Shown: in pieces, positions 1-64,000 of the stretch | Layout: every line of letters starts with the position of its first letter | How positions within the stretch are numbered: position 1 is the first letter of the stretch | NCBI GenBank assembly: GCA_001819815.1 | Contig: MHNO01000009.1 | Coordinates: 147,016 to 211,015, forward strand | Direction of reading: 5' to 3' | Source of the DNA: Candidatus Ryanbacteria bacterium RIFCSPHIGHO2_02_FULL_45_17b | GTDB lineage: Bacteria > Patescibacteriota > Minisyncoccia > Ryanbacterales > 2-02-FULL-48-12 | Length of the DNA: 64,000 bases | Notes under the pieces: generated by a model | What the model was told of the DNA's origin: nothing | The model's database searches: none | Seen by the model: the letters and a program-made list of their open reading frames with translations, nothing else | Translations under genes and position numbers: made by a program

Positions 1-615
1 CATATGCGGCGCGCTTTGCGCGGCATCAAGCACGAAGAACGCGCCCACACCACGCGCTATGGAAGATATCTCGCGCACATCATTCACCGAACCCGTGGCA
101 TGCGACACATGGGTAACCGCGATTATTTTTGTACGCGGCCCTGCCATGGCGCGTATGGTGCCCGCAGAAAGCGTCCCATCTTTTTCAAGCGGAAGCACCG
201 TAAAAACAGCACCTGTTCTTTTTGCAAGTTCCTGCCATGGAATAAAATTACTATGATGTTCCATGGCTGATACCATAATTTCATCCCCCGCGGATATACG
301 CACCTCCAGCATACGCGCAAGCATGTTTAAGGAAGCAGTCGTGCCACTGGTAAAGATAACTTCATTGCTATGTGCGCCAAGAAACATGGCAACCTTACGG
401 CGAGCTCCTTCATATGCTTCCACAGCCCGTACCCCGATAGAATATATTCCGCTGTGCACATTTGCCTTGTACGTGCTATAAAATTCTAACATGCTGTCAA
501 TCACCACTTGCGGCATTTGGCTTGTTGCCGCGCTGTCTAAAAATGTAAAAGGCGCGCCGTCACGCGATTGTGCTTTAAAGATAGGGAAATCTTTTTTTAT
601 TTCTGTTTCATTCAT
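1..615 (-). CDS. sufS: Cysteine desulfurase SufS (partial, continues beyond left edge)
   Basis: Reverse-complement of 541-615 translates MNETEIKKDFPIFKAQSRDGAPFTF followed by LDSAATSQ, the classic SufS/class V aminotransferase N-terminus. ATG at 613-615; sits directly downstream of sufD. Confidence 0.75.
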   Translation of the reverse strand, partial: MNETEIKKDFPIFKAQSRDGAPFTFLDSAATSQMPQVVIDSMLEFYSTYKANVHSGIYSIGVRAVEAYEGARRKVAMFLGAHSNEVIFTSGTTASLNMLARMLEVRISAGDEIMVSAMEHHSNFIPWQELAKRTGAVFTVLPLEKDGTLSAGTIRAMAGPRTKIIAVTHVSHATGSVNDVREISSIARGVGAFFVLDAAQSAPHM

Positions 616-1178
616 GCTAAAAATCCTTCTCGTATCATAGCGCGCGCGTTTTCTTCTGAAATTCCACGGCTTTTTATGTAAAATATGTCCGCAGGTTGAA
701 CGCGGCGCACAGACGCGCTGTGTTTACATAGCGCGTTGTCCGTATATATCTCAAGAAACGGCGCGGCATCTATAAGGGTTTCTTTGCCGGTAAGCATTGC
801 GTCATGCTGTAAAAATGCCCGCGCGTTTTTCGCGCTCTTTTCTACTAGTACGCGTCCCCGCCACATGACGCGCGCCGCGTCATGCGCGATACCGCGGACG
901 TCTACATGTGATACGGTATGCGGCGCGGCATGTATTATTACGCGTTCCATATCGAGAACCGCGTTTTTAAAACCTTGATAGCGGCTTGTATCAACAACAG
1001 ACGATCCTTCTCCCTCCAAGCGCACGGTTACGCGCGTGGTTTTAGATACCGGTGTTTCAAACCTCTCTGTAATTATAAGCGACGCGTGTGCAGAAACATG
1101 TACCACAATAGCGCCATCCCATGATTGCAGTGTTTTTGTGCTGTTTTCGGGAACAAAAATTTCCTGTGTTTTTGTCAT
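612..1178 (-). CDS. sufD: Fe-S cluster assembly protein SufD (short, C-terminal beta-helix domain only)
   Basis: 188 aa with SufB/SufD-family C-terminal similarity. 4-bp overlap with sufB stop, and sufS follows. Confidence 0.6.
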   Translation of the reverse strand: MTKTQEIFVPENSTKTLQSWDGAIVVHVSAHASLIITERFETPVSKTTRVTVRLEGEGSSVVDTSRYQGFKNAVLDMERVIIHAAPHTVSHVDVRGIAHDAARVMWRGRVLVEKSAKNARAFLQHDAMLTGKETLIDAAPFLEIYTDNALCKHSASVRRVQPADIFYIKSRGISEENARAMIREGFLA

Positions 1179-2653
1179 GCCACCGCGCCTTCCATTTGAA
1201 GGTCTATTAACCGATTAAATTCAACGGCATATTCAAGCGGAAGTTTTTTAGAAACTTCTTCTACAAATCCTCCTACAATCATTTGTATCGCGCGTTCTTC
1301 TGAAAGCCCGCGACTCATCGCGTAAAATAATTCATCATCTCCGATGCGTCCCGTACGCGCTTCGTGCGACACTTCTGAATTTGTATTTTCTGTTTTTATA
1401 AAAGGATACGTGTGCGACTGTGACGCGCCGTCCAAAATAAGCGCGTCACAGGTAACATGCGAAATTGTCTCATCTGCCCGTTTTCCCACACGCACAAGCC
1501 CGCGATAAGAAGCAACACCGCCTCCCCGTGAAATACTTTTTGCGCGTATGATAGATCGTGTTCGCGGCGCAACATGAATTACTTTAGCGCCGGTATCCTG
1601 ATGTTGCCCGGGACCTGCAACCGCAATACCCAAACTTTCGGAACGCGCTCCTTCACCTACCAATATACTACAAGGATACAGCATGGTAGTACCAGAACCC
1701 ATGTTGCCATTTATCCATTCAATGGTTCCGTTTTTCTCCACAAGCGCGCGTTTTGTATTAAGATTATACGTATTCAAGCTCCAATTTTCTATGCTGGAAT
1801 ACCGAATGGTTGCCCCTTCGCCAACGAACAATTCCACGCATCCTGCATGCAAGGCGCTTGTCATGTAGCGAGGCGCAGAACATCCTTCAATATATGAAAC
1901 TTCTGATCCCTTATCCGCAATAATGAGTGTGTGTTCAAACTGTCCGCCACGTTCGGCATTCATGCGAAAATACGCTTGTAGAGGAAACAAAACTTTGATG
2001 CCTGGGGGCACATAAATAAACGTACCGCCCGACCACACCGCCGCGTGCAACATGGCAAACTTGTGATCATTTATAGGCACGCAACTTGTCATAAAATGCT
2101 TCCGTATAAGATCGGGGTAATTTTGAACCGCGGTATCCATATTTTCAAACACAACTCCCTGCCGTGCCCATTCATCTTTTATATTGTGATATACCACGTC
2201 TGAATCATATTGCGCCCCCACTCCGCCCAAAGATGTGCGTTCTGCTTCGGGTATGCCCAAACGATCAAACGTGCGCTTTATATCTTCCGGCACGTCTTCC
2301 CACGATTTTGATTCACCGGCATCAGGCCGCACAAAATAGGTAATTTTGTTTAAATCAAGCCCCGACAAATCCGGTCCCCATTGGGGAAGCGGTGTCTCCA
2401 AAAATAAGGCGAACGCCCGAAGGCGCTTTTCTAGCATCCATACAGGCTCATTCTTCTGCCGCGAGATCTCGCGTATCAAATCTTCACTCACGCCAAAACC
2501 AGCCCGGTATCGTTCATGCGCCGTGTCTGCTTTATCGTATACGGATGTATCATCAGGAATCATAATGCTTCTTGCTATATCATATAGATAAGCGTCTATA
2601 TGATAGCTAACGTAGCGTAGCAGGTCAAGAGCATTGACAGTAAAAAACGCCAT
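1175..2653 (-). CDS. sufB: Fe-S cluster assembly protein SufB
   Basis: Conserved SufB blocks (ERYRAGFGVSEDLIREISRQKNEPVWMLEKRLRAF; GGQFEHTLIIADKGSEVSYIEGCSAP). The track ORF starts with GTG at 2764, but its first ~37 codons overlap a hairpin, so the internal ATG at 2653 (or 2563) is preferred; start uncertain. Confidence 0.8.
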   Translation of the reverse strand: MAFFTVNALDLLRYVSYHIDAYLYDIARSIMIPDDTSVYDKADTAHERYRAGFGVSEDLIREISRQKNEPVWMLEKRLRAFALFLETPLPQWGPDLSGLDLNKITYFVRPDAGESKSWEDVPEDIKRTFDRLGIPEAERTSLGGVGAQYDSDVVYHNIKDEWARQGVVFENMDTAVQNYPDLIRKHFMTSCVPINDHKFAMLHAAVWSGGTFIYVPPGIKVLFPLQAYFRMNAERGGQFEHTLIIADKGSEVSYIEGCSAPRYMTSALHAGCVELFVGEGATIRYSSIENWSLNTYNLNTKRALVEKNGTIEWINGNMGSGTTMLYPCSILVGEGARSESLGIAVAGPGQHQDTGAKVIHVAPRTRSIIRAKSISRGGGVASYRGLVRVGKRADETISHVTCDALILDGASQSHTYPFIKTENTNSEVSHEARTGRIGDDELFYAMSRGLSEERAIQMIVGGFVEEVSKKLPLEYAVEFNRLIDLQMEGAVA

Positions 2654-2811
2654 GCTAGGATATACATGAAAACCACATTTTTTTCCTTGTTTTAGGTGTG
2701 GTTGCCGGGGAGCGAAGATTAACCCCTCCTCGCTCCCCTTTCTCCCTTTTGCCCAAGGTCTCACAGGAGGCCTTTTTTCTTTGGAAACGTACGGTGTTTA
2801 TATTCAGATAC

Positions 2812-2994
2812 CATGAATTACGAAACACACCCTCATCTGATGACCGCCACATGAATTGATAATGAGTTGAACAAGATGTGTAACGTCTTGCGATGACCCA
2901 ATTTGGTCATCGCAAGACGTTATATTGTGCTTGCGTATGCAAATCGATGGGAGGTCATCAGATGAGAGGAATACATGTGTTTCGTAATTTAAAG
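2812..2994 (+). mobile_element. MITE copy 1 (183 bp), imperfect TIRs and internal 15-bp perfect hairpin; flanked by 8-bp TSD tcagatac (2804-2811 and 2995-3002)
   Basis: Same element recurs at 27911-28052 and 56481-56642. Termini catgaattacgaaacac...gtgtttcgtaatttaaag; internal cgtcttgcgatgacc-caatttg-ggtcatcgcaagacg. The direct repeat flanking the copy was read directly. Confidence 0.7.
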
Positions 2995-3714
2995 TCAGAT
3001 ACTAACGAAGTACATACGCACGTCGCTCATTTCATGAAAAATACGGGCGGGAGTTTCAGCAAGCGAGCCTTCCACCAAAAGAACTTTTTCAAGCGCAGAT
3101 TTCTTTTCTTCTCCAACCGCATACACCACGGCGTGATCCACTTGTGTGCGCAAAAAAGGCATCGTAACGGTAACACGGAACGGATATGGATTTTTAGTAC
3201 CCGCGTCATATGCCGCCACCCATTTTGTTTTATCTTCAAATAATTTCTGAAACAAAACAGGGTTTTCCGGAAACGGCATGATACCTGCCGTATGGCCATC
3301 CGCCCCCACGCCCATGGTTGCAATTATAACGCCATCCACATGCGCCTCCGCCCACTCATGAAGCGCTTTTTCAAAACGATCCGCCAATAAAGCCTGTGTT
3401 TCAGCTGCACCCGCGCGCGTATCTATAAACGAAACGCCAACCGCGTACGCATTCGCGTAAAATTTGGTTCCCGTAAGCTGAAAAGAATTATTATCTGCTT
3501 CATCCTGACTAAAACGCTCATCAAGCACGCCAATAGTCACCTGTTCCCCCAGCGCGTCTTTCGGTATTGCATCCAGCAATGAAAAAGCCGACCCGCCGGA
3601 AAGAAGCAAAAGTACGGATTGTGTATGCTCTTTTGCATCCATCAAAAGAGCGCGCAGTAACTCTCCCGCGCGCGCTTGCGTTTCCTGTGTGCTTTTGCAT
3701 TGAGTTATTTTCAT
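2995..3714 (-). CDS. pgl: 6-phosphogluconolactonase / glucosamine-6-phosphate isomerase family protein
   Basis: GVGADGHTAG motif and NagB/Pgl-fold similarity. The track start at 3735 is TTG; the ATG at 3714 (MKITQCKS...) with an upstream AAGAGAAA is preferred. The stop codon lies inside the TSD of MITE copy 1. Confidence 0.55.
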   Translation of the reverse strand: MKITQCKSTQETQARAGELLRALLMDAKEHTQSVLLLLSGGSAFSLLDAIPKDALGEQVTIGVLDERFSQDEADNNSFQLTGTKFYANAYAVGVSFIDTRAGAAETQALLADRFEKALHEWAEAHVDGVIIATMGVGADGHTAGIMPFPENPVLFQKLFEDKTKWVAAYDAGTKNPYPFRVTVTMPFLRTQVDHAVVYAVGEEKKSALEKVLLVEGSLAETPARIFHEMSDVRMYFVSI

Positions 3715-3730
3715 TTTCTCTTTGACCAAG

Positions 3731-3860
3731 GGCAACCTAACTCTTTTTACGGATTATGAAGCCCTTTTGGCCTGGTGTCCCGCTTTAGCGGGATCAAAAA
3801 GGCTTCATCCTCGGAGCCCGCGCCGGCGGGCGAGAATGAGTAAAAAGAGTTAGGTTGCCC
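3731..3860 (-). terminator. Structured, locally GC-rich intergenic element: 21-bp perfect inverted repeat (3731-3751 / 3840-3860) enclosing ~88 nt with three sub-hairpins
   Basis: gggcaacctaactctttttac ... gtaaaaagagttaggttgccc. The right arm overlaps the last codons and stop of the trx-like gene. Inner stems gaagcc/ggcttc, cccgc/gcggg, gcccgc/gcgggc. No U-tract. Confidence 0.4.
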
Positions 3861-4101
3861 ACTTCTTTAATTCTTCATACGACGTACTCCCACAAATAAA
3901 CGCTTTCGTATCCGTATTGAAGAAAAAGGGCACGCCACCGCAAAGCCCCGTGTCGTATTGATTCATCTTTTCCGCATTCTCCTCATTGTGCCACATCTCA
4001 TATTTTTCCACCACCACGCCTTTCTCTTTTTCCAGCCGCTCCACCAACGGCTTCATACGTATACAATGAGGACATTCAGTTCCATAGAATTCAATTAACA
4101 T
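3850..4101 (-). CDS. Thioredoxin/glutaredoxin-like small redox protein (CPHC active site)
   Basis: 83 aa with a CxxC motif (FYGTECPHCIRMKP). Confidence 0.65.
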   Translation of the reverse strand: MLIEFYGTECPHCIRMKPLVERLEKEKGVVVEKYEMWHNEENAEKMNQYDTGLCGGVPFFFNTDTKAFICGSTSYEELKKWAT

Positions 4102-4110
4102 AAAGCAAAC

Positions 4111-4872
4111 TTATTCTAAGAATAAGAGTCCATACATTGCTCCCACACCAATAAGTATTGCTACAAACTCAAGCACGGTACTTGACCCACGTTGTTTGTG
4201 CAGTTCAGGAACCAAATCCGCGGTTGCGATATAAATAAACGTGCCTGCGGCAAACGGAATCAAAAAACCAATTGCGCGCTCCGACGAAGAACCCATAACC
4301 ATTATTACAAGCACCCCCGCAATCGCGGTGAGTGCAGAAATGAAATTATAGAAAATGGCCTTACCTTTTGAATATCCCGCGTGTAGTAACACGCCAAAAT
4401 CGCCAATCTCCTGTGGTATTTCATGCAAAACAACTGCGATAGTAGTTGCGATACCAACCTCAACGCTTATAAGATAACTCGCTCCGATAATAAGCCCATC
4501 AAGAAAATTATGCAGGCCATCGGAAAATAATATCAGTTTCCCAAGAGGTTTTATGGCGTCTTCTCGCTCAATTTCAACGACATCTCCATGATGGCCATGG
4601 TGCCATTGAAGAAGTTTTTCCAGCCAAAAAAAAGTTAACAGTCCTGCAAGCGTGAGAAGTGAAGTGACTGCGGTATCGTTCGTATGCTCAAATGCCTCCG
4701 GAAGTAAATGGAAAAAAGCATCGCCCAACAAAGCGCCAACCGCAAGCGCTACAAACACAAACAATATTTTCCGCAAACGTTTTGTCTGTAAAGACAGCGT
4801 AGACACGCCTATCAACGAAATACCGCTTACAATGAGTACGCTTGTAAACGCATAAAGATATGGGATTGCCAT
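4111..4872 (-). CDS. zupT: ZIP family zinc/iron transporter (ZupT-like)
   Basis: Multi-TM protein with an HHGHHG histidine loop and HEIPQEIGDFGVLL, a ZIP signature. Confidence 0.7.
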   Translation of the reverse strand: MAIPYLYAFTSVLIVSGISLIGVSTLSLQTKRLRKILFVFVALAVGALLGDAFFHLLPEAFEHTNDTAVTSLLTLAGLLTFFWLEKLLQWHHGHHGDVVEIEREDAIKPLGKLILFSDGLHNFLDGLIIGASYLISVEVGIATTIAVVLHEIPQEIGDFGVLLHAGYSKGKAIFYNFISALTAIAGVLVIMVMGSSSERAIGFLIPFAAGTFIYIATADLVPELHKQRGSSTVLEFVAILIGVGAMYGLLFLE

Positions 4873-4896
4873 ATGCGATAGTATACCACGTAATAA

Positions 4897-6657
4897 CTAT
4901 TGAATAAACCCGCCTGCTTGTATTTCCCACAGTTTTTTATAAACACCGCCTTGCCCAAGTAATTCTTCATGCGTACCCGTGGCGATTATATCCCCTTCTT
5001 CCATGACAATAATGCGATCCATTTTCATAATGGTGCTCAAGCGGTGCGCGATGACGATGACGGTCTTCTTTTTCATGAGTACGGATAACGCGTCTTGAAT
5101 AAGCATTTCAGATTCGGAGTCTAAACTGCTTGTTGCCTCATCAAGCACTAACATGGGGGCGTTTTTTAACAGCGCGCGCGCAATGGCAACACGCTGGCGT
5201 TCCCCGCCGGATAATTTTATACCCCGCTCGCCCACATAGGTTTCATACTCTTCCGGCAATCGAGAAATAAATTCATGGCAATGCGCCTTCTTGGCGGCCT
5301 CCACTACTTCTTCGTCCGAGGCGTCAAGCCTGCCATAGCGGATATTTTCCATAAGCGTGCGGTGAAATAAAATAGGTTCTTGGGGCACCAATGAAATTGC
5401 GTTCCGCATACTTTCCTGCGTTACGCGCGAAATGTTTTGGCCATCAATGAGTATTTCCCCGGCCATTATATCGTAAAAGCGAAAGAGTAATTTCGTGACA
5501 GTTGTTTTACCAGCACCCGATGCGCCCACCAAAGCAATTTTCTCGCCGCCTTTTATATGAAGATTAAAATCTTTAAGAATACTTCGTGTTTCATTAAAAT
5601 TAAATGAAACGTTGTTAAAATGAATTTCACCTTTTGTCACGGAAAGTTTTTTAGCACGCGCGTGATCTTGCACTTCATGCGGGAGGTTTAAAATTTCAAC
5701 CATTTCATGCGCGTCCGCAATTGCCTCATACGATTTACGCACCGTCTGCCCCAAATGCCATACCCGTTCAAACGCGCGTATAATATAGGCCTGAATAAGC
5801 GCAAAATCACCTATTGTTACAATCCCCCTCTGCCACAACAAAACAGCAACATATAAAAGACTAATCTCCACCACAATAAAAAGAGCGCCCTGTGCCGTAT
5901 TTATCCATTCATCTATGGTCCATGTTTTAAAACGTAAAAGCCGTAACTCTTCGGTAATACCATACACCATGGAATATTCTTTTGCTTCACCCGCAAACGA
6001 TTTAACGGTTGTTATGTTTGAGATAGAGTCTGACAAAATACCCGTCGTTTCAGAATCTTTGGCGGCGAGCATAATATTATATTTCTGCTTCCAAATAGTG
6101 ACCGCATATTGCGCTGAGATAAATATGATAAGCCAAACAGTAAATACGACACCCAACAACCAGTGCCGCATAAAAAGCACCGTTATAATGATGGGAAACG
6201 TAACAAGGAATGGAAGATACACATAATGAAATTGATCAGTAAGAATCTCAAAAGAACGATCCAGCCGGTTTATACGGCGCACCAAAGAACCGGCAAAATT
6301 ATTCGCGAAAAATTTATAAGAATGATGTTCCACATACGCAAATGATGTCCGCATGAGATCAGCCTTAATATGTGGCTGTACATATACGTTGGCAAATTGG
6401 TTAACACGGTGAAAGAGCCACGTAATCCCATACAAGCCCGCGATCATCGTGATCAAAAAGAAAAGCTCTTGCATAACATCATCATTTGACCCAGAAGCGT
6501 TTGCAAGTACGTCGAAAAATTTTTTGTAATAGAGCGGTACGATTGTTTCTACTATATGCACGCCTGCGTGAAAAAATACCACAAGAAAAACCGCGAGCTT
6601 ATAACGCCGCGCGTGCTGCCAAAATACGCGCAAAATCGGACGGATGGAATTGTCCAT
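4897..6657 (-). CDS. ABC transporter, fused permease/ATP-binding (MsbA/exporter type)
   Basis: Walker A GASGAGKTT, ABC signature LSGGERQRVAIARAL, Walker B LVLDEATSSLD, six N-terminal TM helices. Start chosen at the internal ATG (MDNSIRPIL). Confidence 0.8.
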   Translation of the reverse strand: MDNSIRPILRVFWQHARRYKLAVFLVVFFHAGVHIVETIVPLYYKKFFDVLANASGSNDDVMQELFFLITMIAGLYGITWLFHRVNQFANVYVQPHIKADLMRTSFAYVEHHSYKFFANNFAGSLVRRINRLDRSFEILTDQFHYVYLPFLVTFPIIITVLFMRHWLLGVVFTVWLIIFISAQYAVTIWKQKYNIMLAAKDSETTGILSDSISNITTVKSFAGEAKEYSMVYGITEELRLLRFKTWTIDEWINTAQGALFIVVEISLLYVAVLLWQRGIVTIGDFALIQAYIIRAFERVWHLGQTVRKSYEAIADAHEMVEILNLPHEVQDHARAKKLSVTKGEIHFNNVSFNFNETRSILKDFNLHIKGGEKIALVGASGAGKTTVTKLLFRFYDIMAGEILIDGQNISRVTQESMRNAISLVPQEPILFHRTLMENIRYGRLDASDEEVVEAAKKAHCHEFISRLPEEYETYVGERGIKLSGGERQRVAIARALLKNAPMLVLDEATSSLDSESEMLIQDALSVLMKKKTVIVIAHRLSTIMKMDRIIVMEEGDIIATGTHEELLGQGGVYKKLWEIQAGGFIQ

Positions 6658-6747
6658 AGAAATAAGTATAAATGACGAAGTACTCTGCCACAACGTATCT
6701 AACAAAAACGCCCCCAGCACAAGCCAGAGACGTTTTGTTTTTATGTG

Positions 6748-6948
6748 TTAGGCACGGCTTACGTTTGTCGCTTGTGGACCCTTCATTCCCTGCCCCTCTT
6801 CAAACGTTACCTTGTCACCTTCCCGAAGGTCGTTGAAAGCTACGTTTTGAAGTTCGCTAGAATGAAAGAAGAGATCCTTGGACTGGCCTTCTCGGCGAAT
6901 AAAGCCGTAGCCTTTGTCCATAAGCCGCGCAATTGTTCCTTCTTGCAT
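6748..6948 (-). CDS. Cold-shock protein (CspA family)
   Basis: 66 aa; GTIARLMDKGYGFI...KDLFFH RNP motifs. Confidence 0.85.
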   Translation of the reverse strand: MQEGTIARLMDKGYGFIRREGQSKDLFFHSSELQNVAFNDLREGDKVTFEEGQGMKGPQATNVSRA

Positions 6949-7112
6949 TTCTTAAAGAAAACTAAATCGAGTAATGTCAAACGTGTTACTGAAGGTAAAA
7001 CTCGACCTCGTTTTCTTGCAGTAGCGTATTTGATAATAAAGAGCATAGCATGTACAAAATTTTGGGTCAACATAGTAAAAAGTATAACTCATAACAAGGA
7101 TCCTAACCACGG

Positions 7113-8216
7113 TTACAACATATCAGGAATTTTTATACGAAAAATTGTTCCTCGACTGTTTTCTGCCGGGCTTTCAAATGACACACTCCATCCTAAATTG
7201 TCCGCAATCATTTTGACGATAAATAATCCCAGCCCTGTGCCCTTTCCTTTGGTTTTCATCGCATTGGAGGCGCGAAAAAACTTCGAAAAAATGCGTTCCT
7301 TATCTTCGGCGGGTATGCCGACCCCATTGTCCCTACAAGAAAAAAGAATAGCATTATCCTCCCTTCCAAGAGATACATCCACTTTCCCCATTTGTGCGTC
7401 AGAATATTCCGCCGCATTAGAAATGATGTTTGTGAACACTTGAGAAACCAGCGAGACATATGACGAGTAGAGAAACAAACCATCTCCTTTGGAAAAAGAA
7501 AAAACCACTTGCGGATGTTTCGCTCTCACGCGCTCCAAAACTGCCTCAATTTCTTTCGCCAAATCAATCTCTCCCTTCTGCATATCAGAAAGAGTGCCGA
7601 CACGCGCATACATAAGCAGATCACCCACAAGATTCACAAGCGATTCATTTTGCTCATAAAGCGCATGGATCATTTCTTTTTGATCTCCCGTAAGATTTCC
7701 TTCTTTGGAAAGCCATTCAAGCGCCCATTTATATGATGTAAGAGGATTTTTTAACTGATGCCCGAGCATGGAGCTAAACTCCTCCCGAAATTTTTCTTTT
7801 TCCTTCTTTTTAGTGATATTAGGTTCTACTCCGATAAAAAACTTAATATCTCCATTTTCCCAGAGAACCGGGGATATATGCAGTTCCTGCCAATATTCCG
7901 TGCCGTCTTTTTTTTTATTGCGTGCTTCTCCCACAAACGGCATTTTTTCTTTTTTAATGCGCAACCACATGCGTTCATAAAATTCCTGTGGCATATTGCC
8001 GCCCCACAAATCAGCAGGGTTCTTTCCAAGCGCTTCCTCACGAAAGTACCCCGTGTTCCGTTCCGCCGATTCGTTCATATAAATAATATTTCCATCGGGA
8101 TCAGTAATAATTACATGATCATCCAGTAAATCAAAAGCTGTCCCCAACGAGCGGACCACTTCCATGTAGCTTCGAAGTCGCTCTTCCGACAATTCCGTAC
8201 GCATATGAGTTTCCAT
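7113..8216 (-). CDS. PAS-domain sensor histidine kinase (orphan; no response regulator nearby)
   Basis: PAS region (ITDPDGNIIYMNESAE), H-box HQLKNPLTS, G-box GTGLGL. Confidence 0.75.
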   Translation of the reverse strand: METHMRTELSEERLRSYMEVVRSLGTAFDLLDDHVIITDPDGNIIYMNESAERNTGYFREEALGKNPADLWGGNMPQEFYERMWLRIKKEKMPFVGEARNKKKDGTEYWQELHISPVLWENGDIKFFIGVEPNITKKKEKEKFREEFSSMLGHQLKNPLTSYKWALEWLSKEGNLTGDQKEMIHALYEQNESLVNLVGDLLMYARVGTLSDMQKGEIDLAKEIEAVLERVRAKHPQVVFSFSKGDGLFLYSSYVSLVSQVFTNIISNAAEYSDAQMGKVDVSLGREDNAILFSCRDNGVGIPAEDKERIFSKFFRASNAMKTKGKGTGLGLFIVKMIADNLGWSVSFESPAENSRGTIFRIKIPDML

Positions 8217-8238
8217 ATATGTTTGATACTATGAAATA

Positions 8239-8619
8239 CTACTTCAACCAGTCCCGAAAAGATGCCGGTCGCCCCCGTAAGAGAAATAATGCCAACGGGG
8301 CTCCCCAATTTGCCCATCGCTCCATAAAATCCCAAATCGGCATGCCAACCAACGGCCGTATCAAAGCTGTCCAAAACCCCCAAAACACCATCCACAAAAG
8401 AGCCAATCGTACCGGTCGCAACAAAATAAGAATCGCAAGCGCGATATCTATAAGACCAATAATAAAAAGAAGTTGGCCGGCTAAGACCGCATCCGTTATG
8501 CCGAAGTTGCTAAACCACCCAATCCAATCTTTTTTACCTTGTAAAGCAAATGATCCGTGGCCCAAAAATTCGCCAAAAACGGCAATTCGCAAAACCCATT
8601 CAACGTGTTTTGTGTTCAT
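8239..8619 (-). CDS. DoxX-like small membrane protein
   Basis: Hydrophobic ~125 aa after the internal ATG (MNTKHVEW...); DoxX-like TM pattern. Low-specificity call. Confidence 0.35.
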   Translation of the reverse strand: MNTKHVEWVLRIAVFGEFLGHGSFALQGKKDWIGWFSNFGITDAVLAGQLLFIIGLIDIALAILILLRPVRLALLWMVFWGFWTALIRPLVGMPIWDFMERWANWGAPLALFLLRGRPASFRDWLK

Positions 8620-8750
8620 AACATAAGCTAGTTTATATACCAGTAGTATACACCGCGCCTCCCCTGCCGTTAAGCATACTTTGTGCACATAACGCAATAT
8701 CTGAATTTTACAAAAAAACCGCATGGTAGAACCACACGGCTTACGCAACT

Positions 8751-9110
8751 TTATTCCTCTGTTTTTGGAATTTTCTCAACCACTACACAAGACCAACCCC
8801 ATGTACGCCCTCCCGCAGGCCAGTAGAGTTCCCACTGACCATCAACTTTGAAAGCCCTTCTCCAGCAAGGGCCGCCAAATTGAGCATGTGCTTCTACAAG
8901 GCAGACGTCCGATTTCTCCACCAACCCGTTTTTTACAAATCCAAGTGCCGGATTTAGGCTTTTGGGAATTGGTTCTATAGAATGTAAGTAATAATAACCC
9001 GAAGAAACCAATTGATTCTCCACAAATTCCGTAAGCTTATACTGCTCACCGACAACGAAATCTTTCGGCTCTATGAATGACATAAAAAAACCTCCTGTCC
9101 GGATTTTCAA
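8751..9110 (-). CDS. Hypothetical protein
   Basis: 119-aa ORF, no recognised motif. Confidence 0.4.
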   Translation of the reverse strand: MKIRTGGFFMSFIEPKDFVVGEQYKLTEFVENQLVSSGYYYLHSIEPIPKSLNPALGFVKNGLVEKSDVCLVEAHAQFGGPCWRRAFKVDGQWELYWPAGGRTWGWSCVVVEKIPKTEE

Positions 9111-9162
9111 TCAGCATTACATATATCAAGACAAAAATCAACACGGAAATCCAGGCGTAATT

Positions 9163-9516
9163 TCATACCCGGACCTCAAGAGAAAACAATACCATATCTC
9201 CCGCCTTGATTTTTTCTTTTTTGCGGACTTCCGCTTTTAACGGCAGGAGATACGCGCCCTGCTTTTTGTCCGGAAAAATAGAAGTTCTCCAGCTTGTATC
9301 TCCCATGGTAACAACCACGGGAAGCGAGCCCCACCCACGCTTTAAAAGCCCGAAGCGTTTGGTAATTTCGCCCGATTGTTTTTTGGGAAGCGTAATAAAA
9401 TGCCAAGCCGCGTGTTGCGCCGGATACAACCACACCTTTGCTCGCATGTTGAATTTGTTTTTTATCATAGCTTTAGTATACAAAAAAGTGGTCGCCTTTG
9501 CATGAAAAGCGGCCAA
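9163..9516 (-). CDS. DUF1905-family protein
   Basis: MRAKVWLYP...WHFITLPKK resembles the DUF1905 N-terminus; start ambiguous. Confidence 0.4.
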   Translation of the reverse strand: MAAFHAKATTFLYTKAMIKNKFNMRAKVWLYPAQHAAWHFITLPKKQSGEITKRFGLLKRGWGSLPVVVTMGDTSWRTSIFPDKKQGAYLLPLKAEVRKKEKIKAGDMVLFSLEVRV

Positions 9517-9544
9517 GAGAACGTCCGTATTATTTTATTCTAAA

Positions 9545-11335
9545 TTATACACTCCTGCGCGCGCGTGCCCGTTCTGCTTCGGTGCGAAACTGTTTGCGTA
9601 GACGCACATTATGAGGTGTTATTTCCAGATATTCATCATCAGCCATTACTTCCATGCCACGCTCTATGGTAAGCAAAAATGGCGGCGCTAATACTATCGC
9701 GTCATCCGTGCCTGACGCGCGCACATTCGTGAGTTGTTTTCCTTTCGTTGGGTTTACCCGCATTTCTTCACCTTTTGAAGTATTACCAATTACCATGCCT
9801 TCGTACACATCCGTACCAGGACCAATATAAAGCGTTCCACGTTCCTGTAAACCCCATAACGCATAACCCAATGCTTTGCCGGTCGCCATGGAAATCATGG
9901 AACCAACCAATCGTTTTTTAATTTCACCTACATAAGGACGAAAACCGATAAAATGCGAAGCAAGGATGCCCTCACCTTTTGTATCAATTACAAATTGATT
10001 CCTGTAGCCAAGTATACCGCGCGTGGGACCTTCAAATGTCATACGCACGCTTTTTTCATGGGTTGCCATATTTTTTAGCACAAATCCACGCGTGCCCAGG
10101 CGTTCAATAACCGTGCCTTGAAACTCGCTTGGCGTATCCACTAAAAGTTCTTCAAATGGCTCAACAGTAACACCCTGTTCTTCCCGCACAATTGCTTTTG
10201 GTTGTGATACCTGCACTTCATAGCCGGCGCGCCGCATATTTTCAAGAAGAATCGCAATATGAAGTTCCCCCCGGCCGTACACGCGAAAATTATCGGCAGA
10301 AGCGAAATCTACTTTCAGACCTACATTCACTTCCAGTTCGCGCGTAAGATATTCAGCAATTTGGCGCGATGTAACAAATTTTCCTTCCCGTCCCGCAAAG
10401 GGGGAATTGTTCACTAAAAATGAAAGCGCGATGGTTGGTTCATCAATGGCAATTGCCGGCAGTGGATCAACATTCGCATCGGTTGTTATGGTTTCTCCAA
10501 TAGTAATATCCGAAAGACCCGCGATAAGAACCACATCTCCCGCTGAAGCCTCAACGGCCTCCACTCGTTCAAGACCATGAAACAAAAATAGCTTGGAAAT
10601 TTTTCCCGAACGGGTTTGACCGTCTGGTTTTTTAACAAATAGATTAGCGCCTGTTTTGATAACGCCTTCGTAGACACGCGCTATCGCAAGGCGGCCAACA
10701 AAATTGTCGTATCCAAGATTAAATGGTTGGGCGCGAAGCGCGCATGATGCCAATTTTTCAGAAGATGCCGATGGCACATGTTCCAAAACGGCATCCAAAA
10801 GCGGCGAGAGATCTTTTGACTCAGCATCTAATGTGCGTTTGGCAATGCCTTCACGGCCTATGGCGTATATCACGGGAAATGTGGCTTGTTCCTCGGAAGC
10901 TCCCAAATCAAAAAATAACTCAAGCACTTTTTCTTCCGTGCGATGAGGATCAGCCGCCGGTTTATCAATTTTATTTATTACCACGATGGGACGCAGTCCG
11001 AGCTCTAAAGATTTTTTGAGCACGAAACGAGTTTGAGGCATAGGCCCTTCCTGCGCGTCCACTATCAATAACACGGAATCAATAGAACGTAATACGCGCT
11101 CGACTTCAGAACCAAAGTCCGCGTGACCGGGCGTATCTACGATATTTATTTTTGTGTCTTTATAAAAGAGAGAGGCATTTTTAGAATAGATGGTAATGCC
11201 GCGTTCTTGTTCCAAAGAATTGGAATCCATGGAAACTCCTTCTTTTGCGGCTCCCATTTGGCGCAACAACGCATCGGTAAGAGTAGTTTTACCGTGATCT
11301 ACGTGCGCGATAATTGCGATGTTTCTGATTTCCAT
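9545..11335 (-). CDS. typA: Translational GTPase TypA/BipA
   Basis: IRNIAIIAHVDHGKTTLTDALL; EF-G-like domain order; 596 aa. Confidence 0.9.
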   Translation of the reverse strand: MEIRNIAIIAHVDHGKTTLTDALLRQMGAAKEGVSMDSNSLEQERGITIYSKNASLFYKDTKINIVDTPGHADFGSEVERVLRSIDSVLLIVDAQEGPMPQTRFVLKKSLELGLRPIVVINKIDKPAADPHRTEEKVLELFFDLGASEEQATFPVIYAIGREGIAKRTLDAESKDLSPLLDAVLEHVPSASSEKLASCALRAQPFNLGYDNFVGRLAIARVYEGVIKTGANLFVKKPDGQTRSGKISKLFLFHGLERVEAVEASAGDVVLIAGLSDITIGETITTDANVDPLPAIAIDEPTIALSFLVNNSPFAGREGKFVTSRQIAEYLTRELEVNVGLKVDFASADNFRVYGRGELHIAILLENMRRAGYEVQVSQPKAIVREEQGVTVEPFEELLVDTPSEFQGTVIERLGTRGFVLKNMATHEKSVRMTFEGPTRGILGYRNQFVIDTKGEGILASHFIGFRPYVGEIKKRLVGSMISMATGKALGYALWGLQERGTLYIGPGTDVYEGMVIGNTSKGEEMRVNPTKGKQLTNVRASGTDDAIVLAPPFLLTIERGMEVMADDEYLEITPHNVRLRKQFRTEAERARARRSV

Positions 11336-11396
11336 AATGATAAAGCAAAACGCCCCAACTAGAGCGGATGGGGCGCTTACGCTTTGGCATCACTGC

Positions 11397-11600
11397 CTAG
11401 GCAATCTTGCTGACCTTAACCGCGTTCGGTCCTTTCGGACTGTCGGCGACTTCAAAGGTCACCCGATCACCTTCGCGAAGCTCATCAAAGGTTACACCTT
11501 CGAGCTCGTTAGAGTGGAAAAAGAGATCTTTTTCCTGACCCTCACGTTTGATGAACCCGAAACCCTTGTCGGTGAGACGGGCAATTGTTCCTTCTTCCAT
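11397..11600 (-). CDS. Cold-shock protein (CspA family), second paralog
   Basis: 67 aa, GTIARLTDKGFGFI...KDLFFH. Confidence 0.85.
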   Translation of the reverse strand: MEEGTIARLTDKGFGFIKREGQEKDLFFHSNELEGVTFDELREGDRVTFEVADSPKGPNAVKVSKIA

Positions 11601-11728
11601 AAAAGCGAAGTAAGAAAAGTTGATAAAATATCAAGCAAAATACGTTGAAGATAGAGACTCGATCCATTTCTCTGGATCAGCGCTGCATTGATACACTCAA
11701 GTATATCATAGCCAAACCATATTGTCAA

Positions 11729-12691
11729 CTACTTTTCATCATTAATTTTATTTAGAATTTTCTTGACTTTTTCCAAACTCTCTTCGTCGTGAATAGAAAG
11801 CGCAAATACATTTTTGGTGACTTTTTTTAGAGCGGTAATTTTTTTCTTTATTTCTAAAGGAGTGGCAACATCGCTTTTTGAAAGAAATATATATTCTGTT
11901 TTTTCCGCAAGGTTTTTACTGTAGGATGAAAGCTCCTTTCTTATGACTTTATAATCTGCTACGGGGTCCGCGGACTCTGCGGATATGAGATGAAACAAAA
12001 TTTTTGTGCGTTCAATATGCCTTAAAAACTTAGCGCCCAAACCTTTCCCCTCGGATGCTCCTTCTATAATTCCCGGGATGTCGGCGAGGATAAGATCATA
12101 GTACACGCCCAAGTGCGGTTCAAGCGTAGTGAACGCGTAATTCGCCACCTTGCTTTTTGCTTCGGTAAGCTCGTTTAACAAGCTTGACTTCCCTGCATTT
12201 GGCAACCCAATAAGCCCTACATCAGCAATAAGCTTAAGCTCAAGCTTGAGCGTGAAGTGTTCCCCCGGGAGGCCCGGTTGAAACTCCCGAGGACTTGTGT
12301 TTGTAGGCGAGCGAAATTTATAATTTCCCTTACCGCCTCTGCCGCCCTTAGCCACCAAAATCCGCTCGCCGATTTTTAAAACTTCTTTTGTCTCTTGTGT
12401 TTCAACCACGCGAATTACCGTACCTACGGGAATGCGCAACACAACATCCGGCGCGTCCGGCCCATCGCTAAATTGCGCTTTCCCATTTGCGCCGTTTTTT
12501 GCTTCAATATCTTTCTTGTATCTAAATTGGCTTAAAGCACCCAGATCAGAAATGCCTTCAACATAGACACTGCCACCCTTTCCCCCATTCCCACCCGTAG
12601 GCCCCAAACTCATTTTGATAGTACTGAAAGCAACGCCGCCTCTGCCGCCCTTTCCTGATGTTACCGTAATGGTGATTTCGTCGATAAGCAT
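11729..12691 (-). CDS. obg: GTPase Obg/CgtA
   Basis: Obg glycine-rich N-domain (SGKGGRGGVAFS...GGNGGKGG), G-domain GLIGLPNAGKSSLL, DIPGII. Start at the internal ATG (MLIDEITI). Confidence 0.85.
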   Translation of the reverse strand: MLIDEITITVTSGKGGRGGVAFSTIKMSLGPTGGNGGKGGSVYVEGISDLGALSQFRYKKDIEAKNGANGKAQFSDGPDAPDVVLRIPVGTVIRVVETQETKEVLKIGERILVAKGGRGGKGNYKFRSPTNTSPREFQPGLPGEHFTLKLELKLIADVGLIGLPNAGKSSLLNELTEAKSKVANYAFTTLEPHLGVYYDLILADIPGIIEGASEGKGLGAKFLRHIERTKILFHLISAESADPVADYKVIRKELSSYSKNLAEKTEYIFLSKSDVATPLEIKKKITALKKVTKNVFALSIHDEESLEKVKKILNKINDEK

Positions 12692-12806
12692 AGTGAGACT
12701 AGTAAGGATAGAGTAAAAAATCTTTCGTAGCAATGGGTAAGCAAAAACTGTGCCATAACAAAAGGCCATGCATTTCCAAGATATGCATGGCCAGCCTTAT
12801 AACAGT

Positions 12807-13400
12807 TTATTCAGGATGCTTTGTTACAATCACACGCACCCCGGGAATCATAAAGTCATACTCCTTTCTTAATGACTCCGCCAAAGCCTCATTATTAACG
12901 TCCTCTGACGATAAAGAGGCAAGTGTTTCCCTTAAACGGTTGTTCCTCGTTGTCGGATCGTCTTTAAAAAATGGAACCGGACCCCATGTTTCCTTGGGGA
13001 AATGAACATCCGCCCTTATTATCCATACTATGGAATCAATAGTCTTCTTGATTCCTATGTTCAAAACCCGTGGATATTTGTGCGGCGTATACCGCGTATA
13101 GCCTTCTGGGGCTAGTTTCATTTCACAAAACCCGGAAGCAAATATCTTTTGATCTTTTTTAACAAGCCAGAAATTTTCCGGGTCTTCAGGAAACAATCTC
13201 CTTTTGTTTAATCCGTACATGACGACCAACAACACCAACACGGCAAGAACTGCCAATATCAGTAACATCACCCATGAGTTGTTTAGCCATGAGACAAAGA
13301 TCACGGGTAACACGATAAGCCATGTAACGGGCCTGCCTCCTACCATAAAAACTGCCGCTGGAAAGACATCTCCTATTACAAGTTCTTCTTCTCTAAACAT
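12807..13400 (-). CDS. Hypothetical membrane protein (TM hairpin plus soluble domain; possibly bacterial PH-like)
   Basis: Two predicted TM helices followed by a ~130-aa domain. Confidence 0.35.
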   Translation of the reverse strand: MFREEELVIGDVFPAAVFMVGGRPVTWLIVLPVIFVSWLNNSWVMLLILAVLAVLVLLVVMYGLNKRRLFPEDPENFWLVKKDQKIFASGFCEMKLAPEGYTRYTPHKYPRVLNIGIKKTIDSIVWIIRADVHFPKETWGPVPFFKDDPTTRNNRLRETLASLSSEDVNNEALAESLRKEYDFMIPGVRVIVTKHPE

Positions 13401-13544
13401 CCTACACCTCCTTATGCCTACAGTTTATTGTTTCGTTGTTAGTTAAAAAAGAACGCCCATTTACCTAGCGAAAACATATCATATTCATAGGTAACTGTCA
13501 ATCCTCTTTGCCCATCGCGAATAGAGAGCGTAAAGACACTCTAT

Positions 13545-13958
13545 CTACCGCCACAACACAAGAATAAGCGCCATGACTTTGAGAGCAACCAATTGGTAGC
13601 CAATGTTTACAAAATACAGTTTCATGGACTTCCCTTCCCACAACACCGAATTGATCATGGTAGTAACAATGAAACCAAGCCACACCCAAAACGCAAGCAA
13701 AAACGCGCCATGTACCGTGACGGCGCCCCACACGGCCGCAAAATGCGCAAGCACAAACGCCATCACCAGCGCCATAAGAAACGCGCTTGCATAAAGTTTC
13801 CCCATGCCACGGTTCTTCAGTTCGTTTAAACGATCATCCGAAAGCCCCATCAAACGCATCCACATTTTTCCGAACAACGGTCCATACCACAATGCTCCCA
13901 AAATCATGTTGCTTACACCCGCAGCCAACACTGCCAAGTAGTTTATTTGAATATCCAT
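13545..13958 (-). CDS. DUF1761-family membrane protein
   Basis: MDIQINYLAVLAAGVSNMILGALWYGPLFGKMWMRL matches the DUF1761 N-terminus. Confidence 0.5.
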   Translation of the reverse strand: MDIQINYLAVLAAGVSNMILGALWYGPLFGKMWMRLMGLSDDRLNELKNRGMGKLYASAFLMALVMAFVLAHFAAVWGAVTVHGAFLLAFWVWLGFIVTTMINSVLWEGKSMKLYFVNIGYQLVALKVMALILVLWR

Positions 13959-14009
13959 AGAAATCGTTAATACTGCCAATAATACTACCAATAAATAGTA
14001 TCACTCTTT

Positions 14010-14774
14010 TCATTCAAACTCCAAGTATAGCGGCGCATGATCCGAAACCTCATCCGGTAGCACTTTAAAATCCTTTACCTCTATTCCCTTGCTCACAAAT
14101 GCGTAATCAGCAAATTTTTCAGGTTTTGTGTAGTGGCTTGTTCGTGTGGAAGTAATACCATATTCTTTTATTAAATTACGAAGTCCGAACTCTTCAAGTT
14201 TCTCGATACTCTTTGTGTCGGGCAAGAGATTAAAGTCCCCGCAAATAATGTACGGATTTTGAATAGTTTGCATAAAACGAATAATGTTATCTGATTGTAG
14301 TAACCGATCTTCGCTATCACCTTTACCCTTTCCATTCCACATCCCATGGAAATTCATTACTGTTCTGTTTCCTCTAGGTGTTTCAAAAGTTATATACTCT
14401 ACATTCCGTGCATGAAAACCAACATCACCCTGTGGTACGTGCCCCCGTTCTTTGTACACAAAAATATCTCCTTCCTCAACCACAGATAGACTTTTCTTAA
14501 CAAGCATCATAAGACCATAATTATCAAGATGGTGAGGACGAAAGTACGATGTATGCCTATCAAGAACGGCGGAAATATCTTGCATACCGTAAACCATTAT
14601 GTTGGAGTGATTAAGTTCAAGCCCACCCACCGCCTGCCCTTCAAGATGTTCGTAAGGTGCAGACCAAATTTCCTGCAAACAAAAAATATCAACATCTTTA
14701 TTATTCTCAAAAAATACGAGAAGTTTTTCCTTCCCGGCTCGTCCACCCCACGTGTTTAATGAAATGAGTTTCAT
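14010..14774 (-). CDS. Endonuclease/exonuclease/phosphatase (EEP) family protein
   Basis: LNTWGG...DVDIFCLQEIW start and a C-terminal SDHAP motif. Confidence 0.6.
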   Translation of the reverse strand: MKLISLNTWGGRAGKEKLLVFFENNKDVDIFCLQEIWSAPYEHLEGQAVGGLELNHSNIMVYGMQDISAVLDRHTSYFRPHHLDNYGLMMLVKKSLSVVEEGDIFVYKERGHVPQGDVGFHARNVEYITFETPRGNRTVMNFHGMWNGKGKGDSEDRLLQSDNIIRFMQTIQNPYIICGDFNLLPDTKSIEKLEEFGLRNLIKEYGITSTRTSHYTKPEKFADYAFVSKGIEVKDFKVLPDEVSDHAPLYLEFE

Positions 14775-15493
14775 AATTTTTCTTTTATCGCTTCATACCA
14801 AACCGCATACCCATCATCAGAAAGATGTAAACCGTCTTTGGCATAGTAACGTTCAGGATCCTTTGCGAATAGGTCGTCGGCATGTTCTTTAAAAAGATTT
14901 ATAAAAACAACACCTTCTTTCTCCGCAAGTGCGCGGAATACCGCATGATAGTTCCGCGTGCGATATGTATAGATGGATTCTATGGGCCATGGCCAAATGG
15001 GAGCAAGCCCAATATTTCCGGAAACAAGCCAGATAACGTGGTCTCCTTTTTCTTTGACTGCCTTCAAAAGAAGGCTTGCGTCAGATTCTGCTATTTTTAT
15101 GGAATGGAAACGAATGATGTCGTTCGCACCGCCCATGATAACAACAAGATCAAACCGCCCATCTACACCACTCACTTGTTCTGTAACTCCTGCAAGCTTA
15201 GCACCGCTCAGAGCGGTATTCACAATTTCCGCGTCTAGAAAATCTGCATGAAGTCTGCCTGCAATAGAATGTTCGCTCTGAACTGATCCAATCCCCACCG
15301 CAAGACTATCCCCTGCAACAAGAATTCTTTTGTATCGGTTTGCTCCTAATTTCTCTGCAGGAAAAGAAAAAGGAGTTGTGACCTCTATAAGACGTCCGCT
15401 TATTTGTACACGCCGAAAAAATTGCACACCGGAAAAACCAAGATACACAAGAATAATAAATAGGAAAATAAATTTTATCATAGCATTATCCAC
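14771..15493 (-). CDS. SGNH/GDSL-family lipase/esterase
   Basis: N-terminal signal anchor then VAGDSLAVG (GDSL block); 4-bp overlap with the EEP gene. Confidence 0.6.
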
Positions 15494-16103
15494 CTCGTTG
15501 CCATTCTAGAATTGCTTCAAACGGGTAGAGCAACATAATAATGTTAAGTGTTAAATTATCGTGAATCCAATACCCCACAAATACTTCCATGACTATAAGC
15601 AACGCAACAGTAACCCGCACCGGCAAGCGCCACGCAAGAAAAAACCCAAGAACCATAGCAAGCACGTCACTGGTTGAATTCACCACACTATCGCCAAAAT
15701 AGTCGTACGAGATAGTAATGGCGCGGTATCGATTAATAATGAAATCCGTGTTTTCAAAAAGCTCCCATGCCGTTTCGGCAAAAATGGCGAGCAGTAACAT
15801 AAACCCCACCGACCATCCTCCTGCACTCCAAGTAGAGCTTCGGAGGACAGGTCCGCGTTTTTTGCCAACGATCCACGCAACCCAATAAAATATAAAACCA
15901 TGGATGATATGCGAAAAGGTGTACCAATCGGAAATGTGCTGTGAGTTTTCAGACGTAAGCACGGTAGGTCCATGCCAGAATTTTATAAACCCGCACTCAC
16001 ATATTAATGGTTGACCCATCATATATAAAATGCCGGCAAATAATACTATAAGAAACGTACTTGCCAACAAAGAAGCGCGAAGTGATATAGACGGAAAATT
16101 CAT
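15486..16103 (-). CDS. Polytopic membrane protein, putative CREST/alkaline-ceramidase-like hydrolase (UPF0314/DUF2585-like)
   Basis: Seven-TM-like profile with conserved His/Asp/Ser positions ([16 protein letters not shown]). Overlaps the SGNH gene by 8 bp, so an operon. Confidence 0.35.
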
Positions 16104-16189
16104 ATGTTTTCATGCTAACATACAAAGCGCGCTACCAAAAAGAATAGCGCGTCTCTTGAGATTTTATATTTCTCGTACATACTACACGT

Positions 16190-17035
16190 ATGACTGTTAA
16201 AGAAGAACCTATGGAACTCATTGAGGATGTTTCCACAAGCACTATGTCATACATCAACCGCCGGTGGGGTGCGTGGTTTTATGCACCCGGAGTTATACTG
16301 ACAATTCTTATTATATACGGCACATACTATTTTGAAGATACAGAACTTGTTACTCTCCCGCTTGTGTGGTTTTTAGGTGGATATTTCTATGCTCGCACAA
16401 AAATACTCAAAGAATTTATGAGGCAATTTGCCGTGAAAAACGGCTTTGAGTATTTTGAGAAAGATATTGCTGATATGCAAGGAGCTCTTTTTGAAAAGGG
16501 ACACAGCAAAGTAGCAAGTAATATGATTTATGGACGATACAACAACCGTCGAATGCGATTTTTTAACTATCAGTTCTCCACCGGTCAAGGAAAACACCGG
16601 CGAACGTATGACCATACCGTATGTGAACTGACATTGCCAGGCATTGCGCCAAACATTCTTGTAGAATCAAAAAACTTTTTTGACTTCAATAGCTTCAAAA
16701 AACCCTCTCAAAAAGAAATGCCGCTTGAAAGCGCATTCCAGAATTATTTTAAAACATACGCGCCCGAAGATTTTGATATAGAAACATTTGAGCTATTTAC
16801 CCCCGAAGTAATGACGGCATTAATTGATAGGGCACAGGGATACGACTTTGAATTTATAGAAAACAAATTATATATCTTTCGTCAAAAAATTATAACAAAA
16901 CGCGTTGAACTCCATTCTCTATTTTACCTGGCGCAATATCTGATAATCACTCTTTGGCCGCGGGTTATACGCTTACAAGATGATATTGCGGCTATTCATG
17001 CCGTACGGAAAAAAAGCGACCAACCTCTTAGTTAA
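16190..17035 (+). CDS. Hypothetical membrane-anchored protein
   Basis: 281-aa ORF with an N-terminal TM pair and no recognised catalytic motif. Confidence 0.4.
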   Translation: MTVKEEPMELIEDVSTSTMSYINRRWGAWFYAPGVILTILIIYGTYYFEDTELVTLPLVWFLGGYFYARTKILKEFMRQFAVKNGFEYFEKDIADMQGALFEKGHSKVASNMIYGRYNNRRMRFFNYQFSTGQGKHRRTYDHTVCELTLPGIAPNILVESKNFFDFNSFKKPSQKEMPLESAFQNYFKTYAPEDFDIETFELFTPEVMTALIDRAQGYDFEFIENKLYIFRQKIITKRVELHSLFYLAQYLIITLWPRVIRLQDDIAAIHAVRKKSDQPLS

Positions 17036-17375
17036 TTTTTGAACCGGGAGGTACGTCTTTTTCTGCTGAAAGAAGTACGGGCATACCCTCTGCGTCGCGC
17101 GCGGCAAGCAACATGCCCTGTGATTCCAAACCCATGAGCACACGGGGTTCAAGATTTGCCACAACAATAATTTCCTTTCCTGTCAGAGTTTCCGGCGCGT
17201 ATGCCTTCCCGATACCTGCAATAATTTGGCGCGTAGTAGCATCTCCTGTGTCTATTTCCAACCGCAGCAGTTTTTCTGAACCACTCACACGCTCGGCGTT
17301 CACTACGCGTGCCACACGAAAATCAAGCTTCGAAAAATGATCATACGAAATGATTTCTTTTGTGTTTTCATCCAT
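17028..17375 (-). CDS. tRNA-binding domain protein (CsaA/EMAP-like)
   Basis: YDHFSKLDFRVARVVNAERV...GKEIIVVANLEPRVLMG, the Myf/CsaA OB-fold. Confidence 0.7.
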   Translation of the reverse strand: MDENTKEIISYDHFSKLDFRVARVVNAERVSGSEKLLRLEIDTGDATTRQIIAGIGKAYAPETLTGKEIIVVANLEPRVLMGLESQGMLLAARDAEGMPVLLSAEKDVPPGSKIN

Positions 17376-17384
17376 GTTTGGTAT

Positions 17385-17588
17385 TTACAACAAACCGTTA
17401 AATGAACCGAGATACACATCCAAAAACTGCGGAATAATAAAGACAAGCCCCGCAAGTGGCAGTACAAACAAAATAACAGTAACCCAAATAATCACGAGAA
17501 AATATTTGCGCGTCTTTTCCACTGATTTCCAAATGGCATCAAGCTTCGCGCCCTGTTCTTTTATTGTTTGAAACAATTCGTTTTCCAT
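17385..17588 (-). CDS. Small membrane protein
   Basis: 67 aa, one TM helix. Confidence 0.3.
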   Translation of the reverse strand: MENELFQTIKEQGAKLDAIWKSVEKTRKYFLVIIWVTVILFVLPLAGLVFIIPQFLDVYLGSFNGLL

Positions 17589-17691
17589 AGATAGAGGTTT
17601 ATTATAACATATCGTCTTAGGAAAAAAAGCCTAAAAACCTCCGTATAGAAATTGAAAAACTTTGTAAATTATCCTACGCGTCTGCTACTAT

Positions 17692-19089
17692 GTGAATATG
17701 AAACGCATTCTCGCAACCATGTTGTCTTTATTCCTTTTAGTATCCTTTTTTCTGCCATCCCGCGCTCTTGCGGCGCGTTCGCTCTCAATCGGACTCTCGG
17801 GCAGTGATGTGGCGGCGTTGCAGAACGTCCTCATTGAAAAAGGATATCTTGCCACGGGAAAAGCCACCGGGTATTTCGGCCCCCTCACAGAAGCCGGTAT
17901 CAAAAAATTCCAGTGCGACCAAAACATCGTCTGCGCGGGAACACGTGCTTCCGGCTACGGCGTATATGGACCTCGCACGCAAGCGGCTCTGGCAGGTGCT
18001 AGCTCAATCAATCAATTTGAGTTTTCCGGGTGGATACCCTACTGGCGCACAGCCACCGGCACCGCGGATGTTCTCCCCCACCTCTCGCAACTCACAAGCG
18101 TAATGCCTTTCGGGTACACCATGAAAAACGACGGCACGCTTGCCGATACCGCGAAACTTAGGGAAGAACCCTGGACGTCGTTTATTGCGGCGGCAAAAAA
18201 AGCAAATGTCCGCGTTGTTCCCACTGTGATGTGGGGTAATGGCGAGACCATACACCGCGTACTTAGCAACACCGCCACGCGCATCGCGCTGGAAGATGAA
18301 ATAGCGAACGTAGTAAAGCAAAGTGGGTTTGACGGCATTGATATAGACTTTGAAGCAAAAAAACATGAAACCATAGATTATTTCTCCACGTTTCTGAAAG
18401 GGCTTGATATGCGCCTCGGCAACAAATTGCTCTACTGCACAATTGAGGCTCGTATGCCGCTGGACCATCGCTACAGCCCTGGTGCTGTCATACCACCCGA
18501 TGCCATGGATTACGCCAACGACTACAAAGAAATAAACAAATACTGTGACCGCGTAGAAATCATGGCATATGACCAAGGCACCATAGACGTGCATCTGAAT
18601 GGCATCCGGTCAAAACCATACGCGCCGGTTGCCGATCCGGCATGGGTGGAGACATTGGTTACCCTCGCGGCAAAAAGCATTTCAAAAAATAAAATCATAG
18701 TGGGCATCCCCACCTATGGCTATGAATATCAAATTTCACTTCTTCCGGACGCAAGTTTTGAGTATAAGGTGCTTTGGCCGTTTAACCCCCGATACGCCAT
18801 TGATATCGCCAAAAAAATCGGCATCACCCCCACTCGAACCGGCGCGGGCGAGTTAGGTTTTCTGACAACTTCAGCCACATCAGTTCCCGCGGGCGCCGAA
18901 GCCACAGAAGCAGAACCAACAACCATTCCGCCCGTAAGCACGCTCATTTCTTTAAATTACCTAACCTGGAGTGACGCAAAAGCTATTGCGGACAAAGTCG
19001 CCCTCGCGCGGAAATTAGGCGTACGCGGCGTGGCAGTCTTTAAGTTTGACGGCGGACAAGATCCCGGGATGTGGGGCGTATTGAAATAA
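17692..19089 (+). CDS. Secreted glycoside hydrolase family 18-like protein with N-terminal peptidoglycan-binding domain
   Basis: Signal peptide; PG_binding_1-like repeat (LSGSDVAALQNVLIEKGYLATGKATGYFGPLTEAGIKKFQ); GH18 catalytic motif FDGIDIDFE. Confidence 0.7.
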   Translation: MNMKRILATMLSLFLLVSFFLPSRALAARSLSIGLSGSDVAALQNVLIEKGYLATGKATGYFGPLTEAGIKKFQCDQNIVCAGTRASGYGVYGPRTQAALAGASSINQFEFSGWIPYWRTATGTADVLPHLSQLTSVMPFGYTMKNDGTLADTAKLREEPWTSFIAAAKKANVRVVPTVMWGNGETIHRVLSNTATRIALEDEIANVVKQSGFDGIDIDFEAKKHETIDYFSTFLKGLDMRLGNKLLYCTIEARMPLDHRYSPGAVIPPDAMDYANDYKEINKYCDRVEIMAYDQGTIDVHLNGIRSKPYAPVADPAWVETLVTLAAKSISKNKIIVGIPTYGYEYQISLLPDASFEYKVLWPFNPRYAIDIAKKIGITPTRTGAGELGFLTTSATSVPAGAEATEAEPTTIPPVSTLISLNYLTWSDAKAIADKVALARKLGVRGVAVFKFDGGQDPGMWGVLK

Positions 19090-19105
19090 AGTACCACTAT
19101 ACAAT

Positions 19106-19567
19106 CTATGTAATCAAATCCAAATCTCCACCAAGAAAAATAGGCTTCATGCCTAATATTTCCTGCTTGTAAGAAAGTTCGGAAGAAACCGGGTTGAGTA
19201 TATAAATGGGTTTTTTCAAAAAGAATGCCACACCGATTTCAATAAGAGTATTACCGCCAATATACCCCGCCACACCTCGTTTTTCATGATTGGCAACAAC
19301 TATGGCATCGCCCCACTCAATTTTCTCATAGTGATCTCTGATTGCACTTTCTTTCATGTCCCAAAGCGTATGGCCTACCGGAAACGCGTCCACTCCACCC
19401 TTATCTTCAATATATTTGGCAAAATATATTTTCCGGTCCCCGCCCATTTCTGGAATTTCGTTGCGCAAAAGTGGAATGCGAACCTCATGGCCTTTGGCCT
19501 CTAGTGCACTTTTGAGCTCTTCCATTTCTTTATAGAAAGCAATACTTCCACAAACAGTTATTTTCAT
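19106..19567 (-). CDS. Nucleoside 2-deoxyribosyltransferase-like (DNPH1/Rcl-like) protein
   Basis: N-terminal MKITVCGSIAFY resembles the MKIYFCGSIRGG signature of that fold; weak. Confidence 0.35.
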   Translation of the reverse strand: MKITVCGSIAFYKEMEELKSALEAKGHEVRIPLLRNEIPEMGGDRKIYFAKYIEDKGGVDAFPVGHTLWDMKESAIRDHYEKIEWGDAIVVANHEKRGVAGYIGGNTLIEIGVAFFLKKPIYILNPVSSELSYKQEILGMKPIFLGGDLDLIT

Positions 19568-19569
19568 AT

Positions 19570-20037
19570 TTATAGTATAGCTAATTCTTTAAACCATTCA
19601 TACATCACCGGTTCTAAGCCCGGATTTTCATTCCACTCGTCTTCCGAAATTTCTTTTTTTACATACCTCTCCGTTTTTTCTGCCAGCTTTTTTATTTCAT
19701 CTTTTGTATGCCAGCCTGCCTGTTTCGTTTCCTTCTGGCTACGTTTCAGAGTACCATGCGCCTCAACTTGAAACAGTTTCCAATAATGGTAGATGCCACC
19801 CGCGCGTCGGCAAGGATTTTCTTTTCTACCCTCCGCAATCAATCGCAATCCCATCGCATCCAACCCGACTTCTTCCTTAAGCTCTCTTTTTGCCGAATCT
19901 TCATAGGTTGCATCCCCATCAACATGCCCCGCGGGAACCGCAAAACCCTTTGGAAACTTAGCCCTTTCTATGAGCAAGAGCTTGTCTCCTCTCCACACCA
20001 TAATCCCGACGCTTGTATGATCACAAACTTTCTCCAT
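19570..20037 (-). CDS. NUDIX hydrolase
   Basis: Nudix box AKRELKEEVGL. The track start at 20061 is TTG, so the ATG at 20037 is preferred. Confidence 0.7.
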   Translation of the reverse strand: MEKVCDHTSVGIMVWRGDKLLLIERAKFPKGFAVPAGHVDGDATYEDSAKRELKEEVGLDAMGLRLIAEGRKENPCRRAGGIYHYWKLFQVEAHGTLKRSQKETKQAGWHTKDEIKKLAEKTERYVKKEISEDEWNENPGLEPVMYEWFKELAIL

Positions 20038-20041
20038 ATTT

Positions 20042-20386
20042 TTAACCAAGCTTACTGCCAATATCTATGGAATCTTTTTTTGGTTGTATCAAAACCCAGC
20101 CTTCACCGGCATTATTTTTAAAACCGAGCGTTAAAACTTCCGATGTAACCGGACCAATTTGTTTAGGTGGAAAATTCACCACACAGCACACAAGCGAGTC
20201 TAACAGCTCATCTTTCGTATGAGCGCCCACCGCCTGCACGCTTGATTGCTTGATACCTATTTCCGGTCCAAAATCAATCTTCAATTTGTAAGCAGGTTTT
20301 CGAGCTTCCGGAAAATCAAGGATTTCTATGATCTTCCCGACTCGAATATCCACCTTTTCAAAGTCATCGTATGTAATTTGGTTCAT
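20042..20386 (-). CDS. tRNA-binding domain protein (CsaA-like), second paralog
   Basis: YDDFEKVDIRVGKIIEI...VCCVVNFPPKQIG. Confidence 0.65.
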   Translation of the reverse strand: MNQITYDDFEKVDIRVGKIIEILDFPEARKPAYKLKIDFGPEIGIKQSSVQAVGAHTKDELLDSLVCCVVNFPPKQIGPVTSEVLTLGFKNNAGEGWVLIQPKKDSIDIGSKLG

Positions 20387-20389
20387 AAA

Positions 20390-21280
20390 TTACATTAATA
20401 ATATATAAACACCCGAAAACATAATTGTCGCCCCAATACACTTCTTAATCAGCATAGGTGCAGAAATATCCTCTTTGATAATATTTGGAATTAAAAAAGT
20501 GAGCAATGCGCCGATAATAATTGCATAAAAAGATTGCACCTGCATAATAACTGTAACTAAACCAGCGGAAGGAGCAATCACAAGGGCTTTTTTAATGACC
20601 ATCTGGCCAAAAAAATCTAAAACATTATTCCAAGAAAACCAGATATATTTTCTAATGGATGCTGTTTTTATTCCCTCGATAACTTGTCTCCGTACTGTTG
20701 GAATAATGAAAAGCGTAAGTCCAGCTAATGCAGAGCCCAACTCATCAAGCATTAAGTAATTCCAAAAAAACATTTTTGTCAGTCCGTAATCTATAAACAA
20801 GGTCATTACCGACCACATAAGAATTGCAATCAATATCATTCCAAGACCTTTGATAAAAACCCCTTTGGTTTTTTCAAACGAAATTATAGTTGCACCAGCA
20901 AGAACGATTACAAACCCAAAAAGCTCGTTTGGAGATAATGTTTGCCCCAAAAAGACGAAAGCCAAAATAGTGATTATGACAGGTATAAGTTTGAAAAGAA
21001 TTACAAGGGAGGAAGTATCACCTTGCTTAAGTGCTTTTCCATAGAAACCATAGGAATAAATAAGTATCATACCAGTTGCAATCGGTATCAAAGAGTACAC
21101 GCTTAATTCTGGCATTCCTACAAATAGAAAAATTGCGGCAAAGAAAATACAACTCGTGATGGTTGAAAAGAAAACAAAATCAAAAATTCCCTTCGTATAT
21201 TTATCAAGGATATATTTATCCACAAAATTAGATAAGGCCCAAAATAGTGGCGCAAGTAAGGAAAGAAAAATCCAATTCAT
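20390..21280 (-). CDS. EamA/DMT-family transporter
   Basis: Ten TM helices in two EamA-like halves. Confidence 0.6.
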   Translation of the reverse strand: MNWIFLSLLAPLFWALSNFVDKYILDKYTKGIFDFVFFSTITSCIFFAAIFLFVGMPELSVYSLIPIATGMILIYSYGFYGKALKQGDTSSLVILFKLIPVIITILAFVFLGQTLSPNELFGFVIVLAGATIISFEKTKGVFIKGLGMILIAILMWSVMTLFIDYGLTKMFFWNYLMLDELGSALAGLTLFIIPTVRRQVIEGIKTASIRKYIWFSWNNVLDFFGQMVIKKALVIAPSAGLVTVIMQVQSFYAIIIGALLTFLIPNIIKEDISAPMLIKKCIGATIMFSGVYILLM

Positions 21281-21525
21281 ATCATTTTATCAATCAAAGC
21301 TAACTTCTTTTCACGAGTAAGACTTTTTATGTTGCTTTCGCGTTTCAGCGCCTCATTCCGTGTGGCAAATTCCTCCACATGAACAATTTTTTGGACGCCT
21401 TTTGCCCGCGTGTACTTTGCGCCTTCCCCTTCCTTATGTTCCAAAAACCGCCGTTTATAATCGTTGGTAGAACCTGTATAAAGACTCCCATCTTTGCATT
21501 GGAGAATGTATACGTAGTAGGTCAT
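21277..21525 (-). CDS. GIY-YIG nuclease-domain protein (stand-alone)
   Basis: YYVYILQCKDGSLYTGSTNDYKRRFLEH. Confidence 0.7.
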   Translation of the reverse strand: MTYYVYILQCKDGSLYTGSTNDYKRRFLEHKEGEGAKYTRAKGVQKIVHVEEFATRNEALKRESNIKSLTREKKLALIDKMI

Positions 21526-21732
21526 AGAAATAATCCCTCGTATTTCCATAAGACAACCTTATGGAAATTTCCTGCTGTGGATAACTTTGACTTTTAGGTT
21601 ATAAACTGTTATACTTGCTTTTTTCACAAGAAAAGGCACTTCCTTGGGTTCCGTCCCTTGGCAGTGCTTTTTCATTTACTGTAGCTTTTTTTGTAAATTA
21701 TCCATAAATACGATCCTTACTCCCAACCGCAG

Positions 21733-21803
21733 CTGCCAGACTAGGATTCGAACCTAGATACCCGCCTCCAAAGGGCGGTGTCCTACCATTAGACGATCTG
21801 GCA
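21733..21803 (-). tRNA. tRNA-Gln (anticodon UUG)
   Basis: Cloverleaf read by hand on the minus strand: acceptor TGCCAGA/TCTGGCA, D-arm GTCT/GGAC, anticodon stem CCGCC/GGCGG with loop CUUUGGA, T-arm CTAGG-TTCGAAT-CCTAG, discriminator G, no encoded CCA. Confidence 0.7.
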
Positions 21804-21817
21804 ATAGATTTTATAGA

Positions 21818-22168
21818 TTACTCCTCTGTAAGTAATGATATAAGTTGCTCTATAACTTCTTCCAAAATATTCTGTGGAACCTTTTCTATATATACAGCTT
21901 TCCGTGTTTGCCAATCTGCAATACGTACTTGATCTACAAGAATAACTCCTCCTATCTTTTTCCCTTGCGCCCCTAACAAAACTTCAAATGGATACCCTTT
22001 TACATGCGACGTTACAGGACATATAAGCGCGAGCTTCATCCGGCCATTGTACGATTTTGGAGACAATACTAAAGACGGCCGGCGTCCCGCTTGCTCATGC
22101 CCTCGGTGTGGATCAAGAGTAACCCATATTATATCTCCTCTTGCAGGTATATAGGATTGCTTTACCAT
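21818..22168 (-). CDS. mazF: Type II toxin, PemK/MazF family
   Basis: GDIIWVTLDPHRGHEQAGRRPSLVLSP and CPVTSH blocks. Confidence 0.75.
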   Translation of the reverse strand: MVKQSYIPARGDIIWVTLDPHRGHEQAGRRPSLVLSPKSYNGRMKLALICPVTSHVKGYPFEVLLGAQGKKIGGVILVDQVRIADWQTRKAVYIEKVPQNILEEVIEQLISLLTEE

Positions 22169-22413
22169 ATTTCCCGCCCAACAGGACCCACCCAACCTTT
22201 CCACGCATCTCCATGTTTGTTTTCGTCCGTAATTTTAGCAACTCGTTCTTTTAAAGTAATCTTTTTCTTAGCTTTGATGGGTCGAATGGATATCTGTTCA
22301 TCTTGAACGAATACTTGAACATCACTCCCTTCGTGCAAGCTCAACTCTTCCGAAACATGTTTCGGAATGTGCACCCCTAAACTATTGCCCCACATTTTTA
22401 TTTTTGTAGTCAT
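22162..22413 (-). CDS. mazE: Type II antitoxin, MazE/AbrB-fold
   Basis: MTTKIKMWGNSLGVHIPK swapped-hairpin motif; 7-bp overlap with mazF. Confidence 0.7.
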   Translation of the reverse strand: MTTKIKMWGNSLGVHIPKHVSEELSLHEGSDVQVFVQDEQISIRPIKAKKKITLKERVAKITDENKHGDAWKGWVGPVGREIW

Positions 22414-22443
22414 ATATACATTGTATATACACTAATAATTTTG

Positions 22444-23571
22444 TCAAACCTCTTTCACCTCTTCTTTTTTCGGCTCTCCAAGCGTATCCCGCAAAATGTC
22501 TACCACCGCAAGCTCCAATGGCAATTGCGGAAACACGGTACGGTAACTCATCCAGTAGGCATCAATCAATGACTTCATCATCTGTTCCAGTTGTGAAACC
22601 GATGCTTTTGCGCAGTGTTCCTTTATGAACTGCTGTTCGGCATCAGTCATATCGGAAGCAACTTGAGTAGCCATTCTTGCATCAAGCCGGCCAAGCAACA
22701 AGTGCCGTACATTCCGTATAATCATTTTAAGATAAAATTGCGGATCAATGCCTTGATCTACAGCTTCGTTTGCCACGCGCGCCGCCTTAGCCGGGTCCTT
22801 TTCCAAAAGAGCGGCAACAAATGAAAGCACCGCTTCTTCCGGCGGCGCGCCTAACGCAAGCCGCACATCTCCTGTGGTTAGCTTATCACGTCCGCTCAGC
22901 ACCTGCCCCAGCATACTCTCGGCATCCCGCAGGCCGCCGTCGGCAAACAGCGCGAGCAATTGCAAAGCATCCTTGTCTGCCGTAATACCTTCCCTTTTTA
23001 CCATCTTCCCAAGACGTTGCACAATAACCGGCATGGATATTTTACGAAACTCATAATGCTGGGTGCGTGATATGATTGTTTCAGGAACCTTTTCTTTGTC
23101 GGTAGTTGCTAAAATAAAAATCGCGTGGGCAGGCGGTTCCTCCAATGTTTTTAAAAGCGCGTTAAACGCGTCTTTGGTAAGCATGTGGCACTCGTCAATG
23201 ACGTAGATTTTATACTTTGCTTGGGAAGGCGCAAGGCGAATTGCCTCACGAAGCTCGCGGATTTCATCAATGCCACGGTTAGAAGCCGCGTCAATTTCAA
23301 TGAGATCAAGCCCCGTGCCTGCGGAAAACTCTTTGCAAATACCGCAGGTATTGCAAGGCTCGCCGTCTTTCGGTTTCTCACAGCTTGCCGCTTTTGCCAA
23401 CAGGCGCGCCACGGTGGTTTTCCCCGTGCCGCGCGGGCCCGAAAATAAATACGCATGCGCGATGCGATTTAGGCGAATAGCATTCTGAAGCAACAAGGTA
23501 ACATGCTCCTGCCCCACCACATCCGCAAATGTCTGCGGCCGATATTTTCGGTATAAAACGTGCTCGGACAT
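22444..23571 (-). CDS. dnaX: DNA polymerase III subunit gamma/tau (short form)
   Basis: YRKYRPQTFADVVGQEHV, Walker A GPRGTGKTT, clamp-loader Zn module CNTCGIC, SRT motif. Confidence 0.9.
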   Translation of the reverse strand: MSEHVLYRKYRPQTFADVVGQEHVTLLLQNAIRLNRIAHAYLFSGPRGTGKTTVARLLAKAASCEKPKDGEPCNTCGICKEFSAGTGLDLIEIDAASNRGIDEIRELREAIRLAPSQAKYKIYVIDECHMLTKDAFNALLKTLEEPPAHAIFILATTDKEKVPETIISRTQHYEFRKISMPVIVQRLGKMVKREGITADKDALQLLALFADGGLRDAESMLGQVLSGRDKLTTGDVRLALGAPPEEAVLSFVAALLEKDPAKAARVANEAVDQGIDPQFYLKMIIRNVRHLLLGRLDARMATQVASDMTDAEQQFIKEHCAKASVSQLEQMMKSLIDAYWMSYRTVFPQLPLELAVVDILRDTLGEPKKEEVKEV

Positions 23572-23674
23572 GTGGATATTGTACCAAAAATAAACGAAAA
23601 TTCAATCTGTGATACTTGACAACATGTATAATCAGAGTATATTTGAGCCAAAACTGTTTTGAAAGGAGATATGT

Positions 23675-24118
23675 ATGGAAAACAGACTATATCCGAAGGA
23701 GGGAGAGGTGTTTGAGATGACAGGGGATTTTAATGTTAACACCCCTGAAAAGCTCATAAAAGTACTTGGCAGAACAGAAAACTGTGAATATGAGGGGACC
23801 CCATTGACAGGTATCCAAACAGCTAAATTCAAACTCCAGCGAGCAGGAGGCTTTGATGCTGGGAGCGTGCGCTGTTATATCCAAAAGAATTTTGGAGAGC
23901 CGGCTAGGGGACAGTGGATTCTTGTCTTTAAAGAGAATTTCCCTTTCCATGATAACCATTGGAGCATTGGATGTGCGGATGAATCCTGGAGATCGAAATC
24001 TCCTGCAAACTCGAATGGTGTCCTCGTAATTGGCACTAAGAAAGGAGCTATACATCTCGAGTACGAAGGAGATAATTTTTCATCACGTGAGTATATGTGG
24101 CTCGTACTGGTAGAATAG
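23675..24118 (+). CDS. Hypothetical protein (isolated + strand gene, strong SD GGAGA)
   Basis: 147-aa ORF preceded by aaaGGAGAtatgtATG; no recognisable domain. Confidence 0.45.
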   Translation: MENRLYPKEGEVFEMTGDFNVNTPEKLIKVLGRTENCEYEGTPLTGIQTAKFKLQRAGGFDAGSVRCYIQKNFGEPARGQWILVFKENFPFHDNHWSIGCADESWRSKSPANSNGVLVIGTKKGAIHLEYEGDNFSSREYMWLVLVE

Positions 24119-24182
24119 TACTATAGATGGCACACACAACCAGAGACAGTCCAGGCAGGCTGTCTCTTTTTTTATCCCTATA

Positions 24183-24370
24183 GTGTTTAAAAAACAATAA
24201 AATACATTTTTGCACAGATGCTTCGAAATTTAAAATTGTAAGAGTTTTGAAAAAAAATCGTAAACTCCTTCCTCTGGTCGTCAAACATACGATTTTTTGA
24301 CAAACCTCTAACAATTTTTAAAAATTTCTCCACAAAAGTGCAAAAATGTATTTTATTGTTTTTTAAACAC
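24183..24370. repeat. 33-bp perfect inverted repeat (24183-24215 / 24338-24370) enclosing a 122-nt AT-rich spacer with nested hairpins
   Basis: gtgtttaaaaaacaataaaatacatttttgcac ... gtgcaaaaatgtattttattgttttttaaacac. Sits between two convergent genes; the right arm overlaps the GtrA stop region. Confidence 0.6.
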
Positions 24371-24964
24371 AAACAATTTATAGCCGAAAAAGTTCCAAAA
24401 GAGCGACACGGCAGTAGCGATAATTTTTGCCGCGCCAAGTACCCTGCTTGGCGCAATAATATCAAGCCGTAACAGAAAGGTACCCGCCCAAAAAGCGACA
24501 CCGCTGTTAATACCAATGCTTAACAAGGTGATCAGTAAAAATCCCATGAACTCTTTGGTACTGGGAGGCGCTTTCTCGCTAAACGTCCACGTGCGTTGCC
24601 AAAAATAACTATTCACAATAGCAACAGCGCCTGATGCTACGAAAAGATACAATATACGCGGATCGTCAAGGCTAATGCCCGTGTAATACTGCAAGGTGTA
24701 GACAATGCCGGTATCAACAGAAAAATTCATAAGACCGACAATGCCAAAACGCCCCAATTGCTTGAGCGCGGTCACATGGGAAAATAATTTTGAAGCGATG
24801 ACATACGCGACATATTCGCCCGCCGGTAATATGATAAAAAGCGACCATATCGGCAGATTGAAACTTCCGTATGCAAGCGGCGTACGGGAAAAAACAAGAA
24901 TTGGCGTTATAAAAACCGCCGTAATGAATCCGATAATCGCTGCAATAGTATAATCGTTACGCAT
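24353..24964 (-). CDS. GtrA-family membrane protein
   Basis: RFGIVGLMNFSVDTGIVYTL and C-terminal FWNFFGYKLFVFKK, GtrA-like. Confidence 0.55.
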   Translation of the reverse strand: MRNDYTIAAIIGFITAVFITPILVFSRTPLAYGSFNLPIWSLFIILPAGEYVAYVIASKLFSHVTALKQLGRFGIVGLMNFSVDTGIVYTLQYYTGISLDDPRILYLFVASGAVAIVNSYFWQRTWTFSEKAPPSTKEFMGFLLITLLSIGINSGVAFWAGTFLLRLDIIAPSRVLGAAKIIATAVSLFWNFFGYKLFVFKKQ

Positions 24965-24984
24965 TGTTTTATTAGTATACCAAA

Positions 24985-27429
24985 CTATCCTTCATGTTCA
25001 TACCGTTTCATAATCTCCGCCTCTACTTCTTCTTTCGGCCGGCCATATTTAATGCGCGAATATTCTTTTACCGCTTCGGCGACGACCTTATCACCGTCGG
25101 GTGATAAAAATATGTGCATGCTAAAAGGCCGAGACGTCTGACCCTTAATCAACAGGCGCATGTAGGCATTGCCATTATCGAGATTAATCAAATCTTGGGC
25201 GGTAAAGACAGGAGCGAATTGTTGTTCCATAAATTCCGCATCCTCCACTCCAATACGAAGCGAGGCCATCGATCCTACGTTGCCGAATACCGCTTTTTTA
25301 ATATCATCAGAGAGCTGGCCGATAAATTGATGCGATATCACCAGATTGAGACGATACTTGCGCGCTTCTGAAAGAATAGTGGCAATAGAGGGCGTAGTCA
25401 CATTTTGAAACTCATCAATATAGAAGAAAAAATCATTGCGTGTTTCGCGCTCCACGTTTACGCGAGAGAGGGCGGCAAGCAAGAGTTTACCGACAATGAT
25501 GAGCCCGAGCAAACTTGAATTAAGCTCGCCCAAGCGGCCCTTGGAAAGATTGATCAATAAAATCTTTTTCTCGTCCATTACTTTTCGAAAATTGAAGCTC
25601 GAGTGCTGTTGGGCAATCATCGGGCGCATAATGTCGTTGGCTAAAAACACATCGAACTTTGATGTAATGTATGGAACGATATTGGCAAGTGATGCTTCCC
25701 CGCCGGCTTTCTCCGCCACATCGCGCCAAAATGTTTTGACCACCACGTTGGTGCATTTTGAAAGTTTATAGTCACGATATGTTTTATCAGCCATAACGCG
25801 TCCTACCTCCAAAAGAGTTGCAATCTCGGTAGGGTCATCTATAGCCAGCATGGTTGCATTGCGAAAATACTGCTCAAACATCGGCCCCATCGATTCAGGA
25901 ACGCCGCCGTAGAGCTTCTGAAATATGCTAAAGAGTTCATTAACCACAAATGTTTTTTGCTCAGGAAACTGCGGATCATATTCAAGCATGTTAAGCGCCA
26001 AGGGTCGGTCAATGTCTCCCGGATTAAAATAAATCACATCCTCCATGCGCTCTCGCGGTATAAGAGTGAGCAACTTTTCGATAGACTCGCCGTGCGGATC
26101 AATAAAACAAACCCCATCGCCATTTTTAATATCTTGGCGCGCCATTTCTTCCAAGAAATTTGACTTACCGGTACCGGTCTGACCTATCACATAGAGATGA
26201 CGTCTCCGATCATCACGTTCAAAATGCAAAGGCGAGTGCTCCCCGCGAAATACATTTTCCCCGAGCACAATACCTTCTGTAGGTAAGTTTGCCGGGGAAG
26301 GAGCTTCCCGCGCTTTTACATATTTTACTTTAGATGCTGATAATGCGCCTATGGGAAAATGGTACAAGCTCGTAAGCTCTTCCGTGCTTAAATACACAGC
26401 TTGCTTTTCTTGAAACATCCTAAATGAAAATTGGTATGCCAGTTCTTCCAGTGAGCTCCCACGTTTCCGCTCTACGATAAAACTGTTTGCCTGTGGGTCG
26501 GAAAACTGCAAAAACGCATCTTCCAAACTTTGCAAAATATCAAGCGCTTCTTCTTGTGTTGCCGCGGAGGCAAGCAGACGGATGTTTACGTCAAACCCCG
26601 CGCGGGCGGCTTTTTCTTCCACCTGCTTTACCAATTCTTCATCCACCGGATCAGGTGACTTTTGAAATTCGTCTTCTTTTTGTTTTTTCTTCGGACCAGA
26701 AATAAACTCTCCCATGACATTTGTAGCCGCTCCTTGCCATGAATCAGTTTTGCTAATTTCTTTCAAGCTTTTGCCTTTCTTCAAAAATCGAGCCGTCTGC
26801 TTGCCTTTTTCTTGCCACTCACTGCTCGCCGGCCTTACCACTAACTGAATAGCGGCTCCATCTCCTTCTTTTTTCATTTTTGAAAACGCCGTTGTCAATA
26901 CCTCAAGCGGATCTGCCTCCAACCGGCGATAACTTTTAATAGGAAAAAATGGCGCGCGTTTGAGGCGCAAGGTAGAGCCCACCGTAACCCCGTCTTCGTT
27001 AAAAATATTGTAATCTTTTATTTGTTCCACCCGCGCATGTGGAAACAACGCGCTGACTTTTTTTTCAAACACACGGCTCCACTTGCGAGGCACAGCCACA
27101 TAAAACGTGGTTTCTTCACCCACGGATGGAAGAGCAATTTCAAGCGCAAAAGAAGGCCGATCGGTAAGAAATCCAAGCGTGCGCACTTCATCGCGCGACA
27201 CCATGCCGGCGTAAAACTGTTCCATGATGGAAATAATATCTTTTGGATCCCGCCGTTCTTGTTCGTTTGCCGTCGATTCCTGCGGTAACAGAACTACGTA
27301 AAGCACCAACTGCAACGAACCCGACACGCGGTTATGTTCCCGCGCCCGCTGAAAAAAATACCACACTGCCGTACCCGCGCCGGCCCCGAAAGCAATAAAG
27401 ATGAGAAGATAAAAAAGACTTGATGTCAT
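24985..27429 (-). CDS. Membrane-anchored FtsK/HerA-superfamily P-loop ATPase, VirB4/VirD4 (type IV secretion / coupling protein)-like
   Basis: N-terminal TM; Walker A VIGQTGTGKSNF; CFIDPHGES; Walker B FFFYIDEFQN; 814 aa. Confidence 0.5.
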   Translation of the reverse strand: MTSSLFYLLIFIAFGAGAGTAVWYFFQRAREHNRVSGSLQLVLYVVLLPQESTANEQERRDPKDIISIMEQFYAGMVSRDEVRTLGFLTDRPSFALEIALPSVGEETTFYVAVPRKWSRVFEKKVSALFPHARVEQIKDYNIFNEDGVTVGSTLRLKRAPFFPIKSYRRLEADPLEVLTTAFSKMKKEGDGAAIQLVVRPASSEWQEKGKQTARFLKKGKSLKEISKTDSWQGAATNVMGEFISGPKKKQKEDEFQKSPDPVDEELVKQVEEKAARAGFDVNIRLLASAATQEEALDILQSLEDAFLQFSDPQANSFIVERKRGSSLEELAYQFSFRMFQEKQAVYLSTEELTSLYHFPIGALSASKVKYVKAREAPSPANLPTEGIVLGENVFRGEHSPLHFERDDRRRHLYVIGQTGTGKSNFLEEMARQDIKNGDGVCFIDPHGESIEKLLTLIPRERMEDVIYFNPGDIDRPLALNMLEYDPQFPEQKTFVVNELFSIFQKLYGGVPESMGPMFEQYFRNATMLAIDDPTEIATLLEVGRVMADKTYRDYKLSKCTNVVVKTFWRDVAEKAGGEASLANIVPYITSKFDVFLANDIMRPMIAQQHSSFNFRKVMDEKKILLINLSKGRLGELNSSLLGLIIVGKLLLAALSRVNVERETRNDFFFYIDEFQNVTTPSIATILSEARKYRLNLVISHQFIGQLSDDIKKAVFGNVGSMASLRIGVEDAEFMEQQFAPVFTAQDLINLDNGNAYMRLLIKGQTSRPFSMHIFLSPDGDKVVAEAVKEYSRIKYGRPKEEVEAEIMKRYEHEG

Positions 27430-27434
27430 GTGAG

Positions 27435-27863
27435 CTACGTAACCTTCCGAGCTTGAATTACCTTATCATAATATTCATCGACAAGCATATCATGAAAATC
27501 ATCCAAGAGATGAAGATCGCCCAGATGCCGCGCCACATATACCGCGGCAAGAATACCCTTCGTGAGCGCAATTTCCACAAGCGCCTCCACTTGTTCGTGA
27601 TGTTCTTTTTCACGAAGATCATCTGCGTTCTGTCGAGCATGCGCAATGTGGCTAGAAGGTAGCGGGGGTGGTGTGTTCGCGGAATCTGCTGACTCTGCGG
27701 CTACTTGCTTTTCAGCGTCCTCCTTTGCGGATTCCACATGTTCCCGCAACACATCGCGAAAAACATCCTTTTCCTCTTTCCCTTCTTCTTTACGTGCGGC
27801 AAGTTTTTCCTCTAAAACGCGAAGCTCTTCCTCAAGTGATTGTATAGATTCTTGTTCAGGCAT
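27435..27863 (-). CDS. Coiled-coil hypothetical protein
   Basis: 142 aa, E/K-rich heptads; immediately upstream of the ATPase (5-bp gap). Confidence 0.4.
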   Translation of the reverse strand: MPEQESIQSLEEELRVLEEKLAARKEEGKEEKDVFRDVLREHVESAKEDAEKQVAAESADSANTPPPLPSSHIAHARQNADDLREKEHHEQVEALVEIALTKGILAAVYVARHLGDLHLLDDFHDMLVDEYYDKVIQARKVT

Positions 27864-27910
27864 GGTTTTAGTATAGCAAGATAGAAAATAAAAAGCGATT
27901 ACTGTATATA

Positions 27911-28052
27911 CCGTGAATTATGGAACACACCCTCATCCGATGACCGCCACGCGAATTGATAATGAGTTGAACAAGACGTTATATTGTACTTGCATATGCA
28001 AATCGATGGGAGGTCATCAGATGAGAGGAATACATGTGTTTCGTAATTTAAA
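27911..28052 (+). mobile_element. MITE copy 2 (142 bp; internal hairpin module deleted; degraded TSD gtatatac/tatatag)
   Basis: High identity to copies 1 and 3 across both termini and the gatgggaggtcatcagatgagaggaatacatgtgtttcgtaatttaaag end. Confidence 0.65.
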
Positions 28053-28101
28053 GTATATAGGTATATGTACGCATACTATATACGCATGATACAATGGTCA
28101 T

Positions 28102-29859
28102 ATGGCGTCATCAAAGAAGCATTTTTTAGTTTTTGTTGGCATCCTCCTTCTTGCCATATTCTTTCGTTTCTGGCACATAACAGATATTCCCCCGGGATTA
28201 TATCCCGATGAAGCGATGAACGGCTCAAACGCGCTCCAGGCGCTTGAAAGCGGAAATTTCCGCGCTTACTATATAGACAATAACGGACGCGAAGGGTTGT
28301 TTATTAATCTGCAAGCTCTTGCCATTTGGTTTTTGGGAAATGAAGCGTGGGTATTACGGTTTGTAAGTGCGATATTTGGGATAGTAGCAGTTTGGGGGAT
28401 TTTTTTGCTGACACGAGAATTATTTTGGGACGGCGACTCGCAAACTCAAAGCTCAAAACTCAAAGCTCAAAACTACAACTCAAAATTAAAAACCGAAATA
28501 ATTGCCCTCCTCTCTTCTTTTTTCCTTGCCACCAGTTACTGGCACGTTACACTTTCTCGTCTTGGGTTTCGCGCAATTACCACGCCCACGTTTTCCATTT
28601 TGGCGTTTTATTTTCTGTTCCGCGGCATGCGGAGAAACTCCATGGTTGATTTCGCGCTTTCGGGCATCATGCTAGGCCTTGGCCTCAACGGTTACATCGC
28701 GTTCCGGTTTCTTCCGTTCGCGTTTGCGGTGCCTGTTCTTATCGGCCTTTGGCGATGGTGGAATACAAAACCACGCGGCACAGAATGGAAGGCTTCCGGC
28801 ATAGGATTTTCGGAGGGCGGCGTTGGGGTGGTGGGCGAAGAAAATTCTATGCCGGAAGCCCCAAATACGTGTTTCCCATGCGCGGTTGTGTTAATAGGAA
28901 TTTTTGTCATTGCCACCTGCACCCCGCTTATCATGTATTTTACGGAACACCCGAATGATTTTGCCACGCGCACCGGACAGGTTTCTGTATTTGCCGATGA
29001 GCACCCGCTCCGCGCGTTTGCGGTATCAAACATAAAAACAATCGGCATGGTGAGTGTGTTTGGTGACTGTAATTCACGGCATAATTTTCCTTGTTTCCCC
29101 GTACTACACCCGTTTTTGGCGCTTGGATTTTTTTATGGATTATTTTTGATGATAAAAAAACCAACCAGTCTTACCTTTGCCACATTACTTGCCTGGTTAT
29201 TTTTTCTTTCACTTCCCGCTACTCTTACGCGTGAGGGCATGCCGCACGCCCTGCGTTCCATCGGCATGATTCCGCCCGTAATGATTATTGCCGCGTTTGG
29301 CGCGTATGTGTTTTGGGAAAAGTTATTTTCTGACAAAAAAATCCCCCTTACTCCCCCTTTTTCAAAGGGGGAACTCCTCCCTTTGAAAAAGGGAGGCTGG
29401 GAGGGATTTCAAAATAAAAAAACAACAATTTTTTTTCTTTTGCTTGTTTCCATTCCACTCACAACAGGATATTTATATTTTAATGTATGGGCAAAAGCGC
29501 CTTCCACCGCATCCGCTTTCTCACAAGATTTGTCGGAACTTGCAATGTATGTGCGTTCACTCCCGAAAGAAACTAAAAAATATCTTATTGTGGAACTTGA
29601 TCACGAAGGCCTTCCTGTCTCGGCGCAATCGGTAGTGTATCTTACAAACACCGCAACCACTCAATCACAACATGAACATAATGTAACATACCTTCCGCGC
29701 GTGGGTACTCTGCGCCATATCACGCTTGATGATAAGCCTGCCATCATTGGTTTTGTGGCATTTCATGACAATGCGCTTGAACAAGAACTTGAGCGCGCGT
29801 TCCCTTCACTGATAAAAGAAACCTACGGAGGATTTACGGTGTACTCTTACAAACCATAA
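28102..29859 (+). CDS. Membrane glycosyltransferase, GT-C fold (ArnT/PMT, GT39/GT83-like)
   Basis: N-terminal block RFWHITDIPPGLYPDEAMNGSNA and many TM helices. Contains an in-frame 14-bp tandem repeat and an in-frame palindromic insert. Confidence 0.65.
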   Translation: MASSKKHFLVFVGILLLAIFFRFWHITDIPPGLYPDEAMNGSNALQALESGNFRAYYIDNNGREGLFINLQALAIWFLGNEAWVLRFVSAIFGIVAVWGIFLLTRELFWDGDSQTQSSKLKAQNYNSKLKTEIIALLSSFFLATSYWHVTLSRLGFRAITTPTFSILAFYFLFRGMRRNSMVDFALSGIMLGLGLNGYIAFRFLPFAFAVPVLIGLWRWWNTKPRGTEWKASGIGFSEGGVGVVGEENSMPEAPNTCFPCAVVLIGIFVIATCTPLIMYFTEHPNDFATRTGQVSVFADEHPLRAFAVSNIKTIGMVSVFGDCNSRHNFPCFPVLHPFLALGFFYGLFLMIKKPTSLTFATLLAWLFFLSLPATLTREGMPHALRSIGMIPPVMIIAAFGAYVFWEKLFSDKKIPLTPPFSKGELLPLKKGGWEGFQNKKTTIFFLLLVSIPLTTGYLYFNVWAKAPSTASAFSQDLSELAMYVRSLPKETKKYLIVELDHEGLPVSAQSVVYLTNTATTQSQHEHNVTYLPRVGTLRHITLDDKPAIIGFVAFHDNALEQELERAFPSLIKETYGGFTVYSYKP

Positions 29860-29869
29860 TGTCAGACTC

Positions 29870-29960
29870 CCACTTTATTTGTAAGAAAATTGTTCTACGA
29901 TGGCCTCTATTTGCTTATACCTGTCGGCCATAAAGAACAATTTTCTTACAAATAAAGTGG
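29870..29960. repeat. 27-bp perfect inverted repeat (29870-29896 / 29934-29960) with a 37-nt loop, between the tandem glycosyltransferase genes
   Basis: ccactttatttgtaagaaaattgttct ... agaacaattttcttacaaataaagtgg; loop carries a nested atggcc/ggccat stem. Confidence 0.6.
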
Positions 29961-29988
29961 AGAACGCATAAAGCGAGATAACAAATAT

Positions 29989-31779
29989 ATGAACTACTAT
30001 CACATACTCGCCATCGTTTTTTTCCTTCTTATGGGAGCCCTTATGATAGCTTCCATTTCTGATGAAAGCCTTACATTTGATGAACTTGCGCACATTGCAG
30101 CGGGCTTTGGGTATCTCAAAGAGCAAGACTATCGCCTAAATGCAGAACATCCGCCACTGATAAAATATCTTGCAGCTTTGGGCGCGGATATTGCGGTACA
30201 CCCCTATTTTCCGACAAACACCGCGCCTTGGCAAAATGAAACAAAAAACCAATGGGCGCAGTGGGACCACGGCACTATTTTTCTGTATCAATCGGGAAAC
30301 GACGCGGACGCTGTTATATTTTGGTCGCGCGTGCCTATGATACTTCTCACTCTCCTCTTGGGTATTCTTCTCTATTCATGGAGCTACCGACAATTTGGAG
30401 GACGCGTCGCACTATTGGCCGTTGCACTTTACACATTTTCGCCAACCATTCTTGCGCATGGACGCTACGTTACCACCGACATCGGCGCATCGCTTGGATT
30501 TTTTATCGGCATAACCACGTTCGTCTCGTTTCTTCAAAAAAGAACATGGTCAAGCTTTTTTATTGCCGGTATCGCATTTGGTATAGCACAGCTTTTAAAA
30601 TTTTCGCTTATTCTTCTTATTCCCATGTATGGCATTCTTCTGCTTTTGTGGGCATGGTCGCATCCGGATTTTATCACCATTCGTGAACGCATTACAATGT
30701 TTTTTGTTTATGCGACTCGTACCATAGGCGTGGGAATTGTTGGCATAGCGGTCGTGTGGATTGCTTATGCCCAAGTAACCGCGGGCTACCCGATTGATCG
30801 CAACCTACGTGACGCTTCTACCCTGCTTAAAACGTATCGATTTAGATCACACGTCCAAGCAACAGAATTTTTAATACAGCACCGCATTACGCGCCCTCTC
30901 GGGCAATATCTCACGGGCGTACTTCTTGCGAATCAGCGCGCGGCTGGCGGCAACACCACCTATTTTCTTGGCACGGTATCTTCTAGCGGCTCTTTCGCTT
31001 ATTTTCCGCTTTTATATGCCGTAAAAGAACAGATCATTCTTCATGTTCTAAGCGCAGCCGCACTTGCAGGGTTTTTATTGCGCGTGTGGAAACGGAGAAC
31101 CATGTCTCTGCGAAAGCGTATTCAAGCATGGATTGCCTCACATCTTAATCTTGTAGGAGCATGCACGGTGGTTGGAGTATACTGGACTATTTCACTTATC
31201 TCTCCGCTCAATATCGGCCTGCGGCATGTTTTGCCGACATTTCCTTTTATATATGTACTTGTTGCGTATGGCGCGGAGAGATTTTTCACAACAAACACAG
31301 ACGGCTCCGCCAGATGGCAAACCACGCGCATCCCGCAAGCGCTGTGTATGGCAATTGTTCTTCTCTTAGCCGGCATTGCCATTCGCGCATATCCGTATTA
31401 TCTCTCTTACTACAACGCACTCGGTGGCGGCACGGAAAATGGATACCGTATCGCGGTAGACTCCAACTACGACTGGGGGCAAGATTTCAAACGCCTTCGC
31501 GCATATATGGACGAGCATGGCATTGAAAAAATTGCGCTGGATTATTTTGGAGGCGCCTCCCGTGATTATTACCTCCCCAGCCGCGTAGACGGCTGGTGGT
31601 CAGCACGTGGCATGCCACAGGGATATTTCGCCATCTCTTCCACCCTGCGGGAAGGCGCGCTTGCCTCATGGGATCCGCGTCTCACACCACCCAAACCAGA
31701 AGAAACATACCCTTGGCTCCGCGGCAAAGAACCCATCGGCCGCGCAGGCATGTCTATATTTATTTACAAGTTCCCGTAA
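29989..31779 (+). CDS. Membrane glycosyltransferase, GT-C fold (PMT_2/DUF2723-like)
   Basis: SLTFDELAHIAAGFGYL...EHPPLIKYL; 12+ TM helices; large C-terminal periplasmic domain. Confidence 0.6.
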   Translation: MNYYHILAIVFFLLMGALMIASISDESLTFDELAHIAAGFGYLKEQDYRLNAEHPPLIKYLAALGADIAVHPYFPTNTAPWQNETKNQWAQWDHGTIFLYQSGNDADAVIFWSRVPMILLTLLLGILLYSWSYRQFGGRVALLAVALYTFSPTILAHGRYVTTDIGASLGFFIGITTFVSFLQKRTWSSFFIAGIAFGIAQLLKFSLILLIPMYGILLLLWAWSHPDFITIRERITMFFVYATRTIGVGIVGIAVVWIAYAQVTAGYPIDRNLRDASTLLKTYRFRSHVQATEFLIQHRITRPLGQYLTGVLLANQRAAGGNTTYFLGTVSSSGSFAYFPLLYAVKEQIILHVLSAAALAGFLLRVWKRRTMSLRKRIQAWIASHLNLVGACTVVGVYWTISLISPLNIGLRHVLPTFPFIYVLVAYGAERFFTTNTDGSARWQTTRIPQALCMAIVLLLAGIAIRAYPYYLSYYNALGGGTENGYRIAVDSNYDWGQDFKRLRAYMDEHGIEKIALDYFGGASRDYYLPSRVDGWWSARGMPQGYFAISSTLREGALASWDPRLTPPKPEETYPWLRGKEPIGRAGMSIFIYKFP

Positions 31780-31794
31780 ATCTATATTCTTCAA

Positions 31795-32640
31795 CTACTC
31801 ACAGGTGCCTGCTTCCACGGTCCAGGCGCCGGCTTTTGAAATAAAGGCGCGGTAAGCAACATGAGCGGCATCATACATCTGAAAACAGCTCCCTTTCGTT
31901 GTGGCTGTGGTGCCAACATGAATAGTGGTGGTACCGGAGCTTGAAAGAGAAAGAAGAGAAGCCGGACTCGTCGTCCCGATACCGACGTTGCCGGTGCTTG
32001 TAATCCTCATATATTCCGTCAAATCACCAGAAGCCCCGACACGAGCCGAGAGTTGGAGATAGCCCGCCCTGTTGCCGGACGTACCATTTTCTTTTCTTCC
32101 TGCAATTGCGGCAAAACTCCTGCTTGGAGCACCACCTGTTGTATCAACTCCACCAAGGACAATCTGACCACCCAAATCAATTGCCATATCGTCTGATGTA
32201 AATGCTCCTATCTGACCCAAACCACCTGACAGTATAGTATTGGCAGAAATTACATCCAATTTCATCCTCGGTCCCGCTGTCCCGATGCCGACGTTGCCGG
32301 AATTTAAAACAGTAAACAAGGTGCTTGTGGAAGTAAGTGTAGAACTTGCTACGGTAAATAATGGAAATTTTTGGTCGGAGAGAGCAGCGCGGTTGGCAAC
32401 AGAAAGAAGTGCGCTTGGTGTTGTTGTTCCCCCAAAGAGCGCATTTGAATATCCCACAATATTCCCCGTTGCCTGCACCGTAGATGTTGCAAAAAGATGC
32501 CCTGTTACGCTTACGTTTGTGCCGATTGTTGTCGCGATGGTAGAAAATGCTGTGAACAGAAGCGCTCCGGCAATAAAGAAAATACTACCGACAATAATTT
32601 CTTTGCGTATCGTAAACGCAGGTATGTGAATGTCATGCAT
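31795..32640 (-). CDS. Secreted/anchored repeat protein (Thr/Ser/Gly-rich, GNVGIGT repeats, C-terminal Cys pair)
   Basis: N-terminal hydrophobic anchor, low-complexity T/S/G repeats, GNVGIGT x3. Start at the internal ATG (MHDIHIP). Confidence 0.4.
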   Translation of the reverse strand: MHDIHIPAFTIRKEIIVGSIFFIAGALLFTAFSTIATTIGTNVSVTGHLFATSTVQATGNIVGYSNALFGGTTTPSALLSVANRAALSDQKFPLFTVASSTLTSTSTLFTVLNSGNVGIGTAGPRMKLDVISANTILSGGLGQIGAFTSDDMAIDLGGQIVLGGVDTTGGAPSRSFAAIAGRKENGTSGNRAGYLQLSARVGASGDLTEYMRITSTGNVGIGTTSPASLLSLSSSGTTTIHVGTTATTKGSCFQMYDAAHVAYRAFISKAGAWTVEAGTCE

Positions 32641-32707
32641 ACCAACAAGTGTACCCCCCCCCAATGGGAGAAGTGTATATGAGGACTGTGGATAAGTTGT
32701 GTGGTGT

Positions 32708-33466
32708 TCAGCGCTTCTTGTAGAATACTTTTCCCTCAAAGCGAATATCTATATATTCAAGTTTTGCGCGGTCTGTTAGATGCTGATCCAATACCAGTCT
32801 CAAATTCTCGAGCGCTTGCTCTTTATTTGTGCGTTCATCAAACAAGACATACCATCCGTCATCTGTAAGAAGTTCAGTTTGATCCTGAAACACGCGCCCC
32901 AACCTAACCTCTCGTACAATAATCGTATAGCGGTCCGCCAACATATCAACTACCTGGCGCAAAAATACCGCTTCTGATTCTTTTATTGCCCGTTCTCCCA
33001 ACATAAAAAACGCCGATATAACTCGCTGATCCGTAATACGAAATAGCACATTCCCACTAAGCTGGGGGGCTTCGGTAACTAATACACCATCTTCAGCAAT
33101 ATAAAAACAATCACGTACGCTTATTTTGCAATATAAACCCCACGGAGAACGTTCCAAAACACTCAATGCAAGCTCTCGTGAAAAAGAACGGGAAACGCTT
33201 GCGGTAGAAAGCTGGGGAAATGTTTTCAAGATATGTGCTTCAAACAAATGCGGGCGAAACAACAATATATTGCTCCGTGGAAAAAACCATGCTACGCGCT
33301 CGGAAAGAAAACTGTTTGCGATATTCATAATCTCTTCAGATGAAACTGATGCATTGCCGGAAAGAGAAATAGGTCCGAACCGAAGCCGCGGCGACAATAA
33401 TAAAAAGAGGATACTCCCCGTTACTAAGACAAAAAAAATACCAAAACGCAAAAAAAACTTCTGCAT
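32708..33466 (-). CDS. ftsQ: Cell division protein FtsQ/DivIB-like (POTRA)
   Basis: Single N-terminal TM then POTRA-like region. Position with murD/alr fits a dcw cluster remnant. Confidence 0.5.
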   Translation of the reverse strand: MQKFFLRFGIFFVLVTGSILFLLLSPRLRFGPISLSGNASVSSEEIMNIANSFLSERVAWFFPRSNILLFRPHLFEAHILKTFPQLSTASVSRSFSRELALSVLERSPWGLYCKISVRDCFYIAEDGVLVTEAPQLSGNVLFRITDQRVISAFFMLGERAIKESEAVFLRQVVDMLADRYTIIVREVRLGRVFQDQTELLTDDGWYVLFDERTNKEQALENLRLVLDQHLTDRAKLEYIDIRFEGKVFYKKR

Positions 33467-33510
33467 CTTCGCGCGTTTTTGTTTGGTTCGGTGTTGTGTT
33501 AAAACCGATC

Positions 33511-34665
33511 TCATATAATTATGCGCGGTATTAATGGATTAATGCACGTGGTGATTTCATAATTGATCGTACTAATGCGACTTGCCAATTCTTCAGCGCT
33601 GATACATTCCCTGCCTTGCCGTCCTAAAAGCACCACTTCATCTCCGGGCTTCACGCCACGGAGCTTTGTGATATCAAGCATACAGATATTCATACAAATA
33701 TTGCCCACTATGGGTACACGCCTTCCGCCGACCAACACCGCGCCATTATTTGAAAATCCGCGGTCAAACCCGTCCCAATACCCGATGGGAATAACGGCGA
33801 TCTTCATCTCCTTCTGTGCTTTATAGGTGCGGTCATACCCAATAGTTTTTCCGGCCGGAATGGTTTTTACTTGAGCCACACGCGTCTTCCAGGTAAGAGC
33901 AGGTTTGAGTGCTACTTGCTTTTTTACTTTATCAGCTACTTCGGGAGATGGGTACATACCATAGAGCGCAATGCCCAAGCGTGCCATAGTAAAATGCGCC
34001 TCTGGATACAATAACAAAGCTGCGCTCGCGGCGGTGTGCAGATATTGCGGACGTACACCTTCCTCCTCAAAAATCTTGATCGCATTCTGGAAGGCCAAAA
34101 GCTGTTCTTTGTAGTAACGTGACTTTGGGTTTTCTGTATCGGCAAAATGTGTATAGGCTCCTTGGACTATTACCTGCGGCGCAGATTTTTTAAGCGCCCG
34201 AGCAAACGCACTCACATCTTCGGGCATCACACCCTGCCGATGAGTGCCTGTTTCGAGCTTAACGTGCACAAAAACTTTTTTACGCATTTTTTTCGCAAGG
34301 CGCGTAAGCTCTTTGAGCATTGGAATATCATACAAGCACACGCGAAAATTATTCCTGACTACATCCACCAGCATAGCAGATGGCACATAGCCGAGGATGA
34401 GAATTGGATTTTTTATGCCAGATTTTTTGAGTATGAGAGCTTCGTCAATTGAATCCACCCCAAACCAGACAATCGGAGGTTTCGCCTCCGAATAATATTC
34501 GGAGGCGAAACCTCCGATTGTCTTGATAACTTTGACAATACCATGACCATAGGCGTTGGATTTTACTATTGCCATTACAGCGACACCTTTGCCAAGATGT
34601 TTCGTGAGCGCCAAAAAATTATGCCGCAACGAGACGGCATCTACCTCAACCCAGGTTTTATACAT
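33511..34665 (-). CDS. alr: Alanine racemase
   Basis: PLP-lysine motif AIVKSNAYGHG. Confidence 0.8.
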   Translation of the reverse strand: MYKTWVEVDAVSLRHNFLALTKHLGKGVAVMAIVKSNAYGHGIVKVIKTIGGFASEYYSEAKPPIVWFGVDSIDEALILKKSGIKNPILILGYVPSAMLVDVVRNNFRVCLYDIPMLKELTRLAKKMRKKVFVHVKLETGTHRQGVMPEDVSAFARALKKSAPQVIVQGAYTHFADTENPKSRYYKEQLLAFQNAIKIFEEEGVRPQYLHTAASAALLLYPEAHFTMARLGIALYGMYPSPEVADKVKKQVALKPALTWKTRVAQVKTIPAGKTIGYDRTYKAQKEMKIAVIPIGYWDGFDRGFSNNGAVLVGGRRVPIVGNICMNICMLDITKLRGVKPGDEVVLLGRQGRECISAEELASRISTINYEITTCINPLIPRIII

Positions 34666-34732
34666 ATGAGAATTACGAACCATGAATTAAGAATCAAGGA
34701 TAAAAGACCCCTTTATTCTTACTTCTTGATTC

Positions 34733-36001
34733 TTACTTCCGACGTTCGATCCTCTCCTTCCCCATCCACTTCCGTAATACCTCCGGCACCATCACTGATC
34801 TATCTTCCTGCTGGTAGTTCTCTAGAAGCGAAATTAAAATGCGAGGGGTAGCAATCATGGTATTATTAAGCGAGTGGGCAAATTTCAATTTCCCTTCTGC
34901 GTCACGATAGCGAATATTTAATCTCCGTGTTTGAAAATCATGGAAATAAGACGACGAGTGCGTCTCGCCATATTTTTGCTGGCTTGGGATCCATGTTTCG
35001 ATATCATATTTTTTCACCTGCCCCAATCCAAGATCAGCTCCACAATTCACCACCACACGATAGGGCAAGTCCAACTGCTGTAGCATCTCTTCTGCGTTTT
35101 TCGTAAGTTCTTCATGCCACTTAACGGATTCTTCGTGATCAGCCTGACATAAAACCACCTGCTCCACTTTCATAAATTCATGCACACGATACAATCCTTT
35201 GGTATCTTTTCCATAACTGCCTGCCTCACTCCGAAAACACGAAGAAAACCCGGCAACAGTCATCGGAAGATCTTTGGCTTCAAAGATTTCGTCCTCAAAC
35301 ATGCCCATCATGGATACTTCCGCCGTCCCTGAAAGATACAAATCATTTCCCACTTTATATACTTCATCTTTTCCTTGTGGCAACCACCCCGTTCCCACCA
35401 ACGTGGCACCTCTTACAAGCGCCGGCGCCATGTGCACGGTAAAACCTTTTTTCTCTAACGCCTCAAACGCAAACTGCCACAGCGCCAATGAAAGCATTGC
35501 CGCATCTCCCTTTAAAAAATAACCCCTGAATCCTGAAACTTTCGCGCCTCGTTCAAAATCCGCGAGATCAAGTTCCTGCAATAATGTAATGTGATCCTTC
35601 GGCTCAAACGTAAAGTGTGGTTTCTCTCCATACGTTCGAACCTCTTGATTGTCGGCATCTGAATTACCATCAGGAACCGATAAATCGGGGATATTGGGCA
35701 CCAAAAGCAACAACTGCGTATATTCTTCTTCAATTATTCTCAATTCTTCTTCTTTATGGGAAATTCGTTCTTTCAATTCTCGCATAGCCACAATAGCTTC
35801 TTCCCGCTCTTCTCCGGCCATATGAGAAATTTTCTCACTTGCTGTATTCTGCTGGGCACGAAATGTATCTGTTTCCTTAATAAGCCCACGACGTTTTTCA
35901 TCAAGCCCCAGAAGGTTGTCAACATCAATATCCGCCCGCTTTTTCCGGACGGCTTCCTTTATTAAATCAGGGTTATCACGAATAAAACCAATATCAAGCA
36001 T
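34733..36001 (-). CDS. serS: Seryl-tRNA synthetase
   Basis: N-terminal coiled-coil arm; class II motifs (FRSEAGS..., GETHSSS); 422 aa. Confidence 0.9.
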   Translation of the reverse strand: MLDIGFIRDNPDLIKEAVRKKRADIDVDNLLGLDEKRRGLIKETDTFRAQQNTASEKISHMAGEEREEAIVAMRELKERISHKEEELRIIEEEYTQLLLLVPNIPDLSVPDGNSDADNQEVRTYGEKPHFTFEPKDHITLLQELDLADFERGAKVSGFRGYFLKGDAAMLSLALWQFAFEALEKKGFTVHMAPALVRGATLVGTGWLPQGKDEVYKVGNDLYLSGTAEVSMMGMFEDEIFEAKDLPMTVAGFSSCFRSEAGSYGKDTKGLYRVHEFMKVEQVVLCQADHEESVKWHEELTKNAEEMLQQLDLPYRVVVNCGADLGLGQVKKYDIETWIPSQQKYGETHSSSYFHDFQTRRLNIRYRDAEGKLKFAHSLNNTMIATPRILISLLENYQQEDRSVMVPEVLRKWMGKERIERRK

Positions 36002-36044
36002 ATATAAAACTCAAAACGCGGCTATCCACCTAAGGTTTAGAGTA

Positions 36045-37286
36045 CTATATTTTTAAGCTTTTGACTATCTCATTAAACTTCTTTCCTCTCTCTTTATAGT
36101 TTTTGAACATATCAAAACTCGCAGCACCGGGGGAAAATACAATGTTCCATAGTTCTCCCTTTTTTCGCCTTTTCATCACGTACCTGAAAGCCGTGCGCAC
36201 TGCCTTTTCCAACTCATGAACCTCTGTAATCTCTTCTCCCTTGAATGCTTTTTTAAGTAACGAAGTATTTTCGCCCACAAGCACCACATGTTGCAACGCG
36301 GGCCAACGTGCCACACGTTTAAGCGCGTCATAGGGAAACCCTTTATCACGCCCGCCCGCAATCAATATAGTTGGCGTTTCAAACGCTTGAATAGCGGCGG
36401 CAGTTGAGATGGGATTGGTTGATGCTGAATCGTTATAAAACAAAATACCATCAAGGTCGCGCACTTTTTGTAGACGAAGCGGATTACCGACAAATCTCTG
36501 AACCACTCGTTTTATAATAGCTGGATCACAATCAAGATATAACGCAACAGACGCCGCCATCACTGCATTACGAAAATTATGCATCCCCCGCATTTGAAGA
36601 TCCTTCACGGAAAATAAAGTAAACGCCTCTGGCCGAATGTCTATGTGTTTGCCGTGACTTTGTTTTGCAAGGTCTGTGGCGTACGTATTATCCGAAAAAT
36701 AAAAAACAACGTCTTGTTCTTTTTGGTGAGCCACAATTCCCCCTTTTGCTTCGAGATATTCTTCAAACGACTCATGCGCATCCAAATGATCAGGAAATAT
36801 ATCAAGCACAACCGCAATTCGTGGAGAAAACAAAAGATGATGCAGTTGGAAGCTGGAAAGCTCCAGAATCGCGATAGATGTATTATATAGTTTCGGCAAC
36901 ACATCAAGCATGGGAATCCCGATGTTGCCCGCAATATAGGCATCTTTTTTACACTGCTTCAATATGCGATACAGAAGCGTACTCGTAGTCCCCTTGCCTT
37001 TTGTTCCGGTAACACCAATAAGAAGCCCTTTCGCGTGATCAAAAAAAAGCGCAGTCGCACTGGTAAACATGGTGCCATTTGCATAAGCTTTTGCCACTTC
37101 CGGAAGTGAAAACGGAACGCCGGGTGATTTTATAATCAAATCATATGCGTCAAGATGCCCAAGATAGGTTTTGCCTTGTTTCTTATCAAGGATATCAATC
37201 TCCGCGTTTTTATATCGGGGCGTTCTTTTTAAAAACCGAAGTACTGATTTTCCTTCTTTTCCAAACCCAAGAATTGCTATACGCAT
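36045..37286 (-). CDS. murD: UDP-N-acetylmuramoylalanine--D-glutamate ligase
   Basis: Rossmann-like N-domain ILGFGKEGKS; Mur ligase P-loop GVTGTKGKGTTSTLL. Confidence 0.7.
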   Translation of the reverse strand: MRIAILGFGKEGKSVLRFLKRTPRYKNAEIDILDKKQGKTYLGHLDAYDLIIKSPGVPFSLPEVAKAYANGTMFTSATALFFDHAKGLLIGVTGTKGKGTTSTLLYRILKQCKKDAYIAGNIGIPMLDVLPKLYNTSIAILELSSFQLHHLLFSPRIAVVLDIFPDHLDAHESFEEYLEAKGGIVAHQKEQDVVFYFSDNTYATDLAKQSHGKHIDIRPEAFTLFSVKDLQMRGMHNFRNAVMAASVALYLDCDPAIIKRVVQRFVGNPLRLQKVRDLDGILFYNDSASTNPISTAAAIQAFETPTILIAGGRDKGFPYDALKRVARWPALQHVVLVGENTSLLKKAFKGEEITEVHELEKAVRTAFRYVMKRRKKGELWNIVFSPGAASFDMFKNYKERGKKFNEIVKSLKI

Positions 37287-37366
37287 ATGCCGACTGTACC
37301 TCATTTATAAAAAAGAAAAAAGCCCATATCATCATATTCACATATGAAATATAGGCTTTGTAAGCA

Positions 37367-38170
37367 TTATTCAGTGAGGCGGCAAATTTCTTGCACCGCC
37401 ATCGCTTCTTCTTCTGTGCAATCCCATTCTACCTTTCCCAGCCATTCGAGTAACATAGTAGCAACTTTCTGCTCTATTGCGAACGTATCTGGAAAATCTC
37501 CGAACAATCTATGCCGCCCGCCATCTATCGTACTCATTTGCAATCCTGAACGAGCTGCATGGTTGAAGTAAGCAGCAGAAATGTCACCCAATGTTTTAGT
37601 TACAATAGCATCACCACGGTATCGAATGATATGACATCGTGAGATATTTTCTAAGATGCCAAAAACTTCCGAGTCCCGCCATGATCCTTCAGAAAATTGG
37701 GGCTCCCAATTTTGAAAGGTGATATCTTGCTCCATCACCTTGCGCGCGTAAGCTGCAGGCGCAGACAATATGCAAGCGTCGACATCCTGTCTCTCCGCAA
37801 CGGCATGAATCGCGATGGGACAACCCATACCATGCCCCATGACCACCAACTCCTCAGGGTTATAGGTTTTCCTCGTGTGCTCAACGACCGCTTTGGTATC
37901 TCTCACACGTGTAAAAAGTCCTGTTTCTTCTTTTATTTTCTTCTCCAACCATCCAACTCCCATGCCATAATAGTCAAACGTTACGGCCCCCCATCCTGCA
38001 TCTACAAACAGTTCAAGAAATGGAATTGTTTTGTAACGTGAAAACGTGAGCGACCCGCCATAGCAAAACACTATGATTTTGCCGTTATACCCATGAACAG
38101 GCATAAGAAGGGTCCTTGTTACAGGAAAAACACCCATTTCAACCGTCTCAACAACATACCTTCCAGACAT
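37367..38170 (-). CDS. Alpha/beta hydrolase
   Basis: Nucleophile elbow GHGMGC (GxSxG-type). Start chosen at the internal ATG. Confidence 0.5.
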   Translation of the reverse strand: MSGRYVVETVEMGVFPVTRTLLMPVHGYNGKIIVFCYGGSLTFSRYKTIPFLELFVDAGWGAVTFDYYGMGVGWLEKKIKEETGLFTRVRDTKAVVEHTRKTYNPEELVVMGHGMGCPIAIHAVAERQDVDACILSAPAAYARKVMEQDITFQNWEPQFSEGSWRDSEVFGILENISRCHIIRYRGDAIVTKTLGDISAAYFNHAARSGLQMSTIDGGRHRLFGDFPDTFAIEQKVATMLLEWLGKVEWDCTEEEAMAVQEICRLTE

Positions 38171-38183
38171 AGAAGAACCTCCT

Positions 38184-38915
38184 TCAATCGGTTTTTTGCA
38201 ATCGTAGACTTCGCATATATGCTCGACGCCGCCGACGCTCGCGTCTGCTACCACGAGCTACTGCGTGAAGCATTTTTAGCACAGACGACACCCGTGGATC
38301 TCCATGCCATGTTTCACGTATCATATCGCGTAAACTATGCATAATATCCGGTTCCCCTTTACTAGTATCTTCTGCTACTTGTGCCGCGAGGATACCTATA
38401 TACGACAGTTTTCTTTCTATCGCATGTTTTTTATTCGGCGGGGTAAAAAAAAGATTCAAGCCATCTTTCCAGCGCCGGTAACTGATAACCAAAAATGGTG
38501 CGACTATGCCTGAGAGAAAAATATCCGCCATGGTATCACCATTCCCCACCTGCGCAATACTGTTGAAAAATCCGCTCGTATCATAGAGGAGCTCAATTCC
38601 TTCCCATGCAAAAACAGACAAGAAGATGATGAGGAGCCATGAAAGTGCCTCTTCTTTCAGGCGAGAGAACTGAAACTCTATTGGATGATATCGTTCACAA
38701 TATGACAGAAGAATCCACATGTGAAAACTAGGCCATATCAAATGAGCACATTCGTCGATAAACCATTCCCACGTGCCAATGGTAGCGGTACCCCACATGA
38801 AATACCCGCCGCAAGTAAAAGCTATGTTAAAGATCAACACATACCGCACGTGAGTATTTTTGAAAAAATGCCTTAATCGTGCCATACGCGACAAAGGCTT
38901 CGTATACTCTTGCAT
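38184..38915 (-). CDS. Hypothetical membrane protein
   Basis: 243 aa, 4-5 TM helices, Arg-rich C-terminus. Confidence 0.4.
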   Translation of the reverse strand: MQEYTKPLSRMARLRHFFKNTHVRYVLIFNIAFTCGGYFMWGTATIGTWEWFIDECAHLIWPSFHMWILLSYCERYHPIEFQFSRLKEEALSWLLIIFLSVFAWEGIELLYDTSGFFNSIAQVGNGDTMADIFLSGIVAPFLVISYRRWKDGLNLFFTPPNKKHAIERKLSYIGILAAQVAEDTSKGEPDIMHSLRDMIRETWHGDPRVSSVLKMLHAVARGSRRERRRRRAYMRSLRLQKTD

Positions 38916-39001
38916 CGCGCACCTCCAAGCTCTATTTGCTCAAACAGTATAATAAAGTTGCTATTCTTGCAAGCAATTCTGCCACAGCGTATAACAGAGG
39001 C

Positions 39002-40303
39002 ATGTCGGTTCTCTTTTCATCCATACGACAGTCCATTCCCCAAACACCCGGGGTATATTTTTTCCGCAATAAAGAACACACTATTCTCTACATTGGAAAA
39101 GCAGTAAATTTGCGTTCTCGACTGTCTTCATATTTTCTTAAAAGCACCCTGTTGGAAGCGGCAAAACGACGCATGCTCCGTGAAGCAGAACACATAACGT
39201 GGCAAGAGACAGAAACAGAAATTGAAGCGCTTCTCTTGGAAGCATCTCTTATTAAAAAACACATCCCGCCCTACAACATCGTAATGCGTGATGACAAGCA
39301 ATATCTCTTTGTAGGGTTTAGCAAAGAACGATTTCCGCGCATCTTTTTTACGCATCAGCCCCTTTCTCTTGGAACACGAAACATGAAACATGAAACACAG
39401 TTTATAGGACCGTTCACCGAGAGCAGAATCATAAAAAATCTACTACGTTCGCTTCGAAAAACATTTCCCTATTGCACATGCAAGACAAACCATAACCGCG
39501 TATGCCAGCGCGGCGAGCTGGGGCTCTGCGCTAGAATATGCTGTCAAAAAAATTATAATGCTACACGAAATGAATATGGCGCCTACGCAAAAAATATACG
39601 CTTCCTCAAAAATGTACTGCAGGGAAAACAAAAACAACTCCTTCATCGTTTTCACACGGATATGAACCACGCAAGCAAACACCAAGAATTTGAAACTGCC
39701 GCGCGCCTGCGCAATTATGTCTATGCCCTCAAACGCATTTTTGAACATCATTCCCCGCTAAAAAAAGAATACGCGATGGAAAATCAAAAAGGGCTCCATG
39801 AGCTTCGTCTCCTCTTAAAGCTTCCTTCCTACCCCAAACGAATAGAGGGATATGATATATCAAATATACAAGGAACACATGCCGTGGGATCCATGGTCGT
39901 GTTCACCGACGGTATTGCTGATAAAAACATGTATCGAAAATTCCGCATACGCACCGTCAAAGGCGCGAACGATACTGCCATGTTGCGGGAAGTTCTTACG
40001 CGCCGGCTCACCCACTCCGACTGGCCCCTGCCGGATATCATGCTTATCGACGGCGGGCGCGGGCAATTAAACGCCGCTCGCAAAGCCGTGCAAGGCAATC
40101 TTATTATTGTGTCTCTGGCAAAACGAGAAGAAGAACTTTACGCACCGAATCGAAAAACACCCTTCAAACTGCAAGAAATGCCACGTTCGCTTTTATATCT
40201 GTTGCAACAAATACGGAACGAAGCCCACCGCTTCGCGATTTCCTATTACCGAAAACAGCATAAAAAATATATCATTGCTGAGCCAAACTCTGCAAGAACG
40301 TGA
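39002..40303 (+). CDS. uvrC: Excinuclease ABC subunit C homolog lacking the C-terminal HhH domain
   Basis: GIY-YIG (GVYFFRNKEHTILYIGKAVNLRSRLSSYF), UVR motif (EFETAARLRNYVYAL), RNase H-like endonuclease block (GYDISNIQGTHAVGSMVVFTDG...IDGGRGQ); ends where HhH would start. Confidence 0.7.
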   Translation: MSVLFSSIRQSIPQTPGVYFFRNKEHTILYIGKAVNLRSRLSSYFLKSTLLEAAKRRMLREAEHITWQETETEIEALLLEASLIKKHIPPYNIVMRDDKQYLFVGFSKERFPRIFFTHQPLSLGTRNMKHETQFIGPFTESRIIKNLLRSLRKTFPYCTCKTNHNRVCQRGELGLCARICCQKNYNATRNEYGAYAKNIRFLKNVLQGKQKQLLHRFHTDMNHASKHQEFETAARLRNYVYALKRIFEHHSPLKKEYAMENQKGLHELRLLLKLPSYPKRIEGYDISNIQGTHAVGSMVVFTDGIADKNMYRKFRIRTVKGANDTAMLREVLTRRLTHSDWPLPDIMLIDGGRGQLNAARKAVQGNLIIVSLAKREEELYAPNRKTPFKLQEMPRSLLYLLQQIRNEAHRFAISYYRKQHKKYIIAEPNSART

Positions 40304-41630
40304 TTTGTTCCTGGTACGTATCTACCTTTGCAAGTACTTGGTTCGCGTAGGAACGGCCGAGATAGGAATCCCAATTTCCTCCGGCAAAATACTTCGCGGC
40401 GGCTTTAAGCTCCGCGTTCCTCCCGCCCGAGGCACCGTTGTCACGAAGCAACAAGCCTGAAGCGGTAAAGGCATCACGCGGCACCCAAGGATTGGCCGGC
40501 GCATTGCCAGTTAGGCGAGAAATTGCCTCTTTATACAAAATCCACGTGGAAGGAATAAACTGCGCGGGACCCATGGCACCCCCCCACCCCACCTGCTCTC
40601 CTTTTGAATCGCGCATAGGACACGATAATGGCATAGCGTTTGGATCAAGCCCTAATTCTTTTGTTATTTGAAGATACGGCTCATGATCACGGCTAGGTTT
40701 CATTACGCTCTGCCATTTGTACTTCGGCGGGTCAGTGGCAAGATTACACTGTCCGATATTTCGCCCCAACTCTGATTCCTGCGCGATGATGCCTAAAATA
40801 AACGCGGCACGAACTCCGGTTTGACTGGAGGCAAATTCCGCGTGGCGCAATGCTTCTTCAAATGGAATTGCTGGAGACCCTTGTAGCGTGAAAAGCTCGC
40901 TTCGAATAGCCGCCGCGCGCGTTCTTTTTGCATCGGCATGCTGACGATAATTTGCCTCCTCTCCGCGTGTAACTTTTAAAATACGTTGCTTTTCATTTTC
41001 TTTTGCTTCTTGCTGGCGTTTCTCGATTTCTTGCAACGTACGAAGTTCTGTTTGTTCCTGTTTCTCTCCCTGTAAATTTTCCCGCACATCCGCAGTACGC
41101 GTAATATCAGCGCGCAGATTGCCAAATGAAGTTTGTATAGCAAACTGCAATGAGTCTATCGTATCGACCTCTACAAAAAAATCAGACAAATCATCATACC
41201 CTAGCAACAACTCAATAAGCGACACATTGTCATATTCATGTAATTTGCGTAACGCCTCGGCCAGAGACGCGCGTTCGCGACCAATAACACCCGACATTTC
41301 TTGAATAGAAAGAGATTTTTGATCAATAGAAGCGGCAAGCGCCACAATAGCAAGATTTCTTCGGCGAATTTCAAGTTTCGCGCGAGTAACTTCGGCATCA
41401 ATAATATCAATGTCACGCTTTATAGAAGCGCCCTCGCTCTGTTTTTTGGCAATAAGAATATCAAAACCCGCAATCTGATTCTCAAGATCCTTCAATTCTG
41501 ACTGCAACTGCGCTCTCCGCGTCTGCACAACATTACTTGCTTCCTCCGCATACGCAAAACCCGCCGCCGCTAACAAAAACAGCGCCCCCGCAAATAAAAC
41601 ATATATATGCTTATATAAAAGCCTGTTCAA
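40272..41630 (-). CDS. Coiled-coil protein with C-terminal lytic transglycosylase (MltB/family 3-like) domain
   Basis: Signal/TM, long coiled coil, then GAMGPAQFIPSTW, an MltB-type motif. Confidence 0.6.
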   Translation of the reverse strand: MNRLLYKHIYVLFAGALFLLAAAGFAYAEEASNVVQTRRAQLQSELKDLENQIAGFDILIAKKQSEGASIKRDIDIIDAEVTRAKLEIRRRNLAIVALAASIDQKSLSIQEMSGVIGRERASLAEALRKLHEYDNVSLIELLLGYDDLSDFFVEVDTIDSLQFAIQTSFGNLRADITRTADVRENLQGEKQEQTELRTLQEIEKRQQEAKENEKQRILKVTRGEEANYRQHADAKRTRAAAIRSELFTLQGSPAIPFEEALRHAEFASSQTGVRAAFILGIIAQESELGRNIGQCNLATDPPKYKWQSVMKPSRDHEPYLQITKELGLDPNAMPLSCPMRDSKGEQVGWGGAMGPAQFIPSTWILYKEAISRLTGNAPANPWVPRDAFTASGLLLRDNGASGGRNAELKAAAKYFAGGNWDSYLGRSYANQVLAKVDTYQEQITFLQSLAQQ

Positions 41631-41676
41631 AATCTAACCGCTTAAAAGGTAAAAATACGCGATAAATATAGAGAGC

Positions 41677-42369
41677 CTATTTCTTTTCTTTATTTTCAGC
41701 AGTTGTGGAAATTTCTTCACTTGACTCCTCTTCGGTTTCTTTTTCTTTCTTTCCCGCAAGTTCGATGTTTTCCAAAGAAACTTCCGCTGGTTGTTCCATC
41801 GCGGCAAGTTCTTCCTCACTGCGTGGCGCTTCTACCAATACTATCACTTGGTCAGGTTCTATGCGCAACTCTACTCCTTCCGGCAATGGAATATCTTTTA
41901 CAAAAATTTGATCCTCAAACGCATGCAAAACCGATATGTCAACGGCAATTTCATGAGGAAGGTCTTTCGGCAATGCCCGAATAGGCAATTCATGAATAAC
42001 TTTCACCAAAACACCGCCCAAAGATTTAACCGCTTCCGCTTCACCGGTGAACACAAGAGGAATATCGGCTTCCAATTCGCGATCCATGCGCACCGCATAA
42101 AAATCCACATGAATCGGAAAATCTCGCAATACATCTCGTGAAACATCCTGAATAAGAACAGTTTTTTGCGAGCCATCTTCCAAACTCAACGAAACTAAAG
42201 AAGTTTCGCCTACTGCTTTCCATACTTTCTCAAACACGCGAGAATCAACTTCCACTGATTTGGGTTCTACTCCGTAGCCATACAAAACAGCTGGAATAGA
42301 GCCTCTATTCCGAATATGTTTGGCTTTTTTACCAAGCTCCAGACGTGTTTTTGCTACTAACTCCAACAT
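41677..42369 (-). CDS. rplY: 50S ribosomal protein L25 / general stress protein Ctc
   Basis: AKTRLELGKKAKHIRNRGSIPAVLYG N-terminus; acidic C-terminal tail. Confidence 0.8.
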   Translation of the reverse strand: MLELVAKTRLELGKKAKHIRNRGSIPAVLYGYGVEPKSVEVDSRVFEKVWKAVGETSLVSLSLEDGSQKTVLIQDVSRDVLRDFPIHVDFYAVRMDRELEADIPLVFTGEAEAVKSLGGVLVKVIHELPIRALPKDLPHEIAVDISVLHAFEDQIFVKDIPLPEGVELRIEPDQVIVLVEAPRSEEELAAMEQPAEVSLENIELAGKKEKETEEESSEEISTTAENKEKK

Positions 42370-42416
42370 GTACTAAGGCTAGCACAGAAGACTCACTCTG
42401 GGAAGATGGCCCATGG

Positions 42417-42503
42417 AACCATCAAAAATGTGCTTAGAAAAAGTCTGGCCGAGCGATAGCGAAGGAGAGCCGAGGACTTTTTCTAAGCACATTTTTGATG
42501 GTT
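42417..42503. repeat. 29-bp perfect inverted repeat (42417-42445 / 42475-42503), 29-nt loop
   Basis: aaccatcaaaaatgtgcttagaaaaagtc ... gactttttctaagcacatttttgatggtt; between the aldolase-like gene stop and rplY start. Confidence 0.6.
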
Positions 42504-42544
42504 TACCACGCTCAAGGTTTAAGGAAAAAATAAGTAACCATGGT

Positions 42545-43447
42545 CTACCTGCCGCCCGCCGATTCAAATAAATCCGCATACCGTTTAAAATTGTCCGCGA
42601 TAGTATGGGCAGTCTCCTCGCGAGTCGCATGTTTCTCGTGGTAATGAAGAAGCGGCTCCTTGAAGACCGTCCGCCCCACAGCAAAACCAATGACCCCATC
42701 TACGCGCGCCGAAGCACCCAGCCATACGCGCACTTTCTCATCGCTTTCCCCACGCCCTAAAACTACAATACCAACATCATTTCTGCCACCGCTTCGCGCC
42801 GCCTCGGCAATAGACCCCATGTCTTCTGACGACTCTAATCCTTCCAATTTCCATACGTCTGGTTCCACGCCATCCGCTTGCAACTCCCTCACAGCAGACC
42901 TCATGAGCCCCGCACGCATTGTCTTTTCATATACATCTTCGCTCCCGCCGCATGATGCAAGCTGTTCAGAAGTAGCTGGCACAAGCAATTCAAAAAGAAA
43001 CTTGTATCCTTCTTTGTGACAATACGCACTCAACATGACAAGTTTTTCTATTTGTTTTTTATTTCCTTGGGTATCTCCCCCCGTATTATATCTTACAAGA
43101 ACCTTTACATAGTCTGGCGAAAACTTTTCGATATGCTCCGCAAAATCATCCCCATACTCAAAATCGAACTCATCCTGTCCGGATTTTTCTATGGTAAGAA
43201 TACGCGTTACGCCGCGTTCTCTTGCTTCGTTTTGGATGCGCGATCCAAATTGTTCATCAACTAAAATGGCAGCCGCATGGGATGGTACACCTTGCTCCAA
43301 TGCCATAAGAAACCCTTCATATATAATATGCTTATAATCGGAAAGAACGGCAGTGGCCGTCTCATCCACATGTGCCGGATCAAATCCGAACATTTTAATA
43401 AAAGATCCGCGATGATCAAAAGGCAAAATATATAACTTTTTTCTCAT
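42545..43447 (-). CDS. DUF2090-like putative class I aldolase (IolC-associated aldolase family)
   Basis: LYILPFDHRGSF start. TIM-barrel aldolase-like, not verified. Confidence 0.4.
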   Translation of the reverse strand: MRKKLYILPFDHRGSFIKMFGFDPAHVDETATAVLSDYKHIIYEGFLMALEQGVPSHAAAILVDEQFGSRIQNEARERGVTRILTIEKSGQDEFDFEYGDDFAEHIEKFSPDYVKVLVRYNTGGDTQGNKKQIEKLVMLSAYCHKEGYKFLFELLVPATSEQLASCGGSEDVYEKTMRAGLMRSAVRELQADGVEPDVWKLEGLESSEDMGSIAEAARSGGRNDVGIVVLGRGESDEKVRVWLGASARVDGVIGFAVGRTVFKEPLLHYHEKHATREETAHTIADNFKRYADLFESAGGR

Positions 43448-43463
43448 ATGTTTGAGTTACGTT

Positions 43464-43559
43464 CTACCCCATTGCGTATACTAAACATGTTCTTTACGGC
43501 CAACAGGTGTATACATAGAAGGACGTCGTAGAACATGTTTAGTATACGCAATGGGGTAG
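43464..43559. repeat. 30-bp perfect inverted repeat (43464-43493 / 43530-43559), 36-nt loop
   Basis: ctaccccattgcgtatactaaacatgttct ... agaacatgtttagtatacgcaatggggtag; between glpX stop and the aldolase-like gene start. Confidence 0.6.
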
Positions 43560-43585
43560 TAATAATTTTGTAATCCACAATTATA

Positions 43586-44560
43586 TTACGTCTCTAGAAT
43601 ATGCTTTGTTTTTATAAACCGAAGCGTGCGAGGCAATAAAGACATCACTACCGAGTGTGTAATTATACTCTCCCCTTCAAACACCACCCCATCTGCGAGA
43701 GGCCCATCAATAACGCCTGTAGCGGTAAATGTAACATACTCGCTTTTGGCAAGATCTCGTGCAGAAAAAACTTTTTTTGCTTCCCGCGCGCCTAATTTTT
43801 TCAGTTCTTTCTCCTGACGTTCATCACTCGGCTTCCAGCGGCACATAATCTCACCATCCAGACAACGCAACGCCGCGGCCGCTAACACCGCTTCCGTACT
43901 TCCCCCGATGCCCAAGAGCATATCTATAGGAGACTCAGGCAAACAAGTGGCTATCGCCATCGCGACATCCCCATCGCTAAACAATCGCACGCGCGCTCCT
44001 GCGTGTCGAATTTGTTGAATCAAGTCCTCATGGCGCGGCCGGTCAAGCACAGCAACCGTAACTTCTCCCACGTCTTTCCCCAAAACATGCGCGACTTTTT
44101 TAATTGCGGTTTTTACCGGCATATCAAGATCAACCGCCCCGCGCGCTTCCGGCCCGACGGCAATTTTTTCCATATATCCGTCAAACGCTTTGTAAATAGA
44201 ACCGCGCGGACCTGTGGCAATAACCGCAAGCGCGTTCGGGCGTCCGTATGCCACACTATCCGTACATTCTAATGGATCCACCGCAATATCAACCAATACG
44301 CCTCGACCCGTTCCCAGCTTTTCCCCCACAAAAAGCTCCGGTGCCTCATCCTTGGCCCCTTCCCCGATAACAACCTCACCGGAAAAATCAATCTTATTGA
44401 ACACCTTCCGCATAGCATCCACCGCCGCCCTATCAGCCGCTTTTCCATCTCCCCTGCCAACCCAGCGGGAAGCCGCAATGGCCGCTTGTTCTGTCGCATT
44501 CAAAAACTCAAGCGCGAGACCCATATATGGTATGGTTTTCATAATAGACCTGTTTATCAT
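43586..44560 (-). CDS. glpX: Fructose-1,6-bisphosphatase class II
   Basis: LALEFLNATEQAAIAASRWVGRGDGKAADRAAVDAMR matches the GlpX N-terminus. Confidence 0.85.
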   Translation of the reverse strand: MINRSIMKTIPYMGLALEFLNATEQAAIAASRWVGRGDGKAADRAAVDAMRKVFNKIDFSGEVVIGEGAKDEAPELFVGEKLGTGRGVLVDIAVDPLECTDSVAYGRPNALAVIATGPRGSIYKAFDGYMEKIAVGPEARGAVDLDMPVKTAIKKVAHVLGKDVGEVTVAVLDRPRHEDLIQQIRHAGARVRLFSDGDVAMAIATCLPESPIDMLLGIGGSTEAVLAAAALRCLDGEIMCRWKPSDERQEKELKKLGAREAKKVFSARDLAKSEYVTFTATGVIDGPLADGVVFEGESIITHSVVMSLLPRTLRFIKTKHILET

Positions 44561-44611
44561 GTTCGTAACGAAATCTAAACATGTAACTCTTCATTATTTT
44601 TGAGATGGGAT

Positions 44612-45616
44612 CTAGATTTTCTTCGGTCTATAATCTGCCGGCGCGTTTTGGAGATATTCTTCAAGTTTCTCACGCGTTAGAAGCCCTTCCCGCGCGCCAA
44701 TATATTGTACTACAGACATGGAGTTTATCGGAGCCCACCGAAGCGCGTCTTCCATACTCATTCCCAAAGCAAGCGCCACCACAAACGTGGAAGAAAATGC
44801 GTCTCCCGCGCCCGTGCGTTCAAAAGGCGGCTTTTCGTCGGGGTATGGAGGCATAAAATAAACAGACGCTCCATCAGAAGCATATGCCCCTTTCGGACCA
44901 TCGGTAAGCACGGTAATTTTTGGTCCTTGCTCGTGCATGGCGGCCATAAGCGCCTTTATATCGTGCTCTTCGGGTTTTTGAAGAACGCGCTGGTACTCTT
45001 CTTTGTTACAGATAAATACCTCCGCCCGTTCATATATTTTTTTCAACCCCTCAATGCCCATCTTCATTTGAAAGGTGCCGGGTTGAAACGCAAGTTTAAT
45101 TTCGGGATGGCTTTCCAAATAACGAAGAGCGGTTTCATGAAATTCAGACGAATTGCCACCCAAAGAAGAAAGATACACCCATTTGGGGGAATCAAAATTG
45201 GGAAGCGCGTATGGATATTGCTCATGCTTAATTAAAATCGTACGATCGTCTTCGTACCACAACACATAGTGATAATTTGTTTTTTGACCGCGGTGGATAG
45301 AAATAAATTCGGTGCCTACTTTTTCTGCCGCAAGCACATCCAGACATTCCTTGCCAAAATAATCACTTCCCACATTGCTTACAAGCGCACTTTCCAAACC
45401 CAACCGGGTAGCTGAAACCGCCGCATTAGCGCTATTTCCCACCGCAGGAACAATATACACTTCTTCATAAGGAACTTTGTCGGCAAACCGAAAACATATT
45501 TCGCATTTTTCTTTATCTACCGAACAATGCACCGATGCATCTTTGATGCGTATAAATGCATCCGTTACCGTATCACCAATAGCAACAAAATCATACTGTT
45601 TTTGAGACATAGACAT
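44612..45616 (-). CDS. PfkB-family carbohydrate/nucleoside kinase
   Basis: GAGDAFSSTFVVALALG ATP-binding motif and N-terminal GG-like motif. Confidence 0.7.
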   Translation of the reverse strand: MSMSQKQYDFVAIGDTVTDAFIRIKDASVHCSVDKEKCEICFRFADKVPYEEVYIVPAVGNSANAAVSATRLGLESALVSNVGSDYFGKECLDVLAAEKVGTEFISIHRGQKTNYHYVLWYEDDRTILIKHEQYPYALPNFDSPKWVYLSSLGGNSSEFHETALRYLESHPEIKLAFQPGTFQMKMGIEGLKKIYERAEVFICNKEEYQRVLQKPEEHDIKALMAAMHEQGPKITVLTDGPKGAYASDGASVYFMPPYPDEKPPFERTGAGDAFSSTFVVALALGMSMEDALRWAPINSMSVVQYIGAREGLLTREKLEEYLQNAPADYRPKKI

Positions 45617-45617
45617 A

Positions 45618-46319
45618 TCACTCTAATGTTATTTCGGTTAATCCGTCAACGGCGATAGTCACAAACGCACTCCTGTTTTTTGCGACCACCGTGCCGCGAA
45701 GCTCAAAATAATATGTTTCCCCTGCAGAAATTTGTACCTGGGGCGGGCCTTGATCAAAAAGAATAGATACCGCACTTGACGCTGAATCAAGAAAGCCAAT
45801 TTGCTTTCCTACGCGATTTTCTTTAGTAGTAGTATTGCGAAGAAATGCCGGAACAGAAAAAAGATCATCAGAATACGCGTATACCTCAAGATCTTTTATG
45901 GAAACATCAGAAAGAGAAATAGCGTATGTTGTGGAAGGAATGATTGTATCTACCGCGCCTCCTGTAATAGAAAAACGGTACAAGATTGCAAGCGGTTGTG
46001 AAAGATACACGGAAGGAAGCGAAACAAATTTCCATACAGCTTCGGTTGATGTAGAAACAGCTTTTTCTTCTGTCTTGGCAGGTACGGACGACTCAACAAC
46101 AGTGCTTTTTTCTGGAGGTCGCGCCTCTTCGGCAATAATCTCCAAAAGGCGAACCTGTATGCGCGCAACGGCGGCAATAATCTCATTAAGCTGTTGTTGG
46201 ATACTTTCAAGGAGCGACGCGTGCGTGGAAGCGGCCGAGGGTGAAGTCGGTACCGAGAGCGCAAAAAGTAACATAACGACGACAATAAAATAGAAAGATC
46301 TTGAATAAAAATGTTTCAT
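45618..46319 (-). CDS. Hypothetical secreted protein
   Basis: Signal peptide; no motif. Confidence 0.4.
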   Translation of the reverse strand: MKHFYSRSFYFIVVVMLLFALSVPTSPSAASTHASLLESIQQQLNEIIAAVARIQVRLLEIIAEEARPPEKSTVVESSVPAKTEEKAVSTSTEAVWKFVSLPSVYLSQPLAILYRFSITGGAVDTIIPSTTYAISLSDVSIKDLEVYAYSDDLFSVPAFLRNTTTKENRVGKQIGFLDSASSAVSILFDQGPPQVQISAGETYYFELRGTVVAKNRSAFVTIAVDGLTEITLE

Positions 46320-46343
46320 GCGTAGTTTTTTATTAGCTGCAGA

Positions 46344-47342
46344 CTACTTCCTTTGTACCACTCTTTTAACCGCCGCAACAATAGAAGATACCCCCATGCC
46401 AAATTTTTCTAAAAGTTCGGCAGGTTCGCCCGATTCACCAAACCGATTCTGCACGCCGACAAACTCCATGGGAACCGGATGTGTTCGCGCCAACACTTCC
46501 GCCACCGCAGACCCCATACCGCCCATTACCTGATGTTCTTCCACCGTTACAACCGCGCCTGTACCTTTGGCGGCCGCTATAATCGTCTCCTCGTCCATAG
46601 GTTTTATTGTGTGATTATTCACCACAAGAACGCCGATGCTTTCTTTCTCAAGTTCTTGGGCGGCAAGGATCGCATTGTGCACTAAAGACCCGCACGCGAT
46701 TATAGCTACAAGTGGGGGTGGGTTTGTCGGTTCCCACACGCGATATGCTTTCCCTATTTGAAACGGCGTTTCTGGCGTCGTAAACACGGGTGTTTTTTCA
46801 CGCGCAAGACGGATATACACAGGCCTTGACAACCCCGAGGCCGCAACCGTTGCTTTTCGGGCTTCATGTGCGTCGCATGGCGCAATAACGGTCATGTTGG
46901 CAATGGGGCGCATAATGGCAATATCTTCAATTGCCTGGTGAGTCGCGCCGTCGGGACCAACTGAAACCCCCGCGTGAGACCCCGCAATTATCACATGTCG
47001 TTCATTGTAGCATATTGTGGTGCGAATTTGTTCCCAATTACGCCCGGGGCTGAACATGGCGTATGAAGATATAAAGGGAATTTTTCCACACGCCGCCATA
47101 CCAGAAGCAACCGCGGCCAAATTCTGTTCGGCAACCCCGATTTCCACAAACCGTTCGGGATATCTTTTAGCAAACGCTTCCATTTTAGTTGATTCGGTCA
47201 GATCGGCGCACAATCCCACCACATTTTGATTTGCATCCGCGGCTTCCACCAAACCCAAACCAAACCCCTCACGAATAGGTTTTTGATCCAAAGATTTCAA
47301 ATCAAGGATATCGGAAACAAGTTTTATGTGCTCTGGAATCAT
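46344..47342 (-). CDS. Transketolase, C-terminal (pyrimidine-binding + C-domain) subunit
   Basis: GFGLGLVEAADANQNVVGLCADL...VGVAEQNLAAVASGMAACGKIPF. Confidence 0.85.
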   Translation of the reverse strand: MIPEHIKLVSDILDLKSLDQKPIREGFGLGLVEAADANQNVVGLCADLTESTKMEAFAKRYPERFVEIGVAEQNLAAVASGMAACGKIPFISSYAMFSPGRNWEQIRTTICYNERHVIIAGSHAGVSVGPDGATHQAIEDIAIMRPIANMTVIAPCDAHEARKATVAASGLSRPVYIRLAREKTPVFTTPETPFQIGKAYRVWEPTNPPPLVAIIACGSLVHNAILAAQELEKESIGVLVVNNHTIKPMDEETIIAAAKGTGAVVTVEEHQVMGGMGSAVAEVLARTHPVPMEFVGVQNRFGESGEPAELLEKFGMGVSSIVAAVKRVVQRK

Positions 47343-47348
47343 AGAAAA

Positions 47349-47942
47349 CTAATCAATAAATTTGAACGTGGAGAGAAATTGTTTAAAATCTTTTTTGTTT
47401 TTGGTTGATGTCTTGTACAACGTAGTTAGCATGGCTGTCATTCCATCAGCATAATTCATTTGGGCTGTTACTGTGGTTGAATCTCCCCAATCAATCATCC
47501 AAGCCCCAGCCAACTCACATCTCATGTCTTGAGGGTAAGCTTCACAATAAGTTATACCAGCAAGCGTTAAATCTATAGTAGATATCACAATAATATCATC
47601 CCCACCCTCAATAAGATGAATAGGCCACTTCGACAAACTTATCGACCACGAAGATGGATACTTAAACTCAAACCCATACTCTTCATTGAGGTATGTTTTC
47701 CAGTCTGATGTGTCATCTTGTGTAATGCTTGGCTTTGCACATTCCTCAAACTCGCAATTTTGCCCCGTGCGCCCTACATACGAGCCATCAGGGCAGAGTT
47801 TTGCTTCCAGCGTGCACGAGATTCGAAAAGAGTGCTGTGCCTTGCGGGGAACGCCAAAATAACTTGCTACTGCAATAATGCTCACTGCCATAAGTAACAA
47901 AGCAACCGCGACAACATGGCTTAGTTTTTCTCGTGCAAACAT
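47349..47942 (-). CDS. Secreted hypothetical protein, paralog A of a three-member family (C-terminal STFKFID)
   Basis: N-terminus MFAREKLSHVVAVALLLMAV is identical to paralog B; shared W(K)TY(L/H)NEEYGFEF(K/R)YP block; ends FKFID. Confidence 0.55.
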   Translation of the reverse strand: MFAREKLSHVVAVALLLMAVSIIAVASYFGVPRKAQHSFRISCTLEAKLCPDGSYVGRTGQNCEFEECAKPSITQDDTSDWKTYLNEEYGFEFKYPSSWSISLSKWPIHLIEGGDDIIVISTIDLTLAGITYCEAYPQDMRCELAGAWMIDWGDSTTVTAQMNYADGMTAMLTTLYKTSTKNKKDFKQFLSTFKFID

Positions 47943-47965
47943 ATTTTTATGTAAAGTTAACTCGA

Positions 47966-48250
47966 TTATTGATTTTTATAAACTCGATCATGATGAGCAA
48001 AATCTATGAATCTAAGTTCACCATTATAAAACTCATAAACCAAAACAAAAGAACCGACATGTAATCGCCGTCGATTTTTAAGCGTGTAACGAAGAGGTTT
48101 TCCCAAAATTGGTTCGCGAATTATTTTCTCCATCTGGTTTGAAAGTTGTTCAAACAGATTATGATCTTTCTTTTTACATTTTCTCACCACTCGCTCAAAA
48201 TTAGGTGAGTAAACAATATGACTAACGTTGGGTGAACGAGAATCCTCCAT
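47966..48250 (-). CDS. Type II toxin, RelE/ParE family
   Basis: RRRLHVGSFVLVYEFYNGELRFIDFAHHDRVY matches the RelE/ParE C-terminal consensus. Start set at the internal ATG. Confidence 0.65.
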   Translation of the reverse strand: MEDSRSPNVSHIVYSPNFERVVRKCKKKDHNLFEQLSNQMEKIIREPILGKPLRYTLKNRRRLHVGSFVLVYEFYNGELRFIDFAHHDRVYKNQ

Positions 48251-48474
48251 CACAGATTCGTTAGCCACTTTTTCATCTCGGCAATAGATGTAAATGACCG
48301 CCCTTCTTTTTTGTCCAAATTATGGCTTACGCGCTCCCATTTTTTGAGTATATCTGAACGTATAAAACGCTCATCATCCATAAGAACGACTTTTTTCAAT
48401 AAATCCAGTTCCTTTTCTACTTTCTCCTGCCGGTGAAATAAACTATTCAACTGTTTTGATGTAACTATAGGCAT
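48250..48474 (-). CDS. Putative antitoxin partner of RelE/ParE
   Basis: 74-aa ORF immediately upstream and abutting the toxin; no independent motif. Confidence 0.45.
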   Translation of the reverse strand: MPIVTSKQLNSLFHRQEKVEKELDLLKKVVLMDDERFIRSDILKKWERVSHNLDKKEGRSFTSIAEMKKWLTNL

Positions 48475-48542
48475 ATATACATACTACTGTAAATATTGAT
48501 AAGACACCAGTATATCATTCATGACCATGCAAAATGAGAAAA

Positions 48543-49394
48543 TTAATCAATAAATTTAAAAGTGGAGAAAATGCTTTCGAGTAATGATTTATTTTCTTTG
48601 TTTCCAACAGTTTGAGTATGCAAGAATATTTGAAAATTGTCCTTGCATATTTCTTTTTCCTCAAACGTAGCCACGCCTGGCCCGTATGAATCTTGAATCC
48701 AGTTTGCGTTTATAGTCTTGGGATCGCAGCCTTTTTGTATTACTATAGTCATGCCTCCTGAAGGTTCTATGCCACCATGCCCCCATTGATCTTGAAAAAA
48801 ACTTTGGACTCCACTGTTGCCTATCTGCCATGTAGGAGGATATCTAAACTCAAACCCATACTCCTCATTATGGTAAGTTTTCCATGAGAGAGCGCTACTT
48901 TCTTTTGGATCATCCTCAATATATCTTGGCACTTGTAAAATACTATACGACTTTAATATTGCGCCGTCGCTCGCCAAACCCTCCGCACGATACCAATATG
49001 TTCTATCACCTATCACAGAATCAACAACCTGTTGAGGCATAGAATCAGTAACCGGCAATGAAAGCACTTTGAGCCATGGGCCATTTTTTAATTCCGATCG
49101 ATAAAACACTAGACTCTTGGCACGAGAAGGAAGATCAGCCCAGTATAAAATAATACTATCTCCCATGTTGAAAGCCAACAAATCTCTCTCAGCGTTTAAT
49201 ACCGTTTGATTGATCGCTTGCGGACTCGGACATTCCGTCAATGTACAATCGGGAACGAGGCGACCAACAGCGCTAGCAAAAGAATTTTCTTTTCGATCAA
49301 CAAGACCAAAATACTCCACAAACGTGATAACCTGCACGGCGACAAGTAACAAAGCAACCGCGACAACATGGCTTAGTTTTTCTCGTGCAAACAT
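48543..49394 (-). CDS. Secreted hypothetical protein, paralog B (C-terminal STFKFID)
   Basis: First ~50 nt identical to paralog A; WKTYHNEEYGFEFRYPPTW block; ends FKFID. Confidence 0.55.
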   Translation of the reverse strand: MFAREKLSHVVAVALLLVAVQVITFVEYFGLVDRKENSFASAVGRLVPDCTLTECPSPQAINQTVLNAERDLLAFNMGDSIILYWADLPSRAKSLVFYRSELKNGPWLKVLSLPVTDSMPQQVVDSVIGDRTYWYRAEGLASDGAILKSYSILQVPRYIEDDPKESSALSWKTYHNEEYGFEFRYPPTWQIGNSGVQSFFQDQWGHGGIEPSGGMTIVIQKGCDPKTINANWIQDSYGPGVATFEEKEICKDNFQIFLHTQTVGNKENKSLLESIFSTFKFID

Positions 49395-49403
49395 ATATCA
49401 CGA

Positions 49404-50063
49404 TTAGTTAATAAACGTAAATGTAGAGACGAGAGCATCAAATAATTCACGACTGCCGAGTACGTTCATACTGGCATGCCGATTACCATGAGAAATCAAG
49501 GCGCGATAATTGCTGACGATACCTAAATAAGTCCCCACTGAATCATATACCGCTACTGCCGTATCTCCCACAATAATATTATTATTGTTTACCGAATAAG
49601 ATACCGCCGGATCGCCTTTGCGGCCAAGCCGCCCTACCGCAAAATAGAGTCCATTGTCCTCCACAAAAAATACCTTTCGGATTGCTTCTTCCCGCGATAT
49701 TTCCCTAAGGACTTCTATACTTGCAACATTATTCACATATCCTTTCTTTTGAAACAGAGGATCAAGAAAATCCACTTGCATATCTTGCTCTTTTATCTGC
49801 CAGGCGACAGGATAGGAAACAGAAAATTTAAGAGCGGGACTGGCATATGTTTGCATCATAGTATCAGTATACCCTTCAAGTTCTTTTTCCAATGTCCGCA
49901 GTTGTTGAAAATAAGGCGCGTTGTCAAGCGCATCAAGGTTATCCACAGCATCGTTTGCTTTGTCGATTAAAAAGAGCGACATGTACCCCGCGATTGCTGT
50001 CATTACAAAAAATGAAAGAGCGGAACGCTGGCCTCTGGTAAAATTTGACGAAATACTATTCAT
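49404..50063 (-). CDS. Secreted hypothetical protein, divergent paralog C (C-terminal STFTFIN)
   Basis: Signal anchor; (S)YPVAWQI and STFTFIN echo paralogs A and B. Confidence 0.45.
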   Translation of the reverse strand: MNSISSNFTRGQRSALSFFVMTAIAGYMSLFLIDKANDAVDNLDALDNAPYFQQLRTLEKELEGYTDTMMQTYASPALKFSVSYPVAWQIKEQDMQVDFLDPLFQKKGYVNNVASIEVLREISREEAIRKVFFVEDNGLYFAVGRLGRKGDPAVSYSVNNNNIIVGDTAVAVYDSVGTYLGIVSNYRALISHGNRHASMNVLGSRELFDALVSTFTFIN

Positions 50064-50991
50064 GCTCGCTTGTTATGACACCGCCAAGCGTCCGCAGTTC
50101 CGCTAAAAACCGCTTGCCCTGTTCTTGCTTTGGAATTTTATCCTCGGGACCTTTTCCGGGCGGGTTTCCGTGCCACCGGTAATCAAATTCAATTTCGGGA
50201 ATTCCTTTGCCCGGAATAGTGTGCGCGATAATGCAAACGGGTCGTTCGTAAATGGCGCGCGCTTCTTCGCACGCATTTATAATTTCATGAAAATTATGCC
50301 CGTTTATTTCAAGCACGTGCCAATTAAACGCCTCGTATTTTTCACGAAGCGGTTCCAGGGGCATAATGTCTTCCGTAATGCCGTCTATTTGAATATTATT
50401 GCGGTCAATAATATTGGTAAGATTTGCGATCCGCAGTTTTCCTGCAAGCATAATTGCTTCCCATGTATTTCCCGCGTCATGTTCGCCGTCTGAAGTAAAA
50501 CAATAAACCTGATTCGGTTTTGCATCAATTCGCAATGCTATCGCCATACCAACTGCTTGCGACAAACCGGATCCCAACGGCCCTGATGTAGTCTCTATGC
50601 CCGGAAGTGAAGTCCGATGCGGATGGCCCTGCAGGCGCGTTCCCAGTTTACGCAATGTCCGTAATTCTTGGAGAGAAAAATATGCCGCATGCGCAAGAGT
50701 CGCGTAAAGCACCGGGCAAATATGCCCATTCGAAAGTACCAAACGATCGCGATCTTCCCAATCGGGGTTGTCTGCATCATGCTTCAATATATGAAAATAC
50801 ATAGCGGTGAAAATATCCGCCATGCCTAAAGGACCCGCCGTATGTCCCGATCCTGCCTCAATGAGCATCTCAATTACGGACACGCGAATATCGTTTGCCT
50901 TTCGTTCGAGAAATTGTAATTTTTCTTGAGTCAACATGTATTCCTGATATAAAGCCCAGCTCCTATTCAACTTCCGGCTGATAATATTCAT
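50056..50991 (-). CDS. Transketolase, N-terminal (TPP-binding) subunit
   Basis: GSGHTAGPLGMADIF...GHPH; TPP motif SDGEHDAGNTWEA. Confidence 0.85.
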   Translation of the reverse strand: MNIISRKLNRSWALYQEYMLTQEKLQFLERKANDIRVSVIEMLIEAGSGHTAGPLGMADIFTAMYFHILKHDADNPDWEDRDRLVLSNGHICPVLYATLAHAAYFSLQELRTLRKLGTRLQGHPHRTSLPGIETTSGPLGSGLSQAVGMAIALRIDAKPNQVYCFTSDGEHDAGNTWEAIMLAGKLRIANLTNIIDRNNIQIDGITEDIMPLEPLREKYEAFNWHVLEINGHNFHEIINACEEARAIYERPVCIIAHTIPGKGIPEIEFDYRWHGNPPGKGPEDKIPKQEQGKRFLAELRTLGGVITSEHE

Positions 50992-53338
50992 TCATGCGTA
51001 CCGGAATGGGAATGACTGCCGCCAAGTTGTCTCCATCAAATTCAATTTTTAACATAAGACCTTCCCGGGTCTCAGCAGAAAAACCCTGGTCAAAAACAAA
51101 ATTTCCCAAACTATACGCAATAACACCCCCGCGGTATTCTTCAATGCCCTCTACCACATGCGGATGATGCCCTATTACCACGCGCGCGCCCGAATCAATT
51201 GCTAAACGTGCAAGATCCTTTTGGCGCGCATTCGGCGCTTGTTCGTATTCTTCTCCAAAATGAAACGACACTATTAGTATATCAACCTTCTTTGCAGCTT
51301 GTAATACGGACTTTTCCACATATGTCTTGCCCGCATTCCCTGCGGGTACTGCCGCAATGCCCGAAAGAGCCTCTTTCGATTGCATCCACAAAGGACCTAC
51401 ATCACTAAATGCAAGAAATCCAATACGCTTCCCGCGAACATCAAACACAGTCGGCTCCAAAGATTCTTTCTCGTTCCATCCCCCGCCCGCGTACGCGACC
51501 CCCGCATGTTGCAGACGGCGCATGGTGTCTTCGAACGCATCACGACTCCAGTCGCCCATGTGGTTATTTGCAAGCGAGACAATATCAAATCCGGCTAACG
51601 CAAGCGTACTCGCTACCTGCGGGTCCATGCGAAAAGAATACGCACTCCCCACATTGGTCCCCTTGTCGGACACCGGACCTTCTAAATTCGCAAATGTTAT
51701 ATCCGCGTTCGCAAGAACATCGCGCGTATAAAGAAATGGAAACATCCAGTCATCGTTGCCGTATTTATGAATTACCTGCTCCACCCCGCGGTTCATCATG
51801 ATATCGCCCGTAAAAAGCATGGAAAGAGAGCGAGACGAATCCTGAAGATCTTCCGCGGTATATTCCACCTGTTGACTCTCGAGCGAAGATTCCAAACCGT
51901 ATGAAAAATTCTGTTTCACCCAGAGGCGCAATCTCTCCACATCAGATTGAAGATTATCCGAACCCAGCACCACAATAGCTATATGACGTTCGGCAAATTC
52001 GCCAAACGGCACCGAAAAAACAGATACGATTGTTTTCTTTGCTTCCGGTATAAAACCTGTCTTGCCGCCTTCAAATGAATTTTTGGAAGCAAAGGGATGA
52101 ATGTTGCGCCACGTTTTATGACTCCGCATTGCCGTCATTTCAAGAAGCGACCGTTTATTATCCCACAAATGCCGAACAAGTTTGAACGTGTCCAGGGCCG
52201 TAGATTTATTTTCTGGATCAAGCCCCGACGGCTCCGCATAGAACGTGCGCACCAATCCAAGGCTTTCCGATTTTTCGTTCATCAGCCGCACAAATTGTTC
52301 GGTGCCCAGCTGACGCGCAATAACATACGCCGCATCATTTGAAGAAGAAAGCAACAACGGCCACAAAAGCTCTCCCGCTTCCATGCGATCTCCCACGCCC
52401 AGCCCGCCCGCTTCTCCATACGCCGCAACATCTGCGTTCGTTACCTCAACCTTCTCAAATTGATTCACTGCTTCCACGGAAATAAGAGCCGTCATTAACT
52501 TGGAAAGAGAAGCGATAGAATGTATCTCCTCAGAATTTTTTTCAAAAAAAAGAAAACTGTTTTCCAGATCTCCCACAAGCGCGGCGTACCCTGAAATAGC
52601 CGGCGGAGGTGAAAACGTATCAATTCCCCGATATCCCAATCGCTCTTCTTCGCGCGTATCAGCTGAGGCAAGAATCAATGCAGGACCGGCGCCATTTGTT
52701 ACAAATAAGGGCGTACCCTTATCAACCAACGAAAAAAGTTTCCTGGCATCTTCCTCGGAAAGCCGAATACACCCGCCGGAGAAACCTTGCGGCACAGGGC
52801 TTCCGTCGGCATAACGAGGCCATCCATGAATAAAAAAGTTTCCAAAAAACTGCATGCTATACGGCATCCAAACATTCCCCATAGTAGAATAATGATTTTC
52901 TTCCTTTGTCTTTATACGATAAGAACCCGTTGGTGTTTCCCATAAAGAGCCGGGCTTTCCCTTGGACACTATAGGAAATTCTGTTTCTAATTTTCCGTCG
53001 CGATAGAGACGTATCATCATTTCGCGCAAATCTGCAAAAAGCGCAACTCCGCTCTCCGGCACAGAGAATGACGGCTGGGAAAGAATCCGTGTCTCATACA
53101 CCTGCGGCCGATTTTTCATAAGAGACGTGTCCGCCACGCGCACAGTTTCTTCACCGCTTCCACCAACACCCTTCAGCGTTTCTGTACCCGTGATAAAAAT
53201 ATAATTGGATGCCCATAACAATGACGTATCAGAAGCAATGTGTTTTATAAAAAAAATAGGAATAGCCATACACACGCCTCCTAACAGGAATACAAAAATA
53301 CCCCACAATACATGTGAACGTTCCTTATGCGGTTGCAT
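50963..53338 (-). CDS. Tri-domain cell-wall enzyme: L,D-transpeptidase (YkuD) + D-Ala-D-Ala carboxypeptidase (PBP5/S11-like) + CapA-type metallophosphoesterase
   Basis: YkuD HGW...GGCIRL; S11 motifs SLSK (SxxK), SSSND (SxN), GGKTG (KTG); CapA motifs TGDIMMNRG and ANNH. One uninterrupted 791-aa ORF with an N-terminal TM. Confidence 0.65.
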   Translation of the reverse strand: MQPHKERSHVLWGIFVFLLGGVCMAIPIFFIKHIASDTSLLWASNYIFITGTETLKGVGGSGEETVRVADTSLMKNRPQVYETRILSQPSFSVPESGVALFADLREMMIRLYRDGKLETEFPIVSKGKPGSLWETPTGSYRIKTKEENHYSTMGNVWMPYSMQFFGNFFIHGWPRYADGSPVPQGFSGGCIRLSEEDARKLFSLVDKGTPLFVTNGAGPALILASADTREEERLGYRGIDTFSPPPAISGYAALVGDLENSFLFFEKNSEEIHSIASLSKLMTALISVEAVNQFEKVEVTNADVAAYGEAGGLGVGDRMEAGELLWPLLLSSSNDAAYVIARQLGTEQFVRLMNEKSESLGLVRTFYAEPSGLDPENKSTALDTFKLVRHLWDNKRSLLEMTAMRSHKTWRNIHPFASKNSFEGGKTGFIPEAKKTIVSVFSVPFGEFAERHIAIVVLGSDNLQSDVERLRLWVKQNFSYGLESSLESQQVEYTAEDLQDSSRSLSMLFTGDIMMNRGVEQVIHKYGNDDWMFPFLYTRDVLANADITFANLEGPVSDKGTNVGSAYSFRMDPQVASTLALAGFDIVSLANNHMGDWSRDAFEDTMRRLQHAGVAYAGGGWNEKESLEPTVFDVRGKRIGFLAFSDVGPLWMQSKEALSGIAAVPAGNAGKTYVEKSVLQAAKKVDILIVSFHFGEEYEQAPNARQKDLARLAIDSGARVVIGHHPHVVEGIEEYRGGVIAYSLGNFVFDQGFSAETREGLMLKIEFDGDNLAAVIPIPVRMNEYYQPEVE

Positions 53339-53981
53339 GACGTCGCAAATCTTCTATCGCGCTTTTAATATCAATGTGTTCTCTATCGGAGGGAGAAAAA
53401 ATGGCAGAACCGGCAACAAGCAATGAAGCGCCTGATTGCACAATAGATGCGACTGTTGTCGTATTTACCCCTCCATCTACCTCAATGGCACAGGAAGGAC
53501 ACGCGTTATGAAGCGCGGTAATTTTTTGAAGCGTGTCTGGTTGAAACGACTGGCCAGAACGTCCGGGCGTTACCGCAAGTGTCTGCACGAGATCTATTTT
53601 GGAAAGATACGGCAACACGACATCCGCCGATGAATTAGGTAAAACCGCCATGCCCACCCGAACATCCGAAGACCGACATGCGCGAATAACCACATCAGGG
53701 TCGCGTGATGCTTCACGATGAAAAATAACCCGCCGCACAATAGGCCGCAACCATTCCCCAATCCGTTCATCAATATCGGCAATCATCAGATGCACTTCCA
53801 CCAATAGAGGTGTTTGCAAAGCAAGCAGATCTTCTGGATTGTGCCACAACTGTATGTCCGTAAACGAACCATCAGCAACGTCTATGTGCACCCACGAAAC
53901 ATACGGCTCCACCGCTTCAATTTTTTTCTTTACTTCCGTAAATGTCTCCGCATTTATAGAAGGAATAATTTCGATTTCGCT
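53325..53981 (-). CDS. rpe: Ribulose-phosphate 3-epimerase
   Basis: IIPSINAETF...VHIDVADGSF; TIM-barrel Rpe blocks. Start at the internal ATG. Confidence 0.8.
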   Translation of the reverse strand, partial: SEIEIIPSINAETFTEVKKKIEAVEPYVSWVHIDVADGSFTDIQLWHNPEDLLALQTPLLVEVHLMIADIDERIGEWLRPIVRRVIFHREASRDPDVVIRACRSSDVRVGMAVLPNSSADVVLPYLSKIDLVQTLAVTPGRSGQSFQPDTLQKITALHNACPSCAIEVDGGVNTTTVASIVQSGASLLVAGSAIFSPSDREHIDIKSAIEDLRRHATA

Positions 53982-54130
53982 CATATAGAAAGTATAAAGG
54001 AAAAAGATAAAAGAAAAAGGTGCCGCACGCGACACCTTTAGATACTCTTATGTATCTTATTTACGCCATTCCCTGTACATGAAGATCATGAACAAGATAC
54101 CACCTAAGACAACTACCATTTCCAACCAAT

Positions 54131-54331
54131 TCATGTCTGTTTCTCCTGTTTATTAAGCAACGGCCTCTCGTCACCCGCTACTGCGCAAAGGCCAAGCGCG
54201 AGTAGTGTGGAAACGAATGACACAGCAACTCCGATTGCACATCCTGTTGACCCTCCAATACGCCACCCAATTCCGCCAAATATTGTGCTTGTTAAAACCA
54301 ATAGCACAATATAGAACATGCGCACATACAT
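54131..54331 (-). CDS. Small membrane protein
   Basis: ~66 aa, two TM helices. Start trimmed to avoid an 80-bp overlap with the upstream ORF. Confidence 0.3.
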   Translation of the reverse strand: MYVRMFYIVLLVLTSTIFGGIGWRIGGSTGCAIGVAVSFVSTLLALGLCAVAGDERPLLNKQEKQT

Positions 54332-54332
54332 G

Positions 54333-54800
54333 TCATACCTCCGTGTCTTTTCCACAAAAATTTTGCTGCCGTGAAGGTCCAATGATTGTAGTACTTTCAA
54401 GAGGATGTTCATTACTCAACTTCTGCCAGCCGAACTCAACTGCAAGAACTACCTTTTTGTTTTTAAGTTTAACTCCAAAATCTGTGCTTTTACCTCCAAC
54501 TTTAAACAGCCACCCTGTCGCAGTTTTTTTACATTTATAATAGCCCTCGACCCCACCCTGCCCCACTTGCCCTTTTAACATAAAACTCCCTTGTTCTAGG
54601 ATCAGGTTTATATTTGGGGTGGTGGTCGCCAAAACACAGAGTTCTTGTAGCATCAATCTGAATATGGTCGAGTCGTCTACCAAACTCTCTTTTTCAAGAA
54701 AATGTGCCTTAAATATTCTTGATGAGAAGCAATAGACGGTCTCCCAAAGTGCTTTGCGTAACTCTCCAACTACATATTCCTTCTGATACCAATGTGTCAT
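54333..54800 (-). CDS. Hypothetical protein
   Basis: ORF between rpiB and the small membrane protein; no motif. Confidence 0.35.
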   Translation of the reverse strand: MTHWYQKEYVVGELRKALWETVYCFSSRIFKAHFLEKESLVDDSTIFRLMLQELCVLATTTPNINLILEQGSFMLKGQVGQGGVEGYYKCKKTATGWLFKVGGKSTDFGVKLKNKKVVLAVEFGWQKLSNEHPLESTTIIGPSRQQNFCGKDTEV

Positions 54801-54825
54801 AAAGACCTCCTTTACTTCGAAGGTA

Positions 54826-55272
54826 TCATGAATTATCAATCTTGTCAATCCGTCGCTGATGGCGTGGTTCATGAGAAAACGGCGTCTCAAGCCACAATTT
54901 AATTGCGCGCTTTGCTTCTTCCGTATCCACAAACCGCGCGCCGATAGCAAGTATATTTGCGTCATTATGCTCGCGGGAAAGCGTTATAATACGGTCGTTC
55001 TTTCCATACCACACCACAGCCCGCACGCCGGAAACACGATTTGCCGCTATTGCTTCCCCTTCACCAGAACCGCCAAACACGACACCCACCGCACCTTCTT
55101 CTCTCGCAACATGTTCTGCGACCGGCCGAATAAAATCAGGGTAATCATCATTAGGCGCTTCTCTATTTGGACCTAAATCAGCAATACTATACCCTTCCCC
55201 AACCAAAAAATGGCGCATCTCTTCCTTCAACTTAAACCCCGCATGGTCAGATGCAATATATATTGTTCTCAT
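54826..55272 (-). CDS. rpiB: Ribose-5-phosphate isomerase B
   Basis: IYIASDHAGFKLKEE...GVVFGGSGEGEAIAANR, RpiB/LacAB family. Confidence 0.8.
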   Translation of the reverse strand: MRTIYIASDHAGFKLKEEMRHFLVGEGYSIADLGPNREAPNDDYPDFIRPVAEHVAREEGAVGVVFGGSGEGEAIAANRVSGVRAVVWYGKNDRIITLSREHNDANILAIGARFVDTEEAKRAIKLWLETPFSHEPRHQRRIDKIDNS

Positions 55273-55348
55273 ATTGATCTCTATAACGTAACTACCCAAA
55301 TTGTATACCATTATGTTATAATGGTATAGGGATATATATTATAAATTA

Positions 55349-55993
55349 ATGACAAAAACTTTTATGAAAGAGACCAATGATGCTATTGATTTGGTATTTC
55401 TTACAAAAGCGTGTTTTAGTTTTCTTGTATTGGCCACAATAATACAATGGGGTATTGCAAACAAAACAGACATAGTTTCTGCCGCCACGCAAGCAGGTTT
55501 AGCTTATTCCCCTGAAGAATTTACCCAATTGCGTGATATGTCTTGTGCCGCATATGACCAGCTCATAGAAGACCGCGACAATAAAACTTGCATAGAACAC
55601 GGGGCATGTTTACGAAGTCCTGAAAAACTCCGCAAAATGTGTGACTATCGGGTTCCCAATATGATGAAATATTGTAGTATGGGAAAACTCAACCAAGCCC
55701 GCACGGAAATATCAAACGCTCTGCACGCCATGGACGATCACATTGAACTTCGTGTTCATTATTGCCTAACAAAACAAATTGATTGTGAAATGGTTGCCCA
55801 ACGTTTAGGAGAACCTTGGCTTACTCGTGAAGATGTTGGTTTCTCCGCCAGTAAACATAGCCGATCTATCGTACGCGACCATGTATTTGAAATAGGTAAA
55901 AAACTTCCTTTGCAAAATCCTGTTGAAATATACCCCTTAACTATCTATGCGGCACTCTATCAACGATTGCAACAACAGAATGTGTGTGAATAA
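55349..55993 (+). CDS. Cys-rich hypothetical protein (N-terminal TM)
   Basis: 214 aa with ~10 Cys; no motif. Confidence 0.4.
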   Translation: MTKTFMKETNDAIDLVFLTKACFSFLVLATIIQWGIANKTDIVSAATQAGLAYSPEEFTQLRDMSCAAYDQLIEDRDNKTCIEHGACLRSPEKLRKMCDYRVPNMMKYCSMGKLNQARTEISNALHAMDDHIELRVHYCLTKQIDCEMVAQRLGEPWLTREDVGFSASKHSRSIVRDHVFEIGKKLPLQNPVEIYPLTIYAALYQRLQQQNVCE

Positions 55994-56050
55994 ATTTGTT
56001 TTTCAAAAAAAATACCGCGTGGTAAGAACCATGCGGTATGTCAAGTGGTA

Positions 56051-56326
56051 TCAGAGACATTTATTGGCAACGTGGACCCCATTGATCCAAGTTGCAACCT
56101 GCATTGCCCACTGCCGACTTCGTAGGTCATCATCCATGATGGCAGTATGCATAGCACCTTTTACTTCCGCCATGATGGCAATGAGCAGATTGTATTGCTC
56201 AAAGTCTATTTCGGCGTGAGGTACGACTCCAACGAAAACCTGGTTTAGGAACGACCACACCTTAGATTTCGGAGTTAAGTCTACAGTTTCCATCATCGTC
56301 GCGATTTTATCTCTTACTTTTATCAT
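56051..56326 (-). CDS. Small hypothetical protein
   Basis: 91-aa ORF. Confidence 0.3.
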   Translation of the reverse strand: MIKVRDKIATMMETVDLTPKSKVWSFLNQVFVGVVPHAEIDFEQYNLLIAIMAEVKGAMHTAIMDDDLRSRQWAMQVATWINGVHVANKCL

Positions 56327-56480
56327 AAATTCTCCTTATTCTTATTTGGTTTTCAACGCAAAAGATACTAATCCCATGTGTAGCATTTTTCCTGTTATTT
56401 GTCAAATTTTTACACTGCACTCGTGGGCTACGTAATGATTTCTGAACTTTTGACCGAGTAGACACATATAGCTACTTTAC

Positions 56481-56642
56481 CATGAATTACGAAACACACC
56501 CTCATCCGATGAACGTCACGCGAATTAATAACGTCTTGCGATGACCCAATTTGGTCATCGCAAGACGTTATATTGTGCTTGCGTATGCAAATCGATGGGA
56601 GGTCATCAGATGAGAGGAATACATGTGTTTCGTAATTTAAAG
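56481..56642 (+). mobile_element. MITE copy 3 (162 bp) flanked by a perfect 8-bp TSD tactttac (56473-56480 and 56643-56650)
   Basis: Same termini and internal 15-bp hairpin as copy 1; lacks a 19-bp segment present in copy 1. Confidence 0.7.
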
Positions 56643-56706
56643 TACTTTACATTCTATCCTCTTATTTTATACTTACATCAGGTCTAAAATATAATTAACC
56701 AAACAT

Positions 56707-57333
56707 ATGCAAAATAATTTACAAAAAGGGTTCGCGATGCCGACAGCCATCGCAATCGTCGCGATAGTTTTGGTGTTAGGCGGAGTCGTATTCTATGCGA
56801 ACCGTTCACAAACCACAAATGATAAAATGGCGCAGGAAAAAGCCATGAGGGAACAGGAGGCGATGGAACAGAAAGAGAAAGACATAATGATGAATAAGGA
56901 GGAAGCCAACATGATGGACAATGACAAGAACGGAATGATGCCCGCTGAAGGCGGAACATATTCCGGTGCGGTGCTTGCCGGAACATCAGCCCCCCTTCTT
57001 GACTTTACAAAGGCAGACTATGACTCGGCCATAAAAACGAATAAACTGGTCGTTCTCTATTTTTATGCGAACTGGTGCCCGATCTGCAAGAAAGAATTTC
57101 CCATCATGCAAGAAGCATTCAATGAGCTGGAAACAGATGCCGTAGTCGGCTTCAGAGTTAATTACAATGACGACCAGACCGACGATACCGAAAAGAACCT
57201 GGCGCGAGAATTCGGCGTTGCCTACCAGCATACGAAAGTATTTGTGAAAAACGGTACAAGAATTCTTAAATCACCGGAAAGTTGGGACGACAAACGTTAC
57301 GATATAGAGATCAATAAGGCCCTAACTCAATAA
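56707..57333 (+). CDS. Membrane-anchored thioredoxin-like protein (TlpA-like, WCPIC)
   Basis: Signal anchor, Met/Glu-rich linker, thioredoxin fold with LYFYANWCPICKKEFP. Confidence 0.65.
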   Translation: MQNNLQKGFAMPTAIAIVAIVLVLGGVVFYANRSQTTNDKMAQEKAMREQEAMEQKEKDIMMNKEEANMMDNDKNGMMPAEGGTYSGAVLAGTSAPLLDFTKADYDSAIKTNKLVVLYFYANWCPICKKEFPIMQEAFNELETDAVVGFRVNYNDDQTDDTEKNLAREFGVAYQHTKVFVKNGTRILKSPESWDDKRYDIEINKALTQ

Positions 57334-57336
57334 TAC

Positions 57337-58044
57337 ATGACAGAAAGTCTTCTCATCGGGGCGTTTCTTGGTGGACTTATTTCTTTTCTTGCCCCTTGCG
57401 TCCTCCCCATCATTCCGGGTTTTCTTGCCTATCTTGCCGGCTCAAGCACTAGCGAGACAGGATCGAAGCGTAAAGAAATATTTTTGAACAGTATGTTCTT
57501 TGTGCTTGGCTTTGGAGTCGTCTTTGCTCTTCTCGGGGTGTTACTCAATACTCTCCTTGAAGGTATCGCCTATGACGTGCAGACATGGCTCTCGCGCATC
57601 GGAGGAGTGATGATTATCTTCTTCGGTCTCTATCTTGTGGGGCTCATCAAAATTCCTTTTTTGGAAAAAGAATATAAATTTGGCGTAAAGATAAAATTCA
57701 AATCCCGCTACGCCACGTCGTTTCTTTTTGGTTTGGCCTTTGCCGCCGGATGGACTCCTTGCGTCGGCCCTGCTTTGGGAGTCATTCTTGGTCTTGCCGC
57801 CACACAGCCTGGATCGGCCTTTATCCTGCTTCTCACCTATGCGCTGGGGCTTGGCATACCGTTTCTCATTGTTGGCGCTTTTACCGCAGAGGCTTCAGAA
57901 TTTATCAACCGCCACGCGGTAGGCCTCACCTATCTCAATATTGTTTTTGGAGTCATTCTGCTTATTCTTGGCGTCCTCATATTTACCCAAAAACTTGCGC
58001 TCATTGCCAATTTTGATTTTCTCAATAGACTGCTTCTTACCTAA
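57337..58044 (+). CDS. ccdA: Cytochrome c-type biogenesis/thiol-disulfide transporter CcdA (DsbD core)
   Basis: LAPCVLPIIPGFLAYLAG and a second conserved TPCVGP Cys. Confidence 0.75.
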   Translation: MTESLLIGAFLGGLISFLAPCVLPIIPGFLAYLAGSSTSETGSKRKEIFLNSMFFVLGFGVVFALLGVLLNTLLEGIAYDVQTWLSRIGGVMIIFFGLYLVGLIKIPFLEKEYKFGVKIKFKSRYATSFLFGLAFAAGWTPCVGPALGVILGLAATQPGSAFILLLTYALGLGIPFLIVGAFTAEASEFINRHAVGLTYLNIVFGVILLILGVLIFTQKLALIANFDFLNRLLLT

Positions 58045-59190
58045 ATGAACAGCGCAAAGCAATACATTCTTATCGTGGTCGTGATCATTCTTGGTGGCGC
58101 GATCTACTTCATTAATTCGACGAGCGTGCAAAGAGGCGGATCAGATGAGACGGTAACGGTTGCGCCACGAGTCCCCTCTGCATCGAACAGTACAACAGCT
58201 TCTCCACCTACGGAAGCCGCAAAAGATACCACGTCTCGTACGTTTCTTTCTGCGGAAGCAAAATCAAAACGTTATGAACTCGCCAAAGAAATTACAACCC
58301 CCGACGGCTTTATAAATACCCCTTCAACAAGCTCAGGGCAGGCAACTCCCATTACCATTGGCGAGCTTGTCGGCAAAAAAGTAGTGCTGATCGATTTCTG
58401 GACATACAGCTGTATCAATTGCCAGCGCACCACTCCATATTTAAATACATGGTACGAAAAATATAAAGACAAAGGGCTCGTTATTATTGGTGTGCACACA
58501 CCGGAATTTGAGTTTGAAAAAGATTATACCAATGTCAAAACGGCGGTAGAAAAATTTGGCATTAAATTCCCGGTTGTGCTCGACAATGATTACTCAACAT
58601 GGACCGCATACAAGAATCAATACTGGCCGAGAAAATATCTTATAGATATAGATGGTTATGTTGTATACAACCACATCGGTGAAGGAGGGTACGAGGAGAC
58701 GGAAAAGAAAATCCAGGAGGCTCTTTCGGAGCGCATGGCTGTTTTGGGAGAGGATGGCACAATTACCCAGTCGCTTACGAAAGATACTTCTGCTCAGAAC
58801 GAAGCAAAAAGTCCCGAAACCTATTTTGGATCGGCGCGCAATAACCAGCAAGCGAGCCTGCTATTTCCCCGTGATAGCTGGAACATACAACCCGAATTTG
58901 CCGAAAATAATTCTACGGGTGCAAGCATAGTTTATACATATACAGCCAAAGATGTTTTTTTTGTTGCAAAGGCAGACACCGAAACTATCGTTGAAGTTCT
59001 TCGCGACGGCAATCCTCTTGGTTCAGAAGCCGGAAGCGACATAGTGAAAACTCCCGACGGAAAGACTGTCCTTAAAATAAAAGAAGCGCGGCTCTATAAA
59101 ATTATAGAGGGCGAGAAATCAGAAACTCATAAGCTTGAGCTCAAAATCCAAAAGCCGGGCCTCAAAGCATTCACCTTCACGTTCGGGTAA
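58045..59190 (+). CDS. Thiol-disulfide oxidoreductase, TlpA/ResA-like redoxin with C-terminal extra domain
   Basis: VVLIDFWTYSCINCQRTTPYLN...GVHTPEFEFEK; signal anchor; ~150-aa beta-rich C-terminal extension. Confidence 0.65.
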   Translation: MNSAKQYILIVVVIILGGAIYFINSTSVQRGGSDETVTVAPRVPSASNSTTASPPTEAAKDTTSRTFLSAEAKSKRYELAKEITTPDGFINTPSTSSGQATPITIGELVGKKVVLIDFWTYSCINCQRTTPYLNTWYEKYKDKGLVIIGVHTPEFEFEKDYTNVKTAVEKFGIKFPVVLDNDYSTWTAYKNQYWPRKYLIDIDGYVVYNHIGEGGYEETEKKIQEALSERMAVLGEDGTITQSLTKDTSAQNEAKSPETYFGSARNNQQASLLFPRDSWNIQPEFAENNSTGASIVYTYTAKDVFFVAKADTETIVEVLRDGNPLGSEAGSDIVKTPDGKTVLKIKEARLYKIIEGEKSETHKLELKIQKPGLKAFTFTFG

Positions 59191-59443
59191 TAGCTGAATT
59201 CAAAAAACAGACAATCAAAACGAAACGCTTCGAAGTCGGATCAGATTGAGCATGCGTTTTTTGGTGATGGGACCGAAGAAGCCCTCGGCTGGACTGATGT
59301 TTTGCTCTTGTTGAAATCTCCGTACAGCAGTTTTCGGTGGCGACAGAAATAAAAGCCAGTCCGGTGGTATCAGCGAGAGGCGTCATGGTTTCTTCAATGG
59401 GAGCGGCTGCGGTAAGCCTGTCGAATCCATATCCAATGTCTGA

Positions 59444-59483
59444 GCAAAAACAAAAGACGTTTGAGAAAAAAGCAGTGAAATTA
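59444..59483. repeat. 40-bp perfect direct repeat, copy A (identical to 60164-60203)
   Basis: gcaaaaacaaaagacgtttgagaaaaaagcagtgaaatta appears twice, 720 bp apart, bracketing the methyltransferase gene. Confidence 0.8.
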
Positions 59484-59512
59484 TAACGAGGAAGCTGGTG
59501 ATTTGGTTCATA

Positions 59513-60121
59513 TTATTTTTTTGCTATTATCTGAATCCAATTTGTCTTACCAGAAGTCGTTATATTTTTGTAAACAATATGCAGTCCTACATTGATTACG
59601 TAATTTTCCATTTCTTCTAAAGTATAATAACTAAAAAACCTTTCGTATTCGTAGCCATAGTCATTTTCTTTTAGTAGTTCTTCATCAAAATTGCCTGGTT
59701 TTTGTTCTTTTACTGCTACGCAGAAATAACCATCTGGTTTAAGAGGAGCTATGATGTTTTTAAGCACATCTGGTACCTCTTTTTTGGGGATATGTAGTAA
59801 GACTGCATGAGCAAGCACTCCATCAAATATTTTTTCGAGATCAAGTGGTTGTTTAATATCCTTTACAAAAAAATGACCTGCTGACGCCTGTTCCTTAGCA
59901 AGAGCGATCATTTCTTCAGAGAAATCAATTCCAATAACCCTAAAACCCTTTTTGATTAAATACTTAGATTTTATAGCAGCTCCACATCCAATATCTAAAA
60001 TTAATGAGTTCGACTTAAGGAAGGAGAGGTACTTATCAATACCACCTATCCACCATATATCTTCTTCATGGTCTTGCATCCAATCTTTAGCTATCCTGTT
60101 GTAGGTTAATCTAAGATTCAT
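59513..60121 (-). CDS. Class I SAM-dependent methyltransferase
   Basis: Motif I ILDIGCGAAIKSKYL; motif post-I VIGIDFSEEMI. Confidence 0.7.
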   Translation of the reverse strand: MNLRLTYNRIAKDWMQDHEEDIWWIGGIDKYLSFLKSNSLILDIGCGAAIKSKYLIKKGFRVIGIDFSEEMIALAKEQASAGHFFVKDIKQPLDLEKIFDGVLAHAVLLHIPKKEVPDVLKNIIAPLKPDGYFCVAVKEQKPGNFDEELLKENDYGYEYERFFSYYTLEEMENYVINVGLHIVYKNITTSGKTNWIQIIAKK

Positions 60122-60126
60122 AAGTT

Positions 60127-60165
60127 TTATTTCTTCACCGCTTCCATCTTGAGGAGTTTTTTGGC
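60127..60165 (-). pseudogene. Relic 3' end of a second mscL copy (encodes ...AKKLLKMEAVKK*)
   Basis: About 36 bp homologous (roughly 85% identity) to the mscL 3' end at 60779-60816; abuts direct-repeat copy B. Confidence 0.5.
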
Positions 60166-60203
60166 AAAAACAAAAGACGTTTGAGAAAAAAGCAGTGAAA
60201 TTA
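60164..60203. repeat. 40-bp perfect direct repeat, copy B
   Basis: Identical to 59444-59483. Confidence 0.8.
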
Positions 60204-60290
60204 GAACCAAGACGCTCGAGATTTTTCTTGTCATAAATTTAGTTACAGTAAATTGCTTCGGAATAAGTATTTGTTTGATTAGTCTCACCT

Positions 60291-60767
60291 TTATTGGATA
60301 TATCCGCCATGCACAAAACAACGATAAACAATTTTACCATTAAATAATATCTCTTCCTTGCCAACAAATCTTACGAGATCACCGTCAATGCTAAACCGGT
60401 ATTCCCAGTCGCTGGCAACAAACTTGCGCGGGCCTCGGACAGGAACTGATCTCTCGTATTCTTGTATTAGAGCTTTCCTTAAAAAGCCGTAAACTTCTTT
60501 TTCATCAATGCCCTCATCGAGAATAAAACCATAGTAATTTGCTCCCCATGATGGCTTTTCGTCTTGATAGACAATTTCTTCGCCGATGAAATCTCTGACG
60601 CCGAAATATGTATCATGGTAGATTAGCCCGTCTTTTTCAAAGTGGTAGTCTTCGGATTTCAGACGGCTTGATTCTACTTTGGGCGCATCTTTGTTTGCAT
60701 ATGTGCTCTTATTAGCCACATTGAGAAAGTGAGCGAGAACATTTTTTGGTAAATCTTTATAACTCAT
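60291..60767 (-). CDS. Hypothetical protein
   Basis: 158-aa ORF immediately downstream of mscL. Confidence 0.4.
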   Translation of the reverse strand: MSYKDLPKNVLAHFLNVANKSTYANKDAPKVESSRLKSEDYHFEKDGLIYHDTYFGVRDFIGEEIVYQDEKPSWGANYYGFILDEGIDEKEVYGFLRKALIQEYERSVPVRGPRKFVASDWEYRFSIDGDLVRFVGKEEILFNGKIVYRCFVHGGYIQ

Positions 60768-60778
60768 AAAATTATTTT

Positions 60779-61096
60779 TTATTTCTTCGCCGTTTCCATC
60801 TTAAGAAGCTTTTTGGCGATGATAAAAATTATGAGGGCGAGTATTAGAAAATTAAAAAGCTCGGCGATGAACGAACCAATGGCGATGGTAACCGGGCCGA
60901 TATGCCACAATGCTTCTCTCCATGACTCCGCTCCCATGAGCGGGGTGGCGATGGGCAAGAGCACATCTTTGACCAGCGAATTTACCAGTGATGTTGAAGC
61001 CGTGCCCATCACAAAACCGACGGCCAAAGCGACAATATTAAATTCTTGTAAAAATTTGGCGAATTCTCTAAACATAGCGTTCTTTGTGTAAGCCAA
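60779..61096 (-). CDS. mscL: Large-conductance mechanosensitive channel
   Basis: FREFAKFLQEFNIVALAVGFVMGTA...LLPIA...FLILALIIFIIAKKL, MscL family. Confidence 0.8.
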   Translation of the reverse strand: MAYTKNAMFREFAKFLQEFNIVALAVGFVMGTASTSLVNSLVKDVLLPIATPLMGAESWREALWHIGPVTIAIGSFIAELFNFLILALIIFIIAKKLLKMETAKK

Positions 61097-61230
61097 AAAT
61101 CAAAAATACAATCACACTTCCAACTGGTATGTCGCTTTTTAAAATATAGATAGGCACTCAGCCAAAACCATCTCATCTTTCAAGAATTTTCCTGCCCCTG
61201 TTGTAAGATAATGCCGATTTTCATAGGAGC

Positions 61231-61920
61231 CTAACTCAAATCCTTTTTCTTATCCTCAAATTCCTTCTTGTCTATTTCACCTTTAGCATATCGCTCGTCC
61301 AAAATAGCGCGCGCGGATTTTGCATGGTCGCGTGTTTCATAAGATTGACCCGTGAGCCACTTGACAAGCGCGACAATGCCGGCGATTATCAAGACCCACC
61401 AGAGGATCATAAAAATAAAGCCGAACCCGCCGAAAGGCGTAAATCCAAAGTTCATCATAGAATTGTTTGATTGATTAGTATTAAAGGGAGACGACCACCC
61501 TCCCCACATCATATTCATCATCGGCATCCAGCCGCCGCTGATTGCCGGAAATGCCGCGGACGCATCGCAACCGGAAAGCCGCTTGCCCATAACGATATGG
61601 ATTTGTTCCTCGCCATCTTCGCCGTGCGCTTGAATCATCATGGCGTTCATGGCGGCGTGAGAATCTCCGGACATCTGACCCATGAAGTATTCTCCAAGCA
61701 CTCCATACTGCTCATCGTTTAAACTCTCGCAAACCAGCTCTTTGGCCTGCAGTTTACTCCAAAGTTCTTTGCCTTCTTGTTCTTCGCGGGCGGTGTGTTC
61801 AACGACTTCGTTCCAATCGACTGTCGTGTTAGAAAACCCGCCCATCATTTGAGCATTCACCGAGCCGGCAACCACAAAGACTAATCCAAAAACAAAGATT
61901 AAAACTAAAAGTTTTTTCAT
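61231..61920 (-). CDS. Met/His-rich secreted-domain membrane protein with C-terminal SHOCT domain
   Basis: Signal peptide; M-rich motifs (MMGG, MNAMMIQAH, WMPMMNMMWGGW); TM; SHOCT (ARAILDERYAKGEIDKKEFEDKKKDL). Confidence 0.55.
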   Translation of the reverse strand: MKKLLVLIFVFGLVFVVAGSVNAQMMGGFSNTTVDWNEVVEHTAREEQEGKELWSKLQAKELVCESLNDEQYGVLGEYFMGQMSGDSHAAMNAMMIQAHGEDGEEQIHIVMGKRLSGCDASAAFPAISGGWMPMMNMMWGGWSSPFNTNQSNNSMMNFGFTPFGGFGFIFMILWWVLIIAGIVALVKWLTGQSYETRDHAKSARAILDERYAKGEIDKKEFEDKKKDLS

Positions 61921-62121
61921 GCCCTCATTGTAGCAAATTTTTATCAACTTGAACAGCGTAATGTACTTTGATGAGCTGTAGCAAAAAAATCCACTATGGG
62001 AGTTTTACGGGAACAGCAGGCTGGATAACCCTGATTCCCCACATGGTTGCCCGTATGGCGAGCCCTAAAACCAAATTTGAGAGCGTGGGACGATTTGCTT
62101 AAGTTTAGAAAAATTAAGCAA

Positions 62122-62910
62122 TTATGACAACAGTACGCCACCATCCACCACAATCTGAGAGCCGGTCATATAGCTTGCAAGATCGGAAGCAAGGAATAGA
62201 GCTACTTTGCCGATATCATCCGGCTCACCCATTCGCTTCATTGGAATTTTTTCCAAGAACTTTTTGAGTATTGCTTCCATTTCCGGAGTGGGCGGTGTGC
62301 CTGATCCCGTACCAGGTGTTGCAATGCCCCCGGGAGCAATAGCGTTTACTTGAATGTTGTGTGGCGCAAGTTCCAAGGCGGTGTTCTTTGTGAATCCCCA
62401 AAGACCATGCTTAGAAGCATCGTAAACGGCTAACCCGACCGAAGAAGGATGCAGTGCGTCAATCGAAGTGATATTTATAATCTTTCCGCCCTTGCCTTGC
62501 ATGATTATGATTTCTCCAACTGACTTGGTGAAAAGAAAAACACTTTTGAGATTAACTGCCAAGATTTTCTCAAAATCAGCAGGCGTCATCTGCATCACCG
62601 GTATGATCGGATAAATGCCGGCGTTATTAACCAGAATATCAATACCGCCGTACGTCTTTACTGCAAAGTTAGTTGCATCCTTAACCTGTTTCTCGTCGGC
62701 AACATCAGTTTTTTTAAATTCCGCCTTAAAGCCCCTATGTATTAATTCCTCGGCTGATTTTTTGCCGACATCCTCATTCATATCAGCGATGACAACATTA
62801 GCTCCGGCCTCGGCTAGACGATTAGCAATGCCAAAACCAATACCCATTGCGCCACCGGTGACGATGGTGGTTTTACCTCTAAGATTGATGAGTTCCGTGA
62901 TAGTTTGCAT
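62122..62910 (-). CDS. SDR-family oxidoreductase (FabG/glucose dehydrogenase-like)
   Basis: TGGAMGIGFGIA cofactor motif; YDASK active site. Start at the internal ATG. Confidence 0.75.
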   Translation of the reverse strand: MQTITELINLRGKTTIVTGGAMGIGFGIANRLAEAGANVVIADMNEDVGKKSAEELIHRGFKAEFKKTDVADEKQVKDATNFAVKTYGGIDILVNNAGIYPIIPVMQMTPADFEKILAVNLKSVFLFTKSVGEIIIMQGKGGKIINITSIDALHPSSVGLAVYDASKHGLWGFTKNTALELAPHNIQVNAIAPGGIATPGTGSGTPPTPEMEAILKKFLEKIPMKRMGEPDDIGKVALFLASDLASYMTGSQIVVDGGVLLS

Positions 62911-62920
62911 ATGTCTAAAA

Positions 62921-63316
62921 TTACTCCGTTGTCGTGCCGTCGAATTCGTCGGTAGTGTCGGCTTCACCTTCGGCTCTTGTTTTATGGGCAACTCCGTCTT
63001 TGTGGTGCGGCGGCATGTAGAGAGTATAAAGCTTCATCGATTCGCTTCCGGTATTGACTATGTTGTGTTTAATTCCTGCCGGTACGACAATGACGCTTCC
63101 GCCTGCTAATTCGTGCGGAGCATCATTCAAAACAGCTTTGCCCCTTCCTTTTTCCACACGCAGGAATTGACCCACACCATGCACCTCCTCGCCGATTTCC
63201 TCTCCGGGCAAAAGCGACATCAACACCAGCTGGCTGTTTTTGTCGGTATATACAACTTTGCGAAAGTTTTCGTTCTCAAGAGAAAGTTTTTCAATGTTGG
63301 TGACATAGCCGTTCAT
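62921..63316 (-). CDS. Cupin-domain protein
   Basis: Cupin motifs (GEEIGEEVHGVGQF ... SVIVVPAGIKHNIVNTGSE). Confidence 0.6.
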   Translation of the reverse strand: MNGYVTNIEKLSLENENFRKVVYTDKNSQLVLMSLLPGEEIGEEVHGVGQFLRVEKGRGKAVLNDAPHELAGGSVIVVPAGIKHNIVNTGSESMKLYTLYMPPHHKDGVAHKTRAEGEADTTDEFDGTTTE

Positions 63317-63632
63317 AGTTATATTTTAGCAATAATTAATTTAATACCCAAATTGCGTAGTTGAGGTAAGCGGCAAAGCTCACCCAAATAATATAGGGCA
63401 CAAGTAACCACGCGGCCGAGGAATATGCCGAGGGCGATAATGAGTTTGAATGCGTTGTTGATTTTCATCCTTATTTCCTTTTAGAATCAGCCCAAAACGA
63501 CAACATACCCAAGGCTAAAAAGAGTGCCACCTCTATCCAATTCTGTTTTTGAAACGCATTAAAAAGTGCTGTCCCAAAAAAGATTATAAATATCGCAAGA
63601 CTGGTAAATTTATATTTTTCCATATTCATATC

Positions 63633-63941
63633 TTAACGCTTTGTTTTGTATTTGTCCGGAGGTCCCCACATCCATCGGGGTTTCTCGCCTTTTTTATAAC
63701 AAATCCAAATAAGCACTGCCGTGGAGATAATAATCAAAGGCAAATACCATTTGAGGAATTGCTCGTCGCTCTCCACACGAGACCCACCGAGCAATCCTGC
63801 TACGATAATCACGGCAATATAGACCAGCAACACTAGCCAGCCTTCTTTTTTCGCCGGAGCCCAGCCCCAGCCGTAGAGCCGAGCTTTAAACCAATACCCC
63901 TGCGGATTATCTTTTAGATACGCGATATATTCTTTGATCAT
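63633..63941 (-). CDS. Small hypothetical membrane protein
   Basis: 102 aa, two TM helices, W-rich. Confidence 0.35.
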   Translation of the reverse strand: MIKEYIAYLKDNPQGYWFKARLYGWGWAPAKKEGWLVLLVYIAVIIVAGLLGGSRVESDEQFLKWYLPLIIISTAVLIWICYKKGEKPRWMWGPPDKYKTKR

Positions 63942-64000
63942 ATGTTTTTATTTTTGTGCTCTAATAATTTCCCCGCCGAAGCCTCGGCAACGGGGTCTTT

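Follow-up and report, generated by a model that had tools for sequence, protein, structure and literature searches.

Three tandem genes of a Ryanbacteria genome encode probable members of a large, membrane-anchored PsbP-like family of Patescibacteria

Paralogs A, B, and C are encoded in a 64-kb window, the whole stretch of DNA analysed here, from Candidatus Ryanbacteria bacterium RIFCSPHIGHO2_02_FULL_45_17b. The three proteins are very likely old paralogs and unexceptional local members of a very large family in the Patescibacteria (CPR bacteria), whose proteins are membrane-anchored, very probably face outward, and carry a PsbP-like domain with conserved ends that are elements of the fold. 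The initial annotation described a variable surface-protein family, and its picture of diversified paralogs is borne out; the family is expanded in host-dependent CPR bacteria. Its two further proposals, gene-conversion cassettes and a C-terminal sorting or attachment signal, are not.

Gene order and protein modules

All three paralogs are encoded on the minus strand. Paralog A (197 aa; 47349-47942) is composed of an N-terminal anchor, a four-Cys mini-module, and one PsbP-like domain. Paralog B (283 aa; 48543-49394) contains an anchor, a remnant of the Cys module, an insert module of ~100 aa, and one PsbP-like domain. Paralog C (219 aa; 49404-50063) possesses an anchor unlike that of A and B and a divergent PsbP-like domain at residues ~67-219. 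The three ORFs agree with the initial annotation in position and in carrying a signal anchor, as one N-terminal hydrophobic segment is present in each (Kyte-Doolittle 19-residue mean 2.0-2.6). The 5' ends, originally called identical in all three members, are shared by A and B, but the N-terminus of C is unrelated to them. An anchor resembling that of A and B is found in another genome, where the differences are synonymous only.

The four-Cys mini-module of A, CTLEAKLCPDGSYVGRTGQNCEFEEC, spans residues 43-68 (47739-47816, minus strand) and is predicted with a pLDDT of 86-94. It recurs in P0002, P0003, P0008, P0009, and further relatives; in B only a deleted remnant is present. The module has no Pfam match at E<=10 and none among PDB sequences. 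The insert module of B is beta-rich, covers residues 59-158 (48921-49220, minus strand), and is missing from A. No match to it was found in Pfam or PDB sequences. Across the aligned module, it is 86% identical to P0002, a Nomurabacteria protein (78% by BLASTP), and it is also present, at other positions, in P0003 and P0004. The cores of the paralogs are thus variable, as first described, but the variation is partly between non-homologous segments: the insert of B, and the Cys module that is complete in A and a remnant in B. A, B, and C are probably built from shuffled modules, namely the anchor, the four-Cys mini-module, the ~100-aa insert, and the PsbP-like domain.

In the predicted topology, a single N-terminal signal anchor would tether each protein in the cytoplasmic membrane, with the PsbP-like domain facing outward. 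Display outside the cytoplasmic membrane is very probable because each protein combines a signal anchor with a fold typical of extracytoplasmic proteins, and the Cys module is of the disulfide type.

The surroundings of A, B, and C are densely packed pentose-phosphate and glycolysis genes. The flanking genes, both on the minus strand, encode the two halves of transketolase. The N-terminal half (50056-50991; Pfam Transketolase_N, E 2.4e-60) has a stop that overlaps the start of C by 8 nt, and the C-terminal half (46344-47342) matches Pfam Transket_pyr and Transketolase_C. A promoter and terminator scan gave counts equal to the shuffled expectation.

Between A and B lies a ParE/RelE-type type II toxin-antitoxin pair (47966-48474, minus strand), recognized by the family match of the toxin and its small, overlapping upstream partner. 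The toxin is 100 aa in length (47966-48268) and matches Pfam ParE_toxin (E 1.9e-7, 32 bits vs 23) and NCBIfam RelE_StbE (30.9 bits vs a cutoff of 27.9). The upstream ORF of 74 aa (48250-48474) overlaps the toxin start by 19 nt and is a putative antitoxin by its position; it has no Pfam or NCBIfam match. An origin of A and B from a two-domain ancestor, like P0006 of locus L002, that was split by the toxin-antitoxin cassette is unsupported. It was rejected because the domain of A is closest to a P0003 domain, at 45-50% identity, and its identity to the second P0006 domain is only ~25%.

Homology and predicted fold of the domain

The PsbP-like domain of A covers residues 78-197 (47352-47711, minus strand), running from the hairpin WKTYLNEEYGFEFKYP to the C-terminal helix FKQFLSTFKFID. 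The domain of B covers residues 168-283 (48546-48893, minus strand). The motifs reported initially are all present. A and B have in common the block WKTY(L/H)NEEYGFEF(K/R)YP, of which QTYASPALKFSVSYPVAWQI is the weaker counterpart in C, and all three proteins finish in STF(K/T)FI(D/N), with the protein end 2 residues past the motif. The likeness exceeds what chance would give. A and B match each other by BLASTP (E 1e-11). C is matched by a profile built without C, with an E-value of 1.9e-9 among the 408 ORFs of the window.

Pfam PF18933 (PsbP_2) has a cutoff of 27 bits, close to which lie the scores of A (27.4 bits) and B (26.5 bits); C has no match. The same Pfam family is matched by 43/53 aligned domain relatives, the best at an E-value of 3.9e-9. 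Searched against the PDB, the family profile matches cyanobacterial PsbP (2lnj, E 3.7e-4; 2xb3, E 7.1e-4). These alignments cover the whole domain, pairing profile positions 37-168 with chain residues 5-167, and place the "IlSTF" of the profile on the C-terminal "vaSSF/ivSSF" of 2lnj and 2xb3.

The AF2 model used is alignment-based and comprises residues 40-197 of A (pLDDT 74.5); a single-sequence prediction of full-length B gave a pLDDT of 38 and was left aside. The model of A contains a hairpin (E42-47/E52-57), a C-terminal helix (H141-153), and a low-confidence loop at residues 90-108. The best Foldseek matches are 9grx, 2xb3, 6kac_P, and 7wff_f, and TM-scores to PsbP are only ~0.45. The N-terminal beta-hairpin, central antiparallel sheet, and C-terminal helix that define the PsbP/Mog1 fold are all present in the predicted model. 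The conserved W-x-TY-x-N-x-x-YGF-x-F-x-YP pattern very probably forms the N-terminal beta-hairpin, and (F)-x-Q-ILSTFKF the end of the C-terminal helix, which packs against the sheet. Between these conserved blocks, ~100 residues probably make up the central sheet and loops, free to change in sequence and length.

Conserved ends and the shared 53-nt tract

The domain profile matches at least 16,796 protein clusters at E<=1e-3, and the top matches contain 2-6 domains in tandem. Two or more family genes are found in 36 of 82 CPR loci. Over 293 domains, the mean frequency of the top residue is 0.68 and 0.60 at the ends and 0.16 in the middle, a contrast exaggerated by the choice of the 150 top relatives with a profile informative at both ends. 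The motif itself is very strongly conserved in these domains (S 0.91, T 0.91, F 0.95, K 0.79, F 0.97) and belongs to a very common domain with many further members. The outcome that the initial annotation named as its refutation, an absence of more members and of a conserved motif, is not what is seen, for the mundane reason that the domain is so common. The combination of conserved ends and variable middle, taken in the initial annotation as a cassette pattern, is the same across domains from many organisms and arises because the central sheet and loops vary freely in every lineage.

That the C-terminal STFKFI(D/N) is an undescribed signal, recognised at the protein end, for sorting or attachment, as first proposed, or for secretion is extremely improbable. 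The strong conservation of the motif would suit such a signal, as would the 97 of 274 motifs in the top relatives that lie no more than 6 residues from the C-terminus; in the other 177, however, the motif is internal and another domain follows directly. Internal copies are present in P0010 ("STFKFIEPKAETIGWKTYRNEEYGF"), P0004, and a 543-aa protein of L003, and of 133 domains in CPR genome loci, 51 have an internal end. Synteny of the locus extends to L002 and L003, and there the B-type domain lies inside a multi-domain protein; in the 543-aa protein of Ryanbacteria 48_12, one internal domain shares 83% identity with the domain of B. Orthologs of C have drifted at this position, ending in FSFLFIN in L002 (54% identity) and in ASFNFLE in L003. 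The motif also lines up with the "SSF" at the C-terminus of solved CyanoP, and in the predicted model it closes a helix that belongs to the fold (pLDDT 82-87). LPXTG/sortase, PEP-CTERM/exosortase, and GlyGly-CTERM signals carry a hydrophobic helix and a basic tail, whereas neither a hydrophobic nor a basic tail follows the motif in A, B, or C (Kyte-Doolittle means over the last 19 residues of -0.89, -0.38, and 0.85). STFKF is best regarded as a fold element and not as a C-terminal sorting signal because it is mostly internal and because the B-type domain lies inside a longer Ryanbacteria protein.

At the DNA level, A and B share an exact tract of 53 nt made up of 2 nt upstream and codons 1-17, located at 47892-47944 in A and 49344-49396 in B (both minus strand). 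Identity over the first 20 residues had been reported; the exact run is real but encodes 17 residues, and the proteins differ at residue 18 (M in A, V in B). Within codons 1-17, the same codon is used at 16/16 degenerate codons, against 5.5 expected. At identical residues in the remaining regions, same-codon counts are 9/20, 11/14 (the N-motif; P 0.03, a weak excess), 2/14 (the middle), and 6/8 (the C-motif; P 0.13), against 8.3, 7.3, 5.4, and 4.1 expected. Outside the tract, these counts agree with chance, and the synonymous sites of A and B are saturated. The 53-nt identity probably reflects a single short and recent homogenisation of the gene-conversion type, the two tandem paralogs being 1.45 kb apart; alternatively, it could result from selection acting at the 5' end of the mRNA.

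A cassette family, in which gene conversion among members varies the surface-exposed middle and the conserved termini are the recombination handles, is very improbable. The tandem arrangement of A, B, and C as direct repeats, the exact tract despite synonymous saturation elsewhere, and the weak codon excess in the N-motif are consistent with it. However, a single short tract is homogenised, between two of the three genes only, and the likeness of the 3' motif is explained by amino-acid conservation. DNA identity beyond protein conservation is not observed at both ends and is confined to codons 1-17 of A and B. Searches with HMMs, blastn (word size 7), and tblastn found no silent or truncated copies elsewhere in the 64-kb window. 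A, B, and C are each represented by one identical full-length sequence in two Ryanbacteria MAGs (7-12 contigs), the 90% clusters otherwise consisting of fragments, in what is a limited, assembly-level comparison. The genes are also embedded in the tight run of sugar-metabolism genes, with C overlapping the transketolase N-half, and the same conserved ends recur in hundreds of unrelated organisms.

The loci pilE/pilS, vlsE, and msp2 undergo antigenic variation by gene conversion. A, B, and C resemble them as tandem, related surface-protein genes, with one short identical DNA tract in A and B, but have no silent cassettes within the 64 kb, lack long identical flanks on the two sides, and show no population variants across the two MAGs. 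Diversification of the DGR type was also considered; there is no template/variable repeat pair and no repeat >63 nt that involves A, B, or C.

Relation to known proteins and meaning for the family

PsbP and CyanoP (2xb3, 2lnj) are the solved proteins matched by the family profile, at a sequence identity of ~12-14%. CPR bacteria are non-photosynthetic, so their PsbP-like proteins have no photosystem to bind. No photosystem genes were seen among the neighbours of A, B, and C, where sugar-metabolism genes are found instead, and the NCBIfam model of PsbP proper, PSII_PsbP, gives 11.8 bits, below its cutoff of 60. Unlike PsbP and CyanoP, the family is signal-anchored, without a lipobox or transit peptide, and often has 2-6 tandem domains. 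BT_1490 of Bacteroides thetaiotaomicron (3hlz) is 12% identical and is a 269-residue, two-part protein that does not share the motifs. The mycobacterial proteins LpqN (6e5d), Apa (5zxa), and MTC28 (4pws) have the same fold and are secreted or are lipoproteins. Their sequence relationship to the family is undetectable, and their anchoring differs, as it uses a lipobox or signal peptide.

Proteins of the Mog1/PsbP fold also include immunity proteins of the Tsi3, TplEi, and Tli4 type. A, B, and C could be such proteins, guarding the envelope from peptidoglycan- or lipid-targeting toxins of competitors or of the host, but this is very improbable. In comparison with the T6SS immunity proteins Tsi3 (4luq) and TplEi (5h7y), they have neither an adjoining gene for a secreted cognate effector nor sequence similarity. 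The neighbouring toxin is of the cytoplasmic ParE/RelE type and has its own small partner. Structural scores are higher to PsbP proper and to BT_1490, and both the size of the family and its tandem repeats set it apart from known cognate immunity genes. By analogy with PsbP/CyanoP, LpqN/Apa/MTC28, BT_1490, and the Tsi3-type immunity proteins, A, B, and C may act in the cell envelope as non-enzymatic modules for binding or scaffolding.

A broader role is conceivable but unlikely. In it, the PsbP-like family would serve the Patescibacteria as their main repertoire of diversified surface-recognition proteins, putatively binding host cells or components of the host envelope. The invariant end-coding DNA would help recombination to swap cores in the course of evolution, and the 53-nt tract would be one trace of it. 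This idea is based on the cluster count, the tandem arrays, the local gene clusters, the near-invariant "clamp" ends, and the hyper-variable core of ~100 residues. A literature search returned no paper that ties the PsbP-like family to CPR biology or function, and a search for "STFKF" returned potato FKF1.

As ordinary members of the PsbP-like family, three "hypothetical proteins" gain a fold assignment, that of a membrane-anchored PsbP-like domain. The ideas of a new C-terminal sorting signal and of a gene-conversion cassette system can both be dropped. The question of the ligand belongs to the whole family and is not special to the A/B/C locus. Among the extracytoplasmic modules of CPR bacteria, the PsbP-like domain, detected by Pfam at threshold only, is one of the more abundant.

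The PsbP-like domain of A, B, and C

A (47349-47942, 197 aa), B (48543-49394, 283 aa), and C (49404-50063, 219 aa) are minus-strand ORFs that carry a PsbP-like domain. At 27.4 and 26.5 bits, A and B are right at the gathering score of 27 for the Pfam family PsbP_2 (PF18933), which is also matched by 43 of 53 aligned domain relatives. Against the PDB, the domain profile matches cyanobacterial PsbP (2lnj, E 3.7e-4; 2xb3, E 7.1e-4) over the entire domain. In this alignment to solved structures, the family pattern 'WkTYrNeeYGFEfKYPsdW' is placed on CyanoP 'Y-D-x-x-GYEFLYP-x-GW', and 'fdqIlSTF' is placed on the CyanoP C-terminal 'fdtvaSSF' or 'fktIvSSF'. The initial annotation proposed structure prediction of the N- and C-terminal blocks. 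For A residues 40-197, AlphaFold2 with an alignment as input gave a model (mean pLDDT 74.5) that contains, in order, a hairpin at W-x-TY / YGFEF-x-YP, successive strands, and a C-terminal helix over KKDFKQFLSTF. Its best four PDB matches in Foldseek are all PsbP-family chains. The Pfam and profile matches and the structural model identify the two conserved blocks as the opening and closing structural elements of a single PsbP/Mog1-fold domain.

Alignment of members confirmed the conserved ends and variable middle, but these are not peculiar to this locus. Among 293 domains, picked as relatives by a profile informative at the ends, a choice that exaggerates the contrast, the mean frequency of the commonest residue is 0.68 in the first 22 columns, 0.60 in the last 15, and 0.16 in the approximately 105 between. 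These domains come from many organisms, and the contrast is therefore a property of the fold family rather than of the locus.

A, B, and C are a paralogous family of surface-type proteins, as originally proposed. A and B match each other by BLASTP in the C-terminal domain (E 1e-11) and at the N-terminus (E 3e-9). C is far more distant (E 1e-3 to B, 0.03 to A) and is matched at E 1.9e-9 by a family profile built without it. Beyond these three, none of the 408 ORFs in the 64 kb window scores with the profile. A single, strongly hydrophobic segment is found at each N-terminus (Kyte-Doolittle 19-residue mean 2.0-2.6); no C-terminus is hydrophobic on the same scale, and all three proteins end in STF(K/T)FI(D/N). 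The original observation is real, with corrections. Identical 5' ends are found in A and B but not in C, and they extend over 17 residues rather than 20. For much of the variable core, read as diverged homologous sequence, A and B instead contain different modules.

Family size, motif position, and modules

Further members are abundant. The domain profile, searched against 1.84 billion representative proteins, matches 16,796 clusters at E<=1e-3 and 2,196 at E<=1e-10, and most of the best matches have 2-6 tandem domain copies. The pattern W[KQ]TY[RHL]NEE, with one genome per species, gave 321 confirmed loci, nearly all in Patescibacteria (CPR) MAGs. Eighty of these were kept and examined with loci L001 and L002; the 82 loci contain 135 ORFs with the domain, and 36 have at least two such genes. 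A, B, and C are added members of an already known family type, and nothing sets their locus apart.

The STFKFID end was originally suggested to be a C-terminal sorting signal. This is not supported, as the motif aligns with the 'SSF' end of CyanoP and is frequently internal: of 274 ST[FL]x[FLWI] motifs in 154 relatives, 177 are internal, and just 97 are 6 residues or fewer from the C-terminus. Examples are P0010 (...IFSTFKFIEPKAETIGWKTYRNEEYGF), P0004 (an insert module follows the motif), and P0005 and P0006 (two domains each). In the 82 CPR loci, the end of the domain is internal in 51 of 133 cases. In the related Ryanbacteria 48_12 genome (locus L003), B's domain has its ortholog (83% identity) inside a 543-aa protein, '...ERIASTFTVAQTTTAWKTYRNDQYSF...'. 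The orthologs of C end in FSFLFIN (L002, 54% identity) and ASFNFLE (L003).

A carries a four-Cys mini-module at residues 43-68 (47739-47816, minus strand), CTLEAKLCPDGSYVGRTGQNCEFEEC. It has no Pfam match at E<=10 and is predicted with confidence (pLDDT 86-94) to form a small beta structure. B retains only a deleted remnant (DCTLTECPSP). The module recurs behind the anchor in P0002, P0003, P0008, P0009, P0024, P0026, and 11 ORFs of CPR loci, and may be a CPR extracellular module that has not been described before.

B has a beta-rich insert of ~100 aa at residues 59-158 (48921-49220, minus strand) that is missing from A and has no match in Pfam or PDB sequences. It shares 86% identity (module alignment; 78% in BLASTP) with the matching part of P0002 from Candidatus Nomurabacteria, a protein of anchor, Cys module, and insert without the PsbP-like domain. 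The insert can precede or follow that domain: P0003, the closest relative of A's domain, has the Cys module, B's insert, and an A-type domain, and P0004 has the PsbP-like domain and then the insert. From this distribution, modules seem to have been shuffled or laterally transferred between CPR lineages.

DNA identity between A and B

A and B are identical over 53 nt (47892-47944 = 49344-49396). Codons were compared where both encode the same residue, with expected counts from the window's own codon usage. In codons 1-17, 16 of 16 are the same (5.5 expected); 0 of 200,000 simulations reached this, and the product of per-site probabilities is about 1e-8. Counts are 9/20 in the rest of the anchor and linker (8.3 expected, P 0.45), 11/14 in the N-motif, the W-x-TY...YGFEF-x-YP block (7.3, P 0.03), 2/14 in the middle (5.4, P 0.99), and 6/8 in the C-motif, the STF(K/T)FI(D/N) end (4.1, P 0.13). 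These counts make A and B old paralogs whose synonymous sites are saturated except in one short homogenised 5' tract. The anchor type M..EKLSH(V/I)VAVALL..AVQVI..EYF is also found on PsbP-like proteins of other genomes, namely P0006 (from L002), P0008, P0009, and L076, and the L002 anchor differs from that of B by synonymous changes; thus, the anchor is conserved as protein and the within-genome DNA identity is recent.

The tract is most simply read as the product of one small conversion between tandem paralogs, though selection on the 5' mRNA may instead have caused the identity. The gene-conversion cassette family first proposed is not supported: only one 5' tract is homogenised, the 64-kb window contains no additional or truncated copies and no long DGR-type repeat, and public sequence collections contain no variants of A, B, or C.

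Gene neighborhood and proposed role

The two halves of a split transketolase (N half 50056-50991; C half 46344-47342; both minus strand, Pfam) flank a 2.7 kb gap with C, B, a toxin-antitoxin pair, and A. The first 8 nt of C coincide with the end of the N half, and 9 nt separate C from the start of B. A and B are not contiguous; they are separated by a ParE/RelE-type toxin (47966-48268, minus; Pfam ParE_toxin E 1.9e-7; NCBIfam RelE_StbE 30.9 bits, cutoff 27.9) and a 74-aa partner ORF without a family match that lies upstream and overlaps it (48250-48474, minus). The pair (47966-48474, minus) is inserted between the paralogs, with a promoter-like site at 48493-48464. The block lies within a long series of sugar-metabolism genes, all on the same strand, including ribulose-phosphate 3-epimerase, a YkuD, Peptidase_S11, and PGA_cap fusion, PfkB kinase, GlpX fructose-1,6-bisphosphatase, and DeoC-like aldolase.

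In the related genome of L002, transketolase is equally interrupted (3786-8300), in the order Tkt_N, C-ortholog, DUF6036 protein, two-domain PsbP-like protein, and Tkt_C. In L003 (8219-9872), the C-ortholog is immediately before Tkt_C. What follows the C-type gene is a small cassette that differs from genome to genome. The 791-aa fusion (50963-53338, minus), composed of an N-terminal anchor, L,D-transpeptidase, D-Ala-D-Ala carboxypeptidase, and PGA_cap, is kept beside the transketolase N half in L002. Also kept there, downstream of the C half (8685-9437), is a 233-aa protein (45618-46319, minus) that begins with a signal-like segment and matches nothing in Pfam even at E<=10. The P0003 gene (L001, 8001-8849) sits among glycolysis genes (enolase, phosphoglycerate mutase-type, GAPDH), much as A, B, and C are placed among genes of the pentose-phosphate pathway; the resemblance is probably just genome compaction.

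Characterised bacterial and plastid members of the PsbP/Mog1 fold are extracytoplasmic. A, B, and C would be type II membrane proteins that hold the domain outside the cell, based on the single N-terminal anchor, the predicted four-Cys module, and the fold type. By analogy, they may act in the envelope as non-enzymatic binding or scaffold proteins, in which the conserved hairpin and helix would keep the fold together and specificity would come from the variable sheet face and loops. All three are annotated as 'hypothetical protein' in two Candidatus Ryanbacteria MAGs, and a literature search found no paper connecting the PsbP-like family with CPR biology. The one point of broader interest is the presence in CPR bacteria of a very large PsbP-like family with hardly any annotation.

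Follow-up and report, generated by a model that had tools for sequence, protein, structure and literature searches.

Transfer hotspots between core genes were reportedly described by Oliveira, Touchon and Rocha in 2017, with homologous recombination in the flanks said to swap the accessory genes that they enclose. In T6SS effector-immunity clusters and Rhs/CDI loci, orphan immunity genes and displaced modules with 3' relics have been reported (PMC5361080). Homology-facilitated illegitimate recombination is known from natural transformation (de Vries and Wackernagel 2002; Prudhomme et al. 2002; Meier and Wackernagel 2003; summarised in PMC3240628); its illegitimate junctions show 3-10 bp of microhomology, and recipient DNA is typically deleted (PMC3240628). 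When a circular molecule integrates by a single crossover, the homologous segment is duplicated, with one copy to each side of the inserted DNA (PMC3240628).

The locus described here lies in a 64-kb stretch of DNA, the whole of which was analysed and is called the window. It contains mscL, a DUF5680 gene, a methyltransferase gene and the remnant of a secreted-protein gene, all of them minus-strand genes, and two perfect 40-bp direct repeats enclose the methyltransferase gene (Table 1). With a probability of roughly 0.7, the locus is a recombination scar in which two versions of a slot were stacked at a small accessory-gene hotspot. Version 1 would be represented in the window by mscL, DUF5680 and a signal-peptide 5' end, and version 2 by an mscL 3' relic, the methyltransferase and a signal-peptide 5' end with the gene remnant. 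The head-to-tail joining of the two versions is what we infer from this arrangement; conservation of the flanking genes and variation of the cargo were seen in related genomes. As a scar it is ordinary: it is a further instance, from an uncultivated lineage of Ryanbacteria, of a type of event already known.

Table 1. Features of the locus, in window coordinates
Feature	Coordinates	Strand	Description
Putative remnant of collapsed ~800-aa secreted-protein gene	59215..59511	minus	Signal peptide, Pur_ac_phosph_N/fn3 and C-terminal PG_binding_1 in intact homologues
Weak terminator-like hairpin	59215..59233	minus	End of minus-strand gene string; consensus match only
Repeat copy A	59444..59483	minus	Native context, then QTLD like relatives
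Copy A signal-peptide start	59484..59511	minus	ATG at 59511; MNQITSFLVI; L127 type by alignment
Class I SAM-dependent methyltransferase	59513..60121	minus	202 aa; Pfam Methyltransf_23/25/11; second accessory gene
mscL 3' relic	60125..60165	minus	Last 12 codons, stop codon and 2 nt
Chimeric 35-codon ORF	60127..60234	minus	MTRKISSVLVLISLLFSQTSFVFAKKLLKMEAVKK, then stop; signal peptide fused to MscL tail
Repeat copy B	60164..60203	minus	Signal-peptide core ISLLFSQTSFVFA; terminates at putative illegitimate junction
Copy B signal-peptide start	60204..60234	minus	ATG at 60234; MTRKISSVLV; type beside DUF5680 in L134
DUF5680 gene	60291..60767	minus	158 aa; Pfam DUF5680 E = 4.7e-30; first accessory gene
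Intact mscL	60779..61075	minus	98 aa; Pfam MscL E = 1.5e-19; upstream conserved flank of slot

The 64-kb window contains exactly two copies of the 40-mer (GCAAAAACAAAAGACGTTTGAGAAAAAAGCAGTGAAATTA), 720 bp apart and at the two positions given in the original prediction. A search of the window that tolerated as many as 3 mismatches detected no third copy, and the expectation from shuffled sequences was also 0. The prediction of a 40-bp repeat was correct for the perfect part and too short for the similarity as a whole, which continues between the copies for 21 further bases (15/21 identical); the repeat finder reported the 40-mer and this extension as one family (D1) of 61 nt with 90% identity. 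Both repeats are coding: translated from the minus strand, the 40-mer gives ISLLFSQTSFVFA, the hydrophobic core (h-region) of a signal peptide together with its c-region/cleavage region, and it is preceded by diverged starts of 28 nt in copy A and 31 nt in copy B. The ATG of copy A sits 1 nt past the methyltransferase stop, and the ORF that begins there reads MNQITSFLVIISLLFSQTSFVFAQTLDMDS and hits a TGA after 42 codons. The start sequence of copy B (ATGACAAGAAAAATC) also opens the secreted-protein gene in two relatives, L133 and L134; the gene of L134 opens with MTRNMTRKITRKIVSVL, which has a MTRKI...SVL start like that of copy B. In the Wolfebacteria genome L127, 36/40 bases are identical to the 40-mer at the equivalent place in an 810-aa gene, and tblastn aligned residues 1-27 of the L127 protein to 60234..60154 (copy B). 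Judged from these alignments, both 40-mers are the duplicated signal-peptide start of the decayed downstream gene, and they would have no independent function as repeats.

Next to copy B, a fragment of about 36 bp had been predicted to derive from the 3' end of mscL. Its mscL origin was supported by local alignment of 60125-60165 with 60777-60817 (36/41 identical; E = 8e-7 in the window), and its size was revised to 41 nt, with an overlap of 2 nt (GC) with copy B. Copy B ends within the first codon of the relic, after the GC of the Ala codon GCC. The repeat finder had paired 60125-60175 with 60777-60827 (family D2), which the local alignment shortened to the 41 nt. The relic encodes AKKLLKMEAVKK followed by a stop, and the intact mscL tail is AKKLLKMETAKK followed by a stop. 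The intact MscL of the window is identical to a named protein of Candidatus Ryanbacteria RIFCSPHIGHO2_02_FULL (Rifle), and over 100 relatives, which are 70-87% identical to it, share the tail AKKLLK[ML]E..KK. Because three of the five differences between relic and mscL are synonymous and the peptide encoded by the relic lies inside the range of orthologous MscL tails, the relic resembles the tail of a diverged mscL that was once functional, and not a copy of the resident gene in decay.

The region 59191-59443, which had been considered non-coding, contains the remnant of the gene of about 800 aa. Tblastn with the L127 protein placed residues 4-44 at 59505..59398 (strongest over 4-28), residues 55-80 in another frame at 59413..59336, and residues 767-810 at 59349..59218; residues 81-766, roughly 686 codons, are missing. 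An in-frame TGA lies at 59383-59385. The read-through translation of 59511..59215 matched three PG_binding_1 proteins (P0121-P0123) that end in GPITKKRMLNLIRLRSVSF, as the window does. The L127 protein starts with MKQKITGFLVIISLLFSPTSFIFAQTLD and ends with GPITKKRMLNLIRLRSVSF; the window starts with MNQITSFLVIISLLFSQTSFVFAQTLD and has the identical end. The Pfam domains given in Table 1 for intact homologues were read on the secreted proteins of L123 and L127. Since both termini match a secreted protein that is conserved beside mscL in relatives, 59215-59511 is interpreted as a collapsed pseudogene with a frameshift. A genetic code in which UGA specifies an amino acid, which would rescue the ORF from 59511, was rejected, as TGA ends 15 of the 51 long ORFs and is therefore a normal stop. 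A PG_binding middle part in another frame, first suggested by tblastx against L118, was replaced by the clearer match to L127 residues 55-80. In the promoter and terminator scan, sites were no commoner than in shuffled sequences, and the weak hairpin at the end of the gene string was the only terminator-like feature.

The predicted methyltransferase gene proved to be real; its ORF is intact and of full length, and it is the sole intact gene of the 720-bp unit. Its GC content of 33.3% is the lowest of any 609-nt stretch in the 64-kb window (mean 44.3%, sd 3.7), with 0.16% of windows being as low. Apart from identical sequences, the best homologues reach only about 70% identity and all come from Patescibacteria, and in other Patescibacteria the homologues are located in islands alongside serine recombinases, genes for restriction-modification and further defence-type genes. 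The low GC content and the island homologues fit a gene moving between lineages. The methyltransferase starts 5 nt past the stop codon of the relic. In relatives, the spacing between mscL and the next gene ranges from overlap up to 13 nt, and that between methyltransferase homologues and their upstream genes is 2-5 nt; the 5-nt gap is thus normal both for genes that follow mscL and for methyltransferase homologues. The relic may serve as the ribosome-binding spacer of the methyltransferase, as originally predicted; a GGTGA motif, a candidate Shine-Dalgarno site, is located 12 nt ahead of the ATG, which is a far distance. The gene has probably kept its original upstream context, and it is probably co-transcribed with mscL and DUF5680. 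Gene context analysis found none of the closest homologues (about 70% identity) after mscL. Elsewhere, methyltransferase homologues are found near serine recombinases, unlike at this locus.

Comparison with related Parcubacteria showed the order mscL, 0-3 small accessory genes and an approximately 800-aa secreted PG_binding_1 protein. The slot was empty in L123/L130, L132 and L136, with a spacer of 4 to about 13 nt. It held an ASCH/DUF3850 gene in L127, a Ser_hydrolase gene in L119, a metallo-beta-lactamase-fold gene and a 100-aa gene in L129, and a glyoxalase-like gene, a Ser_hydrolase-cupin gene and a nucleotidyltransferase in L131; in L133 it held a 122-aa gene, and the secreted-protein gene was reduced to 178 aa. 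In L134 a DUF5680 homologue with 70.6% aa identity is followed by the signal-peptide gene, so that slot version 1 (mscL, DUF5680, signal-peptide gene) is present there. Slot version 2 (mscL, methyltransferase, signal-peptide gene) was not found in the relatives examined, which were the near-clonal population itself and otherwise none closer than about 70-87% protein identity. When 80 GTDB genomes were compared through the thioredoxin-like neighbour, the downstream genes were not conserved.

The repeated pieces (the 40-mer with its start, and the mscL relic) thus share homology with the ends of the slot's flanking genes, and in relatives these two genes are adjacent or surround other cargo. In its behaviour the locus is comparable to a horizontal-transfer hotspot between core genes, on a very small scale. 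It resembles such hotspots in that the conserved mscL and the secreted PG-binding protein enclose lineage-specific cargo, here of foreign GC content; it differs in its tiny slot of 0-3 short genes, in its occurrence in Patescibacteria and in having duplicated flank ends in place of a clean swap. We would suggest, tentatively and as the less probable view, that the slot from mscL to the gene of the secreted PG-binding protein is an actively used exchange site across Parcubacteria. Its homology arms would be two conserved gene ends, 3' for mscL and 5' for the signal peptide, single genes would be swapped or stacked from DNA taken up from relatives without a dedicated recombinase, the window would capture an intermediate in the growth of such arrays, and the 40-bp repeats would still permit the methyltransferase to be lost now and then.

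The T6SS and Rhs arrays share several features with the locus: a module added beside a resident one, a stub from the 3' end of the conserved gene before it, and repetition of a conserved segment; homology-facilitated illegitimate recombination is proposed for both. Unlike those arrays, the locus has no toxin/immunity logic and two modules only, and its duplicated flank is the 5' end of a signal-peptide gene.

At the sole non-homologous junction of the locus, the signal-peptide segment stops and the mscL tail follows. This junction has exact microhomology of two bases (GC), or of 8/12 bases patchily, and no recombinase site. Under the stacking of two slot versions, illegitimate joining would have placed the last base of the version 1 signal-peptide segment next to version 2 mscL, at a position 12 codons from the end of that gene. 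The duplicated signal-peptide 5' end, the 41-nt mscL stub and the chimeric 35-codon ORF would be leftovers of this event, and the secreted-protein gene would have decayed to a pseudogene after it. The original prediction of a repeat-cargo-repeat geometry held, and an origin of the 720-bp unit by gene-adding recombination was supported as well.

Three routes could lead to this structure. DNA of a relative may have been taken up and joined by one homologous crossover and one microhomology junction, that is, by homology-facilitated illegitimate recombination; a circularised fragment may have entered by a single crossover inside the 40-base identity block; or the resident gene may have served as template for the 40 bases after a template switch during repair synthesis. 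The three routes yield the same product and are indistinguishable here, as is the direction, that is, which version was resident. The first route agrees with the locus in its apparent pairing of one homologous side with one microhomology junction and in the addition of about 0.7 kb of foreign DNA, but 61-71 nt are duplicated here and the junction has 2 exact bases (8/12 patchily). For the second, a Campbell-type crossover, the direct repeats of a shared segment flank the insert as expected and the 40-base block is a plausible crossover site; however, it needs a circle of about 720 bp, or one trimmed later, that already held the signal-peptide/mscL junction. We know of no such circle of about 720 bp. 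Several points count against stacking: the 2 exact junction bases fall under the usually reported 3-10, no relative examined holds version 2, and homology-facilitated illegitimate recombination usually deletes recipient DNA and does not duplicate it (PMC3240628).

The identities of the duplicated pieces are uneven, with 15/21 (71%) in the bases beyond the 40-mer, 40/40 (100%) in the 40-mer and 36/41 (88%) in the mscL relic. By our own arithmetic, the probability of 40 straight matches is about 1e-6 at the 29% divergence of the 21 bases and about 6e-3 at the 12% divergence of the relic; given these diverged neighbours, 40 straight matches are unexpected under uniform divergence. The block may already have been identical in both parents and been used by the crossover, both copies may stem from one template during the event through template switching, or the identity may be due to later gene conversion. 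As these three readings are possible, the identity is no proof of functional maintenance, and the suggestion that it reflects active maintenance is not upheld: the 40 bases may be a crossover block or copies of a single template. A perfect 40-mer beside a start of 71% identity also counts against stacking, as it demands an extra assumption, be it prior identity of the block, a signal peptide of chimeric origin, copying from a template or later gene conversion.

The same values bear on the explanation, also raised in the original prediction, that the mscL-gene-signal-peptide region was long ago duplicated in tandem within one genome, after which the cargo of the left copy was overwritten and gene conversion kept the 40 bases identical. 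Tandem duplications are common, and the geometry fits, with a 720-bp period, a signal-peptide/mscL-tail junction and homology of all three pieces. A simple duplication of this kind is nevertheless unlikely, for the divergence of the pieces is uneven, the changes in the relic are orthologue-like and not decay-like, and the GC content of the methyltransferase is foreign. Moreover, the copy B start is of the DUF5680-linked type of another lineage (L134) and the copy A start is of the L127 type. Overwriting would still require an incoming DUF5680 version, so that this explanation merges partly into the stacking of slot versions.

The arrangement of one intact gene between perfect direct repeats could also be read as an active cassette, in which the 720-bp unit excises or integrates through the 40-bp repeats, either site-specifically or as a RecA loop-out switch of the methyltransferase. 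An identity of 40 bp can in principle support rare homologous deletion, but this explanation is very improbable on several grounds. In the roughly 6 kb of each flank, none of the called genes had a Pfam match to a recombinase, integrase, transposase or resolvase. The 40-mer contains no inverted repeat or hairpin and folds like shuffled sequences (z = -0.18), the 80-nt contexts of the two copies fold no better than shuffles (z = +1.14 and +0.65), and no inverted repeats were found at the ends of the 720-bp unit. The repeat amounts to no more than the beginning of the gene next to it. The 40-mer and the 760-bp unit were absent from the viral contig, plasmid and phage collections. An exact scan of metagenome_contigs for the 40-mer returned nothing, which is weak evidence, as a JGI contig retrieved otherwise holds the 40-mer and the collection is thus incomplete.

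Population variants lacking the 720-bp unit, for which a search had been proposed, were not encountered among the assembled contigs. All site-spanning contigs retrieved by DUF5680, mscL or the thioredoxin-like protein, a retrieval that is unbiased regarding the methyltransferase, carry the unit. All spanning contigs, from more than 10 independent assemblies made with different pipelines, had the same structure with 99.6-100% identity and with both 40-mers perfect. The deletion junction (copy B start, 40-mer and TCAGACATTGG) occurred in no spanning assembled contig; a circle or tandem junction would read copy A start, 40-mer and CAAAAAACTCC. There is no sign of excision in the assembled contigs.

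Known element types were compared with the unit as well. It resembles an integron cassette in being a single promoterless gene in an array with repeated sequence at its bounds, and differs in having no attC-like hairpin and no integrase and in that its repeats are pieces of neighbouring genes; an integron cassette was rejected for the lack of an attC-like hairpin at the boundary and of IntI within about 6 kb. An insertion sequence or transposon was rejected as there are no terminal inverted repeats and no transposase and the 40-bp repeat is gene sequence, and an integrase-mediated island as there is no tyrosine or serine recombinase in the unit or its flanks.

That the 35- and 42-codon ORFs encode functional small secreted or membrane peptides forming a module with the methyltransferase is hardly credible. 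Both ORFs are open, with an ATG start and a plausible signal peptide ending in VFA, and the 42-codon ORF is annotated by gene callers in several assemblies. Against this, the C-terminus of the 35-codon ORF is verbatim the mscL tail, and the 42-codon ORF enters the frameshifted remnant of the 800-aa gene, its stop having been made by decay. No homologue was found among 5.8 billion proteins except the relatives of the full-length gene, and no such neighbours accompany the methyltransferase homologues elsewhere. The 35-codon ORF, which had no Pfam match, is probably a by-product. An assembly artefact merging two strain variants could be imagined for a metagenome-assembled genome from a strain-diverse population whose upstream region at about 61.4-61.5 kb differs between strains, but it is ruled out by the identically arranged block in more than 10 independent assemblies, with both repeats spanned in contigs of more than 10 samples from different pipelines (k141, ANAN16 scaffolds, JGI), by k141, which exceeds the 40-bp repeat if it is the MEGAHIT k-mer size as assumed, and by the 2 common bases of the relic junction, which are too few for k-mer graph joining.

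If two slot versions were stacked here, the locus offers a base-resolved case of the addition of an accessory gene to a reduced Patescibacteria genome with both junctions still readable, in which the addition would have been anchored by recombination in conserved neighbour genes and not by a mobile element. The annotation of the region is corrected, in that the 42- and 35-codon ORFs and the "intergenic" stretch are read as fragments of mscL and of a lost cell-wall-binding protein of about 800 aa. The practical value is modest: the scar may serve as a marker of strain history, and it illustrates that perfect repeats around a gene need not mean mobility. Among the strain variants, the block 56561-61376 carried only two SNPs, and the variation was focused at 61377-61515.

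Comparison of the strain-level contigs, which come from independent metagenome assemblies of a near-clonal population carrying this locus, showed that nearly all of their differences were concentrated at window positions 61377-61515, within a SHOCT-domain gene. The differences in this segment comprised clustered SNPs, a 21-nt insertion in contig L012, and a 60-nt deletion in contig L005. The 4.8 kb downstream of the segment was almost without variation among these contigs, and past the segment on the upstream side they carried three alternative gene sets. Contigs L002-L005, from at least four independent assemblies, all ended within about 40 bases of one another, at about 56554-56590 of the window; this clustering may point to a repeated sequence there, or to a junction that varies among strains.

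Features of the window and of its strain-level contigs
Feature	Position	Strand	Remark
SHOCT-domain gene	61231..61947	minus	contains variable segment 61377-61515
Clustered contig ends	about 56554-56590		intergenic, upstream of thioredoxin-family gene at 56707
Upstream gene set 1			as in the window itself
Upstream gene set 2			type I restriction-modification
Upstream gene set 3			glycosyltransferase/CorA

Homologues of the class I SAM-dependent methyltransferase, with about 70% identity, were found in other Patescibacteria (loci L097, L098-L100, and L101), where they began 2-5 nt past unrelated upstream genes. Their island neighbours were serine recombinases and HTH regulators, and the same islands also held EcoRI-type methylase, GmrSD, and Ymh-family genes. 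Ser_hydrolase genes occurred repeatedly beside mscL and beside the methyltransferase homologue.

In L133, a locus from another lineage, the gene of the secreted PG-binding protein, about 800 aa in relatives, had shrunk to 178 aa (5686-6222); its product retained both the signal peptide and the C-terminal PG_binding_1 end. This collapse was apparently independent of that at window positions 59215-59511, and the two together suggest that the middle of the gene has been lost recurrently. In L134, another relative's locus, a short tandem reiteration was present at 882-930, where the secreted-protein gene starts: ATGACAAGAAAT ATGACAAGAAAAAT AACAAGAAAAATC (MTRNMTRKITRKI). The 5' end encoding the signal peptide appears to be prone to slippage or to recurrent recombination. 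Another PG_binding_1-like segment, at about 17773-17991 of the window, had about 43% identity to the C-terminal domains of the proteins of relatives' loci L123 and L127, and may represent a paralogous cell-wall-binding protein.
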